This document shows, piece by piece, positions 1-64,000 of a DNA stretch of 64,000 bases; position 1 is the first letter of the stretch, and each line of letters starts with the position of its first letter. A program made the position numbers and the translations under genes. The notes under the pieces were generated by a model that was not told where the DNA came from, ran no database searches, and worked only from the letters and a program-made list of their open reading frames with translations. The DNA is from Escherichia coli (GTDB lineage Bacteria > Pseudomonadota > Gammaproteobacteria > Enterobacterales > Enterobacteriaceae): NCBI RefSeq assembly GCF_045037415.1, contig NZ_CP173438.1, one strand, 5' to 3'.

Positions 1-1105
1 GACTGTAACGCACGGCGTTATCCAGCAAATTTCGCACCAACAAACTTAGCAATAGCGGTTGTCCGGTGCGTTTGATGCCGTTGGCATTGAGTGTCAGTCG
101 CACGTCAATGTTCGCCTGCTGCGCCGTGTGGTAAATATCCATCACCGACGATTGCAGGAGATCTTCAAGCGGGATCTCCGCGACGTCCTGAAGGTTATCC
201 AGTGAGTCCAGCCGCGATAGCGTGAGCAGTTGATCAACCAGACGAGTAGCGCGATCGATCCCGGAATGTAATTGGAGCAGCGCTTTTTTCCGCGCCTGCG
301 GATCATCGTCAGAGAGCTGAGCAACTTCGGTTTGCACTTTCAGCGCCGTTAACGGGCTACGAAGTTCGTGAGCTGCGTCGGAGGTAAAGCGTCGTTCACG
401 AACCATCATCGCATGTGTGCGGGCGAACAGTTGATTTAGCGACTCAACCAGTGGGCGCACTTCGCTGGGTACGCCCGTCGCGTTTAGTGGTTTTTCCGAG
501 TCTGGGTCACGCATACGTAGTGCCAGCGCCAGTTTGTTCAGCGGCGCGAGTTCACGACCCAGTAGCACCATCATGATGATTAACATAATCGGCAGTGCGA
601 CCAGCCACGGGATCAATTGTCCGGCAACAATCGCCAGCGCCATGTCTTCACGGTATTCCCATTCCTGACCCACAACGATGCGATATTTGCCATCAGGTGA
701 GGTCATCCAGACAAAACGCCAGGGATCGTCTTCACCGACCAGTTGCCCGTCAGCAAAACCTTCCCGCTGATAGCTATAGGGAATATCTTCTCCGTTATCG
801 CCATCGTTAAGGACCATTCTGCCGTCGTGGGTAAAGATGGCAAAAGTCAGCGCATCGTCATCAACATGACCGTGTTTTAATTTATTTGGCGTCTGTGCCA
901 TGCGATCCGCCGCGTTGATTTCGTTGAGATCGAGCGTACTTAACCGTTTGGCAAACAGCATCAGTTGGGTGTCGAACAACTCATCGACGTTATCCGTTGT
1001 TTGTTTCCAGGCGACAAAGCTGGAAAGCAGCCAGGTCACCGAGGCCAGAATTAAAAAGATTAGCGTCAGCCTGACTCGCAGACTAAGACGTTGGGTAAAT
1101 TTCAT
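1..1105 (-). CDS. qseC: Sensor histidine kinase QseC, N-terminal ~368 codons; the 3' end lies beyond the window start
   Basis: Minus-strand translation from ATG at 1105 reads [17 protein letters not shown]...; the H-box ...[13 protein letters not shown]... is readable around 340-400. Start overlaps the qseB stop (ATGA). Absent from the ORF track because no stop codon falls inside the window. Confidence 0.9.
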
Positions 1106-1761
1106 TTCTCACCTAATGTGTAGCCAATACCATGCACGGTACGAATAAAATCACTACCGAGTTTGCGTCGCAGATGATGCACATGCACTTCAACGGCATT
1201 ACTGGTGACCTCTTCGTCCCAGGTATACAGTTTCTCTTCAATCAGTTTGCGCGGCAGTACCCGACCAGCGTTACGCATCAGTAATTCCAGCAGGGCAAAT
1301 TCTTTTGGTTTCAGCGTTAAGGGTTCGCCAGCCAGCGTGGCGATACGTTTGCCGGGGTCGAGCATGACGTTGCCGTGGCGCAGCTCGTTGCTGGCCTGGC
1401 CGTTGGTTCGGCGCATCAGAGCTTCCAGCCTGGCGGCGACTTCTATCAACGCAAAAGGTTTACACAGATAATCGTCAGCTCCCAGACGCAGCCCTTCTAC
1501 ACGTTCCGCCAGCGCATCGCGCGCAGTCAGGATCAATACAGGCTCACGCTGACCTTTTTCTCGCCATTCGCGCAAAATATCGCGACCATCCATGCCTGGT
1601 AAGGTTAAATCCAGGATCACCGCATCATAAGGTGCGCTATATAGCGCCTCTTTTCCCTGACGACCTTGTGTAAACCAGTCGACGCTAAAACCCATTTTAC
1701 TAAGGCCCGTTTTGATGCCGTCGCCAATCAGCATGTCATCTTCTATCAGTAAAATTCGCAT
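1102..1761 (-). CDS. qseB: OmpR-family response regulator QseB
   Basis: 219-aa [23 protein letters not shown]... with receiver domain (DLTLPGMDG) and winged-helix C-terminus; stop overlaps the qseC start. Confidence 0.93.
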
Positions 1762-1912
1762 TTTTTCATCCCTGCGATAACCGTATTTGCTGCCAGTAAA
1801 CCGTGTTGTAACGCGCTCTGTACAGCATTAAATTTTATTTTTTTCCCTTAAGAAGTTGTTAAGGACTATCTTGTTAAATGCTCGGAAACAGACATTAAAG
1901 GGAGTAATAAAC
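1762..1912. promoter_or_regulatory. Divergent intergenic/promoter region between qseBC and ygiW
   Basis: Non-coding gap between divergently oriented qseB and ygiW; AGGGAG Shine-Dalgarno ahead of the ygiW ATG at 1913. No operator sites were mapped. Confidence 0.5.
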
Positions 1913-2305
1913 ATGAAAAAATTCGCAGCAGTAATCGCAGTAATGGCCCTGTGCAGTGCACCGGTTATGGCAGCAGAGCAGGGAGGTTTTTCTGGCCCAT
2001 CGGCAACGCAAAGTCAGGCCGGAGGATTCCAGGGGCCGAACGGCAGCGTAACGACTGTAGAAAGCGCAAAATCCCTGCGTGACGACACCTGGGTAACCCT
2101 ACGCGGCAATATCGTTGAACGCATCTCTGACGATCTCTACGTGTTCAAAGATGCCAGCGGTACTATCAATGTTGATATCGACCATAAACGCTGGAACGGC
2201 GTGACGGTGACGCCGAAAGATACGGTTGAGATTCAGGGTGAAGTCGATAAAGACTGGAACTCTGTTGAAATTGACGTCAAACAGATCCGCAAAGTAAATC
2301 CGTAA
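1913..2305 (+). CDS. ygiW: BOF/YgiW-family periplasmic OB-fold protein
   Basis: Track ORF 1856..2305; preferred start is the internal ATG at 1913 (MKKFAAVIAVMALCSAPVMA signal peptide) preceded by AGGGAG. Confidence 0.88.
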   Translation: MKKFAAVIAVMALCSAPVMAAEQGGFSGPSATQSQAGGFQGPNGSVTTVESAKSLRDDTWVTLRGNIVERISDDLYVFKDASGTINVDIDHKRWNGVTVTPKDTVEIQGEVDKDWNSVEIDVKQIRKVNP

Positions 2306-2357
2306 TTGTTACCGCTCCCGGGACGCGTTCCCGGGAATAATTTCGCAGGGAGGCAAA

Positions 2358-2840
2358 ATGACAAACCTGACACTGGATGTAAATATTATCGATTTCCCAT
2401 CAATCCCTGTGGCGATGTTGCCGCACCGCTGTAGCCCTGAGTTGCTCAACTACAGCGTGGCGAAATTTATCATGTGGCGTAAAGAGACGGGGCTTTCTCC
2501 TGTTAACCAAAGCCAGACTTTTGGCGTCGCCTGGGACGACCCTGCCACCACCGCACCAGATGCGTTTCGCTTTGATATCTGCGGCAGCGTTAGCGAACCG
2601 ATCCCCGATAATCGTTATGGCGTAAGTAATGGTGAACTTACCGGTGGACGTTATGCTGTGGCCCGCCATGTTGGCGAGCTGGACGATATTTCACACACGA
2701 TATGGGGCATCATTCGCCACTGGCTGCCTGCAAGCGGCGAGAAAATGCGTAAAGCACCGATTCTGTTTCACTACACCAATCTTGCCGAAGGGATGACAGA
2801 GCAGCGACTGGAAATGGATGTTTATGTACCGTTAGCGTGA
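2358..2840 (+). CDS. ygiV: GyrI-like domain protein YgiV
   Basis: 160-aa ORF MTNLTLDVNIIDFPSIPVAM..., matching my recollection of the YgiV sequence and length. Confidence 0.85.
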   Translation: MTNLTLDVNIIDFPSIPVAMLPHRCSPELLNYSVAKFIMWRKETGLSPVNQSQTFGVAWDDPATTAPDAFRFDICGSVSEPIPDNRYGVSNGELTGGRYAVARHVGELDDISHTIWGIIRHWLPASGEKMRKAPILFHYTNLAEGMTEQRLEMDVYVPLA

Positions 2841-2948
2841 TGGGGAATCTTTACCGGAGTGTGAGCCAAATCACTCGCGATAAGTTTGAGCAAACAATGC
2901 CACAGGCGTATTGTTGTCGGGCTTATAATTTCTCCGGTAAGGAATACC

Positions 2949-4556
2949 ATGTATACGCGAAATTTATTATGGCTGGTCAGCCTGGTAAGTGCGGCTCCTC
3001 TCTACGCTGCTGACGTTCCCGCCAACACACCGCTCGCCCCGCAACAAGTCTTTCGTTACAACAATCATAGCGACCCAGGCACGCTCGACCCGCAAAAGGT
3101 AGAGGAGAATACCGCCGCGCAGATTGTGCTGGATCTGTTTGAAGGTCTGGTATGGATGGACGGTGAAGGCCAGGTGCAGCCCGCTCAGGCTGAACGCTGG
3201 GAGATACTTGACGGCGGCAAGCGCTATATTTTCCATCTGCGTAGCGGTTTGCAGTGGTCAGACGGTCAGCCTCTGACGGCAGAGGATTTTGTCCTCGGCT
3301 GGCAGCGCGCGGTTGACCCGAAAACGGCAAGCCCTTTTGCTGGCTATCTGGCACAGGCGCACATTAACAATGCCGCGGCTATTGTTGCGGGTAAAGCAGA
3401 TGTTACATCGCTGGGTGTCAAAGCGATGGATGATCGTACTCTTGAAGTTACGCTTGAGCAGCCGGTTCCTTGGTTCACGACGATGCTCGCCTGGCCGACG
3501 CTGTTCCCGGTTCCTCATCATGTCATCGCTAAACATGGCGATAGCTGGAGTAAGCCAGAGAACATGGTTTACAACGGTGCCTTTGTGCTTGATAAATGGG
3601 TAGTTAACGAAAAGATTACTGCACGCAAAAATCCAAAGTACCGCGATGCGCAACATACAGTATTGCAACAGGTTGAGTATCTGGCGCTGGATAATTCGGT
3701 CACCGGCTATAACCGCTATCGCGCGGGAGAGGTCGATCTCACCTGGGTTCCGGCGCAGCAAATTCCCGCCATTGAAAAATCACTGCCTGGCGAGCTACGA
3801 ATTATCCCGCGTCTGAACAGCGAATATTACAACTTTAACCTTGAGAAACCGCCATTTAACGATGTGCGGGTGCGTCGGGCGCTATATCTTACGGTTGATC
3901 GACAGCTTATTGCGCAAAAGGTACTGGGGTTGAGAACGCCCGCAACCACGCTGACGCCGCCAGAGGTAAAAGGCTTTAGCGCGACGACGTTCGATGAACT
4001 GCAAAAGCCAATGAGTGAGCGCGTCGCGATGGCAAAAGTCTTGCTGAAACAGGCGGGATACGACGCCTCTCATCCGCTACGCTTTGAGCTGTTCTACAAC
4101 AAGTACGATCTGCATGAAAAGACCGCGATAGCGTTGTCTTCCGAATGGAAAAAATGGCTGGGTGCACAGGTGACGCTGCGCACAATGGAGTGGAAAACCT
4201 ATCTTGATGCCCGACGAGCCGGTGATTTTATGCTGTCTCGGCAGTCGTGGGATGCGACGTACAATGATGCCTCCAGCTTCCTGAACACGCTCAAAAGCGA
4301 TAGTGAAGAAAACGTCGGCCACTGGAAAAACGCGCAGTATGACGCCTTACTAAACCAGGCGGCACAAACGGCTGATGCAACAAAGCGTAATGCGCTGTAT
4401 CAGCAGGCAGAAGTGATCATCAACCAGCAGGCACCGCTGATTCCCATCTACTATCAGCCGTTAATCAAACTGCTTAAACCCTACGTTGGCGGTTTTCCGC
4501 TGCATAATCCCCAGGATTATGTCTACAGCAAAGAGTTGTATATCAAGGCACATTGA
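2949..4556 (+). CDS. ygiS: Periplasmic solute-binding protein (ABC family 5) YgiS
   Basis: Track ORF 2886..4556; preferred start ATG at 2949 (MYTRNLLWLVSLVSAAPLYA signal peptide). Oligopeptide-binding-protein-like sequence. Confidence 0.88.
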   Translation: MYTRNLLWLVSLVSAAPLYAADVPANTPLAPQQVFRYNNHSDPGTLDPQKVEENTAAQIVLDLFEGLVWMDGEGQVQPAQAERWEILDGGKRYIFHLRSGLQWSDGQPLTAEDFVLGWQRAVDPKTASPFAGYLAQAHINNAAAIVAGKADVTSLGVKAMDDRTLEVTLEQPVPWFTTMLAWPTLFPVPHHVIAKHGDSWSKPENMVYNGAFVLDKWVVNEKITARKNPKYRDAQHTVLQQVEYLALDNSVTGYNRYRAGEVDLTWVPAQQIPAIEKSLPGELRIIPRLNSEYYNFNLEKPPFNDVRVRRALYLTVDRQLIAQKVLGLRTPATTLTPPEVKGFSATTFDELQKPMSERVAMAKVLLKQAGYDASHPLRFELFYNKYDLHEKTAIALSSEWKKWLGAQVTLRTMEWKTYLDARRAGDFMLSRQSWDATYNDASSFLNTLKSDSEENVGHWKNAQYDALLNQAAQTADATKRNALYQQAEVIINQQAPLIPIYYQPLIKLLKPYVGGFPLHNPQDYVYSKELYIKAH

Positions 4557-4693
4557 TGCCTTTATCGCCGCCGGAGCACGTCCGGCGGCGCTATTCACGC
4601 TGATCTCCTGTGACTCGACGCGGCAGATAATGTAGTATCTCCGGCAATATTGCCCCTTTGAAGGCTGGCGAATAAGTTGAGGAATCAGAATTA

Positions 4694-6952
4694 ATGAGCG
4701 ATATGGCAGAGCGCCTTGCGCTACATGAATTTACGGAAAACGCCTACTTAAACTACTCCATGTACGTGATCATGGACCGTGCGTTGCCGTTTATTGGTGA
4801 TGGTCTGAAACCTGTTCAGCGCCGCATTGTGTATGCGATGTCTGAGCTGGGCCTGAATGCCAGCGCCAAATTTAAAAAATCGGCCCGTACCGTCGGTGAC
4901 GTACTGGGTAAATACCATCCGCACGGCGATATTGCCTGTTATGTAGCGATGGTCCTGATGGCGCAGCCGTTCTCTTACCGTTATCCGCTGGTTGATGGTC
5001 AGGGGAACTGGGGGGCGCCGGACGATCCGAAATCGTTCGCGGCAATGCGTTACACCGAATCCCGGTTGTCGAAATATTCCGAGCTGCTATTGAGCGAGCT
5101 GGGGCAGGGGACGGCTGACTGGGTGCCAAACTTCGACGGCACTTTGCAGGAGCCGAAAATGCTGCCTGCCCGTCTGCCAAACATTTTGCTTAACGGCACC
5201 ACCGGTATTGCCGTCGGCATGGCGACCGATATTCCACCGCATAACCTGCGTGAAGTGGCTCAGGCGGTAATTGCCTTAATCGACCAGCCGAAAACCACGC
5301 TCGATCAGCTGCTGGATATCGTGCAGGGGCCGGATTATCCGACTGAAGCGGAAATTATCACTTCGCGCGCCGAGATTCGTAAAATCTACGAGAACGGACG
5401 TGGTTCAGTGCGTATGCGCGCGGTTTGGAAGAAGGAAGATGGCGCGGTGGTTATCAGCGCATTGCCGCATCAGGTTTCAGGTGCGCGCGTACTGGAGCAA
5501 ATTGCTGCGCAAATGCGCAACAAAAAGCTGCCGATGGTTGACGATCTGCGCGATGAATCTGACCACGAGAACCCGACCCGTCTGGTGATTGTGCCGCGTT
5601 CCAACCGCGTGGATATGGATCAGGTGATGAACCACCTCTTTGCTACCACCGATCTGGAAAAGAGCTATCGCATTAACCTCAATATGATCGGTCTGGATGG
5701 TCGTCCGGCGGTGAAAAACCTGCTGGAAATCCTCTCCGAATGGCTGGTGTTCCGCCGCGATACCGTGCGCCGCCGACTGAACTATCGTCTGGAGAAAGTT
5801 CTCAAGCGCCTGCATATCCTCGAAGGTTTGCTGGTGGCGTTTCTCAATATCGACGAAGTGATTGAGATCATTCGTAATGAAGATGAACCGAAACCGGCGC
5901 TGATGTCGCGGTTTGGCCTTACGGAAACCCAGGCGGAAGCGATCCTCGAACTGAAACTGCGTCATCTTGCCAAACTGGAAGAGATGAAGATTCGCGGTGA
6001 GCAGAGTGAGCTGGAAAAAGAGCGCGACCAGTTGCAGGGCATTTTGGCTTCCGAGCGTAAAATGAATAACCTGCTGAAGAAAGAACTGCAGGCAGACGCG
6101 CAAGGCTACGGTGACGAACGTCGTTCGCCGTTGCATGAACGCGAAGAAGCGAAAGCGATGAGCGAGCACGACATGCTGCCGTCTGAACCTGTCACCATTG
6201 TGCTGTCGCAGATGGGCTGGGTACGCAGCGCTAAAGGCCATGATATCGACGCGCCGGGCCTGAATTATAAAGCGGGTGATAGCTTCAAAGCGGCGGTGAA
6301 AGGTAAGAGCAACCAACCGGTAGTGTTTGTTGATTCCACCGGTCGTAGCTATGCCATCGACCCGATTACGCTGCCGTCGGCGCGTGGTCAGGGCGAGCCG
6401 CTCACCGGCAAATTAACGTTGCCGCCTGGAGCGACCGTTGACCATATGCTGATGGAAAGCGACGATCAGAAACTGCTGATGGCTTCCGATGCGGGTTACG
6501 GTTTCGTCTGCACCTTTAACGATCTGGTGGCGCGTAACCGTGCAGGTAAGGCTTTGATCACCTTACCGGAAAATGCCCATGTTATGCCGCCGGTGGTGAT
6601 TGAAGATGCTTCCGATATGCTGCTGGCAATCACTCAGGCAGGCCGTATGTTGATGTTCCCGGTAAGCGATCTGCCGCAGCTGTCGAAGGGCAAAGGCAAC
6701 AAGATTATCAACATTCCATCGGCAGAAGCCGCGCGTGGCGAGGATGGCCTGGCGCAACTGTACGTTCTGCCGCCGCAAAGCACGCTGACCATTCATGTTG
6801 GGAAACGCAAAATTAAACTGCGTCCGGAAGAGCTACAGAAAGTCACTGGCGAACGTGGACGCCGCGGTACGTTGATGCGCGGTTTGCAGCGTATCGATCG
6901 TGTTGAGATCGACTCTCCTCGCCGTGCCAGCAGCGGTGATAGCGAAGAGTAA
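4694..6952 (+). CDS. parC: DNA topoisomerase IV subunit A
   Basis: 752-aa [35 protein letters not shown]... with the GyrA/ParC N-terminal motifs. Confidence 0.97.
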
Positions 6953-6993
6953 TATGCCGGGGAGGGCGCTGTTTCCTCCCGCTTGCAAGGAAC

Positions 6994-7023
6994 GCCGGAT
7001 GAAACGTTAAGTCGTCATCCGGC
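6994..7023. repeat. REP-like palindromic element downstream of parC
   Basis: GCCGGATGAAACGTTAAGTCGTCATCCGGC; the GCCGGATG...CATCCGGC arms resemble the REP consensus. Confidence 0.4.
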
Positions 7024-7186
7024 AGCGTATTCAATCCCCGGAAACGATAAAAATTCCCTTGAAACCGTTGTTTATTCATGCGTTGCGATTAACAATACGC
7101 TTTTCCAGAGAGCGGCTTTTAACAATGCCCTAACCTGATTTTCAGGTGACGTACAATGCCAGTCTCTCAGACCTTCAGAGGGTGTT

Positions 7187-7924
7187 ATGCTATATATCTT
7201 TCGTCTTATTATTACCGTGATTTACAGCATCTTAGTCTGTGTATTCGGCTCCATTTACTGCCTTTTCAGCCCGCGTAATCCGAAACATGTGGCCACCTTT
7301 GGGCATATGTTTGGTCGTCTTGCGCCGCTTTTCGGCCTGAAAGTGGAGTGCCGCAAACCTGCAGACGCTGAAAACTACGGCAATGCTATCTATATTGCTA
7401 ACCACCAGAACAATTATGACATGGTGACGGCATCGAACATTGTGCAGCCGCCGACAGTGACGGTAGGTAAAAAGAGTTTGCTGTGGATCCCCTTCTTCGG
7501 GCAGTTGTATTGGTTAACCGGCAACTTATTGATCGACAGAAACAATCGCACTAAAGCTCACGGCACTATTGCGGAAGTAGTGAATCACTTCAAAAAACGC
7601 CGTATTTCCATCTGGATGTTCCCGGAAGGAACCCGCAGCCGTGGTCGCGGCCTGCTGCCGTTCAAGACCGGGGCATTTCACGCGGCAATTGCGGCGGGCG
7701 TCCCGATTATACCCGTGTGCGTCTCTACAACTTCGAATAAGATTAATCTTAATCGGCTACACAACGGTCTGGTGATTGTCGAAATGCTGCCGCCAATTGA
7801 CGTCAGTCAGTATGGCAAAGATCAGGTTCGCGAGTTGGCTGCCCATTGTCGTTCGATAATGGAACAAAAAATCGCCGAGCTCGATAAAGAAGTCGCAGAA
7901 CGCGAAGCCGCCGGAAAAGTTTAA
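7187..7924 (+). CDS. plsC: 1-acyl-sn-glycerol-3-phosphate acyltransferase
   Basis: 245-aa ORF MLYIFRLIITVIYSILVCVF... with the acyltransferase HX4D motif (NHQNNYD) and FPEGTRS. Confidence 0.95.
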   Translation: MLYIFRLIITVIYSILVCVFGSIYCLFSPRNPKHVATFGHMFGRLAPLFGLKVECRKPADAENYGNAIYIANHQNNYDMVTASNIVQPPTVTVGKKSLLWIPFFGQLYWLTGNLLIDRNNRTKAHGTIAEVVNHFKKRRISIWMFPEGTRSRGRGLLPFKTGAFHAAIAAGVPIIPVCVSTTSNKINLNRLHNGLVIVEMLPPIDVSQYGKDQVRELAAHCRSIMEQKIAELDKEVAEREAAGKV

Positions 7925-7998
7925 GTCGGCAATCTGTATTTTTGCGGGGAACACTTTCCTGCACGGTATTACTTTAGCCAGTTTTACATGGAGCAAAT

Positions 7999-9411
7999 AT
8001 GTCACTCAGTCGGCGTCAGTTCATTCAGGCATCGGGGATTGCACTTTGTGCAGGCGCTGTTCCCCTGAAGGCCAGCGCAGCCGGGCAACAGCAACCGCTA
8101 CCCGTTCCGCCGCTGCTTGAATCTCGCCGTGGGCAACCGCTGTTTATGACTGTACAACGTGCGCACTGGTCATTTACGCCAGGGACACGCGCGTCGGTTT
8201 GGGGAATCAATGGTCGTTACCTGGGGCCGACTATCCGCGTCTGGAAGGGCGACGATGTTAAGCTTATTTACAGCAACCGCCTGACAGAAAATGTCTCAAT
8301 GACGGTGGCCGGGCTACAGGTACCTGGCCCGCTGATGGGCGGTCCGGCACGGATGATGTCGCCAAACGCTGACTGGGCACCCGTACTGCCCATTCGCCAG
8401 AACGCAGCTACTCTGTGGTATCACGCCAATACTCCCAACCGCACGGCTCAGCAGGTCTATAACGGCCTTGCCGGAATGTGGCTGGTGGAAGATGAAGTCA
8501 GTAAATCGCTGCCTATCCCCAACCATTATGGTGTGGATGATTTTCCTGTCATTATTCAGGATAAACGGCTGGATAACTTTGGTACGCCAGAATATAACGA
8601 ACCTGGAAGCGGCGGCTTTGTTGGCGATACGCTACTGGTTAACGGTGTACAAAGCCCGTACGTTGAAGTCTCGCGTGGCTGGGTGCGCTTGCGTCTGTTG
8701 AACGCGTCGAACTCTCGTCGCTATCAACTACAGATGAGCGATGGTCGCCCGTTACATGTGATTTCTGGCGATCAGGGATTCCTGCCCGCTCCTGTATCGG
8801 TGAAGCAACTTTCGCTGGCACCGGGCGAGCGTCGTGAGATTCTGGTGGATATGAGCAACGGTGATGAAGTGTCGATTACCTGTGGCGAAGCGGCGAGCAT
8901 TGTTGATCGTATTCGTGGCTTCTTTGAGCCATCCAGCATTCTGGTTTCTACGCTGGTGCTAACGCTGCGCCCAACCGGCCTTCTGCCGCTGGTCACAGAC
9001 AGTCTTCCGATGCGCTTGCTGCCAACTGAAATCATGGCCGGTTCGCCGATTCGAAGTCGTGATATCAGTCTGGGTGATGACCCGGGGATTAATGGGCAGT
9101 TGTGGGACGTCAACCGTATTGATGTTACTGCGCAGCAAGGAACGTGGGAACGCTGGACGGTGCGCGCGGACGAGCCGCAAGCGTTCCATATTGAAGGCGT
9201 GATGTTCCAGATCCGTAACGTGAATGGCGCGATGCCGTTCCCGGAAGACAGAGGCTGGAAAGATACCGTTTGGGTTGACGGACAAGTGGAGCTGCTTGTT
9301 TATTTCGGTCAGCCTTCCTGGGCGCACTTCCCGTTCTACTTCAACAGTCAGACGCTGGAAATGGCGGACCGTGGCTCGATTGGGCAACTGTTGGTCAATC
9401 CGGTACCGTAA
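7999..9411 (+). CDS. ftsP: Cell division protein FtsP (SufI), multicopper-oxidase fold, Tat-exported
   Basis: 470-aa ORF with twin-arginine signal MSLSRRQFIQASGIALCAGAVPLKASA. Confidence 0.95.
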   Translation: MSLSRRQFIQASGIALCAGAVPLKASAAGQQQPLPVPPLLESRRGQPLFMTVQRAHWSFTPGTRASVWGINGRYLGPTIRVWKGDDVKLIYSNRLTENVSMTVAGLQVPGPLMGGPARMMSPNADWAPVLPIRQNAATLWYHANTPNRTAQQVYNGLAGMWLVEDEVSKSLPIPNHYGVDDFPVIIQDKRLDNFGTPEYNEPGSGGFVGDTLLVNGVQSPYVEVSRGWVRLRLLNASNSRRYQLQMSDGRPLHVISGDQGFLPAPVSVKQLSLAPGERREILVDMSNGDEVSITCGEAASIVDRIRGFFEPSSILVSTLVLTLRPTGLLPLVTDSLPMRLLPTEIMAGSPIRSRDISLGDDPGINGQLWDVNRIDVTAQQGTWERWTVRADEPQAFHIEGVMFQIRNVNGAMPFPEDRGWKDTVWVDGQVELLVYFGQPSWAHFPFYFNSQTLEMADRGSIGQLLVNPVP

Positions 9412-9422
9412 TGGACCAATTC

Positions 9423-9448
9423 AATGCCCCACAGAGTGGTGGGGCATT
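9423..9448 (+). terminator. Stem-loop immediately downstream of ftsP (putative terminator)
   Basis: AATGCCCCAC-AGAGTG-GTGGGGCATT, perfect 10-bp inverted repeat 12 nt after the ftsP stop; no strong T-run follows. Confidence 0.5.
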
Positions 9449-9481
9449 GAAAATTACTCAGTATGCAGTCTTCATTGTGTA

Positions 9482-10786
9482 TCAGGTCGAAAATAATCCT
9501 GGCAGCATCAGACTAAGCTGCGGGAAATAACAAATAATTGCCATTACTACAAACAATGCCAGAAACATCGGCAGTAATGGTTTTATTGCCCTGTCGATAC
9601 TGACCTTACCAATGCTGCATCCCACAAACAGAATGGTGCCGACAGGTGGTGTGCAAAGGCCAATGGTTAAGTTGAAAACCATAATGATGCCGAAGTGAAT
9701 CGGATCAATCCCCAGATGCTGGGCGATCGGCAGGAAAATAGGTGTAAATATCAGGATCGCCGGCGTGATATCCATAAAGGTACCAACGATCAACAGAATG
9801 ATATTGATAATAAACAGAATGACCCATTTGTTATCCGAAACGCGGGTAATCAGTTCGTTGATCAACTCAGGAACATCAGCATTCGTCATGGCCCATGACA
9901 TCCCCATCGAGCAGCCTACCAGTAACAGAACAATTGAACTGGTTACTACCGAATCTAACAGAATATCATTGAGCTTCTTAAGAGTGATTTCCCGGTAAAT
10001 CATCGCCAGGGCTAAACTATAAATTACCGCAATTGCCGATGCTTCTGTAGGCGTAAATACCCCCGCGATAATACCGCCAATAATGATAAAAATAAGCATC
10101 AGGCTAGGAATTGATTCGCGGAATACCTGTAAAAACTGACGGTAATTAATGCGCTCGGCCACCGGATAATGGTGACGTCGGGCATAAAGTGCAGCTACAA
10201 ACATTAAGGCAACAGCGGTGAGGATGCCCGGCAGATATCCAGCTAAGAACAACGCAGCGACAGAAGTCCCGCCACTGGCAAGGGAATAAACAATCAACAC
10301 ATTGCTCGGTGGGATCATCAGGCCAATGGGGGCAGAGGCAATATTAACCGCTGCTGAAAACGCCGGATCATATCCCTCTTTTTCTTGCAGTGGTGACATA
10401 ATCCCACCTACCGCGGCGGCTGACGCAACGGCTGAACCTGAAATCGCACCAAACAGTGTATTCGCGAGGATATTACAATGAGCCAGTGAGCCAGGAAGAC
10501 GCCCAACTAATGCTTGCGCCAGGTTAACCAGTCGTCTGGCTATACCACCGGTATTCATAATGTTTCCGGCTAACACGAAGAAGGGAATGGCTAATAGCGT
10601 AAAGCCATCCAGCCCCACAGTCATCTTTTGCGAAATCACAGAAATGGCGGCATCGGGTGGTAAGGCAGTAATAATAGATAACAGCGAAGAAAGACCAATC
10701 GCAAAAGTAATTGGCACACCTATTGCCAGCATGACGGCAAAACTGCCAAATAAAATTAAGACGGGGTAGATATATTCAAAGTCCAT
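9482..10786 (-). CDS. TRAP transporter large permease (DctM family)
   Basis: Track ORF 9482..10828 starts at TTG; preferred start is ATG at 10786 (MDFEYIYPVLILFG...), preceded by GAGGG. Polytopic hydrophobic protein typical of DctM. Confidence 0.85.
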   Translation of the reverse strand: MDFEYIYPVLILFGSFAVMLAIGVPITFAIGLSSLLSIITALPPDAAISVISQKMTVGLDGFTLLAIPFFVLAGNIMNTGGIARRLVNLAQALVGRLPGSLAHCNILANTLFGAISGSAVASAAAVGGIMSPLQEKEGYDPAFSAAVNIASAPIGLMIPPSNVLIVYSLASGGTSVAALFLAGYLPGILTAVALMFVAALYARRHHYPVAERINYRQFLQVFRESIPSLMLIFIIIGGIIAGVFTPTEASAIAVIYSLALAMIYREITLKKLNDILLDSVVTSSIVLLLVGCSMGMSWAMTNADVPELINELITRVSDNKWVILFIINIILLIVGTFMDITPAILIFTPIFLPIAQHLGIDPIHFGIIMVFNLTIGLCTPPVGTILFVGCSIGKVSIDRAIKPLLPMFLALFVVMAIICYFPQLSLMLPGLFST

Positions 10787-10796
10787 ATTTCCCTCG

Positions 10797-11279
10797 TTAA
10801 TGAAAATTCCGTTTACGATAGTTGTCAATAATATTCATTACTGAATACCAGACCAGAATAAGCCCACTGACAGGCATAACCCAATATACTTTATCCATTG
10901 GCCATTTTAATACTGGAGAGATTTGTCCAACATGTTGTGCTTTTTCAACAACAATATTCCCGCCATAGATCATGAAAATAACCGCAAAGACCGTAATAAT
11001 AATTTGGATAAAACTGTCAAGCGTCAGAACAGATGCAGCCGGAAGTTTTTGAGCCAACAAATCAATGGCCAGATGTTTTTTTAACCCCGCAGTATATACA
11101 CCGCCAAGTAAAATCATCCACATAAATAAAATCTGGGTGAACTCATCAAGCACAGTGCTGGGAGCGTTAAAAATAAAACGTGCAATAACTTGCCAGGTTA
11201 CGCAGAACACCATAATGGCGAGAATAATGCAGCAACATCCGGCAAGGATCTTATTAAGAATATGAGTGAGTGTTCGCAT
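10797..11279 (-). CDS. TRAP transporter small permease (DctQ family)
   Basis: 160-aa, 4-TM-like protein immediately upstream of the large permease, the canonical Q-M order. Confidence 0.8.
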   Translation of the reverse strand: MRTLTHILNKILAGCCCIILAIMVFCVTWQVIARFIFNAPSTVLDEFTQILFMWMILLGGVYTAGLKKHLAIDLLAQKLPAASVLTLDSFIQIIITVFAVIFMIYGGNIVVEKAQHVGQISPVLKWPMDKVYWVMPVSGLILVWYSVMNIIDNYRKRNFH

Positions 11280-11320
11280 AAGTCTTCCATGAAAAGGCAG
11301 GAATTACCTGCCCATTAGGG

Positions 11321-12304
11321 TTACATACTTTCTACTAGCTCAAGGTTTTTGGCTGATTGTGCATCTTTCGCCTTGAATTCATCGTATAACGGTTTGACGC
11401 GTTCTTTGAAAGCGGATTTATCAACATCAACAACTGTTGCGTTCATCCCTTTCATTTTGTCGTAGGCTTCTTTTTCAGCCGCAGGCCAGATGACGTCCTT
11501 CATCTGCATCATTGACTCATCGGCTGCTTTTAATAATGCCGTGCGCTCTTTATCACCAAGTTTATTTAACACGTCGGTGCTGATAATTAACACATCAGGT
11601 ACCATGGTGTGTTCATCACGTGAATAGACTTTTGCGACTTCGGCGTGACGCATATCGGCATAGACAACGGTATTGTTCTCTCCGCCATCAACCACTCCTT
11701 GCTGAAGTGCGGTGTAGAGTTCGCCTTGCGCCATCGGGGTAGCGACACCACCGAGTGCTTTCATCATTGCAATGGCGCTGGGGCTTTGTTGAACCCTGAT
11801 TTTCATTCCCGCTAAATCTTCAGGTTTTGTAATCGGTTTATTGGAATAAAAACTTCTCGCACCGCCGTCATAGTACGTAATACCAACAAAACCTTTGCTT
11901 TCTGATGAATTAAGTATTTTTTTACCTAAATCACTTTGCAGAACACGATAATAGTGATCACGGTCGCGGAATAAGAACGGCAGACTGAAAAGGCTGTAAT
12001 CCGGAGCAAATGATTCTAGTGATGCAGCATTAACCTTAACCATCTGTAATGCACCGGAGTTCATTAATTCCAGTGATTCACGCTCATTACCTAATGTCGC
12101 ATTTGGGTAAATGCGAATAACTAATTCACCATTAGAATACTCTTTGGTTTTATCCGCTAAATAGCTTAATGCTTTATGGACAGCATGGCTTTTATCCTGA
12201 TTATGACTCAGTTTTAATGTTGTTTTTGCCAGTGTGGTATTAGATATTAATAAACAACTGGTTAACAGCATAAGCGATGCCGTCAGAGGACGAAGTGCTT
12301 TCAT
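11321..12304 (-). CDS. TRAP transporter substrate-binding protein (DctP family)
   Basis: 327-aa ORF with signal peptide MKALRPLTASLMLLTSCLLISNTTLA; DctP-like size and position ahead of the Q and M genes. Confidence 0.82.
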   Translation of the reverse strand: MKALRPLTASLMLLTSCLLISNTTLAKTTLKLSHNQDKSHAVHKALSYLADKTKEYSNGELVIRIYPNATLGNERESLELMNSGALQMVKVNAASLESFAPDYSLFSLPFLFRDRDHYYRVLQSDLGKKILNSSESKGFVGITYYDGGARSFYSNKPITKPEDLAGMKIRVQQSPSAIAMMKALGGVATPMAQGELYTALQQGVVDGGENNTVVYADMRHAEVAKVYSRDEHTMVPDVLIISTDVLNKLGDKERTALLKAADESMMQMKDVIWPAAEKEAYDKMKGMNATVVDVDKSAFKERVKPLYDEFKAKDAQSAKNLELVESM

Positions 12305-12376
12305 ATCCTGCTCCTGGTTAATATAACAGAAACGATAAATACAGCGCTTTTCTATCGTTATAATAAAAAATAGTGA

Positions 12377-13387
12377 TTAATTCTCTGCCAGATAATGGAA
12401 TATTCCTGCCGGAACCGGAATACCTTCCTGTTGGCATTTTTCTTTGTAGTGCATTTGCGGATCGTTCGGCGCTAACACTTTTTCGACACCAGGAGCCGGT
12501 TTAACGGCATGCAGCTCCGTGACCATTTTCGCCATAGTTTTTGCAAAAACAGGATTGCCGAGCTTTTTCGGATCGATGGCAATAACCAAACTTGCCAGCT
12601 TACGCATCTTGTCATAATCACCATACATGCGAACAATATGGTTGCCAAAATTCGCATTCATCAGCACGCCAGTCAGTGCATCAATAGCCAGTGCAATGCC
12701 TGAACCTTTGTGTTGGCCGAAAGGTAGCAGGTTTTCAATCTTATACGGATCAGTGGTGCCATAACCGTTTTTATCTATCGCCAGTCCTTCACCAATATGT
12801 TTTCCGGTTTCCTTTGCATGAAGTATTTTGCCGAAAGCCGTGGCACTGGTCGCCATATCAACAATCATCGGATGGCTGTTTTCCACCGGGAAACCAAAGG
12901 CGATGGGGTTAGTTCCCAAAAAGCGCTCGGCGCCGCCATGGGGAGCCACACAGGTATCGGTTTGCGTCATTACGATAGCAACCAACCCTTTGTTGGTGAT
13001 CATCTCTGCAAAATAAGATAACGCACCACAGTGAGACGTGTTTTTAACGCTAACAAAACCGAGACCCTCTTGCTGGGCCAGTTTAATAGCGTGCTCAGTG
13101 GCGCTAATTAATGCGGAATGCCCCATTCCGTCGTCAGAGTCGAGAATGGCCACTGACGGTGAAATTTGCTCAATGCTAAACTGCGGGGCTTTATTTAACC
13201 CTCCGGCAGCAAGGCGGGTGCAATAATGTTCGACACGCATAACACCATGTGAATGCACACCGGTAATATCGGCATGTACTAAAACATCTGTCACCTGTTG
13301 TGTGGTGTCGGTATCCAGCCCGGCGGTATGTAATTTGTGGTGCACCAGTGATTTTAAATTTTCTTCACTGACATAAACAGTTGTCAT
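12377..13387 (-). CDS. Ldh_2 family (malate/L-lactate/2,3-diketogulonate-type) NAD(P)H-dependent oxidoreductase
   Basis: 336-aa ORF with the Ldh_2 motifs SHGV.R, GTNPIAFG, VDMATSA, HKGSG; resembles YiaK/AllD-type enzymes. Confidence 0.75.
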   Translation of the reverse strand: MTTVYVSEENLKSLVHHKLHTAGLDTDTTQQVTDVLVHADITGVHSHGVMRVEHYCTRLAAGGLNKAPQFSIEQISPSVAILDSDDGMGHSALISATEHAIKLAQQEGLGFVSVKNTSHCGALSYFAEMITNKGLVAIVMTQTDTCVAPHGGAERFLGTNPIAFGFPVENSHPMIVDMATSATAFGKILHAKETGKHIGEGLAIDKNGYGTTDPYKIENLLPFGQHKGSGIALAIDALTGVLMNANFGNHIVRMYGDYDKMRKLASLVIAIDPKKLGNPVFAKTMAKMVTELHAVKPAPGVEKVLAPNDPQMHYKEKCQQEGIPVPAGIFHYLAEN

Positions 13388-13397
13388 ATTTGTTCCC

Positions 13398-14414
13398 TTA
13401 AAAAGTGATCACACCCTTGACCATATTTTTATTTTCTACAACGTTACGCTGGTAATCTTCGCCAACACTAAAGAAATTGAACGCCTGGTTTTTCATTAAA
13501 TTTTCGTGAATTTTATTGCTGCGCATCAGTTCAATCACCAACGCAAAATCTTCCCGTGTGGCATTGCGGCTGCTGAGTAACGTTGTCTCTTTTTTATGGA
13601 AGGTCGGATCGTCAATAACAAGTTCACCAATGTACAAACCGATGAAAACAATTTTGCCGCCATGACGAATAAGATTGACATCATGACTCATTGAAGCTTT
13701 ATTTCCCGTCGCATCCAGTACTACGCAAGCCAGTTCGCCTCCAAAGGCCTCACGAAGCGCGGCAATAAAATCTTCCTGTGTGGGATTGAAGGCATTAATC
13801 GCCAGATGATCCACAACGTGCTGGCGACGTTGACAGTCAATATCAGCAACAACAACATGTGCCCCTTTAGCCCGGGCGATGGCTGCGGTAGCCAGACCGA
13901 TTGGCCCAGCGCCAATCACCAGTACGTTTTGTTCAGCCTTGATCTCTGCCCGACGAACGGCATGTGCACCAATGGCGAAACATTCAACCAATGCTCCGGC
14001 ACTGTCGCTGACCTCGTCAGGGAGAGGCACAAGGTTGTCTTCACGTACCGCAAGGTACTCACTAAAACCCCCATCCTGATGCACGCCATACAGCGAAACA
14101 CGTTCGCAGCAGTTCGTTTTCTCTTCCCGACAGGCTGCGCACTCGCCACACGGAATGCATGGGATGACGGAATAGCGCTGGCCTGATTGTGCTGTTTGGC
14201 ACTGGCTGCCTCGCGAAACCGCTTCGGCGCATATTTCATGACCTAATACACGTGGGTAGCTAAAAAAAGGCTGTCTGCCGGCAAAAGCGTGAATATCAGT
14301 ACCACAAATACCCACAGCTTTTATTTTTAACAGCACTTCATTATCTGCTGGTGTGGGAATATCCTTTTCCACATATTCCATAACGCCAGGCTGCTGACAA
14401 ATTAATGTTTTCAT
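13398..14414 (-). CDS. Zinc-dependent medium-chain alcohol/polyol dehydrogenase
   Basis: 338-aa ORF with GHE and cysteine-cluster zinc motifs (CGTDIH, ...CGECAAC...) and Rossmann GAGPIG; start ATG overlaps the upstream stop (ATGA). Confidence 0.8.
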   Translation of the reverse strand: MKTLICQQPGVMEYVEKDIPTPADNEVLLKIKAVGICGTDIHAFAGRQPFFSYPRVLGHEICAEAVSRGSQCQTAQSGQRYSVIPCIPCGECAACREEKTNCCERVSLYGVHQDGGFSEYLAVREDNLVPLPDEVSDSAGALVECFAIGAHAVRRAEIKAEQNVLVIGAGPIGLATAAIARAKGAHVVVADIDCQRRQHVVDHLAINAFNPTQEDFIAALREAFGGELACVVLDATGNKASMSHDVNLIRHGGKIVFIGLYIGELVIDDPTFHKKETTLLSSRNATREDFALVIELMRSNKIHENLMKNQAFNFFSVGEDYQRNVVENKNMVKGVITF

Positions 14415-15883
14415 TTCTGCTCATCCGATAATAATTGGCTGATGGTGGCCTTGATGCCTTTGTTTTTTATATTTGCAAAGGCGATTTTTATTTCATTTAT
14501 AAATGGCTGATGGTTGCTTAAATCACCAAATATGGCGCTAAGGTGCAGTAATGCGAGCGCCTGTTGCCATGCGTCTTGTTGTTCCTTTATTAGCGCCTGA
14601 AATTGTTCATTCATTGGATCCGCGACAGACTGGCTTTTCTCAACAGCTTCAATGACATAATGCAACCAACCAGCAACGAGCAGTGACAGAACAGCATTGT
14701 TTTGTTTTTGCTGATGCAATTTCAGCCAGGGCGTCAGCGCACGCTGGGGAAGCTTTTGTGAACCGTCCATAGCGATTTGCCCGGTACGGTGTGCAACATT
14801 ACGGTTGCTAAAGCGTTCAATTAACAGGTCGGCGTATTCCTGGGCGTCGATATTTAAGTCTGGATTAAGTGTTCGGGCTTGTTCATTAATCATCAGTTGG
14901 CGGGTAATGGAACGAAAATCAGCGTCTTCCATGCATTGCCAGATAAATTCATAGCCAGCCAGTGAGCCGTTATAGGCCAGAAATGAATGGCCACCGTTTA
15001 ACATGCGTAACTTCATCTCTTCATAAGGCTGAACATTGCTGACAAACATCGCGCCTGCTTTATCCCATTGTGGTCGCCCATGCACAAAATTATCTTCAAT
15101 CACCCACTGACGAAATGATTCGCAGACGATCCCGCAGGGATCGGCATAACCGGTTTTAGTTTCCAGTAAGGCGAATTGCGATTCGGTCATTGCCGGAACA
15201 ATGCGATCGACCATCGTGCCTGGAAATGAGACATTTTCTTCGATCCACTGAGCCAGGGGCTGGTCCAGTTGTCGGGCAAAACCGAGAACGGCATTTCGCG
15301 TCAGATGCCCATTGTCTGGCAAGTTGTCGCAGGAGAGCACGCTAAAAGCGGCGAGCCCTGCCGCTTTACGTTGTTGCAAAGCACAGACGATCAAGCCAAT
15401 AGCCGACTGAGGCGCATCCGGGTTTTGTAGATCGTGTTTGATTAATCCATTGGTGAGATCAAGCGATCGCGTTTGCGAATCGAGACAATAGCCTTTCTCG
15501 GTGATGGTTAATGAAACGATTTTTACCTGAGGTTCAGTCAATTTCTGGATTGCTGCGGCAATGCCATCCACGGGGGTATGAATACCGCCAGTTACCGAAC
15601 GCACAAGGCGTGAGGTAGATTGCGATGCAGATGTTTCCACAACCGAAAACAGCCCATTTTGCGCATTTAAGTTTTCGATCAGTTGAGCATCACCAAACAG
15701 GTTGATCTCAAAGATCCCCCAGTGGGTGTCAGAAAGCTGATTAGTGAGATCCGTGTAGACAGCCTGGTGTCCGCGATGAAAAGCGCCAAAACCAATATGG
15801 ACAATATCTGCCTGTAACCCGCCCCGAGGCCAGGTGGTTACCTGATCATAGTGGGCGGCATCGATACTTTCGTTCCCTGACAT
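14411..15883 (-). CDS. Mannitol-dehydrogenase-family oxidoreductase (UxuB/UxaB-like mannonate/fructuronate-type)
   Basis: Track ORF 14411..15919 starts at TTG; preferred start is ATG at 15883 (MSGNES...) preceded by AGGAG. Strongly UxuB-like blocks: GFGAFHRGHQ, SLTITEKGY, SCDNLPDNG, TMVDRIVP, KLRMLNGGHS, QIAMDGSQKLPQR. Confidence 0.85.
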   Translation of the reverse strand: MSGNESIDAAHYDQVTTWPRGGLQADIVHIGFGAFHRGHQAVYTDLTNQLSDTHWGIFEINLFGDAQLIENLNAQNGLFSVVETSASQSTSRLVRSVTGGIHTPVDGIAAAIQKLTEPQVKIVSLTITEKGYCLDSQTRSLDLTNGLIKHDLQNPDAPQSAIGLIVCALQQRKAAGLAAFSVLSCDNLPDNGHLTRNAVLGFARQLDQPLAQWIEENVSFPGTMVDRIVPAMTESQFALLETKTGYADPCGIVCESFRQWVIEDNFVHGRPQWDKAGAMFVSNVQPYEEMKLRMLNGGHSFLAYNGSLAGYEFIWQCMEDADFRSITRQLMINEQARTLNPDLNIDAQEYADLLIERFSNRNVAHRTGQIAMDGSQKLPQRALTPWLKLHQQKQNNAVLSLLVAGWLHYVIEAVEKSQSVADPMNEQFQALIKEQQDAWQQALALLHLSAIFGDLSNHQPFINEIKIAFANIKNKGIKATISQLLSDEQK

Positions 15884-16205
15884 TATGCTCTTACTCCTGG
15901 TGGCTTGTGTGTATACCAATTTACATAATTCATTAGACCAAAAACAGAGAGATGCATCACGCTTGCAGAGAAAGGTAAAAGTACGAAACAGAACAACAAG
16001 GCGTTATTTATATCTGTATCAATGAGTTATATGAATAAAATGAAAGGAAAGTTTTTTAGAGGTCAGTTTTTAGGATAATTGCCGCTAATCTAAGATATCT
16101 GATGATAGTCGATTTATTAGACCAATTAAAAAGAGAGCGTGTACCAGTGGAGGGCGGAAGGCAGAGCCGGCGTTATTTTTTCCGCCAGCTCTGGACTAAT
16201 GAAGG

Positions 16206-16955
16206 TTAACGAGCGAAGAAAAAGTCATCAAAATCGCTGATGGAAGCGTCTTGTTTGAAGATTTTGATCAGTTCATTTTTGCTGTTTTCCAGATGTCTCC
16301 AGGACGCTTCCCTGGCGAGCTCTGAATCTTTCTGTTGCAGAGCCAGGAAAATAGCCCGGTGATCTTCCAGCCATTGCAGACGCAAATGCTTTTCATGCAG
16401 GTACTTGTAGTTAAGTTTCTTCCAGCGGGGGTTTTCTGTACGAACTGCCCGCCATAATTCAGCAGCTTGTTTGATGAGTACCCGATTTTGCGTCGCTTCG
16501 GCAATAATGCTATGAAATCGGTGATCCAGGTCTTCAAATTTATCACTTTCCGCAGCGATGGCTTTTTCCTGTAATCCAATGATTTTCTTCAACTCTTGTA
16601 ACTCGTTAAAGCTGATCTGGCTGGCAGCAAAACCGGTAATATTGCTCTCAATTACCTGACGTGCCTGTAACAGTTCAAACGGGCCAATTTCTGAATAGGG
16701 CATTAATGATTTCTGGTTGAGCTTATCGGTGGAGTCGACAAAGAAAATCCCTGACCCTTGCTTCACATTCAATACGCCTTTCAGTTCCAGCATAATGATG
16801 GCTTCACGAATGGTAGTTCGGCTGGTATTAAACCGCTCGCTCAGTTCACGTTCTGAAGGTAAGCGTTCTCCGGCCTTAAATACGCCTGAATACAGCAGCT
16901 CTTCAATCTGTAGACCAATATCGTAATAGCGGCGCTTTGTAATAACCTGTTCCAT
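16206..16955 (-). CDS. GntR/FadR-family transcriptional regulator
   Basis: 249-aa ORF with N-terminal GntR helix-turn-helix (LPSERELSERFNTSRTTIREAI) and an FCD-like C-terminal domain; sits upstream of the TRAP/dehydrogenase operon on the same strand. Confidence 0.8.
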   Translation of the reverse strand: MEQVITKRRYYDIGLQIEELLYSGVFKAGERLPSERELSERFNTSRTTIREAIIMLELKGVLNVKQGSGIFFVDSTDKLNQKSLMPYSEIGPFELLQARQVIESNITGFAASQISFNELQELKKIIGLQEKAIAAESDKFEDLDHRFHSIIAEATQNRVLIKQAAELWRAVRTENPRWKKLNYKYLHEKHLRLQWLEDHRAIFLALQQKDSELAREASWRHLENSKNELIKIFKQDASISDFDDFFFAR

Positions 16956-17206
16956 ACCTTGCCTTACTGTGGGTGTCCTCGGATAGCCGATCGACGTGCA
17001 ATATGATTTGAACGTTGCTGAGCGGCATAAATAGTAGCGGCAGTTGCCACGATACCGCCAGCCTTAAATGTGCTTGCCCAAGTCGGGCAGTGAAAAACCT
17101 CACCAGGGTATTTCGCCACCGTTCATCAACATCACTTCATTTCCGCGCGTGATACAGCGTATAATCCCCGGCCTTTGATTATTTTTTTACCATTTCTGGA
17201 AGCAAA

Positions 17207-19426
17207 ATGAGCTCTATCTCCCTGATCCAACCGGATCGCGACCTGTTCTCCTGGCCGCAGTACTGGGCCGCCTGTTTTGGACCGGCACCGTTTTTGCCGA
17301 TGTCACGTGAAGAGATGGATCAACTAGGCTGGGATAGCTGCGACATCATTTTGGTTACTGGCGACGCGTATGTCGATCACCCAAGCTTCGGGATGGCGAT
17401 TTGCGGTCGTATGCTGGAAGCGCAGGGCTTTCGCGTCGGGATCATCGCCCAGCCAGACTGGAGCAGTAAAGACGACTTTATGCGTCTGGGTAAACCGAAT
17501 CTGTTTTTCGGTGTTACTGCTGGCAACATGGACTCGATGATCAACCGCTATACCGCCGATCGCCGTTTACGTCATGACGATGCCTACACGCCAGATAATG
17601 TCGCGGGTAAGCGTCCGGATCGCGCCACACTGGTTTATACCCAACGTTGTAAAGAGGCGTGGAAAGATGTGCCGGTGATCCTCGGCGGTATTGAGGCCAG
17701 CCTGCGCCGTACCGCGCACTATGATTACTGGTCGGATACCGTGCGCCGTTCCGTGCTGGTGGATTCGAAAGCCGACATGCTGATGTTTGGTAACGGTGAG
17801 CGTCCGCTGGTGGAAGTGGCGCACCGTCTGGCGATGGGCGAGCCGATTAGTGAAATCCGCGATGTGCGTAATACCGCGATTATCGTAAAAGAGGCGTTGC
17901 CAGGCTGGAGCGGTGTGGATTCCACCCGTCTTGATACCCCTGGGAAAATCGACCCAATCCCGCATCCGTATGGCGAAGATTTGCCGTGCGCGGATAACAA
18001 ACCGGTAGCTCCGAAAAAGCAGGAAGCCAAATCTGTAACCGTGCAGCCACCACGCCCGAAACCGTGGGAAAAAACCTACGTGTTGCTGCCTTCTTTCGAG
18101 AAAGTGAAGGGCGATAAAGTGCTGTACGCCCATGCTTCGCGCATTCTGCACCACGAAACTAACCCAGGCTGCGCCCGCGCATTGATGCAAAAACATGGCG
18201 ACCGCTATGTATGGATCAACCCGCCTGCTATTCCGCTTTCTACCGAAGAGATGGATAGCGTCTTTGCGCTGCCGTACAAGCGCGTGCCGCATCCGGCTTA
18301 CGGTAATGCCCGAATTCCGGCTTACGAAATGATTCGTTTCTCGGTCAACATTATGCGTGGCTGCTTTGGCGGCTGCTCTTTCTGTTCTATTACCGAGCAC
18401 GAAGGGCGCATTATTCAGAGCCGTTCCGAAGATTCGATTATTAATGAGATCGAAGCGATCCGCGACACTGTTCCAGGTTTTACGGGCGTGATTTCCGATC
18501 TCGGTGGGCCTACTGCCAACATGTATATGTTGCGCTGCAAATCGCCACGCGCTGAGCAAACCTGCCGTCGTTTGTCGTGCGTTTATCCGGATATTTGTTC
18601 GCACATGGACACTAATCATGAACCGACCATCAATCTCTATCGCCGTGCGCGTGATCTGAAAGGCATTAAAAAGATCCTGATTGCCTCTGGTGTGCGTTAT
18701 GACATCGCTGTAGAAGATCCGCGCTATATCAAAGAGCTGGCGACCCATCACGTTGGCGGTTATCTGAAGATTGCCCCGGAACATACCGAAGAAGGGCCGT
18801 TATCGAAGATGATGAAGCCGGGCATGGGCAGCTATGACCGCTTTAAAGAGCTGTTCGATACTTACTCGAAACAGGCAGGTAAAGAACAGTATCTGATCCC
18901 GTATTTCATCTCCGCGCACCCGGGTACGCGTGATGAAGATATGGTGAATCTGGCGCTATGGCTGAAAAAGCATCGCTTCCGCCTCGACCAGGTGCAGAAC
19001 TTCTATCCGTCGCCGCTGGCTAACTCGACCACCATGTATTACACCGGCAAAAACCCGCTGGCGAAGATTGGTTATAAGAGTGAAGACGTCTTCGTGCCGA
19101 AGGGCGACAAACAGCGTCGTTTGCATAAAGCGTTGTTGCGTTACCACGATCCGGCAAACTGGCCGTTAATCCGCCAGGCGCTGGAAGCGATGGGCAAAAA
19201 GCATCTGATTGGCAGCCGTCGCGATTGCTTAGTGCCTGCGCCAACTATTGAAGAGATGCGTGAGGCTCGTCGCCAGAACCGCAATACCCGTCCGGCGTTG
19301 ACTAAACATACGCCGATGGCGACCCAGCGTCAGACGCCTGCTACGGCAAAAAAAGCGTCGTCTACGCAATCTCGCCTGCAGAATGCTGGTGCGAAGAAAC
19401 GCCCTAAAGCGGCGGTTGGACGTTAA
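17207..19426 (+). CDS. ygiQ: YgiQ-family radical SAM protein (UPF0313)
   Basis: 739-aa [23 protein letters not shown]... with radical-SAM cysteine motif (CFGGCSFC) and a basic C-terminal tail. Confidence 0.92.
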
Positions 19427-19431
19427 AAAAT

Positions 19432-19466
19432 ATCCCCGGTAACAGAATGCTGCCGGGGATTTTTTT
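19432..19466. terminator. Bidirectional rho-independent terminator between convergent ygiQ and yqhH
   Basis: ATCCCCGGTAACAGAATGCTGCCGGGGAT followed by TTTTTTT on the + strand and preceded by an A-run, so it also serves the minus-strand yqhH. Confidence 0.8.
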
Positions 19467-19467
19467 A

Positions 19468-19725
19468 TCATTCTGCGTACATACGCAAGCAGCGCAGGCA
19501 GTCGAAATAGTCCTGTGCATCAAGACGCGTATTGGCTCTGTTAGCTTCGGATTTGGCAGCATAGATTTGTGGGCGTAATGCTTTCATATCCTGCTCAAGC
19601 CGGGCGATTTTGGCATTTAATGTTTGCACATTGCTCGCCAGCTGATTGATCTTTTGCTCATTGACGCAGCCACTGAGCAAGCAGGTTGCCAGAACAACAG
19701 CTCCCACGGTGAAAATCGTTTTCAT
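19468..19725 (-). CDS. yqhH: Lpp-like outer-membrane lipoprotein YqhH
   Basis: 85-aa ORF with lipobox (LLSGC) and coiled-coil Lpp-like body. Confidence 0.85.
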
Positions 19726-19775
19726 ATAGTGTTCCCTTTTATTTATTGTTCCGGCTAATTGTTATTTAATTCAGC

Positions 19776-20702
19776 TCATTGTTTTAATCTGGCGGCGGTT
19801 TTTGCCTCAATCTGCTTAAGTAGGCTGCCGCTGTTCGGGCGGATAAAATCAGCGATTTCCCACTTACCTTCGCGCCGCTGTAAAATCAGTTCTTGCTCTT
19901 CGTTGTTGCCATTGGTCAGCGTAAAGCGAACATGAATGCGGGCGGAATCGGTGGTTTTCTCCAGGACTCGAATTTCATCAACGCGTGAAAATAACGACTC
20001 TTCGCCAAAACAGATCGGATTGTCGTAAATAAATTGCCGTTCTATTGGCATATCTTCATCGGGATTGTTGGCCGTCTTGAAGGTGGTTTTATAGAAGGCA
20101 TTGACCGCCTGGCGGTAAGAGTCGGAAACCACCCACGTCCACGGCCAGCTATAATCAGCAATATGTTCAAAGAGTTCGGCAACAAAGGCTTCCGGCTGTT
20201 CTTTTTGCAACGAAGCTATAGCGGCCAGTGTTTTTTCATTCTCGCTATTAACCGCTTGTAAGACGCTGCCATGATTGCTGACAATATCGTCAATGACCCA
20301 ACGACCATTTTCCGCCACCATTTTCAGTGTCTGCGAGGTCTTTTCTTTATCGTCTTGAAAGATACGAAAGCGCACAATGGCATCGGCATGATCGGCGTCA
20401 GTTTGGGTTATCGCTACGCTTTCTAACACCAGATCGCCAAAATCCTGACAATCACAAACCGGATCATAATCCAGCCAGCCAATATTGCCCGGCAGCGTAA
20501 GATTGTCGTTCAGGGTAAGCGCCTGTTGAATACGCGCAGAAGTTATCGCTCGCTCTCCGGTTTCACCAAAATAAGGGGCAGTGGCATCTGATTTATAGTT
20601 CTGATAAATATGCCGGACTGTTTGTTCTACGGTCTGTGAGGGGGGCTGTGCGTGTACGGTAAAACTTGCCAGGGCTGCTAAAAACAGAAGTATTATTTTC
20701 AT
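19776..20702 (-). CDS. yqhG: Periplasmic DUF3828-type protein YqhG
   Basis: 308-aa ORF with signal peptide MKIILLFLAALASFTVHA; matches my recollection of YqhG. Confidence 0.82.
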   Translation of the reverse strand: MKIILLFLAALASFTVHAQPPSQTVEQTVRHIYQNYKSDATAPYFGETGERAITSARIQQALTLNDNLTLPGNIGWLDYDPVCDCQDFGDLVLESVAITQTDADHADAIVRFRIFQDDKEKTSQTLKMVAENGRWVIDDIVSNHGSVLQAVNSENEKTLAAIASLQKEQPEAFVAELFEHIADYSWPWTWVVSDSYRQAVNAFYKTTFKTANNPDEDMPIERQFIYDNPICFGEESLFSRVDEIRVLEKTTDSARIHVRFTLTNGNNEEQELILQRREGKWEIADFIRPNSGSLLKQIEAKTAARLKQ

Positions 20703-20901
20703 CTGTTTTTCACCTCTCCGTTGCGTTTATCCCGGATATAGATGAGTTGTTCTTTTAAGAGCTTCCGGCTCTGCATGATGATGTCCTTATATTTGGCATT
20801 CCTGAACAAGGAAGAGTAGCAACGGGCGGGACGCGAGGGGAATAAATGATTTCTGAAAAGTCCGGTAGCGGAACATTACCGCCACCGGGAGAATTTGCAC
20901 G

Positions 20902-21729
20902 TTAGCCGCCGAACTGGTCAGGATCGGGACCGAGACGCTTGCCCTGATCGAGTTTTGCAATTTCGCCAAGTTCGTCTTTGTCGAGACGGAAATCCCAGAC
21001 ATCAAAGTTTTCGACAATGCGTGAAGGTGTGACCGATTTTGGGATCACCACCAGGCCGCTATCCAGATGCCAGCGGATAACAATCTGCGCAGGGGTTTTG
21101 CCGTATTTATCTGCCAGATCGCGAATGACTTTCTGATCGAAAACGCCTTTCCCTCCTTGCGCTAATGGGCTCCAGGATTCGGTCTGGATTTTGTGTGTCG
21201 CGTTCCAGGCATGTAGCTGGCGTTGTTGCATCAGCGGGTGAAGTTCGATCTGGTTTATCACAGGCGTCACGCCAGTTTCATCAATCAGGCGTTGCAGGTG
21301 ATGGATCTGGAAGTTGCACACGCCGATGCTTTTGATTAATCCCTCTTTTTGCAATTCGATCATGCCTTTCCATGCTTTGACATAATGGTCGATAGCGGGA
21401 ACGGGCCAGTGCATTAAATAGAGGTCGATATAATCAAGCTGGAGTTTTTTCAGGCTGTCGAGCAGGGCTTCGCGGGGGCGCTTGTGGTCGTCGTTCCACA
21501 GCTTAGTGGTGATGAACAGTTCTTCTCTGTTGACTGAGGCATTTTTCAGGGCTTTGCCGACACCTTCTTCGTTCTTGTAGGCCGCGGCGGTATCAATCGA
21601 GCGATAACCCACTTCTAACGCTTTTTGAATGGCGGTGATTACTTCCTCATTACTTGCTTGCCAGACGCCCAGTCCCAGCTGGGGCATGACATTGCCATCC
21701 TGTAGCTTAATAACGGTTGGATTAGCCAT
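20902..21729 (-). CDS. dkgA: 2,5-diketo-D-gluconate reductase A / methylglyoxal reductase (aldo-keto reductase)
   Basis: 275-aa ORF MANPTVIKLQDGNVMPQLGLGVWQ... with AKR catalytic tetrad context. Confidence 0.95.
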   Translation of the reverse strand: MANPTVIKLQDGNVMPQLGLGVWQASNEEVITAIQKALEVGYRSIDTAAAYKNEEGVGKALKNASVNREELFITTKLWNDDHKRPREALLDSLKKLQLDYIDLYLMHWPVPAIDHYVKAWKGMIELQKEGLIKSIGVCNFQIHHLQRLIDETGVTPVINQIELHPLMQQRQLHAWNATHKIQTESWSPLAQGGKGVFDQKVIRDLADKYGKTPAQIVIRWHLDSGLVVIPKSVTPSRIVENFDVWDFRLDKDELGEIAKLDQGKRLGPDPDQFGG

Positions 21730-21749
21730 ACGTTCCTCCTTTATATGAA

Positions 21750-21773
21750 CTCACCGGAGCAGGCTCCGGTGAG
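21750..21773 (-). other. Intercistronic stem-loop between yqhD and dkgA
   Basis: CTCACCGGAG-CAGG-CTCCGGTGAG, perfect 10-bp stem, directly upstream of the dkgA Shine-Dalgarno on the minus strand; possible partial terminator or processing site. Confidence 0.5.
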
Positions 21774-21833
21774 GTGTTGTGAACTTAAGTCTGGACGAAA
21801 TGCCCGAAAACGAAAGTTTGAGGCGTAAAAAGC

Positions 21834-22997
21834 TTAGCGGGCGGCTTCGTATATACGGCGGCTGACATCCAGCGTAATGTCATGATTTTCGCCCAGTTGG
21901 GTCATGCCGTGCTCTTCCAGTTTTTTCAGCAAAGCCGGGATGGAGCTGCCGTCCAGACCGTAGTCGGAGAGGTGGGTCAGCACGCCTAATTGCTCAAAGA
22001 AATTGCGGGTTGCGGCAATCGCGGCGTCAATACGCTCATCGTCTGAACCTTCAGTGATGTTCCAGACGCGTTCAGCATATTGCAGCAGCTTAGCGCGCTT
22101 GGTATCGCGTTTTTCATTCCACAGTGCAGGCAGGACGATAGCCAGTGTTTGCGCGTGATCCAGACCGTGCATCGCAGTCAGTTCGTGGCCCAGCATATGC
22201 GTTGCCCAGTCCTGCGGTACGCCAGCGCCGATCAAACCGTTCAGCGCCTGAGTCGCCGCCCACATGACGTTGGCGCGCACATCGTAGTTTTCTGGCTCTT
22301 TCAGGGCTTTCGGACCATCTTCGATCAGCGTCAGCAAAATGCCTTCTGCGAAACGGTCCTGAATTTTGGCATCAACCGGTTTGGTAACATACTGTTCCAC
22401 GGTGTGTACAAAGGCGTCCACTACGCCGTTAGCCACCTGACGCGGCGGCAGGGTGTAGGTATAAACCGGATCGAGCACGGCAAATACGGGCTGAACATGG
22501 GCAGAATGGAACGCCTGCTTGTCGCCTGTGGTTTTACGGGAGATCACCGCGCCTGCGTTGGATTCTGAACCGGTTGCTGGCAGCGTCAGCACACAGCCCA
22601 TCGGGATGGCGCTTTTAATCTCTTTACCGCCCGTTTGCAGAATGTGCCACGGATCGATATTTTCCGGATAGTTAGCCGCTGCGGCGATAAATTTGGTGCC
22701 GTCCAGTACAGAACCGCCGCCAACCGCCAGCAGGAACGTCACTTTCTGTTCGCGAACCAGTTTCACGGCGTTCATCAGCGTTTCATAAGCCGGGTTTGGT
22801 TCAATACCGCCAAATTCCAGTACGTCCATGCCTTTCAGGGCATCCAGAACTTGATCGAGAACGCCGGTTTTTTTCACGCTGCCGCCGCCGTAGGTAATCA
22901 ATACGCGAGCATCGTGAGGAATTTGTTCGCGTAAACCAGCGATTGCGCCTTTACCAAACAGAATGCGGGTTGGGGTGTGCAGATTAAAGTTGTTCAT
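21834..22997 (-). CDS. yqhD: NADPH-dependent aldehyde reductase (iron-containing ADH family)
   Basis: Track ORF 21834..23021; preferred start is ATG at 22997 ([22 protein letters not shown]...), giving 387 aa. Confidence 0.95.
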
Positions 22998-23133
22998 TAC
23001 TTGCTCCCTTTGCTGGGTCAATATGAGGGCAGAGATCGGTCTGCCTGATGTTTTTCATTGTGGTCGCCAGCGCCGTACCTCTCAATGCTCATTTCTGCCA
23101 ATGTCTTGCCTATTTCTCCAGAGTGCTGGAGAA
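22998..23133. promoter_or_regulatory. Divergent yqhD / yqhC promoter region
   Basis: Intergenic gap between divergent genes; contains inverted repeats (GGCAGA-N6-TCTGCC at ~23025-23042, TCTCCAG-AGTG-CTGGAGA at 23115-23132). No binding sites verified. Confidence 0.5.
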
Positions 23134-24090
23134 ATGCTACAAAATTGCGCACAATCAAATTGCCGCATTATTCCTAAGAAATTACGCGATATGAAACGTG
23201 AAGAGATTTGCCGCTTGCTGGCGGATAAAGTTAATAAACTGAAAAATAAAGAAAATAGTTTGTCAGAGCTGTTGCCCGATGTGCGTTTGTTGTATGGCGA
23301 GACGCCTTTCGCACGCACACCGGTGATGTACGAGCCTGGCATCATAATTCTCTTTTCCGGGCATAAAATCGGTTATATCAATGAACGCGTGTTTCGTTAT
23401 GATGCCAATGAATACCTGCTGCTGACGGTGCCGTTGCCGTTTGAGTGCGAAACCTATGCCACGTCAGAGGTGCCGCTGGCAGGGTTGCGTCTCAATGTCG
23501 ATATTTTGCAGTTACAGGAACTGTTGATGGACATTGGCGAAGATGAGCATTTCCAGCCGTCGATGGCAGCCAGCGGGATTAACTCTGCCACGTTATCAGA
23601 AGAGATTTTATGCGTGGCGGAGCGGTTACTCGACGTGATGGAGCGACCGCTGGATGCGCGTATTCTCGGCAAACAGATCATCCGCGAAATTCTGTACTAC
23701 GTGCTGACCGGACCTTGCGGCGGCGCGTTACTGGCACTGGTCAGCCGCCAGACTCACTTCAGCCTGATTAGTCGCGTGCTGAAACGGATTGAGAATAAAT
23801 ACACCGAAAACCTGAGCGTCGAGCAACTGGCGGCAGAAGCCAACATGAGCGTATCGGCGTTCCACCATAATTTTAAGTCTGTCACCAGCACCTCGCCGTT
23901 GCAGTATTTGAAGAATTACCGTCTGCATAAGGCGCGGATGATGATCATCCACGACGGCATGAAGGCCAGCGCGGCGGCGATGCGCGTCGGCTATGAAAGC
24001 GCATCGCAATTTAGCCGTGAGTTTAAACGTTACTTCGGTGTGACGCCGGGGGAAGATGCGGCAAGAATGCGGGCGATGCAGGGGAATTAA
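23134..24090 (+). CDS. yqhC: AraC-family transcriptional activator of yqhD-dkgA
   Basis: Track ORF 22963..24090; preferred start ATG at 23134 (MLQNCAQSN...), 318 aa with a C-terminal AraC HTH. Confidence 0.9.
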
Positions 24091-24129
24091 ATACGTTCCC
24101 GGTACAGCAACCGGGAACGGGGAAAATCG

Positions 24130-24789
24130 TCAGGCGTTACAGTATTTTTTTTTAATCACCACAAACAGCGTGCCCAACAAGCCAGCGGTTAACAAGGCAA
24201 TTGGCAGGATCATCAGGAACGTCATTACCTGATCTTCATGTCGTTTAACGAACGGAATCATACTTAAGGCATAGCCGAAACTGGTTACCACGCTGACCCA
24301 CAGCAATCCGCTTAACCAGTTGAAAAACTGGAAGCGGCGGTTTGGCAGACCGGAAATTCCCGCCATGGTTGGCAGCAGCGTACGGACAAATGCAAGAAAA
24401 CGTCCAGCCAGCAGCGCCAGCAGACCGTGGCGGTCAAACATGCAGGTGGCGCGCTGGTGATATTTAGCAGGAAGCTGTGCCAGCCAGCCTTTCACCGTTT
24501 TGGTATTCCCTAACCAGCGCCCCTGAATATAACTTAGCCAGCAGCCCAGACTTGCTGCGGCGGTCAGAATCGCAATCGTAGGCAGAAAATCCATAACCCC
24601 CTGGGCAATCAATGCGCCTGCCAGTATCAACAAGCTGTCGCCTGGCAAAAATGAGGCGGGCAGCAAGCCGTTTTCTAAAAACAGCGTGGCAAACATAACA
24701 AAGTAAACAACGCTAACAATATGAGGGTCCGCCAGCGCGGCAAAGTCGTGTTGCCAGAGCGCAGCGATGATATCTTGAATAACAGCCAT
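24130..24789 (-). CDS. yghB: DedA-family inner membrane protein YghB
   Basis: 219-aa [26 protein letters not shown]... typical of DedA/YghB. Confidence 0.9.
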
Positions 24790-24928
24790 GGACTTTCCTG
24801 TGGAACAGCGTTTAAGCCTTTATCTGCCTATTGTACTCCTGAATCGTCCGGGACGCCTTGATCCCGGACGCAACAATTTAAGACTTTTCACAATAAAATG
24901 TCTGCAAAATTGTCCAAAAGTGGCAATG

Positions 24929-26116
24929 TTATACAATTCGCGCAAAACCGGCGTCCAGATCGGCAATCAGATCGTCGACATCTTCCAGACCAATATGCAG
25001 GCGAATCAAGGTCCCGCTAAAATCGATCTTGCCTTGTGGGCGAATGGCGGCGATATGTTCTGGTTGATTTGCCAGGATCAACGATTCATACCCGCCCCAC
25101 GAGTAGGCCATGCTGAATAAACTGAAGTTATCCAGATAGTTCGCCAGCTCTTCATCATTGAGTTTTTTCTTAAGCACAAAGGAAAATAGCCCGCTGCTGC
25201 CTGTAAAGTCTCGTTTCCAGAATTCGTGGCCTTTACTGCCAGGCAGAGCAGGGTGGTTAACTCGCGCTACTTGGGGATGTTCTGCCAGCCATTCAGCCAC
25301 TTTCAGACTGCTTTCATGATGTTGGCGCAAACGCACACCTAATGTGCGCAGGCCACGGCTGGTTATATAGGCGGTATCGGCATCGACCATCTGGCCCATC
25401 AGATAGGCATTCTCTCGCAGCTGCTCCCAGCAACGGGCATTGCACACCGCAGTGCCAATCATCGCATCTGAATGCCCAACCAGATATTTGGTGGCGGCCT
25501 GAATAGAAACATCGATGCCAAAATCCAGCGCCTTAAACAGCACACCGGCTGCCCAGGTGTTGTCGATCATAATGATGGCATCCGGGACCACACTGCGTAC
25601 GGCGGCAACAATCGCCGGAACATCGTGGACTTCCATGGTGATGGAACCTGGCGATTCCAGAAACACGATTTTAGTGTTTGGCTGCAGATGCTTAACGATA
25701 TCGGCACCAATCAGCGGATCAAACCACGATGTCGTTACGCCCAGTTTGCTGAGGATTTTGCTACAGAAATCCTGACTCGGTTCATAGGCGGTGTTGGTCA
25801 TCAACACATGATCGCCCTGTTCGACAAAAGCAAGAATGGAATTAGCAACCGCTGCCGCCCCGCAGGGAAATAGCACACAGCCTGCGCCACCTTCCAGTTC
25901 ACACATCGCTTGTTGTAAGGAGAAATGGGTTAACGTTCCACGCCGTCCATAGAACAACTCGCCATTGGCGCGATTACGTGTCGCGTGTTTTTTGGCTTCT
26001 ACACTGTCAAAGACCAGCGAAGACGCGCGCTGAATCACGCTATTTACCGCACCGAGCGTGTATTTTTTGCTGCGTCCTGCATTCACCAGTTGAGTATCAA
26101 GCTTTTTGTCCGCCAT
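24929..26116 (-). CDS. metC: Cystathionine beta-lyase (PLP-dependent)
   Basis: Track ORF 24929..26251; preferred start ATG at 26116 ([19 protein letters not shown]...), 395 aa. Confidence 0.95.
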
Positions 26117-26367
26117 GTCGGGATTCCTGTTTTTATACGTCTGGATGTCTAAACTAGCATGAATATTCGCGGGCGCATCCTGAAGAATTGGCATAAAGCA
26201 GAAAATTTTCGCAAATGGCGTGCTGGTTACTTTTTTACTGCGTAAACGCAAGGAAAAGAAAGCAAAGGTACGGCAGTATGCAAATAGTAATGAGAACGAC
26301 TATCAATTCGACGTCGTTTTGATATTATTATGCACAGATTTTGTGACTTGCGTCCTGGAGATACACA

Positions 26368-27102
26368 GTGGGTAATAATTTAATGCAGACGGACCTCTCC
26401 GTCTGGGGTATGTATCAGCACGCCGATATTGTCGTTAAGTGCGTGATGATTGGGCTTATTTTGGCCTCCGTAGTCACCTGGGCAATCTTCTTCAGTAAGA
26501 GCGTGGAGTTCTTCAATCAGAAGCGTCGTCTTAAGCGCGAGCAGCAACTGCTGGCTGAAGCGCGTTCCTTAAACCAGGCCAACGATATCGCCGCTGATTT
26601 TGGTAGCAAAAGCTTGAGCCTGCATTTGCTCAATGAAGCGCAGAATGAGCTGGAACTGTCAGAAGGCAGCGACGATAACGAAGGTATTAAAGAACGTACC
26701 AGCTTCCGTCTGGAGCGTCGGGTCGCCGCAGTAGGTCGTCAAATGGGCCGTGGTAACGGCTATCTGGCAACCATCGGCGCGATTTCGCCGTTCGTTGGTC
26801 TGTTTGGTACGGTCTGGGGCATCATGAACAGCTTTATTGGTATCGCGCAAACGCAGACCACTAACCTGGCAGTCGTTGCGCCGGGTATTGCAGAAGCTCT
26901 GTTAGCAACGGCAATCGGCCTCGTGGCAGCGATTCCTGCGGTCGTTATCTATAACGTATTTGCACGCCAGATTGGCGGCTTTAAAGCGATGCTGGGTGAT
27001 GTTGCAGCGCAGGTATTGTTGCTGCAAAGCCGTGACCTGGATCTGGAAGCCAGCGCCGCTGCGCATCCGGTTCGTGTCGCACAAAAATTACGTGCAGGAT
27101 AA
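26368..27102 (+). CDS. exbB: Ton system proton-motive-force component ExbB
   Basis: 244-aa ORF MGNNLMQTDLSVWGMYQHADIVVK..., MotA/TolQ/ExbB family. Confidence 0.96.
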   Translation: MGNNLMQTDLSVWGMYQHADIVVKCVMIGLILASVVTWAIFFSKSVEFFNQKRRLKREQQLLAEARSLNQANDIAADFGSKSLSLHLLNEAQNELELSEGSDDNEGIKERTSFRLERRVAAVGRQMGRGNGYLATIGAISPFVGLFGTVWGIMNSFIGIAQTQTTNLAVVAPGIAEALLATAIGLVAAIPAVVIYNVFARQIGGFKAMLGDVAAQVLLLQSRDLDLEASAAAHPVRVAQKLRAG

Positions 27103-27108
27103 TGTCCG

Positions 27109-27534
27109 ATGGCGATGCATCTTAACGAAAACCTCGACGATAACGGCGAAATGCATGATATCAACGTGACGCCGTTTATCGACGTGATGTTGGTTTTGCT
27201 GATTATCTTTATGGTGGCGGCACCGTTAGCGACGGTAGATGTGAAGGTGAATTTGCCTGCTTCTACCAGCACGCCGCAGCCGCGCCCGGAAAAACCGGTT
27301 TATCTGTCGGTGAAAGCAGACAACTCGATGTTTATTGGTAACGATCCGGTCACCGATGAAACAATGATTACGGCGTTGAATGCGTTAACCGAAGGCAAGA
27401 AAGACACCACCATCTTCTTCCGTGCGGATAAAACTGTCGATTACGAGACGTTGATGAAGGTAATGGATACGCTGCATCAGGCGGGTTACCTGAAAATAGG
27501 TCTGGTCGGCGAAGAAACTGCGAAAGCGAAATAA
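27109..27534 (+). CDS. exbD: Ton system component ExbD
   Basis: 141-aa ORF MAMHLNENLDDNGEMHDINVTPFIDVMLVLLIIFMVAAP... Confidence 0.96.
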   Translation: MAMHLNENLDDNGEMHDINVTPFIDVMLVLLIIFMVAAPLATVDVKVNLPASTSTPQPRPEKPVYLSVKADNSMFIGNDPVTDETMITALNALTEGKKDTTIFFRADKTVDYETLMKVMDTLHQAGYLKIGLVGEETAKAK

Positions 27535-27539
27535 AAATG

Positions 27540-27574
27540 ATGCCCGGTTGCTTTTCACAACCGGGCATTTTTTT
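27540..27574. terminator. Bidirectional rho-independent terminator between exbD and yghA
   Basis: GCCCGGTTG-CTTTTCA-CAACCGGGC followed by a T-run; the minus-strand yghA stop abuts it. Confidence 0.8.
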
Positions 27575-28457
27575 AACCTAAATGCTCGCCGCCGCAGACA
27601 CCGTGCACTTCTGCGGTGACGTAGCTCGACTCCTGACTTGCCAGGTAAACATATACAGGGGCCAGCTCCGCCGGTTGCCCCGCACGCTTCATCGGCGTTT
27701 TCTGACCAAACTGCGGGATCTTATCCTGCGTTTGTCCGCCAGAAATTTGCAGTGCTGTCCAGATCGGGCCTGGCGCGACAATATTCACCCGAATACCTTT
27801 CTCCGCGACCTGTTTTGCCAGGCCACGGCTGTAGTTCAGAATTGCCGCCTTCGTAGCCGCATAGTCCAGTAAATGCGGGCTTGGCTGGTATGCCTGGATT
27901 GAGGAAGTGGTGATGATACTTGCACCTTTCGGTAGCAGGGGGATCGCTTCCTGGGTTAGCCAGAACAACGCGAAAACGTTAATGGCAAAGGTCTTTTGAA
28001 ACTGTTCGCTGGTGAGGTCTGCAATATCAGGAATGGCAACCTGTTTCCCGGCTACCAGCGCCATAATATCCAGCCCGCCTAACGCCTTGTGTGCTTCGTG
28101 AACCAGCGAACGGGCGAATTTCTCATCGCTTAAATCGCCTGGCAGCAGAACGGCTTTGCGTCCGCATTCTTCAATGATCTTTTTCACATCCTGAGCGTCT
28201 TCTTCTTCCACGGGAAGATAACTGATCGCCACGTCAGCCCCTTCACGCGCGTAAGCAATGGCGGCAGCGCGACCGATTCCGGAATCGCCCCCTGTCACCA
28301 GTGCTTTACGATCTTTCAGGCGACCGCTACCAACATAGGTTTTCTCGCCGCAATCCGGTACCGGTGTCATCTTCGCCTGGATGCCTGGCGTCGGTTGTTT
28401 CTGTTTGGGATATTCACCAGTGTAATACTGCGTGGTCGGGTCTTTTAAATGAGACAT
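27573..28457 (-). CDS. yghA: SDR-family NADP-dependent oxidoreductase YghA
   Basis: 294-aa ORF with Rossmann TGGDSGIGR and the SDR catalytic region. Confidence 0.9.
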
Positions 28458-28578
28458 CGTTTTTCTCCCTTCAGGTTCAACGTCCTTTAAGGGTAGACGC
28501 TCTCGATGCGTTGATAAGGGAACCAGGAAGATCCCTAACCCTCAGAATTATGCGACAAAGGTTTAACGTATATGTTGA

Positions 28579-29142
<564 letters not shown>

Positions 29143-29181
29143 TCTGATTCGGGCGCGGTTCTCGCGCCCGTTATTAACAGG

Positions 29182-30222
29182 TCATTTATCGGAAGACGCC
29201 TGCCACAAATTCAGCTCTCCATCGGCGATATGCTGATCAATCTGCGCCAGCTCCTCGGTGCTAAATGTCAGATTATTCAGCGCCTGCACGTTCTCCTCAA
29301 GTTGCTCCGCGCGGCTGGCACCAATCAATACCGACGTCACGCGATCATCTTTCAGCAACCAGCTTAACGCCATTTGCGCCATTGATTGTCCACGCTGCTG
29401 TGCCATTTCATTCAATAACCGCAGGCTGTTGAGGTTGGCTTCGGTGAGCATTTTCGGCGTCAGACCACGAACTTTATTCCCTTCACGATGCATCCGTGAA
29501 TCTTGCGGAATACCGTTGAGATATTTTCCGGTCAGCAATCCCTGTGCCAGTGGAGTAAAGGCAATGCAGCCCACGCCGTTATTTTGCAGGGTATCCAGCA
29601 GGCCGCTTTTATCCACCCAGCGGTTCAGTAAATTGTACGAAGGTTGATGAATTAACAGCGGAATTTTCCACTCGCGCAGCAACTCGACCATTTTTTGCGT
29701 CCGCTCTGGCGAGTAAGAGGAGATCCCGACATACAGCGCCTTACCGCTTTGTACAGCATGAGCCAGCGCAGAGGCGGTTTCTTCCATCGGCGTATTTTCA
29801 TCGACGCGATGAGAGTAAAAGATATCGACATACTCAAGCCCCATACGCTTCAGGCTTTGGTCGAGGCTGGCGAGCAGGTATTTACGTGAGCCGCCAGAGC
29901 CGTATGGGCCGGGCCACATATCGTATCCGGCTTTGGTAGAGATAATCAGTTCATCGCGATAAGCGGCAAAATCCTCGCGCAGCAGGCGACCAAAGTTCTC
30001 TTCTGCGCTTCCTGGAGGCGGCCCGTAGTTGTTGGCTAAATCAAAGTGCGTAATGCCTAAATCAAACGCTTTACGCAGGATCGCACGCTGTGATTCCAGC
30101 GCGTTAACGTGACCGAAATTGTGCCATAAACCGAGCGATAACGCGGGCAGGCGTAAACCACTTTTTCCGCAATAGCGGTACTGCATCTGCCCGTAACGTT
30201 CGGGATTCGCTAACCAGACCAT
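29182..30222 (-). CDS. gpr: L-glyceraldehyde 3-phosphate reductase (aldo-keto reductase, YghZ)
   Basis: 346-aa ORF MVWLANPERYGQMQYRYCGKSGLRLPALSLGLW... Confidence 0.93.
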   Translation of the reverse strand: MVWLANPERYGQMQYRYCGKSGLRLPALSLGLWHNFGHVNALESQRAILRKAFDLGITHFDLANNYGPPPGSAEENFGRLLREDFAAYRDELIISTKAGYDMWPGPYGSGGSRKYLLASLDQSLKRMGLEYVDIFYSHRVDENTPMEETASALAHAVQSGKALYVGISSYSPERTQKMVELLREWKIPLLIHQPSYNLLNRWVDKSGLLDTLQNNGVGCIAFTPLAQGLLTGKYLNGIPQDSRMHREGNKVRGLTPKMLTEANLNSLRLLNEMAQQRGQSMAQMALSWLLKDDRVTSVLIGASRAEQLEENVQALNNLTFSTEELAQIDQHIADGELNLWQASSDK

Positions 30223-30378
30223 GACCTCTCCTTTCCATCGTTCAATTTCGAAACAATGTTTCTAGTTTAGCGATTCGCCAGCGCGTATCCCGTAGTCTGG
30301 CTCACAGAGTGACGAAAAACTGGGCAAAAACACGCGCTTATGCTTTGCTTAAAAAAACACCAGTTGAGGAGTGCAACG

Positions 30379-31266
30379 ATGCCGCGTTTAACCGCCAAAG
30401 ATTTCCCACAAGAGTTGCTGGATTACTACGACTATTACGCTCACGGGAAAATCTCGAAACGTGAGTTCCTCAACCTTGCGGCGAAGTATGCGGTGGGCGG
30501 GATGACGGCATTAGCGCTGTTTGATTTGCTCAAGTCAAATTATGCGTTGGCGACTCAGGTAGAGTTTACCGACCCGGAAATTGTTGCTGAGTACATCACG
30601 TATCCCTCGCCAAATGGTCACGGCGAGGTACGGGGTTATCTGGTGAAGCCCGCAAAAATGAGCGGCAAAACGCCAGCCGTGGTAGTGGTGCATGAGAATC
30701 GAGGGCTGAATCCGTATATCGAAGATGTGACGCGGCGAGTGGCGAAGGCTGGGTACATCGCCCTGGCGCCAGACGGTTTAAGCTCAGTAGGTGGCTATCC
30801 TGGTAACGATGATAAAGGCCGCGAACTGCAACAGCAGGTTGATCCAACCAAACTGATGAATGATTTCTTTGCCGCAATTGAGTTTATGCAACGCTATCCG
30901 CAAGCGACAGGCAAAGTGGGTATTAGCGGATTTTGCTATGGCGGGGGCGTATCGAACGCGGCAGCAGTCGCGTATCCGGAACTGGCCTGCGCGGTGCCGT
31001 TTTATGGGCGTCAGGCACCCACTGCCGATGTGGCGAAGATTGAAGCGCCTTTACTGCTCCACTACGCTGAACTGGATAGCCGAATCAACGAGGGCTGGCC
31101 CGCTTACGAGGCGGCGTTGAAAGCCAATAATAAGGTCTATGAGGCGTATATATATCCGGGGGTTAATCACGGATTCCATAATGATTCCACGCCCCGTTAT
31201 GACAAATCTGCCGCCGATCTTGCCTGGCAAAGGACGCTGAAATGGTTCGATAAATATCTCTCCTGA
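30379..31266 (+). CDS. yghX: Dienelactone-hydrolase-family protein YghX, apparently intact
   Basis: Track ORF 30340..31266; preferred start ATG at 30379 (MPRLTAKDF...) preceded by GAGGA. Continuous ~295-aa alpha/beta hydrolase with nucleophile elbow GFCYGG. Confidence 0.8.
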   Translation: MPRLTAKDFPQELLDYYDYYAHGKISKREFLNLAAKYAVGGMTALALFDLLKSNYALATQVEFTDPEIVAEYITYPSPNGHGEVRGYLVKPAKMSGKTPAVVVVHENRGLNPYIEDVTRRVAKAGYIALAPDGLSSVGGYPGNDDKGRELQQQVDPTKLMNDFFAAIEFMQRYPQATGKVGISGFCYGGGVSNAAAVAYPELACAVPFYGRQAPTADVAKIEAPLLLHYAELDSRINEGWPAYEAALKANNKVYEAYIYPGVNHGFHNDSTPRYDKSAADLAWQRTLKWFDKYLS

Positions 31267-31384
31267 TGGGTTTATCTCTTACAGGATTACGTCTTAAACA
31301 AGCATGAAAAAATAGCGTGCGCAAATGTCGTTCTTTGCCTAAAATATCGCTATATATGACAATATATAGCGAATGAGGTGAACG

Positions 31385-31672
31385 ATGAATAACCATTTTG
31401 GTAAAGGCTTAATGGCGGGATTAAAAGCAACGCATGCCGACAGTGCGGTTAATGTGACAAAATTCTGTGCCGATTATAAACGCGGTTTTGTATTAGGCTA
31501 CTCACACCGGATGTACGAAAAGACCGGAGATCGCCAGCTTAGCGCCTGGGAAGCGGGTATTCTGACGCGCCGTTATGGACTGGATAAAGAGATGGTAATG
31601 GATTTCTTTCGTGAGAATAATTCCTGTTCTACGTTGCGCTTTTTTATGGCCGGTTATCGCCTAGAAAATTGA
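31385..31672 (+). CDS. yghW: DUF2623 protein YghW
   Basis: 95-aa [30 protein letters not shown]... Confidence 0.8.
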
Positions 31673-31860
31673 TCAAACATACGTATTATCTTGCTTTAAT
31701 TAATTACACTAATGCTTCTTCCCTTCGTTTTAGTGCCCCGCCGCAGTATCATGATATCGATAACCATAATAAATGTGTGGTAAATGGCGCATCGATCGCA
31801 TTATTGATTTTGCGATTGAGGCAAAATATATGCCAGGTCTTCGCAACGGAATAACTATAA
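31673..31860 (+). promoter_or_regulatory. Region upstream of hybO (hyb operon promoter/leader)
   Basis: AT-rich non-coding stretch directly upstream of the first hyb gene; no individual sites mapped. Confidence 0.45.
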
Positions 31861-32979
31861 ATGACTGGAGATAACACCCTCATCCATTCTCACGGCATTA
31901 ACCGTCGTGATTTCATGAAGCTTTGTGCAGCATTAGCCGCCACCATGGGGTTAAGTAGCAAAGCCGCTGCAGAGATGGTCGAATCGGTTACTAACCCGCA
32001 GCGTCCGCCAGTTATCTGGATTGGCGCGCAGGAGTGCACCGGTTGTACGGAATCTCTGCTTCGTGCAACGCATCCAACGGTAGAAAACCTCGTGCTGGAG
32101 ACTATCTCTCTGGAGTATCACGAAGTGCTTTCCGCCGCCTTCGGTCATCAGGTCGAAGAGAACAAACATAACGCTCTCGAGAAGTACAAAGGGCAGTATG
32201 TGTTAGTGGTGGATGGTTCCATCCCATTAAAAGATAACGGTATTTATTGCATGGTTGCCGGTGAGCCGATTGTGGATCACATCCGCAAAGCGGCGGAAGG
32301 CGCAGCAGCCATTATCGCTATCGGTTCCTGCTCTGCGTGGGGCGGTGTTGCCGCAGCTGGAGTTAACCCAACTGGCGCAGTCAGCCTGCAAGAAGTTCTA
32401 CCGGGCAAAACCGTTATCAATATTCCTGGCTGCCCGCCGAACCCGCACAACTTCCTGGCGACCGTTGCGCACATCATCACTTACGGCAAACCGCCGAAAC
32501 TGGATGACAAAAACCGTCCGACTTTCGCCTATGGTCGTCTGATTCACGAACACTGTGAACGTCGCCCGCACTTCGATGCTGGTCGTTTTGCCAAAGAGTT
32601 CGGTGATGAAGGCCACCGCGAAGGCTGGTGCCTGTACCACCTCGGCTGTAAAGGGCCAGAAACTTACGGCAACTGCTCAACGCTGCAATTCTGCGATGTT
32701 GGCGGCGTGTGGCCGGTAGCGATTGGTCACCCGTGCTATGGCTGTAACGAAGAAGGTATCGGCTTCCATAAAGGCATCCATCAGCTTGCCAACGTCGAAA
32801 ACCAGACTCCGCGTTCACAGAAACCGGACGTTAACGCTAAAGAAGGCGGCAACGTCTCGGCAGGCGCTATTGGTTTGCTCGGCGGAGTGGTTGGGCTGGT
32901 TGCCGGTGTCAGCGTGATGGCGGTGCGTGAACTGGGTCGTCAGCAAAAGAAAGATAACGCTGACTCACGGGGAGAATAA
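31861..32979 (+). CDS. hybO: Hydrogenase 2 small subunit, Tat-exported
   Basis: 372-aa ORF with twin-arginine signal ([18 protein letters not shown]) and [NiFe]-hydrogenase small-subunit cysteine clusters. Confidence 0.96.
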
Positions 32980-32981
32980 CC

Positions 32982-33968
32982 GTGAACAGACGTAATTTTA
33001 TTAAAGCAGCCTCCTGCGGGGCATTGCTGACGGGCGCGCTGCCGTCTGTCAGTCATGCGGCTGCTGAAAACCGCCCGCCAATTCCGGGATCGCTGGGGAT
33101 GTTGTACGACTCGACCTTGTGCGTAGGCTGTCAGGCTTGCGTCACCAAGTGTCAGGATATCAACTCCCCTGAACGTAACCCGCAAGGGGAACAGACCTGG
33201 TCGAACAACGACAAACTGTCGCCGTATACCAATAACATCATTCAGGTGTGGACCAGCGGCACAGGGGTCAACAAAGACCAGGAGGAGAATGGCTACGCGT
33301 ACATTAAGAAACAGTGTATGCACTGCGTCGATCCGAACTGTGTCTCTGTGTGCCCGGTCTCTGCGCTGAAAAAAGATCCGAAAACCGGCATTGTCCATTA
33401 CGACAAAGATGTGTGCACCGGCTGCCGTTACTGCATGGTCGCCTGCCCATACAACGTGCCGAAGTACGACTACAACAACCCGTTTGGTGCGCTGCATAAG
33501 TGCGAGTTGTGCAACCAGAAAGGTGTGGAACGTCTCGATAAAGGCGGTCTGCCTGGCTGCGTAGAAGTGTGCCCGGCGGGCGCGGTGATTTTTGGTACGC
33601 GTGAAGAGCTGATGGCGGAGGCGAAAAAACGTCTGGCGCTGAAGCCTGGCAGCGAATACCACTATCCGCGTCAGACGCTGAAATCTGGCGACACTTACCT
33701 GCATACGGTGCCGAAATATTATCCGCATCTGTACGGCGAGAAAGAGGGCGGCGGTACTCAGGTTCTGGTACTGACGGGTGTGCCTTATGAAAATCTCGAC
33801 CTGCCGAAACTGGACGATCTTTCTACCGGTGCGCGTTCCGAAAATATTCAACACACCCTGTATAAAGGCATGATGCTACCACTGGCTGTGCTGGCGGGCT
33901 TAACCGTGCTGGTTCGTCGCAACACCAAAAACGACCATCACGACGGAGGAGACGATCATGAGTCATGA
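32982..33968 (+). CDS. hybA: Hydrogenase 2 4Fe-4S ferredoxin-type subunit
   Basis: 328-aa ORF with Tat-like N-terminus and multiple CxxCxxCxxxCP ferredoxin motifs. Confidence 0.95.
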
Positions 33969-35136
33969 TCCACAACCGCTGGGCGGCAAAATCATCAGTA
34001 AACCGGTCATGATTTTTGGACCGTTAATCGTCATCTGTATGCTCCTGATTGTGAAGCGTCTGGTGTTCGGTCTGGGCTCTGTCTCTGACCTGAACGGCGG
34101 CTTCCCGTGGGGCGTGTGGATCGCGTTTGACCTGTTGATCGGCACCGGCTTTGCCTGTGGCGGCTGGGCGCTGGCGTGGGCGGTATACGTCTTTAACCGT
34201 GGGCAATACCATCCGCTGGTGCGTCCGGCGCTGTTGGCGAGTCTGTTTGGTTACTCACTAGGTGGCTTGTCGATCACTATCGACGTGGGTCGCTACTGGA
34301 ACCTGCCGTACTTCTACATTCCGGGTCACTTCAACGTGAACTCGGTACTGTTCGAGACGGCGGTCTGTATGACCATCTATATCGGCGTGATGGCACTGGA
34401 GTTTGCTCCGGCACTGTTTGAACGTCTGGGCTGGAAGGTGTCGCTACAGCGTCTGAACAAGGTGATGTTCTTCATCATCGCGCTCGGTGCGCTGCTGCCG
34501 ACCATGCACCAGTCTTCAATGGGGTCGCTGATGATCTCGGCGGGCTACAAGGTGCATCCGCTGTGGCAGAGCTATGAAATGTTGCCGCTGTTCTCGCTGC
34601 TGACGGCGTTCATCATGGGCTTCTCGATTGTCATCTTTGAAGGTTCACTGGTGCAGGCGGGTCTGCGTGGCAACGGTCCGGATGAAAAGAGCCTGTTCGT
34701 CAAGCTGACCAACACCATCAGTGTGTTGCTGGCGATTTTCATCGTGCTGCGCTTTGGCGAGCTTATCTATCGCGACAAGCTGTCGTTAGCGTTTGCCGGT
34801 GACTTCTACTCCGTGATGTTCTGGATTGAAGTCCTGCTGATGCTCTTCCCGCTGGTCGTTCTGCGTGTGGCGAAGCTGCGTAATGATTCCCGCATGCTGT
34901 TCCTGTCAGCACTGAGCGCACTGTTAGGTTGTGCAACCTGGCGTCTGACCTATTCGCTGGTGGCATTCAACCCGGGCGGCGGTTACGCCTACTTCCCGAC
35001 CTGGGAAGAACTGTTGATTTCTATTGGTTTTGTGGCTATTGAGATTTGCGCTTACATCGTACTCATTCGTCTACTGCCGATACTTCCTCCTTTAAAACAA
35101 AACGATCATAATCGTCATGAGGCGAGCAAAGCATGA
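33958..35136 (+). CDS. hybB: Hydrogenase 2 integral membrane subunit
   Basis: 392-aa polytopic membrane protein; start overlaps the hybA 3' end. Confidence 0.95.
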
Positions 35137-36836
35137 GCCAGAGAATTACTATTGATCCGGTAACCCGTATTGAGGGGCATTTACGCATCGATTGCGAAAT
35201 CGAAAATGGCGTCGTTTCGAAAGCATGGGCTTCCGGTACCATGTGGCGCGGCATGGAAGAGATCGTGAAAAACCGCGATCCGCGCGATGCATGGATGATT
35301 GTGCAACGTATCTGTGGCGTATGTACTACCACTCACGCGCTGTCTTCCGTTCGTGCGGCAGAAAGTGCGCTGAATATCGACGTTCCGGTTAACGCGCAAT
35401 ACATCCGTAACATCATTCTGGCTGCGCACACCACGCATGACCATATCGTTCATTTCTATCAGCTTTCGGCGCTGGACTGGGTGGACATCACTTCTGCACT
35501 GCAAGCTGACCCAACCAAAGCCTCTGAAATGCTGAAAGGCGTTTCGACCTGGCATCTGAACAGTCCGGAAGAGTTCACCAAAGTTCAGAACAAGATTAAA
35601 GATCTGGTTGCCAGCGGTCAGTTGGGTATTTTCGCCAATGGCTACTGGGGTCACCCGGCGATGAAACTGCCGCCGGAAGTGAACCTGATTGCGGTAGCGC
35701 ACTACCTGCAGGCGCTGGAGTGCCAGCGTGACGCTAACCGCGTCGTGGCGCTGCTGGGCGGTAAAACGCCGCACATTCAGAACCTGGCGGTAGGCGGGGT
35801 CGCTAACCCAATCAACCTCGACGGTTTGGGCGTGCTGAACCTTGAGCGCCTGATGTACATCAAGTCTTTCATCGACAAGCTGAGCGACTTTGTTGAACAG
35901 GTTTATAAGGTTGATACCGCAGTTATCGCCGCGTTCTACCCGGAATGGCTGACGCGCGGTAAAGGTGCGGTGAACTACCTGAGCGTGCCGGAATTCCCGA
36001 CCGACAGCAAAAACGGCAGCTTCCTGTTCCCGGGCGGCTACATTGAGAATGCGGATCTGTCCTCGTATCGTCCGATCACTTCTCATTCCGATGAATACCT
36101 GATCAAAGGCATTCAGGAAAGCGCGAAGCACTCCTGGTATAAAGACGAAGCGCCGCAGGCACCGTGGGAAGGTACCACCATTCCGGCTTACGACGGTTGG
36201 TCTGATGACGGTAAATATTCCTGGGTGAAATCGCCGACTTTCTACGGCAAAACGGTAGAAGTGGGTCCGCTGGCTAATATGCTGGTGAAACTGGCGGCAG
36301 GTCGCGAATCTACCCAGAACAAACTGAATGAAATCGTTGCGATTTATCAGAAACTGACTGGCAACACGCTGGAAGTGGCACAGCTGCACTCCACGCTGGG
36401 CCGTATTATTGGTCGTACCGTTCACTGCTGTGAATTGCAGGATATCCTGCAAAACCAATACAGTGCACTGATCACCAATATCGGCAAAGGCGATCACACC
36501 ACCTTTGTGAAGCCGAACATTCCGGCAACGGGTGAGTTCAAAGGTGTTGGCTTCCTCGAAGCGCCGCGCGGTATGCTCTCTCACTGGATGGTTATTAAAG
36601 ACGGTATCATCAGCAACTACCAGGCGGTTGTTCCATCAACCTGGAACTCTGGTCCGCGTAACTTCAATGATGACGTCGGTCCTTACGAGCAGTCGCTGGT
36701 GGGTACACCGGTTGCCGATCCGAATAAACCGCTGGAAGTGGTGCGTACCATTCACTCCTTCGACCCGTGCATGGCCTGTGCGGTACACGTAGTGGATGCC
36801 GACGGCAACGAAGTGGTTTCAGTGAAGGTTCTGTAA
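35133..36836 (+). CDS. hybC: Hydrogenase 2 large ([NiFe]) subunit
   Basis: 567-aa ORF with N-terminal RICGVCTTTH and C-terminal DPCMACAVH nickel-binding motifs. Confidence 0.97.
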   Translation: MSQRITIDPVTRIEGHLRIDCEIENGVVSKAWASGTMWRGMEEIVKNRDPRDAWMIVQRICGVCTTTHALSSVRAAESALNIDVPVNAQYIRNIILAAHTTHDHIVHFYQLSALDWVDITSALQADPTKASEMLKGVSTWHLNSPEEFTKVQNKIKDLVASGQLGIFANGYWGHPAMKLPPEVNLIAVAHYLQALECQRDANRVVALLGGKTPHIQNLAVGGVANPINLDGLGVLNLERLMYIKSFIDKLSDFVEQVYKVDTAVIAAFYPEWLTRGKGAVNYLSVPEFPTDSKNGSFLFPGGYIENADLSSYRPITSHSDEYLIKGIQESAKHSWYKDEAPQAPWEGTTIPAYDGWSDDGKYSWVKSPTFYGKTVEVGPLANMLVKLAAGRESTQNKLNEIVAIYQKLTGNTLEVAQLHSTLGRIIGRTVHCCELQDILQNQYSALITNIGKGDHTTFVKPNIPATGEFKGVGFLEAPRGMLSHWMVIKDGIISNYQAVVPSTWNSGPRNFNDDVGPYEQSLVGTPVADPNKPLEVVRTIHSFDPCMACAVHVVDADGNEVVSVKVL

Positions 36837-37330
36837 TGCGTATTTTAGTCTTAGGGGTCGGCAATATTTTGCTGACCGATGAAGCCATCGGTGTGCGGAT
36901 TGTTGAAGCGTTAGAGCAACGATACATTCTGCCGGATTATGTTGAGATCCTCGATGGCGGCACGGCGGGAATGGAGCTGCTTGGCGACATGGCAAATCGC
37001 GATCATCTGATTATTGCGGATGCCATTGTGTCGAAAAAGAACGCGCCGGGAACGATGATGATCCTGCGGGATGAAGAAGTTCCGGCGTTGTTTACCAACA
37101 AAATCTCTCCGCATCAGCTTGGCCTGGCCGACGTATTGTCGGCCCTGCGCTTCACCGGCGAGTTTCCGAAAAAGCTGACGCTGGTCGGTGTGATCCCGGA
37201 ATCGCTGGAGCCGCACATCGGCTTAACGCCGACGGTTGAAGCAATGATTGAACCTGCGCTTGAGCAGGTTCTGGCTGCGCTGCGCGAATCAGGCGTGGAA
37301 GCTATCCCACGGGAGGCGACTCATGACTGA
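36836..37330 (+). CDS. hybD: Hydrogenase 2 maturation endopeptidase
   Basis: Track ORF 36767..37330; preferred start ATG at 36836 overlapping the hybC stop (TAATG); MRILVLGVGNILLTDEAIG..., 164 aa. Confidence 0.93.
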   Translation: MRILVLGVGNILLTDEAIGVRIVEALEQRYILPDYVEILDGGTAGMELLGDMANRDHLIIADAIVSKKNAPGTMMILRDEEVPALFTNKISPHQLGLADVLSALRFTGEFPKKLTLVGVIPESLEPHIGLTPTVEAMIEPALEQVLAALRESGVEAIPREATHD

Positions 37331-37811
37331 AGAGATAGCAGGTTTCCAGACCTCCCCGAAGGCGCAAGTACAGGCAGCGTTTGAAGAAATTGCCCGGCGT
37401 TCGATGCACGATCTCTCTTTTCTGCATCCCTCAATGCCGGTGTATGTTTCTGACTTTACGCTGTTCGAAGGTCAGTGGACGGGGTGTGTGATCACCCCGT
37501 GGATGCTGAGTGCAGTTATCTTCCCCGGCCCGGATCAACTCTGGCCGCTGCGCAAAGTGAGTGAAAAAATTGGTCTGCAACTGCCGTATGGCACTATGAC
37601 CTTTACCGTTGGCGAACTGGACAGTGTTTCTCAATATCTCTCCTGTTCGCTGATGTCACCGCTTTCGCATAGCATGTCGATTGAAGAGGGCCAACGCCTG
37701 ACGGATGACTGCGCGCGGATGATCCTTTCGCTACCGGTCGCTAATCCGGATGTACCACACGCAGGGCGTCGCGCCCTGCTGTTTGGTCGCAGGAGTGGCG
37801 AAAATGCATGA
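37323..37811 (+). CDS. hybE: Hydrogenase 2-specific chaperone
   Basis: Track ORF 37248..37811; preferred start ATG at 37323 (MTEEIAGFQTSP...), 162 aa. Confidence 0.9.
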   Translation: MTEEIAGFQTSPKAQVQAAFEEIARRSMHDLSFLHPSMPVYVSDFTLFEGQWTGCVITPWMLSAVIFPGPDQLWPLRKVSEKIGLQLPYGTMTFTVGELDSVSQYLSCSLMSPLSHSMSIEEGQRLTDDCARMILSLPVANPDVPHAGRRALLFGRRSGENA

Positions 37812-38145
37812 GTTGTCGCTTTGCCAGAGCGCCGTTGAAATTATCCAACGGCAGGCGGAGCAGCACGATGTTAAGCGCGTCACCGCCGTGTGGCTGGAAA
37901 TTGGCGCGCTCTCCTGCGTTGAGGAGAGCGCCGTCCGTTTTAGTTTTGAAATTGTCTGCCACGGAACGGTGGCGCAAGGGTGCGATTTACATATCGTCTA
38001 TAAACCCGCCCAGGCCTGGTGCTGGGATTGCAGCCAGGTGGTGGAGATTCATCAGCACGATGCGCAGTGTCCGCTCTGTCATGGCGAGCGGTTGCGTGTC
38101 GATACCGGCGATTCGCTGATCGTCAAAAGTATTGAAGTTGAATAA
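37804..38145 (+). CDS. hybF: Hydrogenase nickel-incorporation protein (HypA paralog)
   Basis: Track ORF 37750..38145; preferred start ATG at 37804 (MHELSLCQSAVEII...), 113 aa with the C-terminal CxxC...CxxC zinc motif. Confidence 0.92.
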   Translation: MHELSLCQSAVEIIQRQAEQHDVKRVTAVWLEIGALSCVEESAVRFSFEIVCHGTVAQGCDLHIVYKPAQAWCWDCSQVVEIHQHDAQCPLCHGERLRVDTGDSLIVKSIEVE

Positions 38146-38157
38146 CTGGAGTTAACA

Positions 38158-38406
38158 ATGTGTATTGGCGTTCCAGGCCAGGTGCTGGCTGTCGGTGAAG
38201 ATATTCACCAGCTTGCGCAGGTTGAAGTATGTGGTATCAAGCGCGACGTGAATATCGCCCTGATTTGTGAAGGTAACCCTGCCGATCTGCTGGGCCAGTG
38301 GGTGCTGGTACACGTCGGATTTGCCATGAGCATCATCGACGAAGATGAAGCCAAAGCCACATTAGACGCACTGCGCCAAATGGATTACGACATTACCAGC
38401 GCGTGA
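38158..38406 (+). CDS. hybG: Hydrogenase maturation factor (HypC paralog)
   Basis: 82-aa ORF starting MCIGVPGQV..., the HypC-family N-terminal Cys signature. Confidence 0.93.
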
Positions 38407-38414
38407 TGATTAAA

Positions 38415-38447
38415 GCCGGATGCGGCGTAAATGCTTTATCCGGCTAC
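38415..38447. repeat. REP (repetitive extragenic palindrome) element downstream of hybG
   Basis: GCCGGATGCGGCGTAAATGCTTTATCCGGCTAC closely matches the enterobacterial REP consensus. Confidence 0.75.
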
Positions 38448-38475
38448 ATAGCGATAAGCCTGCCAATGTTGCGAC

Positions 38476-39342
38476 TTACCCCTGACGCTTATCTTCCGTA
38501 TTCGTCTCGAAATCACTGGCGTCATGGCGCTCATGCAACTGCTCGTTCAGCGGCCCGTTGGTGCGGTTAACAATACGCCCACGCTTCACCGCCGGACGTT
38601 CGCCCACTTCTTTCGCCCAGCGTTGCACGTGCTTATAACTGCCCGCATCCAGAAACTCTGCGGCATCATACACGCCGCCTAACACCACGTTGCCAAACCA
38701 CGGCCAGATCGCCATATCCGCAATGGTGTACTCATCGCCCGCAACAAACTTGTGCTGCGCCAGTTGCTTATCCAGCACGTCGAGCAGGCGCTTGGCTTCC
38801 ATGGTAAAGCGGTTGATGGCGTACTCAATTTTCACCGGCGCGTAATGGTAAAAGTGACCAAAACCACCGCCGAGGAACGGTGCCGCGCCCTGTAACCAGA
38901 ACAGCCAGTTCATCGTTTCAGTACGCTTTGCCAAATCCTGCGGCAGGAAGTAGCCAAATTTCTCCGCCAGATAAAGCAGAATCGATCCAGACTCAAACAC
39001 GCGGATCGGTGGATTATGGGTATGGTCGCGCAGCGCCGGGATCTTCGAGTTTGGGTTCACTTCGACAAAGCCGCTGGAGAATTGATCGCCATCGCCAATA
39101 CGAATCAGCCAGGCGTCGTACTCTGCACCAGTAACGCCCAGTGCCAGCAGCTCCTCAAGCATAATCGTTACTTTCTGACCGTTCGGCGTTCCCAGCGAAT
39201 AAAGTTGCAATGGATGTTTGCCCACCGGCAGCGTTTTTTCATGCGTCGGACCAGAAACCGGGCGATTGATACTGGCGAACGCGCCGCCAGCGGATTTATC
39301 CCACGTCCAGACTTTCGCGGGCTGATAAGTATTGTCTGTCAT
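38476..39342 (-). CDS. yghU: Nu-class glutathione S-transferase-like disulfide reductase YghU
   Basis: Track ORF 38476..39390; preferred start ATG at 39342 (MTDNTYQPAKVWTWDKSAGG...), 288 aa. Confidence 0.9.
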   Translation of the reverse strand: MTDNTYQPAKVWTWDKSAGGAFASINRPVSGPTHEKTLPVGKHPLQLYSLGTPNGQKVTIMLEELLALGVTGAEYDAWLIRIGDGDQFSSGFVEVNPNSKIPALRDHTHNPPIRVFESGSILLYLAEKFGYFLPQDLAKRTETMNWLFWLQGAAPFLGGGFGHFYHYAPVKIEYAINRFTMEAKRLLDVLDKQLAQHKFVAGDEYTIADMAIWPWFGNVVLGGVYDAAEFLDAGSYKHVQRWAKEVGERPAVKRGRIVNRTNGPLNEQLHERHDASDFETNTEDKRQG

Positions 39343-39546
39343 AGTGAGTTGCCTTCTGAGTGGTAGTGTTGAAGCAGTGTAGCAGGTCACTTGCTGTACA
39401 GAATGTGAATTTTTTAACCCTTTGCGCCAGCCGCTGCGATGAGGTGTATGATTAGTCTGACCTCTGTCCGGTTAATGTCGCTGAGCAGGTAATCAGAGCA
39501 CAACAATTACGCCAACTGCTTAGGTTGTATTGTTAAAGGTAAAGTG

Positions 39547-41406
39547 ATGAGCAAAGGAACGACCAGCCAGGATGCCCCGTTCGGGACATTATTGGGCTAC
39601 GCCCCAGGTGGGGTAGCAATCTACTCTTCAGATTACAGTTCTCTCGATCCGCAGGAATACGAAGATGACGCCGTATTCCGTAGCTATATCGACGATGAAT
39701 ATATGGGCCACAAATGGCAATGCGTTGAATTTGCTCGCCGTTTTCTCTTTCTGAACTACGGTGTAGTCTTCACTGACGTGGGTATGGCATGGGAGATTTT
39801 CTCACTGCGCTTCCTGCGTGAAGTGGTCAATGACAACATCCTGCCATTGCAGGCATTTCCTAACGGTTCGCCGCGTGCACCGGTAGCGGGGGCGCTTCTT
39901 ATCTGGGATAAAGGCGGTGAATTTAAAGACACTGGCCATGTCGCCATCATTACCCAATTGCATGGCAACAAAGTCCGTATTGCGGAACAGAACGTGATTC
40001 ATACCCCGTTGCCGCAAGGGCAACAGTGGACACGCGAGCTGGAGATGGTGGTCGAAAACGGCGGCTATACCCTGAAAGACACCTTCGATGACACCACTAT
40101 TCTGGGCTGGATGATCCAGACGGAAGATACCGAATACAGCTTGCCACAGCCGGAAATTGCAGGCGAACTGCTGAAAATCAGCGGGGCGCGTCTGGAAAAC
40201 AAAGGCCAGTTTGACGGTAAATGGCTGGATGAAAAAGATCCGCTGCAAAACGCCTATGTACAGGCCAACGGCCAGGTGATCAATCAGGATCCGTATCATT
40301 ACTACACCATTACCGAGAGTGCCGAGCAGGAGCTGATTAAAGCCACCAACGAGCTGCACCTGATGTATCTTCACGCCACCGACAAGGTGCTGAAAGATGA
40401 CAACCTGCTGGCGCTGTTTGACATTCCGAAAATCCTCTGGCCACGTTTGCGTCTCTCCTGGCAGCGTCGCCGTCATCATATGATCACTGGTCGTATGGAT
40501 TTCTGCATGGATGAACGTGGCCTGAAAGTCTACGAATACAACGCCGATTCTGCCTCCTGTCATACCGAAGCGGGCTTGATCCTCGAACGTTGGGCGGAGC
40601 AGGGCTATAAAGGCAACGGCTTCAATCCTGCGGAAGGACTGATTAACGAACTGGCTGGCGCGTGGAAACACAGTCGTGCACGTCCGTTTGTCCATATCAT
40701 GCAGGACAAAGATATCGAGGAAAACTATCACGCGCAGTTTATGGAGCAGGCGCTGCACCAGGCGGGCTTTGAAACGCGTATCTTGCGTGGGTTGGATGAA
40801 CTGGGCTGGGATGCTGCCGGGCAACTGATTGATGGGGAAGGGCGACTGGTTAACTGCGTATGGAAAACCTGGGCGTGGGAAACGGCATTTGATCAAATCC
40901 GCGAAGTGAGCGACCGTGAATTTGCCGCAGTGCCGATCCGTACCGGGCATCCACAAAATGAAGTGCGTCTTATCGACGTATTGCTGCGCCCGGAAGTGTT
41001 GGTTTTTGAGCCGCTATGGACGGTGATCCCCGGTAACAAAGCGATTCTGCCGATCCTCTGGTCTCTGTTCCCGCACCATCGTTATCTGTTGGATACTGAC
41101 TTCACCGTGAATGATGAGCTGGTGAAAACCGGTTATGCCGTTAAACCGATTGCCGGGCGCTGTGGTAGCAACATTGACCTGGTCAGCCATCATGAAGAGG
41201 TGCTTGATCAGACCAGTGGTAAATTTGCCGAACAGAAAAATATTTACCAGCAACTGTGGTGTTTGCCGAAAGTGGACGGTAAATACATTCAGGTATGTAC
41301 CTTCACCGTTGGCGGCAACTACGGTGGGACGTGTTTGCGCGGTGATGAATCACTGGTCATCAAAAAAGAGAGTGATATTGAACCGTTAATTGTGGTGAAA
41401 AAGTAA
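39547..41406 (+). CDS. gss: Bifunctional glutathionylspermidine synthetase/amidase
   Basis: Track ORF 39544 starts at GTG; ATG at 39547 gives MSKGTTSQDAPFGTLLGY..., 619 aa, N-terminal CHAP amidase plus C-terminal ATP-grasp synthetase. Confidence 0.95.
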   Translation: MSKGTTSQDAPFGTLLGYAPGGVAIYSSDYSSLDPQEYEDDAVFRSYIDDEYMGHKWQCVEFARRFLFLNYGVVFTDVGMAWEIFSLRFLREVVNDNILPLQAFPNGSPRAPVAGALLIWDKGGEFKDTGHVAIITQLHGNKVRIAEQNVIHTPLPQGQQWTRELEMVVENGGYTLKDTFDDTTILGWMIQTEDTEYSLPQPEIAGELLKISGARLENKGQFDGKWLDEKDPLQNAYVQANGQVINQDPYHYYTITESAEQELIKATNELHLMYLHATDKVLKDDNLLALFDIPKILWPRLRLSWQRRRHHMITGRMDFCMDERGLKVYEYNADSASCHTEAGLILERWAEQGYKGNGFNPAEGLINELAGAWKHSRARPFVHIMQDKDIEENYHAQFMEQALHQAGFETRILRGLDELGWDAAGQLIDGEGRLVNCVWKTWAWETAFDQIREVSDREFAAVPIRTGHPQNEVRLIDVLLRPEVLVFEPLWTVIPGNKAILPILWSLFPHHRYLLDTDFTVNDELVKTGYAVKPIAGRCGSNIDLVSHHEEVLDQTSGKFAEQKNIYQQLWCLPKVDGKYIQVCTFTVGGNYGGTCLRGDESLVIKKESDIEPLIVVKK

Positions 41407-41697
41407 TACATGTTGTAGCAACCCCGTACTGATTATGAAGAATAATCAGTACGGGGATTAATCAAAACATTCAATATTTATATATTCCAATATTTATTCA
41501 TTTTATATGTGAATATATTAACCAGCAGAATACCTGTGTTTTGATTATTTCTAAAGGTTTTGAATGAATGCTTATTGTCTGATACACAAGAAATAACACG
41601 CTTTTTATCGTTAAAAAATGATATTTCACTTTGCCCATGCCGTTAAAGTCACTGATAATGCGTCCGTTCGTAAATTCAAAATGGCGTAATCTAATAT

Positions 41698-43197
41698 ATG
41701 CTAAATTTATTTGTTGGCCTTGATATATACACAGGGCTTTTGTTATTACTTGCTCTGGCATTTGTGTTGTTCTACGAAGCAATCAATGGTTTTCATGACA
41801 CGGCGAATGCGGTGGCAACCGTTATTTATACTCGTGCCATGCAACCACAACTTGCTGTGGTGATGGCGGCATTTTTTAATTTTTTTGGCGTGTTATTGGG
41901 CGGACTTAGCGTTGCCTATGCCATTGTCCATATGTTACCAACCGATTTGTTGCTGAATATGGGGTCAACTCACGGCCTGGCGATGGTCTTTTCCATGCTG
42001 CTGGCGGCGATTATCTGGAACCTGGGAACGTGGTTCTTTGGTTTACCGGCCTCCAGTTCGCACACCTTGATTGGTGCGATTATCGGCATCGGTTTAACCA
42101 ACGCGCTGTTAACCGGCTCATCGGTGATGGATGCGTTAAACCTGCGTGAAGTGACCAAAATTTTCTCCTCGCTGATTGTTTCCCCTATCGTCGGCCTGGT
42201 CATTGCGGGTGGTCTGATTTTCCTGCTGCGCCGTTTCTGGAGCGGGACGAAAAAGCGTGACCGTATTCACCGCATTCCGGAAGATCGCAAAAAGAAAAAA
42301 GGCAAACGTAAGCCGCCATTCTGGACGCGTATTGCGCTGATTGTTTCCGCTGCGGGCGTGGCGTTTTCGCACGGCGCTAACGACGGGCAGAAAGGGATCG
42401 GCCTGGTAATGCTGGTACTGGTGGGGATTGCCCCTGCTGGCTTCGTCGTCAATATGAACGCGTCCGGCTATGAAATTACCCGTACCCGCGATGCCGTCAC
42501 CAACTTCGAACACTACCTGCAACAGCATCCTGAACTGCCGCAGAAGTTGATTGCGATGGAACCTCCATTGCCTGCGGCATCGACTGATGGCGCGCAAGTG
42601 ACGGAGTTTCACTGTCATCCGGCAAATACCTTTGATGCGATTGCGCGCGTTAAAACGATGCTGCCAGGCAATATGGAAAGCTACGAGCCGTTAAGCGTGA
42701 GTCAGCGCAGCCAGCTGCGCCGCATTATGCTGTGCATCTCTGATACTTCCGCGAAGCTGGCGAAACTGCCAGGCGTCAGTAAAGAAGACCAGAACCTGCT
42801 GAAAAAACTGCGCAGCGATATGTTAAGCACCATTGAGTACGCACCGGTATGGATCATCATGGCAGTAGCACTGGCGCTCGGCATTGGCACCATGATTGGC
42901 TGGCGTCGTGTAGCGATGACCATCGGTGAGAAGATTGGTAAGCGCGGCATGACGTATGCGCAAGGCATGGCGGCACAAATGACGGCGGCAGTGTCTATCG
43001 GCCTTGCCAGTTATATTGGGATGCCCGTCTCCACAACACACGTACTCTCATCTGCCGTAGCAGGAACGATGGTGGTGGACGGCGGTGGGTTACAGCGTAA
43101 AACGGTAACCAGCATCCTGATGGCGTGGGTGTTTACTTTACCGGCGGCGATTTTTCTTTCTGGTGGGTTGTACTGGATAGCATTGCAGTTGATTTAA
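41698..43197 (+). CDS. pitB: Low-affinity inorganic phosphate transporter (PiT family)
   Basis: 499-aa [44 protein letters not shown]... with the PiT GANDGQK signature. Confidence 0.95.
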
Positions 43198-43245
43198 CCT
43201 TCCTGAAAATGCCCGGTCCTGGCGATCGGGCATTTCCATTTTTGA

Positions 43246-43938
43246 CTAGTGATAACCACGCGCGGTCATAAAATCCGTAATCGCTTTTTCTGCATCAATC
43301 AGCACCTTTTCCAGTGGCTGATTAGCATCGATATCAACCAGTTGTGCACCGCCAAAGGTTAACTGTGGCGTTATGGCAATCTTCCTCGCCAGCGATTCCC
43401 GTTTATGGTCGGGTTTACGCGCGCAGGCAACTTCAAGGTCAACATTGAGTTTGATGACCAGATCAGGTTTATGGCTCGCCATCCAGTGAAACGCTTTACG
43501 TTCCTGGCTTGCCAGCCATGAGACAAAACGACCACCTTCAATGTTAGGTGGGAACACTGTACCATCGTAAGCGCCAGGAATTTGGTCCTGAGGATAACGG
43601 TCGGTTAGAACAATTAACCCGCGACGACGACAGGCAAGCATATGACGAAAGCGCAGTAAGCGACGGGCGACAAACGCTGTAATTACCAGCGCCGGAACTG
43701 GTCCTGGCAATTTTTTTGCTGTTTTCACCTGATTTCGTTCAATTGTTTTATGTAAGGATTTTCCCATCAACGGTAATTTTGTCACTGAACGACCGACATT
43801 TCCGGCCTGTTTTCCTAAATGAACTCTTTCGGCAGCACCATATTTTTCGACAACGGTAATGAGATGTTCACACACCGTTGACTTGCCTGAACCATCGCTA
43901 CCAATAACGGCAATTAATGGAGGTGTTATTGACTGCAT
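43246..43938 (-). CDS. yghT: P-loop nucleotide/nucleoside-kinase-like protein YghT
   Basis: 230-aa ORF with Walker [10 protein letters not shown], a TDRYPQ motif and a lid-like ARKPDH block; paralogous to the two following genes. Confidence 0.85.
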
Positions 43939-44111
43939 GAATATATCCTTTAATTTAAATATCCATTAAAAATATTTATTTGGTTAATATGTTTTTATGA
44001 AAGCGTAATTCAGGTCAATGTCACAATTAACCATTGTCACAATAAGGTTGAACGGATATTCTGAGCACGGACCACGTAATATTCAATACATTATTTGCTG
44101 CCGGGTTTTTC

Positions 44112-44825
44112 GTGAATCAACGTAATATGTCAATAATTAATTCCACGCCAGTGCGTGTTATTGCCATTGTAGGATGTGATGGTTCAGGTAAATCGACCCT
44201 CACGGCAAGCCTGGTAAATGAACTGGCAGCAACAATGCCAACAGAACACATTTATCTCGGGCAATCGTCCGGGCGAATTGGCGAATGGATTTCACAGCTC
44301 CCTGTTATTGGCGCACCTTTTGGGCGTTATCTGCGAAGTAAAGCGGCACATGTGCACGAAAAGCCCTCCACACCGCCTGGCAATATGACTGCGCTGGTTA
44401 TCTATCTGCTTTCCTGCTGGCGGGCGTATAAGTTTCGCAAAATGTTGTGTAAAAGCCAGCAAGGCTATCTGCTCATCACCGACCGCTACCCGCAGGTTGA
44501 AGTGCCGGGTTTTCGCTTTGATGGCCCGCAATTGGCAAAAACCACGGGCGGTAACGGTTGGATAAAAATGTTAAGGCAGCGCGAGCTGAAGCTGTACCAA
44601 TGGATGGCATCTTATTTGCCCGTATTGTTGATTCGTCTTGGCATTGATGAACAAACCGCGTTTGCGCGTAAACCTGACCACCAACTGGCGGCGTTACAGG
44701 AAAAAATCGCCGTTACGCCGCAACTGACATTTAATGGCGCCAGGATCCTTGAACTGGATGGTCGGCAACCAGCCGATGAAATTCTGCAAGCGTCACTACG
44801 CGCAATTCAAGCTGCGCTTTCCTGA
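44112..44825 (+). CDS. yghS: P-loop kinase-like protein YghS
   Basis: 237-aa ORF starting at GTG (44112); Walker A GCDGSGKST, TDRYPQ, ARKPDH. Confidence 0.85.
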   Translation: MNQRNMSIINSTPVRVIAIVGCDGSGKSTLTASLVNELAATMPTEHIYLGQSSGRIGEWISQLPVIGAPFGRYLRSKAAHVHEKPSTPPGNMTALVIYLLSCWRAYKFRKMLCKSQQGYLLITDRYPQVEVPGFRFDGPQLAKTTGGNGWIKMLRQRELKLYQWMASYLPVLLIRLGIDEQTAFARKPDHQLAALQEKIAVTPQLTFNGARILELDGRQPADEILQASLRAIQAALS

Positions 44826-44856
44826 TCACCAAAATGGATAGGGGATGATTTAACGA

Positions 44857-45630
44857 ATGGACGCACTACAAACACAAACTGTTAATAGTACAACCGCGCC
44901 GCAGCCCAACTACATTCCGGGGCTGATTGCGGTGGTCGGGTGTGATGGCACCGGTAAATCCACACTGACCACCGACCTCGTGAAATCGCTGCAACAACAC
45001 TGGCAAACCGAGCGGCGCTATCTGGGGCTGCTCTCGGGCGAAGACGGCGACAAAATCAAACGATTGCCGTTGGTTGGCGTCTGGCTCGAAAGGCGACTGG
45101 CGGCCAAATCATCGAAAACCCAAAGCATGAAAACCCAAAGCATGAAAACCAAATCTCCAGCGCTATGGGCGGCGGTGATTATGTACTGCTTCTCGCTGCG
45201 AAGAATGGCGAATCTACGCAAGGTTCAGCGACTGGCGCAAAGTGGCGTTCTGGTGGTCAGCGATCGCTTCCCGCAGGCTGAAATTTCGGGCTTTTATTAT
45301 GACGGACCGGGGATCGGCGTCGAACGTGCGACCGGGAAAATCAGCATGTTTCTGGCGCAGCGCGAACGGCGTTTATACCAAAAAATGGCGCAATACCGTC
45401 CTGAATTAATCATTCGTTTGGGGATTGATATTGATACTGCCATCTCCCGCAAGCCTGACCATGACTATGCCGAGCTGCAGGACAAAATCGGCGTCATGTC
45501 GACGATTGGCTATAACGGCACAAAAATTCTTGAGATTGATTCCAGAGCGCCCTACAGCGAAGTGCTGGAACAGGCACAGAAGGCGGTTTCTCTGGTTGCC
45601 ATCGTTTCTGACCGCCGAAGTTTAACTTAA
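44857..45630 (+). CDS. yghR: P-loop kinase-like protein YghR (carries an internal 5-aa tandem repeat)
   Basis: 257-aa ORF MDALQTQTVNSTTAPQPNYIPGLIAVVGCDGTGKST...; SDRFPQ and SRKPDH motifs. Confidence 0.85.
   Translation: MDALQTQTVNSTTAPQPNYIPGLIAVVGCDGTGKSTLTTDLVKSLQQHWQTERRYLGLLSGEDGDKIKRLPLVGVWLERRLAAKSSKTQSMKTQSMKTKSPALWAAVIMYCFSLRRMANLRKVQRLAQSGVLVVSDRFPQAEISGFYYDGPGIGVERATGKISMFLAQRERRLYQKMAQYRPELIIRLGIDIDTAISRKPDHDYAELQDKIGVMSTIGYNGTKILEIDSRAPYSEVLEQAQKAVSLVAIVSDRRSLT
45115..45150 (+). repeat. In-frame 15-bp tandem duplication inside yghR
   Basis: AAAACCCAAAGCATG occurs twice in tandem, followed by a partial third copy (AAAACC), encoding ...KTQSMKTQSMKTKS... Confidence 0.9.
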
Positions 45631-45675
45631 GGCTGGCGGGATACTTTTTACTATCAACGATAAGGTCAGGCTGAA

Positions 45676-47025
45676 TTGGCGGGTTTTAACATCAAACATT
45701 GGTTTGCAGATGGCGCGTTTCGCACCATTATTCGCAATAGCGCCTGGTTAGGCTCCAGTAATGTCGTGAGCGCTTTACTGGGTCTGTTGGCGCTCTCGTG
45801 TGCCGGTAAAGGGATGACGCCCGCCATGTTTGGCGTACTGGTGATTGTACAATCGTACGCCAAGTCGATCAGCGATTTTATTAAGTTTCAGATATGGCAG
45901 CTGGTGGTTCAGTACGGAACACCAGCATTAACCAACAATAATCCGCAGCAATTCCGCAATGTCGTCTCATTTTCCTTCTCGCTGGATATCGTCAGCGGCG
46001 CGGTGGCGATTGTCGGCGGCATTGCCTTACTCCCTTTTCTTTCCCATTCATTAGGTCTGGATGACCAAAGCTTTTGGCTGGCAGCGCTGTATTGCACGCT
46101 CATTCCTTCAATGGCTTCCTCCACGCCGACCGGCATTCTGCGTGCGGTAGATCGCTTCGATCTAATTGCTGTACAGCAAGCGACGAAACCTTTTCTGCGC
46201 GCAGCGGGGAGCGTCGTAGCCTGGTATTTTGACTTTGGTTTTGCGGGTTTTGTTATTGCCTGGTACGTGTCGAATCTGGTTGGCGGCACCATGTACTGGT
46301 GGTTTGCCGCGCGCGAATTACGCCGCAGAAATATCCATAACGCCTTCAAATTGAATCTGTTTGAGTCTGCCCGACACATTAAAGGCGCGTGGAGTTTTGT
46401 CTGGTCAACCAACATTGCCCACTCCATCTGGTCGGCGCGTAACTCGTGCAGCACAGTGCTGGTGGGGATCGTGTTAGGACCCGCTGCCGCCGGGTTATTT
46501 AAAATCGCCATGACATTCTTCGACGCCGCCGGAACGCCAGCGGGTTTACTGGGCAAAAGTTTTTACCCAGAGGTGATGCGTTTAGATCCGCGCACCACCA
46601 GACCGTGGTTGTTAGGCGTGAAGTCAGGTTTACTGGCGGGCGGAATTGGTATTCTGGTGGCGCTCGCGGTGTTGATCGTCGGCAAGCCGCTTATTTCGCT
46701 GGTGTTTGGCGTTAAGTATCTCGAAGCGTATGACCTGATTCAGGTGATGCTGGGCGCAATTGTGATTTCGATGCTGGGCTTCCCACAGGAGTCATTGCTA
46801 TTGATGGCGGGAAAACAGCGCGCTTTTCTCGTGGCGCAAACCATCGCCTCAATCGGCTACATCGTATTGCTGTTCATGTTCTGTCATCTGTTTGGCGTGC
46901 TGGGAGCAGCGTTTGCTTATTTCGGTGGGCAATGTCTGGATGTGGTGCTCTCGTTAATTCCGACCTTAAAGGCATTTTTTCAGCGCCATTCCTTGCTTTA
47001 TAACGCAGCCGGAGAGAAATCCTGA
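45676..47025 (+). CDS. yghQ: MOP-superfamily (Wzx-like) polytopic membrane protein YghQ; start uncertain
   Basis: 449-aa track ORF beginning at TTG 45676 with AAGG 9 nt upstream; highly hydrophobic multi-TM protein. Stop overlaps the start of the next gene (TGATG). Confidence 0.75.
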   Translation: MAGFNIKHWFADGAFRTIIRNSAWLGSSNVVSALLGLLALSCAGKGMTPAMFGVLVIVQSYAKSISDFIKFQIWQLVVQYGTPALTNNNPQQFRNVVSFSFSLDIVSGAVAIVGGIALLPFLSHSLGLDDQSFWLAALYCTLIPSMASSTPTGILRAVDRFDLIAVQQATKPFLRAAGSVVAWYFDFGFAGFVIAWYVSNLVGGTMYWWFAARELRRRNIHNAFKLNLFESARHIKGAWSFVWSTNIAHSIWSARNSCSTVLVGIVLGPAAAGLFKIAMTFFDAAGTPAGLLGKSFYPEVMRLDPRTTRPWLLGVKSGLLAGGIGILVALAVLIVGKPLISLVFGVKYLEAYDLIQVMLGAIVISMLGFPQESLLLMAGKQRAFLVAQTIASIGYIVLLFMFCHLFGVLGAAFAYFGGQCLDVVLSLIPTLKAFFQRHSLLYNAAGEKS

Positions 47026-47849
47026 TGATGAGAAAATATTTCCCGCTTGAGGCGAGCGAGCGTTTATTTGTTGCAGTTGAAGAAGATGATGTCGTTGATG
47101 CACAGGTCAGTTTGCCGCCGACTATCGCACTAAGTTGTACCACCGAAATCATCCATGATAATTACGCGTTATGCCTGCAATTCTGGCTCAATGGCGTCAA
47201 TCGCCAGGAGTTACTGCGTTTAATATGCAAACAGGCCAAAGGCGATGAGCTGACTGCTGATGAGCGCAAACAATTTAAATACATGCGAGCGCGCTACAAG
47301 CACCTGCGTTTTGCGCAACGGCTGTATTTAAAGAAGCATCAGGCCGGATTTTTATTCGGCAAAACGACCGTTTTTTTGGGGCGTTTTCAGGACGGTTTTC
47401 GTAACGGTAAGAAAAATATTGTGTCGTATTACGGCAACTTGTTACGGGTTTATTTAAGCTCTCCGGTCTGGTCGTTGGTGAACTATTCATTACGCCATAG
47501 CCAGTTAGAAAGCGTAAGCGGTTTTATTGCCTATCGGCAAAAGCAAATGCATACCCTGAAAGAGATAATTGCCAAACCGCGACTCACCGGCAGGGAATTT
47601 CATGATGTGCGAAAAATCATCAGCCAGCAGGTTTCTTATTACGACACCTTAAGATCGCTTGATCCTGAAAATAAAGAGGCGTTACAGATTTCCCGCTTCC
47701 TCGCCGCCATTAATGGCCTGATGGGGGATAAACACGACGACATGGTGGCGGATGATATGGAAAACCGCCAGTCGTATGATGCACCGGTGGCGCTGGATAG
47801 CGATATTCGCCAGCGCTTAGAGCTGCTGATTTCGCGTTTTCCGCTATAA
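47025..47849 (+). CDS. Hypothetical soluble protein, no recognisable family
   Basis: 274-aa ORF MMRKYFPLEASERLFVAVEEDD...; coding assignment rests on length, coupling to yghQ (1-nt overlap) and operon context. Confidence 0.6.
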   Translation: MMRKYFPLEASERLFVAVEEDDVVDAQVSLPPTIALSCTTEIIHDNYALCLQFWLNGVNRQELLRLICKQAKGDELTADERKQFKYMRARYKHLRFAQRLYLKKHQAGFLFGKTTVFLGRFQDGFRNGKKNIVSYYGNLLRVYLSSPVWSLVNYSLRHSQLESVSGFIAYRQKQMHTLKEIIAKPRLTGREFHDVRKIISQQVSYYDTLRSLDPENKEALQISRFLAAINGLMGDKHDDMVADDMENRQSYDAPVALDSDIRQRLELLISRFPL

Positions 47850-47857
47850 CCGGAGCA

Positions 47858-48421
47858 ATGATGTCATCTCGTTTGATTATTGCGCTGATTATCATGCTCT
47901 TAGCCCAGGGTGTGCAGGCACACAATTTTGTCACTGGCAAAACGGTTACCCCCGTTTATATCCAGGAAGGCGGCGAGCTGCTTCTGAATAGCGACGACGA
48001 AATTCACTACCAAAAGTGGAACAGCACACAGCTGGCGGGAAAAGTCCGCATTATCCAGTATATCGCCGGGCGTAAGTCGGCGAAGAAAAAGAACTCACTG
48101 TTAATTAAAGCGGTTGAAGCGGCAAACTTTCCGCAGGATCGTTTTCAGCCCACCACCATTGTGAACACCGATGATGCCATCTTTGGTACTGGCTATTTTG
48201 TCGTTGGCAAAATCGAAAAAAATAAACGCCGCTATCCGTGGGCGCAATTCGTTATTGACGGCAATGGACTGGGACGCGTTGCCTGGCGGTTGCCGGAGCA
48301 GAGTTCAACCATTCTGGTGCTGAATAAAGACGGGCAAATTCAGTGGGCAAAGGACGGCAGCCTGACGCCGGAAGAGGTAGATCATGTCATTGCGCTGGCG
48401 CAGAAACTGATCAATGAATAA
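47858..48421 (+). CDS. YtfJ-family periplasmic protein
   Basis: 187-aa ORF with signal peptide MMSSRLIIALIIMLLAQGVQA and GGAG Shine-Dalgarno; body resembles my recollection of YtfJ (QKWNS..LAGKVR..QYIAGR, TTIVNTDDAI, LNKDG..QWAKDG.LTPEEV). Confidence 0.65.
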   Translation: MMSSRLIIALIIMLLAQGVQAHNFVTGKTVTPVYIQEGGELLLNSDDEIHYQKWNSTQLAGKVRIIQYIAGRKSAKKKNSLLIKAVEAANFPQDRFQPTTIVNTDDAIFGTGYFVVGKIEKNKRRYPWAQFVIDGNGLGRVAWRLPEQSSTILVLNKDGQIQWAKDGSLTPEEVDHVIALAQKLINE

Positions 48422-48451
48422 AAAATTCAAAGGATTGAGGGTGTTAGTGAG

Positions 48452-49522
48452 ATGAAGCTGGTTGAACACTACATCATGCGTGGTACGCGCCGTCTGGTGC
48501 TGATTATCGTCGGTTTTCTGATCTTTATTTTCGCCAGCTACTCCGCACAGCGTTATCTGACCGAAGCGGCAAATGGGACCTTAGCTCTTGATGTTGTGCT
48601 GGATATCGTTTTCTACAAAGTGCTGATTGCACTGGAGATGTTGTTACCTGTTGGTCTGTATGTGTCAGTTGGCGTGACGCTAGGGCAGATGTATACCGAC
48701 TCGGAAATTACCGCTATCTCTGCGGCGGGGGGCAATCCGGGACGCTTGTACAAAGCCGTTCTTTATCTGGCGATACCGCTAAGTATTTTTGTCACCCTTC
48801 TGTCGATGTATGGTCGGCCGTGGGCTTATGCGCAGATTTATCAACTGGAGCAACAGTCGCAGTCGGAGCTGGATGTTCGCCAGTTGCGGGCAAAGAAATT
48901 TAACACTAACGATAACGGACGAATGATCCTTTCGCAGACGGTTGATCAGGATAATAATCGCCTGACTGACGCGCTGATTTATACTTCTACTGCCAATCGA
49001 ACCCGCATTTTCCGCGCCCGTTCGGTTGATGTGGTTGACCCATCACCTGAGAAACCGACCGTTATGTTGCATAACGGGACCGCCTATCTTCTCGATCATC
49101 AGGGGCGTGACGACAACGAACAGATCTACCGTAATCTGCAATTACATCTGAATCCGCTGGATCAAAGCCCTAACGTCAAACGCAAAGCAAAATCGGTCAC
49201 GGAGCTGGCGCGCTCAGCCTTTCCTGCCGATCATGCCGAACTGCAATGGCGACAAAGCCGTGGCCTGACAGCATTGTTGATGGCGCTGCTGGCCATTTCA
49301 TTAAGTCGGGTAAAACCGCGGCAAGGGCGATTTTCAACGTTATTGCCACTGACATTGCTGTTTGTTGCCATTTTTTATGGCGGCGACGTCTGCCGTACGC
49401 TGGTGGCTAACGGTGCGATTCCCCTCATTCCTGGTTTGTGGTTAGTACCCGGACTCATGCTAATGGGCCTGCTGATGCTGGTCGCACGCGACTTCTCTTT
49501 GCTGCAGAAATTTTCCCGATGA
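48452..49522 (+). CDS. LptF/LptG-family (YjgP/YjgQ) permease paralog
   Basis: 356-aa ORF: three N-terminal TM segments, a central soluble domain and C-terminal TM segments, the architecture of LPS-export permeases. Confidence 0.75.
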   Translation: MKLVEHYIMRGTRRLVLIIVGFLIFIFASYSAQRYLTEAANGTLALDVVLDIVFYKVLIALEMLLPVGLYVSVGVTLGQMYTDSEITAISAAGGNPGRLYKAVLYLAIPLSIFVTLLSMYGRPWAYAQIYQLEQQSQSELDVRQLRAKKFNTNDNGRMILSQTVDQDNNRLTDALIYTSTANRTRIFRARSVDVVDPSPEKPTVMLHNGTAYLLDHQGRDDNEQIYRNLQLHLNPLDQSPNVKRKAKSVTELARSAFPADHAELQWRQSRGLTALLMALLAISLSRVKPRQGRFSTLLPLTLLFVAIFYGGDVCRTLVANGAIPLIPGLWLVPGLMLMGLLMLVARDFSLLQKFSR

Positions 49523-50598
49523 ATGTTTTCAGTCGCTATTTAATCCGTCATCTCTTTCTCGGTTTTGCCGCCGCCGCAGGGCTATTGCTGCCGCTTTTTA
49601 CCACCTTCAACCTGATTAACGAACTGGATGATGTCAGCCCGGGCGGTTATCGCTGGACTCAGGCGGTGCTGGTGGTGCTGATGACCTTACCGCGTACACT
49701 GGTCGAACTTTCGCCGTTTATCGCATTATTGGGAGGGATTGTTGGCCTGGGGCAGTTATCGAAAAACAGTGAGCTTACCGCCATTCGCAGCACTGGGTTT
49801 TCTATCTTCCGTATTGCACTGGTGGCGCTGGTTGCCGGGATATTGTGGACTGTTTCGTTAGGCGCGATAGATGAGTGGGTGGCGTCGCCATTGCAGCAAC
49901 AGGCGCTGCAAATCAAATCGACTGCCACCGCGTTGGGGGAGGACGATGACATTACCGGCAATATGCTTTGGGCCAGGCGCGGTAATGAATTTGTGACGGT
50001 GAAATCGCTGAACGAGCAGGGCCAGCCTGTGGGCGTGGAGATATTTCATTATCGCGACGATCTCTCGCTCGAATCCTACATTTTTGCACGCAGTGCCTCC
50101 ATTGAAGACGACAAAACGTGGATCCTGCATGGTGTGAATCATAAAAAATGGTTGAATGGCAAAGAAACGCTGGAAACATCAGATAATCTTGCCTGGCAAT
50201 CGGCCTTCACCAGTATGGATCTTGAAGAGTTATCGATGCCGGGGAATACTTTTTCTGTCCGTCAGCTTAATCATTACATCCATTATTTGCAGGAAACCGG
50301 ACAACCCAGCAGCGAATACCGCCTTGCACTGTGGGAAAAACTGGGGCAACCGATCCTGACCCTGGCGATGATTTTGCTGGCTGTGCCGTTCACCTTTAGC
50401 GCCCCGCGCTCGCCAGGGATGGGTAGCCGTCTCGCTGTAGGCGTCATCGTTGGCTTACTCACCTGGATCAGCTATCAAATCATGGTCAATCTGGGATTGT
50501 TATTTGCGTTGAGCGCACCTGTTACCGCGCTCGGTTTACCGGTAGCGTTTGTGTTGGTGGCGTTGAGCCTGGTGTATTGGTATGACAGACAACATTAA
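49519..50598 (+). CDS. LptF/LptG-family (YjgP/YjgQ) permease paralog, LptG-like
   Basis: Track ORF 49438..50598; preferred start ATG at 49519 (MNVFSRYLIRHLFLGFAAAAGLLLPLFTTFNLINELDDV...) overlapping the upstream stop (ATGA). The N-terminus and LSKNSELTAIRSTGFS block parallel E. coli LptG. Confidence 0.78.
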   Translation: MNVFSRYLIRHLFLGFAAAAGLLLPLFTTFNLINELDDVSPGGYRWTQAVLVVLMTLPRTLVELSPFIALLGGIVGLGQLSKNSELTAIRSTGFSIFRIALVALVAGILWTVSLGAIDEWVASPLQQQALQIKSTATALGEDDDITGNMLWARRGNEFVTVKSLNEQGQPVGVEIFHYRDDLSLESYIFARSASIEDDKTWILHGVNHKKWLNGKETLETSDNLAWQSAFTSMDLEELSMPGNTFSVRQLNHYIHYLQETGQPSSEYRLALWEKLGQPILTLAMILLAVPFTFSAPRSPGMGSRLAVGVIVGLLTWISYQIMVNLGLLFALSAPVTALGLPVAFVLVALSLVYWYDRQH

Positions 50599-50632
50599 AC
50601 CCGCCGTGGCGCAACACCACAGCGGGCTCACA
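50599..50632. terminator. Stem-loop between the convergent LptG-like gene and the AOS-like gene
   Basis: CCCGCCGTGG-CGCAACA-CCACAGCGGG, imperfect 10-bp inverted repeat filling the 34-bp gap between two convergent stop codons. Confidence 0.45.
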
Positions 50633-51805
50633 TTACTGCTTCAGAGTAGCAAATGCCTGAATGATGGCATCGATTTGCTCACGACTGTGGGCAGCGTTTA
50701 CGCTACAGCGCAGCAGAGTGATGCCTGCAGGCGCGGCAGGTGGCAGGATAAGATTCACATAAACGCCCAGCGAAATAAGCTCGCGCCAGATGCGTAAACC
50801 TTCCTCTTTCGAACCGATTATTACTGGCACTACCGGGCTAATATGTGAACTTAACTCATAACCCAGTTTTTGCAGACCGTCATACAGATGGTTGGCGTTA
50901 TCCATCAGTTTTTGCCGCAGCTCTGGTTGTGTGGCAATGGTTCTTAACGACGAGCGCACGGTCGCAATGCAGGACGGAGAAGGAGAGGCGGTAAAAATAT
51001 ACGGGCGGCTGCCGTAGCGCAGCACTTCCATCGCTTCCGAACCGACAGCAAAACCGCCAATCGAGGCCAGACTTTTACTGAAAGTACCAACGATAATATC
51101 CACATCATCTTCAACGCCAACGGCTTCAGCCAGTCCGCGCCCCGTTGCGCCTAACACGCCAAACGAATGCGCTTCATCGACAATCAAATAACCACCGAGA
51201 CGACGTTTGATATCAACAATTTCCGCTAACGGCGCAACGTCACCGAGCATGCTGTAGATGCCCTCAACGATGATAATCGCCTCTTTCGCCCGTTCACCGA
51301 GGCGAACCATGCGCCGTTCCAGATCTTTAGCATCGTTATGGCGGAAACGAATAATTTCTGCGCCACCGAGAGAACAGGCGTCATAAATACTGGCGTGGCT
51401 GTCGGCATCCAGTAACACCACGGCGTTATGGTCGGCAAGTGCGCTGATGACGCCTAAATTAGCGGTATAACCGGTTGAAAAAACGATAGCGGTAGGGCGA
51501 TTGAAAAACTCGGCAATCTCTTTCTCTAACGCCAGGTGCGGCGCATAACTGCCGTTTGCCATACGAGAACCGGTGGTGCCGGTGCCTTGGGCCGCTAACG
51601 CTGCCTGACCTTCGGCGATGGCATCATGATTAAAGGTTAAACCGAGATAATTATTGGTCCCGGCCAGAATCACTTTTTTATTGCCGATCCGACCTTCGGT
51701 GGCGGAATACACTTCATCAATACAGGTGCCAAACGGTGTTAACCCGTTGTCACTAAATTGCAGTCGCTCGCCAGCAAGGCGCGCATATTTATCGTATAGC
51801 CCCAT
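50633..51805 (-). CDS. PLP-dependent alpha-oxoamine synthase (serine palmitoyltransferase / BioF / Kbl family)
   Basis: 390-aa ORF with VDEAHSFG and the PLP-lysine block GTFSKS; start ATG overlaps the ACP stop (TAATG). Confidence 0.85.
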   Translation of the reverse strand: MGLYDKYARLAGERLQFSDNGLTPFGTCIDEVYSATEGRIGNKKVILAGTNNYLGLTFNHDAIAEGQAALAAQGTGTTGSRMANGSYAPHLALEKEIAEFFNRPTAIVFSTGYTANLGVISALADHNAVVLLDADSHASIYDACSLGGAEIIRFRHNDAKDLERRMVRLGERAKEAIIIVEGIYSMLGDVAPLAEIVDIKRRLGGYLIVDEAHSFGVLGATGRGLAEAVGVEDDVDIIVGTFSKSLASIGGFAVGSEAMEVLRYGSRPYIFTASPSPSCIATVRSSLRTIATQPELRQKLMDNANHLYDGLQKLGYELSSHISPVVPVIIGSKEEGLRIWRELISLGVYVNLILPPAAPAGITLLRCSVNAAHSREQIDAIIQAFATLKQ

Positions 51806-52053
51806 TATTTATTCTCCAGCCATGGAAGTAGAGTTTCCATTAATTGCGCAGGGGTTTTGACATCCAGCAGAATATTAATAGGAATGGAAATATCGAATCT
51901 GTCTTCCAGCATCATTAAGAGATCCATCACTTTGATCGACTCCAGGCCAAGATCGTTGACGAGATCGCTGTCGGGCTTAATTTCCACACCGTTTTCGACC
52001 AAATCCTGTAAACAGGAAAGGATGTAATCCATTACTATTTCACGATTTACCAT
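51805..52053 (-). CDS. Acyl carrier protein
   Basis: 82-aa acidic protein with a phosphopantetheine-attachment-like DLGLESI motif. Confidence 0.75.
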   Translation of the reverse strand: MVNREIVMDYILSCLQDLVENGVEIKPDSDLVNDLGLESIKVMDLLMMLEDRFDISIPINILLDVKTPAQLMETLLPWLENK

Positions 52054-52084
52054 AGAAACGTTAACACACCTTTAAACAAGACAA

Positions 52085-52999
52085 TCAAAATAGCCCGTTG
52101 CGTAATGCGTGTTCCAGGCTAATCCCGGGAAACCAATTAATATCTTCAGAAATACGGTTATTACTTGCCGACCAGTCGGCATGGGTTAATTCACGGATTT
52201 TCGAACGAGTCAGCATCGGTTCTTTACCCGCCAGACGGCTCAACGCGGTACTGATATCCGCAAGGCAGGTGAGTAGCGGCAGAGGAATACCGACCATCCG
52301 CACGGAACCACAGCGGACATCGGCAACAAGCTGTTGGACACGTTGCCAGTCATAGCCTCCGGCGACGCCATCGCATAATTCATAGGTTTGCGTCTGTACA
52401 GTTTCGGCGCTTAACCACTGACCCACTGCTTGCGCAAAATCGGTGACGTGCAGGAAAGAGAGCTGTGTCTCTGGCGTGCCAAGTCGTGGCAGCAGACCGC
52501 GCAGCATCCAGTCAAACAGCGGTTTTAACTCTTTATCGCCGGGACCATACACGGCTGTCGGGCGAAAAACGCCCAACGTAATTGCGTCAGCCATTGCAGT
52601 CAGCTGTTGTTCGGCGACGTGTTTGGAATTTGCGTACCAGGAGAGTTCGGGATGGCGCGCCGCCAGCGAAGAGATAAACAGAAATCGTTGGCAAAAGCCG
52701 CTCTCTTTTGCCGCTTGCATCAGGCGCAGGCTGCCGTCAACGTTGCAGCGGGTAAAAATCTCTTCTTTGTGCCCGCGCACTTGCCCGGCGCAATGGACCA
52801 CCGCGCTGGCTCCGGTAACCAGTTCGCTAAGCGAATGTGTATCTTCCAGCGAACCGCGCACCCAAGTGAGATTATCATTGACGTGAGCGCGGGCAGTACG
52901 CGTCAATGCGCGAACGTGAAAGCCGCGGGCGAGCAGGTTATCAATAATATATTTACCGATAAACCCGGTAGCGCCCGTCACCGCGACAGTTTGATTCAT
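52085..52999 (-). CDS. NAD(P)-dependent epimerase/dehydratase-family (extended SDR) reductase
   Basis: 304-aa ORF with Rossmann VTGATGFIG and catalytic YxxxK (YANSK); start ATG overlaps the upstream stop (ATGA). Confidence 0.82.
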   Translation of the reverse strand: MNQTVAVTGATGFIGKYIIDNLLARGFHVRALTRTARAHVNDNLTWVRGSLEDTHSLSELVTGASAVVHCAGQVRGHKEEIFTRCNVDGSLRLMQAAKESGFCQRFLFISSLAARHPELSWYANSKHVAEQQLTAMADAITLGVFRPTAVYGPGDKELKPLFDWMLRGLLPRLGTPETQLSFLHVTDFAQAVGQWLSAETVQTQTYELCDGVAGGYDWQRVQQLVADVRCGSVRMVGIPLPLLTCLADISTALSRLAGKEPMLTRSKIRELTHADWSASNNRISEDINWFPGISLEHALRNGLF

Positions 53000-54744
53000 G
53001 CCAGGGACTCCTGCACATGAAGACTGGCAGCATAAGCCTTCTGATAACGTTTTTTCGCTTCCGCACGGGCAGGCTTGCCGGAGGATGTTCGGGGAATACT
53101 GTGGGGCGGCAACAGATCGATATCCGCGGTAACGCCAAATTCGCTTTGGATCCGTGCTGCCAGCGCGTGGATAAGCTGCCCGCGACGTTCTTCATCGCTG
53201 ATCCGACACTGGATCTGCAAAATGATTTTTTCCTGGGCGGTAACAAAAGCAATCGCATCGCCAGAATGAATTTCCGGTTCCTGTTCCGCAATATATTCAA
53301 TATCCTGCGGCCAGATATTACGGCCACGAATAATAATCAGATCTTTAATGCGTCCGGTGACATACAGATAACCGTCCAGCAGATAACCGAGGTCGCCGGT
53401 GTCTAACCAGCCCGTCGCGGCAATCTCGTCTTGTGAAATCTGGTCGCCAAAGTAACCGCTCATCAGGCTAGGGCCGGAGATGCAAATATGGCCTACCACA
53501 CGTTCCGCGACAGGTATACCTGCTTCATTGCGGATTTCAATGCCATGTTCCGGCAACGCTTTACCGCAGTTGACGAAAGTCGATACGGCGCGTGTTTCAG
53601 CACCCGGCGCGACGGCTTTACCCTGGTATTCGAGGATGTCGCGATCCACTTCGTTAACCACAACCCCGGAAGCTTCATCAGAGAAGCTGACAGCCAGCGC
53701 ATTTTCTGCCAGTCCGTAGCACGGCATGAAAGTTTTATCGTCAAAGTTGACCTGACGGAAACATTCAGCGAATTGATGGAGTTGTTCTGCGGAGATGGGT
53801 TCTGCACCAATACCAGCGACGCGCCAGCAGGAAAGATCCAGTTCAGCGAGATCTTTTTCATTCACGCGGCGCTGGCACAATTCATAGCCAAACGGCGGCG
53901 CAACGGAAACGGTGCCGCGATTTTTACTGATCAATTTAAGCCATTGCAGAGGACGCATGGCAAAATCCTGAGTGCGCAAATAATCTACTGAAAGCTGCGT
54001 GGCGACGGGGGTCAGGAGAAAGCCGACCAGTCCCATATCATGGTAGAAAGGCAGCCAGGAGACGCAGCGGTCGCCAGGGCGTAATTTAATCCCATCGTGG
54101 CTTATAGCACGTAGATTAGCCATCACTTCGCGGTGAGTAATGATAACGCCACGGGGAAAACGGGTGCTGCCGGAGGTGTACTGGAGGTAGGCGATATCGT
54201 TTGGAACTGGACGTTGAAGCGCAACATCGGCTTCCGGTAATGCCTTAAACCAGGCGTGGCTTAAAACATGTAATTCGGGATTGTTATGCGTCGCGGCATT
54301 GACCAGTGGCAACCACTCATCACCAGTGATAATGGCTGCGGGCTGGCAACTTGCCAGTAACCCCTGCAGTTTGGCGCTCCAGGAATCCCGCTGACCGACG
54401 CCCATTGGAATCGCCAACGGGACGGCGACTAAGCCGGCATACTGGCAGGCAAAAAAAGCCTCTACAAACCCGCTACTCGTTTCGGCAATCAGTGCCACGC
54501 GATCGCCTTTTTTCAGGTTCAGCGATAACAACCGCTTCGCACCAGCTTCGGCACGCGCTTTTAACGTCTGATATTCCAGTTGATCTTCAAGTTGGCAACG
54601 TCTGTCATAAAAATTCATTCCAGCGCTACTCAGAGCGGCATAGTCCAAAGCATCAACCAGCGTTGGAAAATCGGCATAGCGCATAGGTAGGGAATGCGTA
54701 AAGATTTTATTAGACATATACACCACGAAAAAATTGGATATCAA
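52996..54744 (-). CDS. Fatty acyl-AMP ligase / acyl-ACP synthetase (AMP-dependent synthetase family); start uncertain
   Basis: Track ORF starts at TTG 54744; an in-frame ATG at 54717 (MSNKIF...) is the alternative. AMP-binding core YTSGSTRFPRGV and a C-terminal ...SGKPAR... block. Confidence 0.82.
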   Translation of the reverse strand: MISNFFVVYMSNKIFTHSLPMRYADFPTLVDALDYAALSSAGMNFYDRRCQLEDQLEYQTLKARAEAGAKRLLSLNLKKGDRVALIAETSSGFVEAFFACQYAGLVAVPLAIPMGVGQRDSWSAKLQGLLASCQPAAIITGDEWLPLVNAATHNNPELHVLSHAWFKALPEADVALQRPVPNDIAYLQYTSGSTRFPRGVIITHREVMANLRAISHDGIKLRPGDRCVSWLPFYHDMGLVGFLLTPVATQLSVDYLRTQDFAMRPLQWLKLISKNRGTVSVAPPFGYELCQRRVNEKDLAELDLSCWRVAGIGAEPISAEQLHQFAECFRQVNFDDKTFMPCYGLAENALAVSFSDEASGVVVNEVDRDILEYQGKAVAPGAETRAVSTFVNCGKALPEHGIEIRNEAGIPVAERVVGHICISGPSLMSGYFGDQISQDEIAATGWLDTGDLGYLLDGYLYVTGRIKDLIIIRGRNIWPQDIEYIAEQEPEIHSGDAIAFVTAQEKIILQIQCRISDEERRGQLIHALAARIQSEFGVTADIDLLPPHSIPRTSSGKPARAEAKKRYQKAYAASLHVQESLA

Positions 54745-55087
54745 AAATAAAATGACAATAATGCGGTGGATTATATAGGCATAAAAGATAAATGAGATAG
54801 TATTTTCATCGGTGCGATATTGAACATTGATTTAAATAATAGGTTTTGTTTTGTTGTTTTTATTGTGAATGATATTTGATTTATGAATGTATTAAGAATG
54901 AACCTTGTCTGACCGCATTAAATCGCTAAAAGGCATTGTGGCGCTTCTTCGTTGGCTGTGATCTTATCGTAATCATTAATAAATAATATTTATTCTTATT
55001 TTGTATTCATGGTGTTGATTATTAAGATGCCGTTCGTTGCTGTTGCAACCTGTTTTTCATCGTTAATTATTTGTTATCCACAGAGAT
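54745..55087. promoter_or_regulatory. AT-rich divergent intergenic region between the lipid-synthesis operon and yghO
   Basis: ~340 bp of visibly AT-rich sequence with A/T tracts (e.g. TTTTGTTTTGTTGTTTTTATTGTGAATGATATTTGATTTATGAATG) between two divergent starts. Confidence 0.4.
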
Positions 55088-56230
55088 ATGGAATGCGATC
55101 TGCTGATGATTAAAATTGAAAAAGTAATTAATAAAAATGACCTTAAGGCATTTATCGCTTTTCCGTCATCACTTTATCCCGACGATCCAAACTGGATACC
55201 CCCTTTATTCATTGAACGCAACGAGCATTTGTCTGCGAAAAATCCGGGGACGGACCATATCATCTGGCAGGCGTGGGTGGCAAAAAAAGCGGGGCAGATA
55301 GTTGGGCGTATTACCGCGCAAATAGATACCTTGCACCGCGAGCGTTACGGCAAAGATACCGGTCATTTCGGCATGATTGACGCCATTGATGATCCGCAGG
55401 TTTTTGCCGCGTTGTTTGGCGCAGCGGAAGCGTGGTTGAAGTCACAAGGTGCAAGTAAGATCAGCGGTCCTTTCAGCCTGAATATCAATCAGGAAAGCGG
55501 ATTACTGATTGAAGGTTTCGATACACCACCCTGTGCGATGATGCCGCACGGTAAACCGTGGTATGCCGCGCATATTGAACAATTGGGTTATCACAAAGGC
55601 ATTGATTTACTGGCGTGGTGGATGCAGCGAACCGATCTCACTTTCTCTCCGGCGCTAAAAAAACTGATGGATCAGGTGCGTAAGAAGGTGACCATTCGCT
55701 GCATCAATCGCCAGCGGTTTGCCGAAGAGATGCAGATCCTGCGTGAGATTTTCAATTCTGGCTGGCAGCACAACTGGGGATTTGTGCCGTTTACCGAACA
55801 TGAATTCGCGACCATGGGCGACCAACTTAAATATCTGGTGCCGGACGATATGATCTACATCGCTGAGATTGATTCTGCACCCTGCGCGTTTATTGTCGGC
55901 TTGCCAAACATCAACGAGGCGATTGCCGATCTGAACGGATCGCTCTTTCCCTTCGGCTGGGCAAAATTGCTGTGGCGTTTAAAAGTCAGCGGTGTGCGAA
56001 CTGCGCGAGTACCGCTGATGGGCGTGCGGGACGAGTATCAGTTCAGCCGCATCGGCCCGGTGATTGCGTTGTTATTGATTGAAGCCTTACGCGATCCGTT
56101 TGCCCGCCGGAAGATCGATGCGCTGGAGATGTCATGGATCCTCGAAACCAATACAGGCATGAATAACATGCTGGAACGCATTGGGGCGGAGCCGTACAAG
56201 CGTTACCGATTGTATGAAAAGCAGATTTGA
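55088..56230 (+). CDS. yghO: GNAT-like acyltransferase-family protein YghO, apparently intact
   Basis: 380-aa continuous ORF MECDLLMIKIEKVINKNDLKAF... (alternative start ATG at 55106). I recall K-12 yghO being annotated as a pseudogene. Confidence 0.7.
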   Translation: MECDLLMIKIEKVINKNDLKAFIAFPSSLYPDDPNWIPPLFIERNEHLSAKNPGTDHIIWQAWVAKKAGQIVGRITAQIDTLHRERYGKDTGHFGMIDAIDDPQVFAALFGAAEAWLKSQGASKISGPFSLNINQESGLLIEGFDTPPCAMMPHGKPWYAAHIEQLGYHKGIDLLAWWMQRTDLTFSPALKKLMDQVRKKVTIRCINRQRFAEEMQILREIFNSGWQHNWGFVPFTEHEFATMGDQLKYLVPDDMIYIAEIDSAPCAFIVGLPNINEAIADLNGSLFPFGWAKLLWRLKVSGVRTARVPLMGVRDEYQFSRIGPVIALLLIEALRDPFARRKIDALEMSWILETNTGMNNMLERIGAEPYKRYRLYEKQI

Positions 56231-56236
56231 TGGCAG

Positions 56237-57001
56237 TCACCCCTGCTTCATCTCCAGCGGCACCGCCGAGCGAATCAAATGGTGGCCTTCCAGCTCGATA
56301 TCGTGGAGATTCTTTTTCACGGTCCGCACATGATCGCGTGCTGCGCGCTGGGCGACGTGCGGCAGCCGCTGCAACACCGCGTTGTAGATCCGCGCATGCT
56401 GGCGATCGATCTGCTTTTTTTGCTGTGGTCGATGGTAGAGATTATTTACGCTGGCAAACACCGAATTAAACATCAGGTCGGTCAATGATTGCAGCGTAAA
56501 CTCCAGCACCTGATTGTGAGAAGCCTGACAAATGGCGAGATGGAAAGCGTGATCCAACTGCGCATGTTCGATCAGCGAAATCTCTTTGTTGTTCTCACTG
56601 GCGGCGAGCATTTTTTCATAACAGCGGGTTATCACAACAAAATCAGCCTGGGTTCCCAGCGTTGCCGCCAGCCTTGCCGATTCGCCCTCCAGTAATGCGC
56701 GAACGTCGAGCAGATCGTACAGCGTTCGCGGCTGCGTACTGAACAGATGGATCAGCGGGCTGGTGTCCTGCACCCGATTAAGCCGTGCGACACGAGAATC
56801 GCGACCCTGCGCCGTTTCAATAATCCCGCGCCCGCGCAGCACGGTCAGCCCTTCACGCAGTGCGGAGCGTGAGAAGCCGAGCTTTTCACACAGTCGACGT
56901 TCCGAGGGAAGCGGCTGACCGACCTTCAGTACGCCGTCGATAATTAACCGTTCGATACTCTCTGCAACCACTTCGCAAATAGGGCGACGTTCATCTTTCA
57001 T
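56237..57001 (-). CDS. glcC: GntR/FadR-family glycolate-responsive activator
   Basis: Track ORF 56237..57061; preferred start ATG at 57001 (MKDERRPICEVVAESIERLI...), 254 aa. Confidence 0.93.
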   Translation of the reverse strand: MKDERRPICEVVAESIERLIIDGVLKVGQPLPSERRLCEKLGFSRSALREGLTVLRGRGIIETAQGRDSRVARLNRVQDTSPLIHLFSTQPRTLYDLLDVRALLEGESARLAATLGTQADFVVITRCYEKMLAASENNKEISLIEHAQLDHAFHLAICQASHNQVLEFTLQSLTDLMFNSVFASVNNLYHRPQQKKQIDRQHARIYNAVLQRLPHVAQRAARDHVRTVKKNLHDIELEGHHLIRSAVPLEMKQG

Positions 57002-57251
57002 TCCCGGACCTCGTGCACAGGTAGGACCAATTTTTCTGTTCTTAACTCGCAAAACACGCACATCACGTAAGTGATTATGTTACATCAATTTAACATTAAG
57101 TTAACCAAGACAAGGTCACAGAGCTGGAAAAAAAATGGTCTGACCGGTAGCTAAAGAGATAGACGAAAACGAAAAGCCCGCTTAATAACTGTTCACAGAA
57201 GCAGCGCGAAAAAATCAGCTGCCACACAACACAACAAAGCGAAGCCTACTC
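57002..57251. promoter_or_regulatory. Divergent glcC / glcD promoter region
   Basis: Intergenic gap between divergent glcC and glcD; individual sites not mapped. Confidence 0.5.
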
Positions 57252-58751
57252 ATGAGCATCTTGTACGAAGAGCGTCTTGATGGCGCTTTACCCGATGTCG
57301 ACCGCACATCGGTACTGATGGCACTGCGTGAGCATGTCCCTGGACTTGAGATCCTGCATACCGATGAGGAGATCATTCCTTACGAGTGTGACGGGTTGAG
57401 CGCGTATCGCACGCGTCCATTACTGGTTGTTCTGCCTAAGCAGATGGAACAGGTGACGGCGATTCTGGCTGTCTGCCACCGCCTGCGTGTACCGGTGGTG
57501 ACCCGTGGTGCAGGCACCGGGCTTTCTGGTGGCGCGCTGCCGCTGGAAAAAGGTGTGTTGTTGGTGATGGCGCGCTTTAAAGAGATCCTCGACATTAACC
57601 CCGTTGGTCGCCGTGCGCGCGTGCAGCCGGGCGTGCGTAACCTGGCGATCTCCCAGGCCGTTGCGCCGCATAATCTCTATTACGCGCCGGATCCGTCCTC
57701 ACAAATCGCCTGTTCGATTGGCGGCAATGTGGCGGAAAATGCCGGTGGCGTTCACTGCCTGAAATATGGTCTAACCGTACATAACCTGCTGAAAATTGAA
57801 GTGCAAACGCTGGATGGCGAGGCGCTGACGCTGGGATCGGACGCGCTGGATTCGCCTGGTTTTGACCTGCTGGCGCTGTTTACCGGATCGGAAGGTATGC
57901 TCGGCGTGACCACCGAAGTGACGTTAAAACTGCTGCCGAAGCCGCCCGTGGCGCGGGTGCTGTTAGCCAGCTTTGACTCGGTAGAAAAAGCCGGACTTGC
58001 GGTTGGTGACATCATCGCCAATGGCATTATCCCCGGCGGGCTGGAGATGATGGATAACCTGTCGATCCGCGCTGCGGAAGATTTTATACATGCCGGTTAT
58101 CCCGTCGATGCCGAAGCGATTTTATTGTGCGAGCTGGACGGCGTGGAGTCTGACGTACAGGAAGACTGCGAGCGGGTTAACGACATCTTGTTGAAAGCGG
58201 GCGCGACTGACGTCCGTCTGGCACAGGACGAAGCAGAGCGCGTACGTTTCTGGGCCGGCCGCAAGAACGCATTCCCGGCAGTGGGGCGCATTTCCCCGGA
58301 TTACTACTGTATGGATGGCACCATCCCACGCCGCGCGCTGCCTGGCGTACTGGAAGGCATTGCCCGTTTATCGCAGCAATATGATTTACGCGTTGCCAAC
58401 GTCTTTCATGCCGGAGACGGCAACATGCACCCGTTAATCCTTTTCGATGCCAACGAACCCGGTGAATTTGCCCGCGCGGAAGAGCTGGGCGGGAAGATCC
58501 TCGAACTCTGCGTTGAAGTTGGCGGCAGCATCAGTGGGGAACATGGCATTGGGCGCGAAAAAATCAATCAAATGTGCGCCCAGTTCAACAGCGATGAAAT
58601 CACGACCTTCCATGCGGTCAAGGCGGCGTTTGACCCCGATGGTTTGCTGAACCCTGGGAAAAACATTCCCACGCTACACCGCTGTGCTGAATTTGGTGCC
58701 ATGCATGTGCATCACGGTCATTTACCTTTCCCTGAACTGGAGCGTTTCTGA
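57252..58751 (+). CDS. glcD: Glycolate oxidase FAD-binding subunit
   Basis: 499-aa ORF MSILYEERLDGALPDVDRTSVLMALREHVPG... Confidence 0.96.
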   Translation: MSILYEERLDGALPDVDRTSVLMALREHVPGLEILHTDEEIIPYECDGLSAYRTRPLLVVLPKQMEQVTAILAVCHRLRVPVVTRGAGTGLSGGALPLEKGVLLVMARFKEILDINPVGRRARVQPGVRNLAISQAVAPHNLYYAPDPSSQIACSIGGNVAENAGGVHCLKYGLTVHNLLKIEVQTLDGEALTLGSDALDSPGFDLLALFTGSEGMLGVTTEVTLKLLPKPPVARVLLASFDSVEKAGLAVGDIIANGIIPGGLEMMDNLSIRAAEDFIHAGYPVDAEAILLCELDGVESDVQEDCERVNDILLKAGATDVRLAQDEAERVRFWAGRKNAFPAVGRISPDYYCMDGTIPRRALPGVLEGIARLSQQYDLRVANVFHAGDGNMHPLILFDANEPGEFARAEELGGKILELCVEVGGSISGEHGIGREKINQMCAQFNSDEITTFHAVKAAFDPDGLLNPGKNIPTLHRCAEFGAMHVHHGHLPFPELERF

Positions 58752-59803
58752 TGCTACGCGAGTGTGATTACAGCCAGGCGCTGCTGGAGCAGGTGAATCA
58801 GGCGATTAGCGATAAAACGCCGCTGGTGATTCAGGGCAGCAATAGCAAAGCCTTTTTAGGTCGTCCTGTCACCGGGCAAACGCTGGATGTGCGTTGTCAT
58901 CGCGGCATTGTTAATTACGACCCGACCGAGCTGGTGATAACCGCTCGTGCCGGAACGCCGCTGGTGGCGATTGAAGCGGCGCTGGAGAGCGCCGGGCAAA
59001 TGCTCCCCTGCGAGCCGCCACATTATGGTGAAGAAGCTACCTGGGGCGGGATGATCGCCTGCGGGCTGGCGGGGCCGCGTCGCCCGTGGAGTGGTTCGGT
59101 CCGCGATTTTGTCCTCGGCACGCGCATCATTACCGGCACTGGAAAACATCTGCGTTTTGGTGGTGAAGTGATGAAAAACGTTGCCGGATACGATCTCTCA
59201 CGGTTAATGGCCGGAAGCTACGGTTGTCTGGGTGTGCTCACTGAAATCTCGATGAAAGTGTTACCGCGACCACGCGCCACCCTGAGTCTGCGTCGGGAAA
59301 TCAGCCTGCAAGAAGCCATGAATGAAATCGCCCAGTGGCAACTCCAGCCATTACCCATTAGTGGCTTATGTTACTTCGACAATGCGTTGTGGATCCGCCT
59401 TGAGGGCGGCGAAGGATCGGTAAAAGCAGCGCGTGAACTGCTGGGGGGCGAAGAGGTTGCGGGTCAGTTCTGGCAGCAATTGCGTGAACAACAACTGCCG
59501 TTCTTCTCGTTACCAGGTACCTTATGGCGCATTTCCTTACCCAGCGATGCGCCGATGATGGATTTACCCGGCGAGCAACTGATCGACTGGGGCGGGGCGT
59601 TACGCTGGCTGAAATCGACAGCCGATGACAATCAAATCCATCGCATTGCCCGCAACGCTGGCGGTCATGCGACCCGCTTTAGTGCCGGAGATGGTGGTTT
59701 TGCCCCGCTACCGGCTCCTTTATTCCGCTATCACCAGCAGCTTAAACAGCAGCTCGACCCTTGCGGCGTGTTTAATCCCGGTCGCATGTACGCGGAGCTT
59801 TAA
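58751..59803 (+). CDS. glcE: Glycolate oxidase FAD-binding subunit GlcE
   Basis: 350-aa ORF MLRECDYSQALLEQVNQAISDKTPLVIQGSNSKAF...; start overlaps the glcD stop. Confidence 0.95.
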   Translation: MLRECDYSQALLEQVNQAISDKTPLVIQGSNSKAFLGRPVTGQTLDVRCHRGIVNYDPTELVITARAGTPLVAIEAALESAGQMLPCEPPHYGEEATWGGMIACGLAGPRRPWSGSVRDFVLGTRIITGTGKHLRFGGEVMKNVAGYDLSRLMAGSYGCLGVLTEISMKVLPRPRATLSLRREISLQEAMNEIAQWQLQPLPISGLCYFDNALWIRLEGGEGSVKAARELLGGEEVAGQFWQQLREQQLPFFSLPGTLWRISLPSDAPMMDLPGEQLIDWGGALRWLKSTADDNQIHRIARNAGGHATRFSAGDGGFAPLPAPLFRYHQQLKQQLDPCGVFNPGRMYAEL

Positions 59804-59813
59804 GGAGCAGGCT

Positions 59814-61037
59814 ATGCAAACCCAATTAACCGAAGAGATGCGGCAGAACGCGCGGGCGCTGGAAGCCGACAGCATCCTGCGCGCCTGTGTTCACTGCGGA
59901 TTTTGTACCGCAACCTGCCCAACCTATCAGCTCCTGGGCGATGAACTGGACGGGCCGCGCGGGCGCATCTATCTGATTAAACAGGTGCTGGAAGGCAACG
60001 ACGTCACGCTTAAAACACAGGAGCATCTCGATCGCTGTCTCACTTGCCGCAATTGTGAAACCACCTGTCCTTCTGGTGTGCGCTATCACAATTTGCTGGA
60101 TATCGGGCGTGATATTGTCGAGCAGAAAGTGAAACGCCCACTGCCGGAGCGAATGCTGCGCGAAGGATTGCGCCAGGTAGTGCCGCGTCCGGCGGTCTTC
60201 CGTGCGCTGACGCAGGTAGGGCTGGTGCTGCGACCGTTTTTACCGGAACAGGTCAGAGCAAAACTGCCTGCTGAAACGGTGAAAGCTAAACCGCGTCCAC
60301 CGCTGCGCCATAAGCGTCGGGTTTTAATGCTGGAAGGCTGCGCCCAGCCTACGCTTTCGCCCAACACCAACGCGGCAACTGCGCGAGTGCTGGATCGTCT
60401 GGGGATCAGCGTCATGCCAGCTAACGAAGCAGGCTGTTGTGGCGCGGTGGACTATCATCTTAATGCGCAAGAGAAAGGGTTAGCGCGGGCGCGCAATAAT
60501 ATTGATGCCTGGTGGCCCGCGATTGAAGCAGGTGCCGAGGCTATTTTGCAGACTGCCAGCGGCTGCGGCGCGTTTGTCAAAGAGTATGGGCAGATGCTGA
60601 AAAACGATGCGTTGTATGCCGATAAAGCGCGTCAGGTCAGTGAGCTGGCGGTCGATTTAGTCGAACTTCTGCGCGAGGAACCGCTGGAAAAACTGGCAAT
60701 TCGCGGCGATAAAAAACTGGCCTTCCACTGCCCGTGTACCCTACAACATGCGCAAAAGCTGAACGGCGAAGTGGAAAAAGTGTTGCTTCGTCTTGGATTT
60801 ACCTTAACGGACGTTCCCGACAGCCATCTGTGCTGCGGTTCAGCGGGAACATATGCGTTAACGCATCCCGATCTGGCGCGCCAGCTGCGGGATAACAAAA
60901 TGAATGCGCTGGAAAGCGGCAAACCGGAAATGATCGTCACCGCCAACATTGGTTGCCAGACGCATCTGGCGAGCGCCGGTCGTACCTCTGTGCGTCACTG
61001 GATTGAAATTGTAGAACAAGCCCTTGAAAAGGAATAA
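59814..61037 (+). CDS. glcF: Glycolate oxidase iron-sulfur subunit
   Basis: Track ORF 59625..61037; preferred start ATG at 59814 (MQTQLTEEMRQNARALEAD...), 407 aa with two CxxCxxCxxxCP clusters. Confidence 0.95.
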   Translation: MQTQLTEEMRQNARALEADSILRACVHCGFCTATCPTYQLLGDELDGPRGRIYLIKQVLEGNDVTLKTQEHLDRCLTCRNCETTCPSGVRYHNLLDIGRDIVEQKVKRPLPERMLREGLRQVVPRPAVFRALTQVGLVLRPFLPEQVRAKLPAETVKAKPRPPLRHKRRVLMLEGCAQPTLSPNTNAATARVLDRLGISVMPANEAGCCGAVDYHLNAQEKGLARARNNIDAWWPAIEAGAEAILQTASGCGAFVKEYGQMLKNDALYADKARQVSELAVDLVELLREEPLEKLAIRGDKKLAFHCPCTLQHAQKLNGEVEKVLLRLGFTLTDVPDSHLCCGSAGTYALTHPDLARQLRDNKMNALESGKPEMIVTANIGCQTHLASAGRTSVRHWIEIVEQALEKE

Positions 61038-61041
61038 CAAA

Positions 61042-61446
61042 ATGAAAACTAAAGTCATTCTTAGCCAGCAAATGGCGAGTGCAATTATTGCCGCAGGTCA
61101 GGAAGAGGCGCAGAAAAATAACTGGTCTGTTTCCATTGCTGTTGCCGATGACGGCGGTCATCTGCTGGCGTTAAGTCGCATGGACGATTGCGCGCCGATT
61201 GCGGCTTACATCGCCCAGGAGAAAGCGCGTACCGCCGCGCTGGGGCGTCGTGAAACTAAGGGCTATGAAGAGATGGTGAACAACGGACGTACCGCGTTCG
61301 TGACTGCGCCGTTACTGACGTCGCTGGAAGGCGGCGTACCGGTTGTTGTGGATGGGCAAATTATTGGTGCCGTGGGCGTTTCTGGTTTAACCGGAGCACA
61401 GGATGCGCAGGTCGCGAAAGCGGCAGCAGCGGTGTTGGCGAAATAA
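61042..61446 (+). CDS. glcG: GlcG (heme-binding-like, DUF336) protein
   Basis: Track ORF 61024..61446; preferred start ATG at 61042 (MKTKVILSQQMASAII...), 134 aa. Confidence 0.9.
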   Translation: MKTKVILSQQMASAIIAAGQEEAQKNNWSVSIAVADDGGHLLALSRMDDCAPIAAYIAQEKARTAALGRRETKGYEEMVNNGRTAFVTAPLLTSLEGGVPVVVDGQIIGAVGVSGLTGAQDAQVAKAAAAVLAK

Positions 61447-61467
61447 GCGAAAACGAGGAGATAAATA

Positions 61468-63639
61468 ATGAGTGAAACCATAACCCAGGGCCGTTTACGC
61501 ATTGACGCCAATTTTAAACGTTTTGTGGATGAAGAAGTTTTGCCGGGAACAGGGGTGGACGCTGCGGCGTTCTGGCGCAATTTTGATGAGATCGTTCACG
61601 ATCTGGCACCAGAAAATCGTCAGTTGCTGGCAGAACGCGATCGCATTCAGGCGGCGCTTGATGAGTGGCATCGCAGCAATCCGGGGCCGGTTAAAGATAA
61701 AGCGGCCTATAAATCTTTCCTGCGTGAACTGGGCTACCTGGTGCCACAACCGGATCGCGTGACGGTGGAAACCACGGGCATTGACAGCGAAATCACCAGC
61801 CAGGCGGGGCCACAGCTGGTGGTTCCGGCAATGAACGCCCGCTACGCGCTGAACGCGGCGAACGCTCGCTGGGGCTCACTGTACGATGCGTTATACGGCA
61901 GCGACATCATCCCGCAGGAAGGGGCGATGGTCAGCGGCTACGATCCGCAGCGCGGTGAGCAGGTTATCGCCTGGGTTCGGTGTTTCCTCGATGAATCACT
62001 ACCGCTGGAAAACGGCAGCTATCAGGATGTGGTGGCGTTTAAGGTGGTTGATAAACAATTACACATCCAGTTGAAAAATGGTAAAGAAACCACGTTACGC
62101 ACCCCGGCGCAGTTTGTCGGTTACCGTGGCAATGCCGCTGCGCCGTCCTGCATTTTGCTGAAAAATAACGGCCTGCATATTGAGCTGCAAATCGATGCCA
62201 ACGGGCGGATTGGCAAAGACGATCCGGCGCATATCAACGATGTTATCGTCGAAGCGGCCATCAGTACCATTCTCGACTGCGAAGATTCGGTCGCGGCGGT
62301 TGATGCGGAAGATAAAATCCTGCTGTACCGCAACCTGCTGGGCCTGATGCAGGGGACTCTGCAAGAGAAAATGGAAAAAAACGGTCGGCAAATCGTGCGT
62401 AAACTGAATGACGATCGTCATTACACCGCCGCCGATGGCTCTGAAATTTCTCTGCACGGACGCTCGCTGCTGTTTATCCGCAACGTGGGTCATTTGATGA
62501 CCATTCCTGTGATTTGGGACAGCGAAGGCAATGAAATCCCGGAAGGCATTCTTGATGGCGTCATGACTGGCGCTATTGCCCTCTATGATTTAAAAGTGCA
62601 GAAAAACTCGCGCACTGGCAGCGTCTATATTGTGAAACCGAAAATGCACGGTCCGCAGGAAGTGGCGTTCGCCAACAAACTGTTTACCCGCATTGAGACA
62701 ATGCTCGGTATGGCACCGAATACCCTGAAAATGGGCATTATGGATGAAGAACGCCGAACCTCGCTGAACTTGCGTAGCTGTATTGCTCAGGCGCGCAACC
62801 GCGTGGCGTTCATCAATACCGGTTTCCTCGACCGTACCGGCGATGAGATGCATTCGGTGATGGAAGCTGGCCCGATGCTGCGTAAAAACCAGATGAAATC
62901 GACGCCGTGGATCAAAGCCTACGAGCGTAATAATGTGCTTTCCGGTCTGTTCTGTGGGCTGCGCGGTAAAGCGCAAATCGGTAAAGGCATGTGGGCAATG
63001 CCGGACCTGATGGCAGACATGTACAGCCAGAAGGGCGACCAACTGCGTGCCGGGGCAAACACAGCCTGGGTTCCGTCACCAACCGCTGCTACGCTCCATG
63101 TGCTGCACTACCACCAAACCAACGTACAGAGCGTGCAGGCCAACATTGCCCAGAGCGAGTTCAATGCTGAATTTGAACCGCTGCTGGACGATCTGTTGAC
63201 CATTCCGGTTGCTGAAAACGCTAACTGGTCGGTGGAAGAGATCCAACAAGAGCTGGATAACAACGTGCAGGGGATTCTGGGGTACGTGGTGCGTTGGGTG
63301 GAGCAGGGGATTGGTTGTTCAAAAGTGCCGGATATTCACAACGTGGCGCTGATGGAAGACCGCGCAACGCTGCGTATCTCCAGCCAGCATATCGCCAATT
63401 GGTTACGTCACGGTATTCTGACCAAAGAACAGGTGCAGGCGTCGCTGGAGAATATGGCGAAAGTGGTTGATCAGCAAAACGCTGGCGATCCGGCTTATCG
63501 TCCGATGGCGGGGAATTTCGCTAACTCGTGTGCTTTTAAAGCTGCCAGCGATTTAATCTTCCTCGGCGTGAAACAGCCAAACGGCTATACCGAACCGTTA
63601 TTACACGCCTGGCGTTTACGCGAAAAAGAAAGTCATTAA
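61468..63639 (+). CDS. glcB: Malate synthase G
   Basis: 723-aa [34 protein letters not shown]... Confidence 0.97.
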
Positions 63640-63651
63640 TAGCGTCAAAAA

Positions 63652-63679
63652 AGCCCCGGCAAGTTTTATTGTCGGGGCT
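63652..63679 (+). terminator. Weak stem-loop downstream of glcB
   Basis: AGCCCCG-(14-nt loop)-CGGGGCT about 12 nt after the glcB stop; large loop and no T-run, so only a tentative terminator. Confidence 0.3.
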
Positions 63680-64000
63680 ATGATAGTAACTGCGGTAGTA
63701 CATTTATCCCGGAAATAACCGGAGCGATTATCAGGGTTTAACAATATTAAATACCCGTAGCGCATTACTAGCGGGCCTAAAACAACAATATGGACATCTT
63801 AACGATACTCTGCGCCTGCGTGTGCGGAACAGAAACCCTTACCCGATATACTTGTTATGCCAGAGGTAGCAATTGCGTTAGCAGCGTACTGTTGCTGTAA
63901 AGTATAACGCCTATATTTTACAGTTCAGTCCTCTTTTGCTTATTACAACCTTAAGTATATCAAGCATATAAAGATAATAAGAGACTGAACAATATGGTTA

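Follow-up and report, generated by a model that had tools for sequence, protein, structure and literature searches.

The yghO gene and its neighbourhood

The window, meaning here the whole 64,000-nucleotide stretch of Escherichia coli DNA that was analysed, encodes yghO at 55088..56230 on the plus strand, as an open reading frame of 380 codons plus stop that begins with ATG and contains no internal stop codon, both in the ORF listing and upon direct reading of the DNA. RefSeq labels the same interval 'yghO: protein YghO', with a length of 1143 nt, in complete E. coli genomes that match the window at 100% identity across positions 54700-56300; one of these strains and a BL21-lineage genome have the protein accession WP_001300526.1 in common. 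The continuous 380-codon frame claimed in the first-pass annotation is borne out by all three sources. In Serratia, Citrobacter, Pluralibacter, Erwinia, Hafnia and other genera the orthologs are 374 residues long and start at the ATG equivalent to window position 55106, which in those genera is preceded by an AAGG Shine-Dalgarno-like motif. The six additional N-terminal codons provided by the in-frame ATG at 55088 (MECDLL) occur in E. coli alone, and the start that the genera have in common is therefore probably the ATG at 55106, yielding a 374-residue protein, and this numbering is used below. The dN/dS ratio is about 0.06 relative to a divergent E. coli species representative and again about 0.06 relative to Pluralibacter, and the gene differs from its counterparts in the BL21 and K-12 lineages by 15 synonymous and 0 non-synonymous substitutions, which points to strong purifying selection and argues that yghO is not a chance reading frame.

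The gene lies divergent from a lipid-synthesis operon across an AT-rich intergenic spacer (54685..55087), as the first reading of the sequence had it, with a GC content of 29.7% over 54745-55087 versus 51% for the whole window. The spacer presumably holds the promoters of both yghO and the first gene on its other side; a scan for sigma-70 promoter and terminator consensus sequences found such sites there to be no commoner than in shuffled sequence, so no promoter is mapped, and the AT-rich composition could mean that the locus is silent under laboratory conditions. Four minus-strand genes make up the operon. A fatty acyl-AMP ligase (FAAL) at 52996..54684 (5' boundary at 54684 by the RefSeq start and at 54744 as the longest ORF) is the ortholog of the specialised acyl-ACP synthetase AasR, ECD_02851 in BL21, and matches NCBIfam NF006624 with 874 bits against a cut-off of 600; functional data exist for the E. 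coli AasR protein (PMC9386255). It is followed by an NAD-dependent epimerase/dehydratase-family short-chain dehydrogenase/reductase (SDR) at 52085..52999, ECD_02852, which is by annotation and family a candidate CerR or keto-reductase and was proposed as such in PMC9386255. The specialised acyl carrier protein AcpR (51805..52053, ECD_02853, RefSeq annotation) carries 4'-phosphopantetheine (PMC9386255), and the serine palmitoyltransferase Spt (50633..51805, ECD_02854), the BL21 version of which is an active enzyme (PMC9386255), matches the NF047599 equivalog model with 600 bits against a cut-off of 500.

Further upstream of yghO, on the plus strand, lie lptF2 and lptG2 (48452-49522 and 49519-50598), an LptF and LptG paralog pair by RefSeq annotation that is a candidate for sphingolipid export permeases and whose naming as LptF2/G2 is a proposal of the Caulobacter literature. 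This second LptF/LptG pair adjoins the ceramide genes together with three other plus-strand genes, yghQ (45676-47025), annotated as a MOP-type 'lipopolysaccharide biosynthesis protein', a gene annotated as encoding a 274-residue hypothetical protein (47025-47849), and a YtfJ-family gene (47861-48421) with a signal-peptide-like N-terminus; these three are co-conserved with the cluster in Enterobacterales. The presence of LptF/G paralogs beside yghO homologs and before Caulobacter bcerS suggests that E. coli has a route dedicated to the export of sphingolipids, as far as gene order can indicate. The cluster is also flanked by yghT, yghS and yghR (window 43246-45630), which encode three P-loop proteins annotated 'dTMP kinase' or ATP-binding and which are conserved together with it in Erwinia, Rosenbergiella, Cedecea, Mangrovibacter, Pseudocitrobacter and a betaproteobacterial metagenome-assembled genome (L060); these proteins might act as lipid head-group kinases. 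Downstream of yghO the window continues with glcC and glcDEFGB.

Fold, family and homology to Caulobacter bCerS

No Pfam family, Acetyltransf_1 (PF00583) included, matches YghO even at E <= 10, nor does any NCBIfam model, and a phmmer search against PDB sequences returned nothing significant, so that the fold was taken from structure prediction. The predicted model aligns to a tandem GNAT over 295 of 374 residues, and the solved structures nearest to it in fold, at 11-17% identity, are enzymes that acetylate small amines (5kf1, 4zm6, 1ozp, 2wpw and Eis). A profile of the family gave sub-threshold matches to tandem GNATs and to nothing else in the PDB; its C-terminal segment aligns, likewise below threshold, to motif A and the later strands of the GNAT structures 3tt2 and 2ge3, with the motif A loop longer by a 4-residue insertion than that of 3tt2. 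PF00583 itself is reached by 5 of 63 family members at E <= 0.001 and by 19 of 63 at E <= 0.1. YghO is thus modelled as a soluble protein of about 374 residues composed of two fused GNAT domains, and its placement in the GNAT superfamily rests on this predicted fold and not on an HMM match. The earlier description of the protein as GNAT-like proves correct at the level of the modelled fold, with the refinement that it is more exactly a two-domain GNAT.

Model secondary structure, fold matches and conserved columns place the N-terminal GNAT domain at approximately residues 1 to 175 (55106..55630, plus strand), with the conserved motifs VGRI(S/T)AQ, GHFG and GPFxL(S/N)INxExGLL. The C-terminal GNAT domain, placed with the family profile, the model and fold matches, spans approximately residues 195-374 (55688..56227, plus strand) and features a motif-A-like LMGVRxxYQxSxxG stretch as well as the motifs NWGFVP, LPFGWAKLLWRLK, SWILExN and YKxYRxYEK. 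The cofactor-binding signature thus appears to be kept in the C-terminal half, which by analogy with MshD is likely to be the acyl-thioester-binding and catalytic one. YghO carries no transmembrane-like segment (the highest 19-residue hydropathy is 1.36), and the Pfam scan detected no helix-turn-helix, Nudix or TLC/TRAM-LAG1 domain.

The family to which YghO belongs is very large: its full-length members measure about 375-390 residues, and 6,480 clusters (50% identity representatives) are reached at E <= 0.001, and 1,119 at E <= 1e-30. Since no curated Pfam or NCBIfam model matches, family membership was established from pairwise and profile homology together with the fold. Public names for this structurally uniform family conflict with one another and include N-acetyltransferase, DNA-binding transcriptional regulator, DNA-binding protein, dATP pyrophosphohydrolase, VagC and RimI-like, and a further label reads 'hypothetical protein associated with serine palmitoyltransferase'. 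In one alphaproteobacterial-type locus (P0135, L087) the family gene adjoins a NUDIX hydrolase, an adjacency that may, at a guess, be the source of the pyrophosphohydrolase label. Unusual architectures were also observed, namely a predicted 630-residue protein in which a YghO-like domain is fused to an N-terminal extension that bears histidine boxes and resembles a fatty-acid hydroxylase (P0132), a predicted 784-residue tandem duplication of the whole protein (P0121), and a predicted 940-residue fusion of a YghO-like GNAT with a FAAL (P0191). The last comes from a low-quality contig with many fragmented genes, so it counts as weak evidence and may be an assembly or frameshift artefact.

The pairing of YghO with the Caulobacter ceramide synthase is already known, as Padilla-Gomez et al. 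2022 list "aca: CC_1154, yghO ECD_02850" among five ceramide-synthesis genes and report E = 1e-107, 44% identity and 98% coverage between CC_1154 and ECD_02850. We carried out an independent test with the cloning primers for ccna_01212 (bcerS) given in the supplement of Uchendu et al. 2024, searching metagenome contigs for exact matches to the 22-nt 5' primer. Two of the contigs, at 68-72% GC, encode a 384-residue ORF with the forward primer at its start and the reverse primer exactly at its end; a third match (L092) encodes a 28-residue ORF and was rejected as a chance hit. BLASTP aligned YghO residues 12-374 to the 384-residue bcerS ORF with 164/365 identities (45%), 62% positives, 2 gaps and E = 2e-111, in agreement with the published values, and the similarity to Caulobacter bCerS that the first-pass annotation had put forward for checking is clear. 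In one of these contigs bcerS is preceded by two ORFs on the same strand, the immediate upstream one being similar to the E. coli LptG paralog, which matches the published Caulobacter arrangement CC_1156-CC_1155-CC_1154. A named Caulobacter homolog appeared neither among the best 120 close homologs, all of which are at least 79% identical to YghO, nor among the cluster representatives, the best 80 genome loci or the top 50 AFDB50 entries. In every respect in which bCerS/Aca identity can be tested computationally, that is homology, fold and context, YghO agrees with it, showing full-length homology, a soluble GNAT fold without transmembrane segments and association with an spt cluster. We therefore consider it highly probable that yghO encodes the E. 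coli ortholog of Caulobacter bCerS/Aca (CC_1154 / CCNA_01212), with a predicted ceramide N-acyltransferase role.

Conservation of the locus and its loss in K-12

Among 5426 complete E. coli genomes, yghO is present in 4548 (84%; at least 80% of its length in 4529), with a median of one place per genome, and about 16% have no match; spt is present in 4134 (76%) and lacking in about 24%. From these counts, an intact yghO beside the lipid operon is the majority condition in E. coli and not a peculiarity of this window. The gap of about 400 genomes between the two genes is about the size expected if it consists mostly of K-12-type genomes, which keep most of yghO and have no spt.

In K-12-type genomes an interval of 8,383 bp (46745..55127) is deleted and replaced by IS5, as established by blastn of a K-12-type locus (L002) against the window and by reading the junction base by base. 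Gone with this interval are the 3' end of yghQ, the transport and synthesis cluster in its entirety, the spacer, the promoter region of yghO and 40 nt from the start of that gene, and homology of the K-12-type genome to the window resumes at 55128. RefSeq calls a CDS of 378 residues, 'protein YghO', at 5967-7103 of the K-12-type locus and does not flag it as a pseudogene. This product is chimeric: its ATG lies inside the IS5 end, its first 12 codons (MISYQGLVRTFL) derive from the IS5 terminus and are followed by NKNDL..., and the native residues so replaced include, in the structure model, the first beta-strand of the N-terminal domain, whereas the remaining sequence is identical to the window protein. 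In K-12 databases the gene is flagged as a pseudogene, which is also what the first-pass annotation called it, and the alignment to K-12 yghO essentially sustains this in view of the lost 5' end and promoter region, even though RefSeq retains the chimeric reading frame. The K-12 form of yghO is a derived state, an IS5-associated deletion having removed its partner genes, and the deletion looks recent because the K-12 and window genes are separated by the same 15 synonymous and 0 non-synonymous differences.

The locus is more generally a hotspot of change mediated by insertion sequences (window 46745-55127; loci L002, L093 and L094). IS1 insertions and deletions occur in single strains, with yghO interrupted in Ecol_AZ146 and spt in 21368 and 23CRST014; in Ec-RL2-1X everything downstream of about codon 42 of yghO is gone, and in 21AH057 everything downstream of the FAAL gene. 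Both partial-match strains that were examined turned out to be individual IS1-mediated rearrangements.

To follow the homologs beyond E. coli, species-representative genomes were scanned with a profile built from 14 closer sequences, and the neighbours of the best 80 loci (47-96% identity) were searched within 10 kb by tblastn with the E. coli cluster proteins. LptF/G paralogs were found in 48 of these loci, FAAL in 44, Spt in 40, ACP in 39 and SDR in 38, and at least one partner lies within 10 kb in 72 of the 80, five of the eight exceptions being contigs of less than 7 kb. Enterobacterales, Pseudomonas, Salinicola, Nitrococcus, Desulfobacteraceae and Gemmatimonadota all keep the divergent FAAL-SDR-ACP-Spt / YghO layout; on the far side of yghO, Serratia and Pluralibacter have genes unrelated to those of E. 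coli. An unrelated 3.6-Mb genome harbours the full gene set together with a fatty-acid hydroxylase and a DAGK_cat kinase. In Nitrosomonas-type loci the homolog is followed by LptF2-LptG2, these genes being grouped as in Caulobacter, consistent with the reported separation of Neut_1100 from Neut_0458-0461 (PMC9386255). The genes that accompany the homolog most constantly are FAAL and SDR, and in three full-length loci (L030, L063 and L069) both are present with Spt or ACP not found within 10 kb. Members with no sphingolipid genes within 10 kb were also observed, namely a second, paralogous copy in Shimwellia pseudoproteus (L019), the locus with the adjoining NUDIX gene (L087) and two further loci (L082 and L083). 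Because some members are unlinked to spt, a single function should not be assumed for the whole family; YghO itself belongs to the spt-linked group.

Predicted role of YghO and likeness to known systems

The gene content of the locus, together with published biochemistry, outlines a candidate pathway. AasR would load a fatty acid onto the dedicated AcpR, and Spt would condense the resulting acyl-AcpR with serine to give 3-ketosphinganine. YghO would then attach another fatty acyl chain, taken from an acyl thioester, to the C2 amino group of the long-chain base, the acceptor being either 3-ketosphinganine, in the step order of the Klein laboratory, or sphinganine, in that of the Geiger laboratory. 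The SDR would reduce the 3-keto group, yielding dihydroceramide, and YghQ, LptF2 and LptG2 are candidates for moving the lipid outward. AasR, AcpR and Spt of E. coli B do make 3-oxo-sphinganine when co-expressed (Padilla-Gomez et al., PMC9386255), chromosomal BL21 enzymes appear to convert this product further, and ceramide-like species seen by TLC in BL21(DE3) were attributed to chromosomal ECD_02850 (PMC9386255). We regard the scheme as a whole, from AasR through AcpR and Spt to N-acylation by YghO and reduction by the SDR, as very probably the mechanism at work. Within it, we infer the YghO reaction and its acyl donor, the step order and, on the MshD analogy, the location of catalysis in the C-terminal domain. 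The searchable literature yielded no biochemical or genetic test of E. coli YghO.

For the acyl donor, the FAAL being the most constant neighbour and the single predicted GNAT-FAAL fusion, on its low-quality contig, suggest that YghO may be supplied with its acyl chain by the adjacent FAAL/AcpR pair instead of by acyl-CoA. The step order is disputed for Caulobacter, where the Geiger laboratory originally proposed reduction before N-acylation and the Klein laboratory has bCerS acting first, in the cytoplasm, on 3-KDS. Caulobacter CerR is reported to be periplasmic, whereas the CerR-like SDR of the window (52085-52999, minus strand) has its Rossmann motif (MNQTVAVTGATGFIGKY...) at the very start and no obvious signal peptide, so an argument on step order that is based on compartments may not hold in E. 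coli.

Other readings of the gene have to be weighed against this assignment. Since the nearest solved folds act on small amines, YghO could be a tandem-GNAT acetyl- or acyltransferase for a non-sphingoid amine, such as an amino sugar, a thiol precursor, an aminoglycoside or protein lysines, with its linkage to spt being loose; public annotations as 'N-acetyltransferase', the appearance of the K-12 form among the GNAT candidates of a lysine-acetyltransferase screen and the family members unlinked to spt fit such a role. Identity to those structures, however, amounts to 11-17% without a significant sequence match, as opposed to 45% over the full length of the Caulobacter gene, and linkage to FAAL, SDR, ACP and Spt is conserved across phyla, which together make an activity on non-sphingoid amines very improbable. 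An identity as an Eis or AAC aminoglycoside N-acetyltransferase in particular was rejected for want of sequence-level homology. The historical annotation of the protein as a DNA-binding transcriptional regulator, like that as a dATP pyrophosphohydrolase, has database names on homologs as its sole support, and is hardly credible for a chain that two GNAT domains account for and that has neither a helix-turn-helix nor a Nudix domain; both labels are effectively refuted by the tandem-GNAT fold. Sequence-level homology to a regulator or to an aminoglycoside acetyltransferase, which the first-pass annotation had named among the observations that would speak against a bCerS-like protein, was looked for and not found, and its bCerS-like assignment is instead supported by the full-length identity, the GNAT fold, the synteny and the published pairing.

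A different kind of objection accepts the enzyme and questions its relevance, holding that an intact yghO sits in a cryptic or silenced remnant locus with no physiological role in E. coli and that the losses through insertion sequences reflect dispensability. K-12 has indeed lost the cluster via IS5 without obvious harm, IS1 insertions and deletions affect yghO, spt and the flanks in other strains, nearly a quarter of complete genomes do without spt, and the promoter region is only about 30% GC; moreover, we found no report of native E. coli sphingolipids in the searchable literature. Against this stand the low dN/dS and the exclusively synonymous differences between lineages, the fact that 76% of complete genomes, and many other Enterobacterales too, keep the cluster, and the apparent further processing of 3-oxo-sphinganine by chromosomal BL21 enzymes (PMC9386255), in the light of which a mere remnant seems very improbable.

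A selectively maintained ceramide N-acyltransferase thus remains our preferred reading of yghO. Public annotation and literature already cover the gene, the fact that it is intact outside K-12 and the role proposed for it, and the locus is an ordinary one for E. coli. The comparison nonetheless marks K-12 as the exception, with most E. coli appearing to carry a selectively maintained candidate cluster for sphingolipid synthesis and export. More tentatively, and with some doubt, we raise the possibility that most E. coli and many other Enterobacterales (Serratia, Citrobacter, Hafnia, Erwinia, Pluralibacter) natively make YghO-dependent ceramide-type lipids under non-laboratory conditions and export them via the second LptF/G pair. 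If this were true, the textbook lipid composition of E. coli would reflect the IS5 deletion of K-12, and lipidology based on that strain would have missed ceramide lipids. YghO also offers an easy soluble target for the questions of acceptor (3-ketosphinganine versus sphinganine) and donor (acyl-CoA versus acyl-ACP).

Among known systems, Caulobacter crescentus bCerS/Aca (CCNA_01212 = CC_1154) is alike in length (384 residues, versus 374 in YghO) and has the family-invariant residues in common with YghO; both proteins are soluble with no predicted transmembrane segment, and both occur with spt, acpR, aasR, an SDR and LptF/G paralogs. The arrangement differs, in that E. coli yghO stands alone and divergent from the aasR-SDR-acpR-spt operon, whereas in Caulobacter lptF2, lptG2 and bcerS form, in that order, one apparent operon, with bcerS several genes distant from spt. 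Unlike that of Caulobacter, the E. coli cluster contains no DAGK_cat ceramide kinase and has the P-loop proteins YghR, YghS and YghT instead. The tandem GNATs MAB_4324 of M. abscessus (7q3a), the mycothiol synthase MshD (1ozp), ORF14 of clavulanate biosynthesis (2wpw) and a glucosamine N-acetyltransferase of C. acetobutylicum (5kf1) are 13-15% identical to YghO; such tandem-repeat enzymes acetylate small soluble amines, whereas the reaction predicted for YghO attaches a long acyl chain to the amine of a lipid. Eis-type aminoglycoside acetyltransferases and N-myristoyltransferase, at about 11-12% identity, differ in accessory domains, genomic context and acceptors. Finally, the eukaryotic ceramide synthases (Lag1/CerS, TLC domain) catalyse the same reaction that is predicted for YghO, N-acylation of a sphingoid base, but are polytopic membrane proteins without homology to this soluble GNAT protein, which has no TLC/TRAM-LAG1 match in Pfam, in keeping with the convergence of bacterial and eukaryotic ceramide synthases already described in the literature.

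Follow-up and report, generated by a model that had tools for sequence, protein, structure and literature searches.

Evidence for conserved elements of the operon mRNA in the glcB-glcA spacer of Escherichia coli, the locus of the candidate small RNA C0719

Introduction

Cis-antisense RNAs of the GadY type pair with the gadX-gadW intercistronic mRNA and direct its processing. Hairpins at intercistronic 3' ends, for instance the REP stabiliser downstream of malE, can also set unequal expression within an operon, as can intrinsic terminators that are leaky or bidirectional. In the rnc and pnp leaders, long stem-loops in the 5' leader serve as RNase III substrates or stabilisers. C0719, which was reportedly first proposed as a small RNA in a 2002 oligonucleotide-array transcriptome survey of E. 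coli, lies in a setting that shares features with all of these.

As at gadX-gadW, a candidate small RNA gene is found between two co-oriented genes of one transcript and on the opposite strand, a likeness of geometry alone. Because C0719 is on the opposite strand of the spacer, it is fully complementary to the intercistronic mRNA. For C0719, glc mRNA processing, RNase III dependence and an effect on the glcB/glcA ratio are at most hypothetical. As at malE-REP and at leaky terminators, a GC-rich hairpin follows glcB, an RNA 3' end lies nearby, and the membrane-protein gene downstream is still transcribed. Unlike a REP element, the glcB-glcA sequence is single-copy, with a median of one place per E. 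coli genome, and on this ground we rejected a repeat or mobile element as the identity of the spacer. Furthermore, the U tract of the glcB hairpin is on the antisense side only, so the hairpin is not a canonical intrinsic terminator on the operon strand. The likeness to the rnc and pnp leaders is one of shape only: an imperfect helix of ~100-120 nt precedes the ribosome-binding site, and its shape is kept as its sequence drifts.

With respect to the C0719 RNA itself (Rfam RF00117), the locus analysed here is identical in position, strand, length and sequence, with no sequence difference. To the description of the C0719 family we add that its structure gains no support from covariation, that its model does not reach past Escherichia, and that the conserved flanks are on the other strand.

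Results

The window contains the known C0719 locus

The window is the whole 64,000-nt stretch of E. coli DNA that was analysed. It carries the glc operon on its plus strand, and its last features are glcB, a 354-nt spacer (63640-63993) and the first letters of the glycolate permease gene glcA (Table 1). RefSeq annotates glcB and glcA on either side of this spacer in thousands of genomes. By alignment, the spacer in the window differs from that of K-12 MG1655 by only 2 substitutions; a window position x converts to K-12 v3 position 3121634-(x-63639). A sequence-only reading of the window had taken the terminal ATGGTTA for the start of glcA, and this was borne out both by RefSeq annotation and by the K-12 alignment, in which the annotated start reads ATGGTTACCTGGACC (MVTWT). 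The G+C content of the spacer is 40.7%, compared to 53.7% for glcB. As glcDEFGBA is treated as a single transcription unit (PMC3265435, PMC10272880), the spacer is an intra-operon gap, and 354 nt is unusual for such a gap.

Table 1. Features of the glcB-glcA region, in window coordinates
Feature	Position	Strand	Basis or remark
glcB (malate synthase G) CDS	61468..63639	+	723-aa ORF, RefSeq-annotated; TAA 63637-63639
Short ORF, 55 aa	63536..63703	-	ORF listing
Short ORF, 49 aa	63616..63765	-	ORF listing
A6 tract (U6 on minus strand, directly after hairpin)	63647..63652		Sequence
Post-glcB hairpin	63653..63678	+	Stems 63653-63662 and 63669-63678; loop GTTTTA
Term-seq RNA 3' end	63683	+	K-12 NC_000913.3 3121590, minus strand; 5 nt after hairpin
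C0719 candidate small RNA (Rfam RF00117)	63694..63915	-	cmscan 298.4 bits, model 1-222/222
Stretch varying with a codon-like period of 3 nt	63777..63797	-	11 Escherichia sequences
Cross-genus conserved block	63790..63863		Alignments of Escherichia, Klebsiella/Raoultella, Citrobacter
Short ORF, 36 aa	63790..63900	+	ORF listing
5' arm of long-range helix closing ~120-nt stem-loop	63846..63863	+	Pairs with 63950-63969
Apical hairpin of E. coli stem-loop	63895..63923	+	12 pairs, one G.U on +; MFE folds
Escherichia-only alternative helix	63923..63990	+	Inverted repeat; MFE of whole spacer
3' arm of long-range helix	63950..63969	+	25-44 nt upstream of glcA ATG
glcA start ATGGTTA (MV..)	63994..64000	+	K-12 alignment, RefSeq annotation; truncated by window end

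The same reading had suggested, with some uncertainty, that C0719 maps to the glcB-glcA interval. This suggestion was right, as three lines of identification agree. RF00117 is matched over its full length (E = 4e-79; gathering score 50 bits). The matched interval corresponds by window mapping to K-12 v3 3121358-3121579 and to U00096.2 3119380-3119601, and the latter is exactly the interval tabulated as C0719 on the K-12 plus strand (PMC4676190 supplement). In Adams et al. 2021, the spacer feature on the strand opposite the glcB 3' end bears the name 'C0719' (EcoCyc G0-8912). The strand of C0719 is opposite to that of both genes between which it lies, glcB and glcA (yghK), and E. albertii also matches RF00117 (272.7 bits). 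The interval is therefore an already known locus, and a candidate small RNA only. Rfam and EcoCyc have listed C0719 for some two decades, and the identification itself adds nothing new. Current RefSeq K-12 has nothing annotated between glcA and glcB, and the annotation of the spacer is 'none' in all 60 of the listed RefSeq E. coli genomes.

It should also be noted that, across the 64-kb window, only two Rfam families exceed their gathering scores: RF00117 and RF02753 'ES173 sRNA' (21768-21831, minus strand, 99 bits vs a gathering score of 90).

The spacer had been called ORF-free, which is not strictly correct, as it overlaps one listed ORF on the plus strand (36 aa) and two on the minus strand (49 and 55 aa). 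These were rejected as small proteins: they are without a Pfam match and are not kept in Klebsiella or Citrobacter, so the label 'non-coding' stands.

The spacer is strongly constrained, and between genera it is least conserved around the C0719 5' end

E. coli and E. albertii differ at 18 of the 354 spacer sites (5.1%), compared to 27.8% of fourfold-degenerate sites in glcB and 34.4% in glcA (198/638 for the flanking genes together; Fisher p ~1e-24). Only 2 differences fall in the 167 nt before the glcA ATG, and none in the last 110 nt. Among 11 Escherichia sequences there are 26 variable spacer positions, mainly in 63640-63826. Judged from these comparisons, the spacer is not neutral, and strong purifying selection acts on it.

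The spacer is present, in single copy, in 4543 of 5426 complete E. coli genomes, which agrees with the reported loss in phylogroup E and some Shigella (PMC3318445). Beyond Escherichia, GlcA homologues of 88-89% identity are found in the Klebsiella/Raoultella group and in Citrobacter freundii. The glcB-glcA spacers there are 398-408 nt (Klebsiella/Raoultella) and 415 nt (Citrobacter) long and ~50% identical to that of E. coli, and RF00117 does not match any of them at E <= 1. Common to the three genera are the post-glcB hairpin, the conserved block of Table 1 and the 45 nt before the ATG; motifs in the block are ATGGACATCTTAA, CTGCGC, GTGTGC, CTTACC, ATATA and TGC(C/T)(A/G)G. The least conserved region between genera is 63896-63950, where the annotated 5' end of C0719 lies.

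Individual E. coli genomes carry rearranged forms of the locus. In strains 2013C-3513 (L082 4606-4839) and TW08637 (H119), the spacer is broken after ~63877, inside C0719; beyond the break come a traT fragment, cptA and IS3/IS110 elements, with glcA absent. In strain PEC408 (L091 3048-6047), the spacer is cut down to its initial 47 nt, which include the hairpin; glcA is gone, and the remnant is followed by ISKpn26 (IS5-like) and then by the type II Zorya genes zorE and zorB2. In O8:H28 strain BMH-17-0027 (L083), there is a 6-nt tandem duplication of CTGCGC at 63809/63810, inside C0719.

Gene neighbourhoods vary further in other enterics. After glcA there is a malic-enzyme gene in Klebsiella/Raoultella (L092/L093 5289-6533), and there are different genes in Citrobacter (L094 5470-8065). 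A search of genome contigs with GlcB gave, among the matches listed, E. albertii and distant Pseudomonas and Burkholderiales loci; the closest listed match besides E. albertii (96%) was from Pseudomonas, at ~67% identity. Given the variable neighbours of glcA and the distance of the next-best listed GlcB, the enteric glc cluster looks patchy and was possibly acquired. At one locus (L095 679-2361), the gene that precedes a permease 89% identical to GlcA is not glcB but a DUF2810 (yibL-like) gene, which suggests that permease genes of the glcA/lldP type have moved between contexts. A sub-threshold STnc380-like RNA match (35.9 bits) lies just upstream of that permease, at L095 420-506. A metagenome scan with a leader motif returned 49 chance matches and no glcA.

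A published RNA 3' end lies just after the post-glcB hairpin

The sequence-only reading had noted a weak hairpin after the glcB stop codon. The hairpin is there, but 'weak' does not describe it: the inverted repeat (63652-63662 / 63669-63679) provides 10-11 pairs, with an energy of -21.5 kcal/mol on the plus strand vs -15.2 kcal/mol on the minus strand. At pair 63659:63672, most E. coli have G.U, one strain has A-U, and E. albertii has G-C. E. albertii, Raoultella (L099) and Citrobacter (L094) each have a G.U pair at a position of their own in the plus-strand hairpin. Each of these G.U pairs, from four lineages in all, is an A.C mismatch on the minus strand. The plus-strand hairpin is more stable by 4-9 kcal/mol in four of eight variants and by 1.4 kcal/mol in a fifth, and the strands differ by no more than 2 kcal/mol in the two variants of Klebsiella type. 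The comparative data for the hairpin point to the operon strand.

Inspection of transcript data had been suggested as a check on the spacer, and the published transcript-end data supply part of an answer, giving a 3' end on the glcB strand only and no minus-strand end. In supplementary file 1 of Adams et al. 2021, the end at 3121590 is entered as the primary end of glcB, lying antisense to C0719; the 61-nt flank given with it is identical to window 63633-63693. This end could arise by exonuclease trimming instead of termination. The bases just downstream of the hairpin on the operon strand, CUAUGAUAGU, do not make up a U tract, and a terminator scan of the spacer returned zero calls. A hairpin of this kind fits a leaky end inside glcDEFGBA.

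The minus strand presents a different picture. Read from 63678 to 63653, the hairpin, with its A.C mismatch, is directly followed by U6, and the whole element is 16-47 nt past the annotated end of C0719. The corresponding A tract varies from A5 to A7 among Escherichia and is an A5 run in Klebsiella/Raoultella and Citrobacter. Because U6 follows the hairpin on the minus strand, and the tract is kept in three genera, the element resembles an antisense terminator. This resemblance is the best argument at the level of sequence for the existence of a minus-strand transcript. The terminator scan passed over the element, and Term-seq places no 3' end at this site.

A separate observation concerns the end of the glcB coding region. 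An Hfq-CLASH supplement lists one chimera between ucpA mRNA and the final 30 nt of the glcB CDS (window ~63600-63630, K-12 3121643-3121673), with a predicted duplex of -23.2 kcal/mol.

A predicted stem-loop in the glcA leader of three genera

A long-range helix upstream of glcA (Table 1) emerged when nine sequences, drawn from three genera, were folded to a consensus. In this helix 89.5% of cells are paired, compared to 26-53% in slid controls, and three pairs are doubly changed (U-A/C-G, A-U/G-C/G.U and G.U/A-U/G-C), the comparison comprising three independent lineages only. Folded separately, the E. coli, Klebsiella, Raoultella and Citrobacter leaders each give one long imperfect stem-loop with the same closing helix, and in each lineage it is followed on its 3' side by an open A/U-rich segment with the ribosome-binding site. 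The fold of the whole plus-strand spacer has z = -3.18, equalled by none of 100 shuffles. The strand signal of the leader helix favours the plus strand in Klebsiella/Raoultella (duplex -23 vs -14 kcal/mol; z -3.8 vs -1.1) and is mixed in Escherichia and Citrobacter; in Escherichia there is one G.U on the plus strand and two on the minus. The helix is also weaker in Escherichia (-11 kcal/mol) than in Klebsiella (-23 kcal/mol).

Both arms are contained only in an RNA that spans 63846-63969, which would be either glcB-glcA read-through or an antisense RNA longer than the annotated one. The annotated C0719 includes one arm of the helix, and its 5' end at 63915 falls inside the apical hairpin.

An alternative helix, formed by GTTCAGTC(C)CTCTT (63923-63935) and AAGAGACTGAAC (63979-63990), covers the Shine-Dalgarno-like AAGAG of glcA at 63979-63983. 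Escherichia shows no variation in the sequence of this helix, and Klebsiella lacks the pairing.

The conservation of this region could instead operate at the level of DNA, with an internal promoter and regulator sites for separate expression of glcA and with the RNA helices being incidental. Several observations are in keeping with such an arrangement. The most conserved part of the spacer is the 170 nt immediately before glcA; the short blocks shared between genera, at 63790-63863 and 63950-63993, resemble operator/promoter blocks; and the 3' arm in Klebsiella contains the near-palindrome ATACCAGGTAT. In addition, glcA mRNA responds differently from glcD to LldR overexpression (PMC10272880), and since much of the glcB transcript ends at 63683, glcA may need a start of its own. 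However, no sigma-70-like promoter passes the plus-strand scan, glcA is counted as part of the glcD transcript (PMC3265435, PMC10272880), and the LldR gSELEX peak is at glcD/glcC only, with none in the spacer (PMC10272880). Furthermore, paired changes between arms ~100 nt apart are predicted by an RNA helix and not by separate protein sites. We therefore regard conservation at the DNA level as an unlikely explanation.

C0719 as a discrete RNA

Folding of the 222-nt C0719 segment is average compared to shuffled sequences on both strands (z = +0.10 and +0.23). The Rfam structure has 99.7% of cells paired among 11 Escherichia sequences, with 0 compensatory pairs and with shuffle controls identical to the observed value. 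Consensus folding within Escherichia likewise found no compensatory pairs on the plus (-93.7 kcal/mol) or minus (-90.1 kcal/mol) strand. Three one-sided changes in the Rfam helices retain pairing through G.U on the minus strand, a weak hint that mildly favours a minus-strand RNA, the structure itself having been derived from the same sequences.

Promoter and terminator prediction across the spacer had been proposed as a further check, and it failed to call either element on either strand. The only promoter-like hits of the consensus scan are ~230-275 nt inside glcA and do not rise above shuffles, so that no promoter could be placed for C0719, nor an internal one for glcA. The spacer has no entry in the SMRT-Cappable-seq and TERMITe supplements, the Term-seq tables of Adams et al. 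2021 list no 3' end on the C0719 strand within it, and the p19 dsRNA data place a site inside glcB only. Neither 'C0719' nor glcA occurs in the available portion of the Hfq-CLASH supplementary files.

Expression data for C0719 come from fed-batch culture, in which its reads rise ~40- to 80-fold in transition and stationary samples, from tiny values of 0.3-3 to 15-30 (PMC4676190). In one table of the same study, C0719 expression is ~100- to 1000-fold lower than that of RygC, RygD and RnpB, and ~10-fold lower than that of ArcZ. As the text of PMC4676190 makes no mention of strand-specific libraries, these reads may derive from glc mRNA. Overexpression of C0719 was without phenotype for biofilm, motility and fimbriae (PMC4606813). 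In a mutant with a mariner insertion at the C0719 site, retrohoming of a group II intron was reduced, as was top-strand synthesis in extracts, an effect that the authors left unexplained (PMC3636086).

These data bear on whether C0719 is a trans-acting small RNA that regulates distant mRNAs by base pairing and for which the spacer is conserved. Such an RNA would need a minus-strand promoter of its own near 63916-63960 and a 3' end at the hairpin and U6 (~63647), giving a length of ~270 nt. It would account for the standing of C0719 as a curated Rfam family and EcoCyc gene, the U tract kept across genera behind the minus-strand hairpin, the rise in reads in transition and stationary phase, the effect of the transposon insertion, and the minus-strand G.U pairs that remain after one-sided changes. 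It does not fit with a segment that folds no better than shuffles and whose Rfam structure lacks compensatory change, with the failure of RF00117 to match the Klebsiella and Citrobacter spacers, or with the presumed promoter and 5'-end region being the least conserved part. Nor does it fit with the negative promoter, Term-seq, overexpression and (for the available portion) Hfq-CLASH results, with expression far below that of established RNAs in reads that may be those of glc mRNA, or with the missing annotation in current RefSeq. Evidence for C0719 as a discrete functional RNA is thus weak, given the low reads and the lack of a mapped 3' end, a predicted promoter or covariation, and we consider a trans-acting role improbable.

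A stretch of codon-like variation within C0719

Among the 11 Escherichia sequences, the variable sites in 63777-63797 are confined to one phase, which varies at 6/7 positions compared to 0/14 for the other phases. When the variable sites were placed at random 300 times, this periodicity was never matched, whatever the window or phase. The minus-strand reading of the stretch is ATG TCC ATA TTG TTG TTT TAG (MSILLF*). On the plus strand, it contains a AACAACAAU run, AAC AAC AAT, or (A-R-N)3, at 63781-63789, in which the N positions are free. The periodicity could reflect either the minus-strand 6-codon ORF or the plus-strand run.

If the former, the minus-strand transcript might be a tiny mRNA whose selected feature is translation of MSILLF from 63797 to 63777. 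Besides the periodicity itself, this is suggested by E. albertii, in which the changes are three synonymous substitutions and TAG to TAA, and by Klebsiella/Raoultella, in which ATGTCCAT is kept behind a strong AAGGAG Shine-Dalgarno. In E. coli, however, the Shine-Dalgarno is only weak and the ATG is ATA in one strain (L090), Citrobacter has no ATG, and the periodicity also fits the (A-R-N)3 run on the plus strand. In Klebsiella the frame stays open for 66-111 codons and matches no family, so neither its length nor its sequence is conserved. We find a translated mini-ORF to be the selected feature only with very low probability.

The longer Klebsiella minus-strand ORF (66-111 aa) was also considered as a small protein in its own right and was rejected, as it has no Pfam or NCBIfam match and its length is variable.

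Discussion

The explanation that we favour, with moderate confidence, is that the glcB-glcA spacer is a cis-acting intercistronic region, consisting of a leaky 3'-end hairpin for glcB and a structured leader for glcA, and that it is overlapped by a low-abundance antisense transcript, C0719. In this scheme the hairpin after the glcB stop codon would produce or protect the 3' end of glcB mRNA. Since the hairpin has no U tract on the operon strand, part of transcription can continue into glcA, and such partial read-through would yield unequal amounts of the enzymes and of the membrane permease. The read-through RNA would fold into the long imperfect stem-loop ~25 nt upstream of the glcA start codon. 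This stem-loop, the shape of which is kept in three genera, probably sets the processing, stability or translation of glcA mRNA. C0719 would be an antisense transcript that ends on the minus strand at the hairpin and U6. If it has a role, the likeliest and simplest would be to pair with the read-through mRNA in the manner of GadY at gadX-gadW. The cis-acting model leaves the effect of the transposon insertion at C0719 on retrohoming (PMC3636086) unaccounted for.

A more elaborate arrangement, which we put forward tentatively and as a possibility of lower probability, is a so far unrecognised module for post-transcriptional control of the glycolate permease that combines the leaky hairpin and the three-genus stem-loop with the 63777-63797 element, the latter acting as a translated 6-codon ORF within the antisense C0719 transcript or as an (A-R-N)n Hfq-type site of the glcA leader. 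In such a module, C0719 would serve as the antisense or coding partner and would not be a free-standing small RNA.

What this analysis adds to the C0719 entry is evidence on the strand, on the strength of constraint, and on the conserved elements, which are mainly those of the operon mRNA rather than those of the annotated small RNA. Constraint on the spacer is better explained by operon-strand elements than by the annotated antisense RNA. If confirmed, the cis-acting model would explain how the level of a membrane permease is uncoupled from that of the soluble enzymes encoded by the same operon in E. coli, and it would give a concrete role, or non-role, to one of the long-standing orphan 'C0xxx' small RNA candidates.
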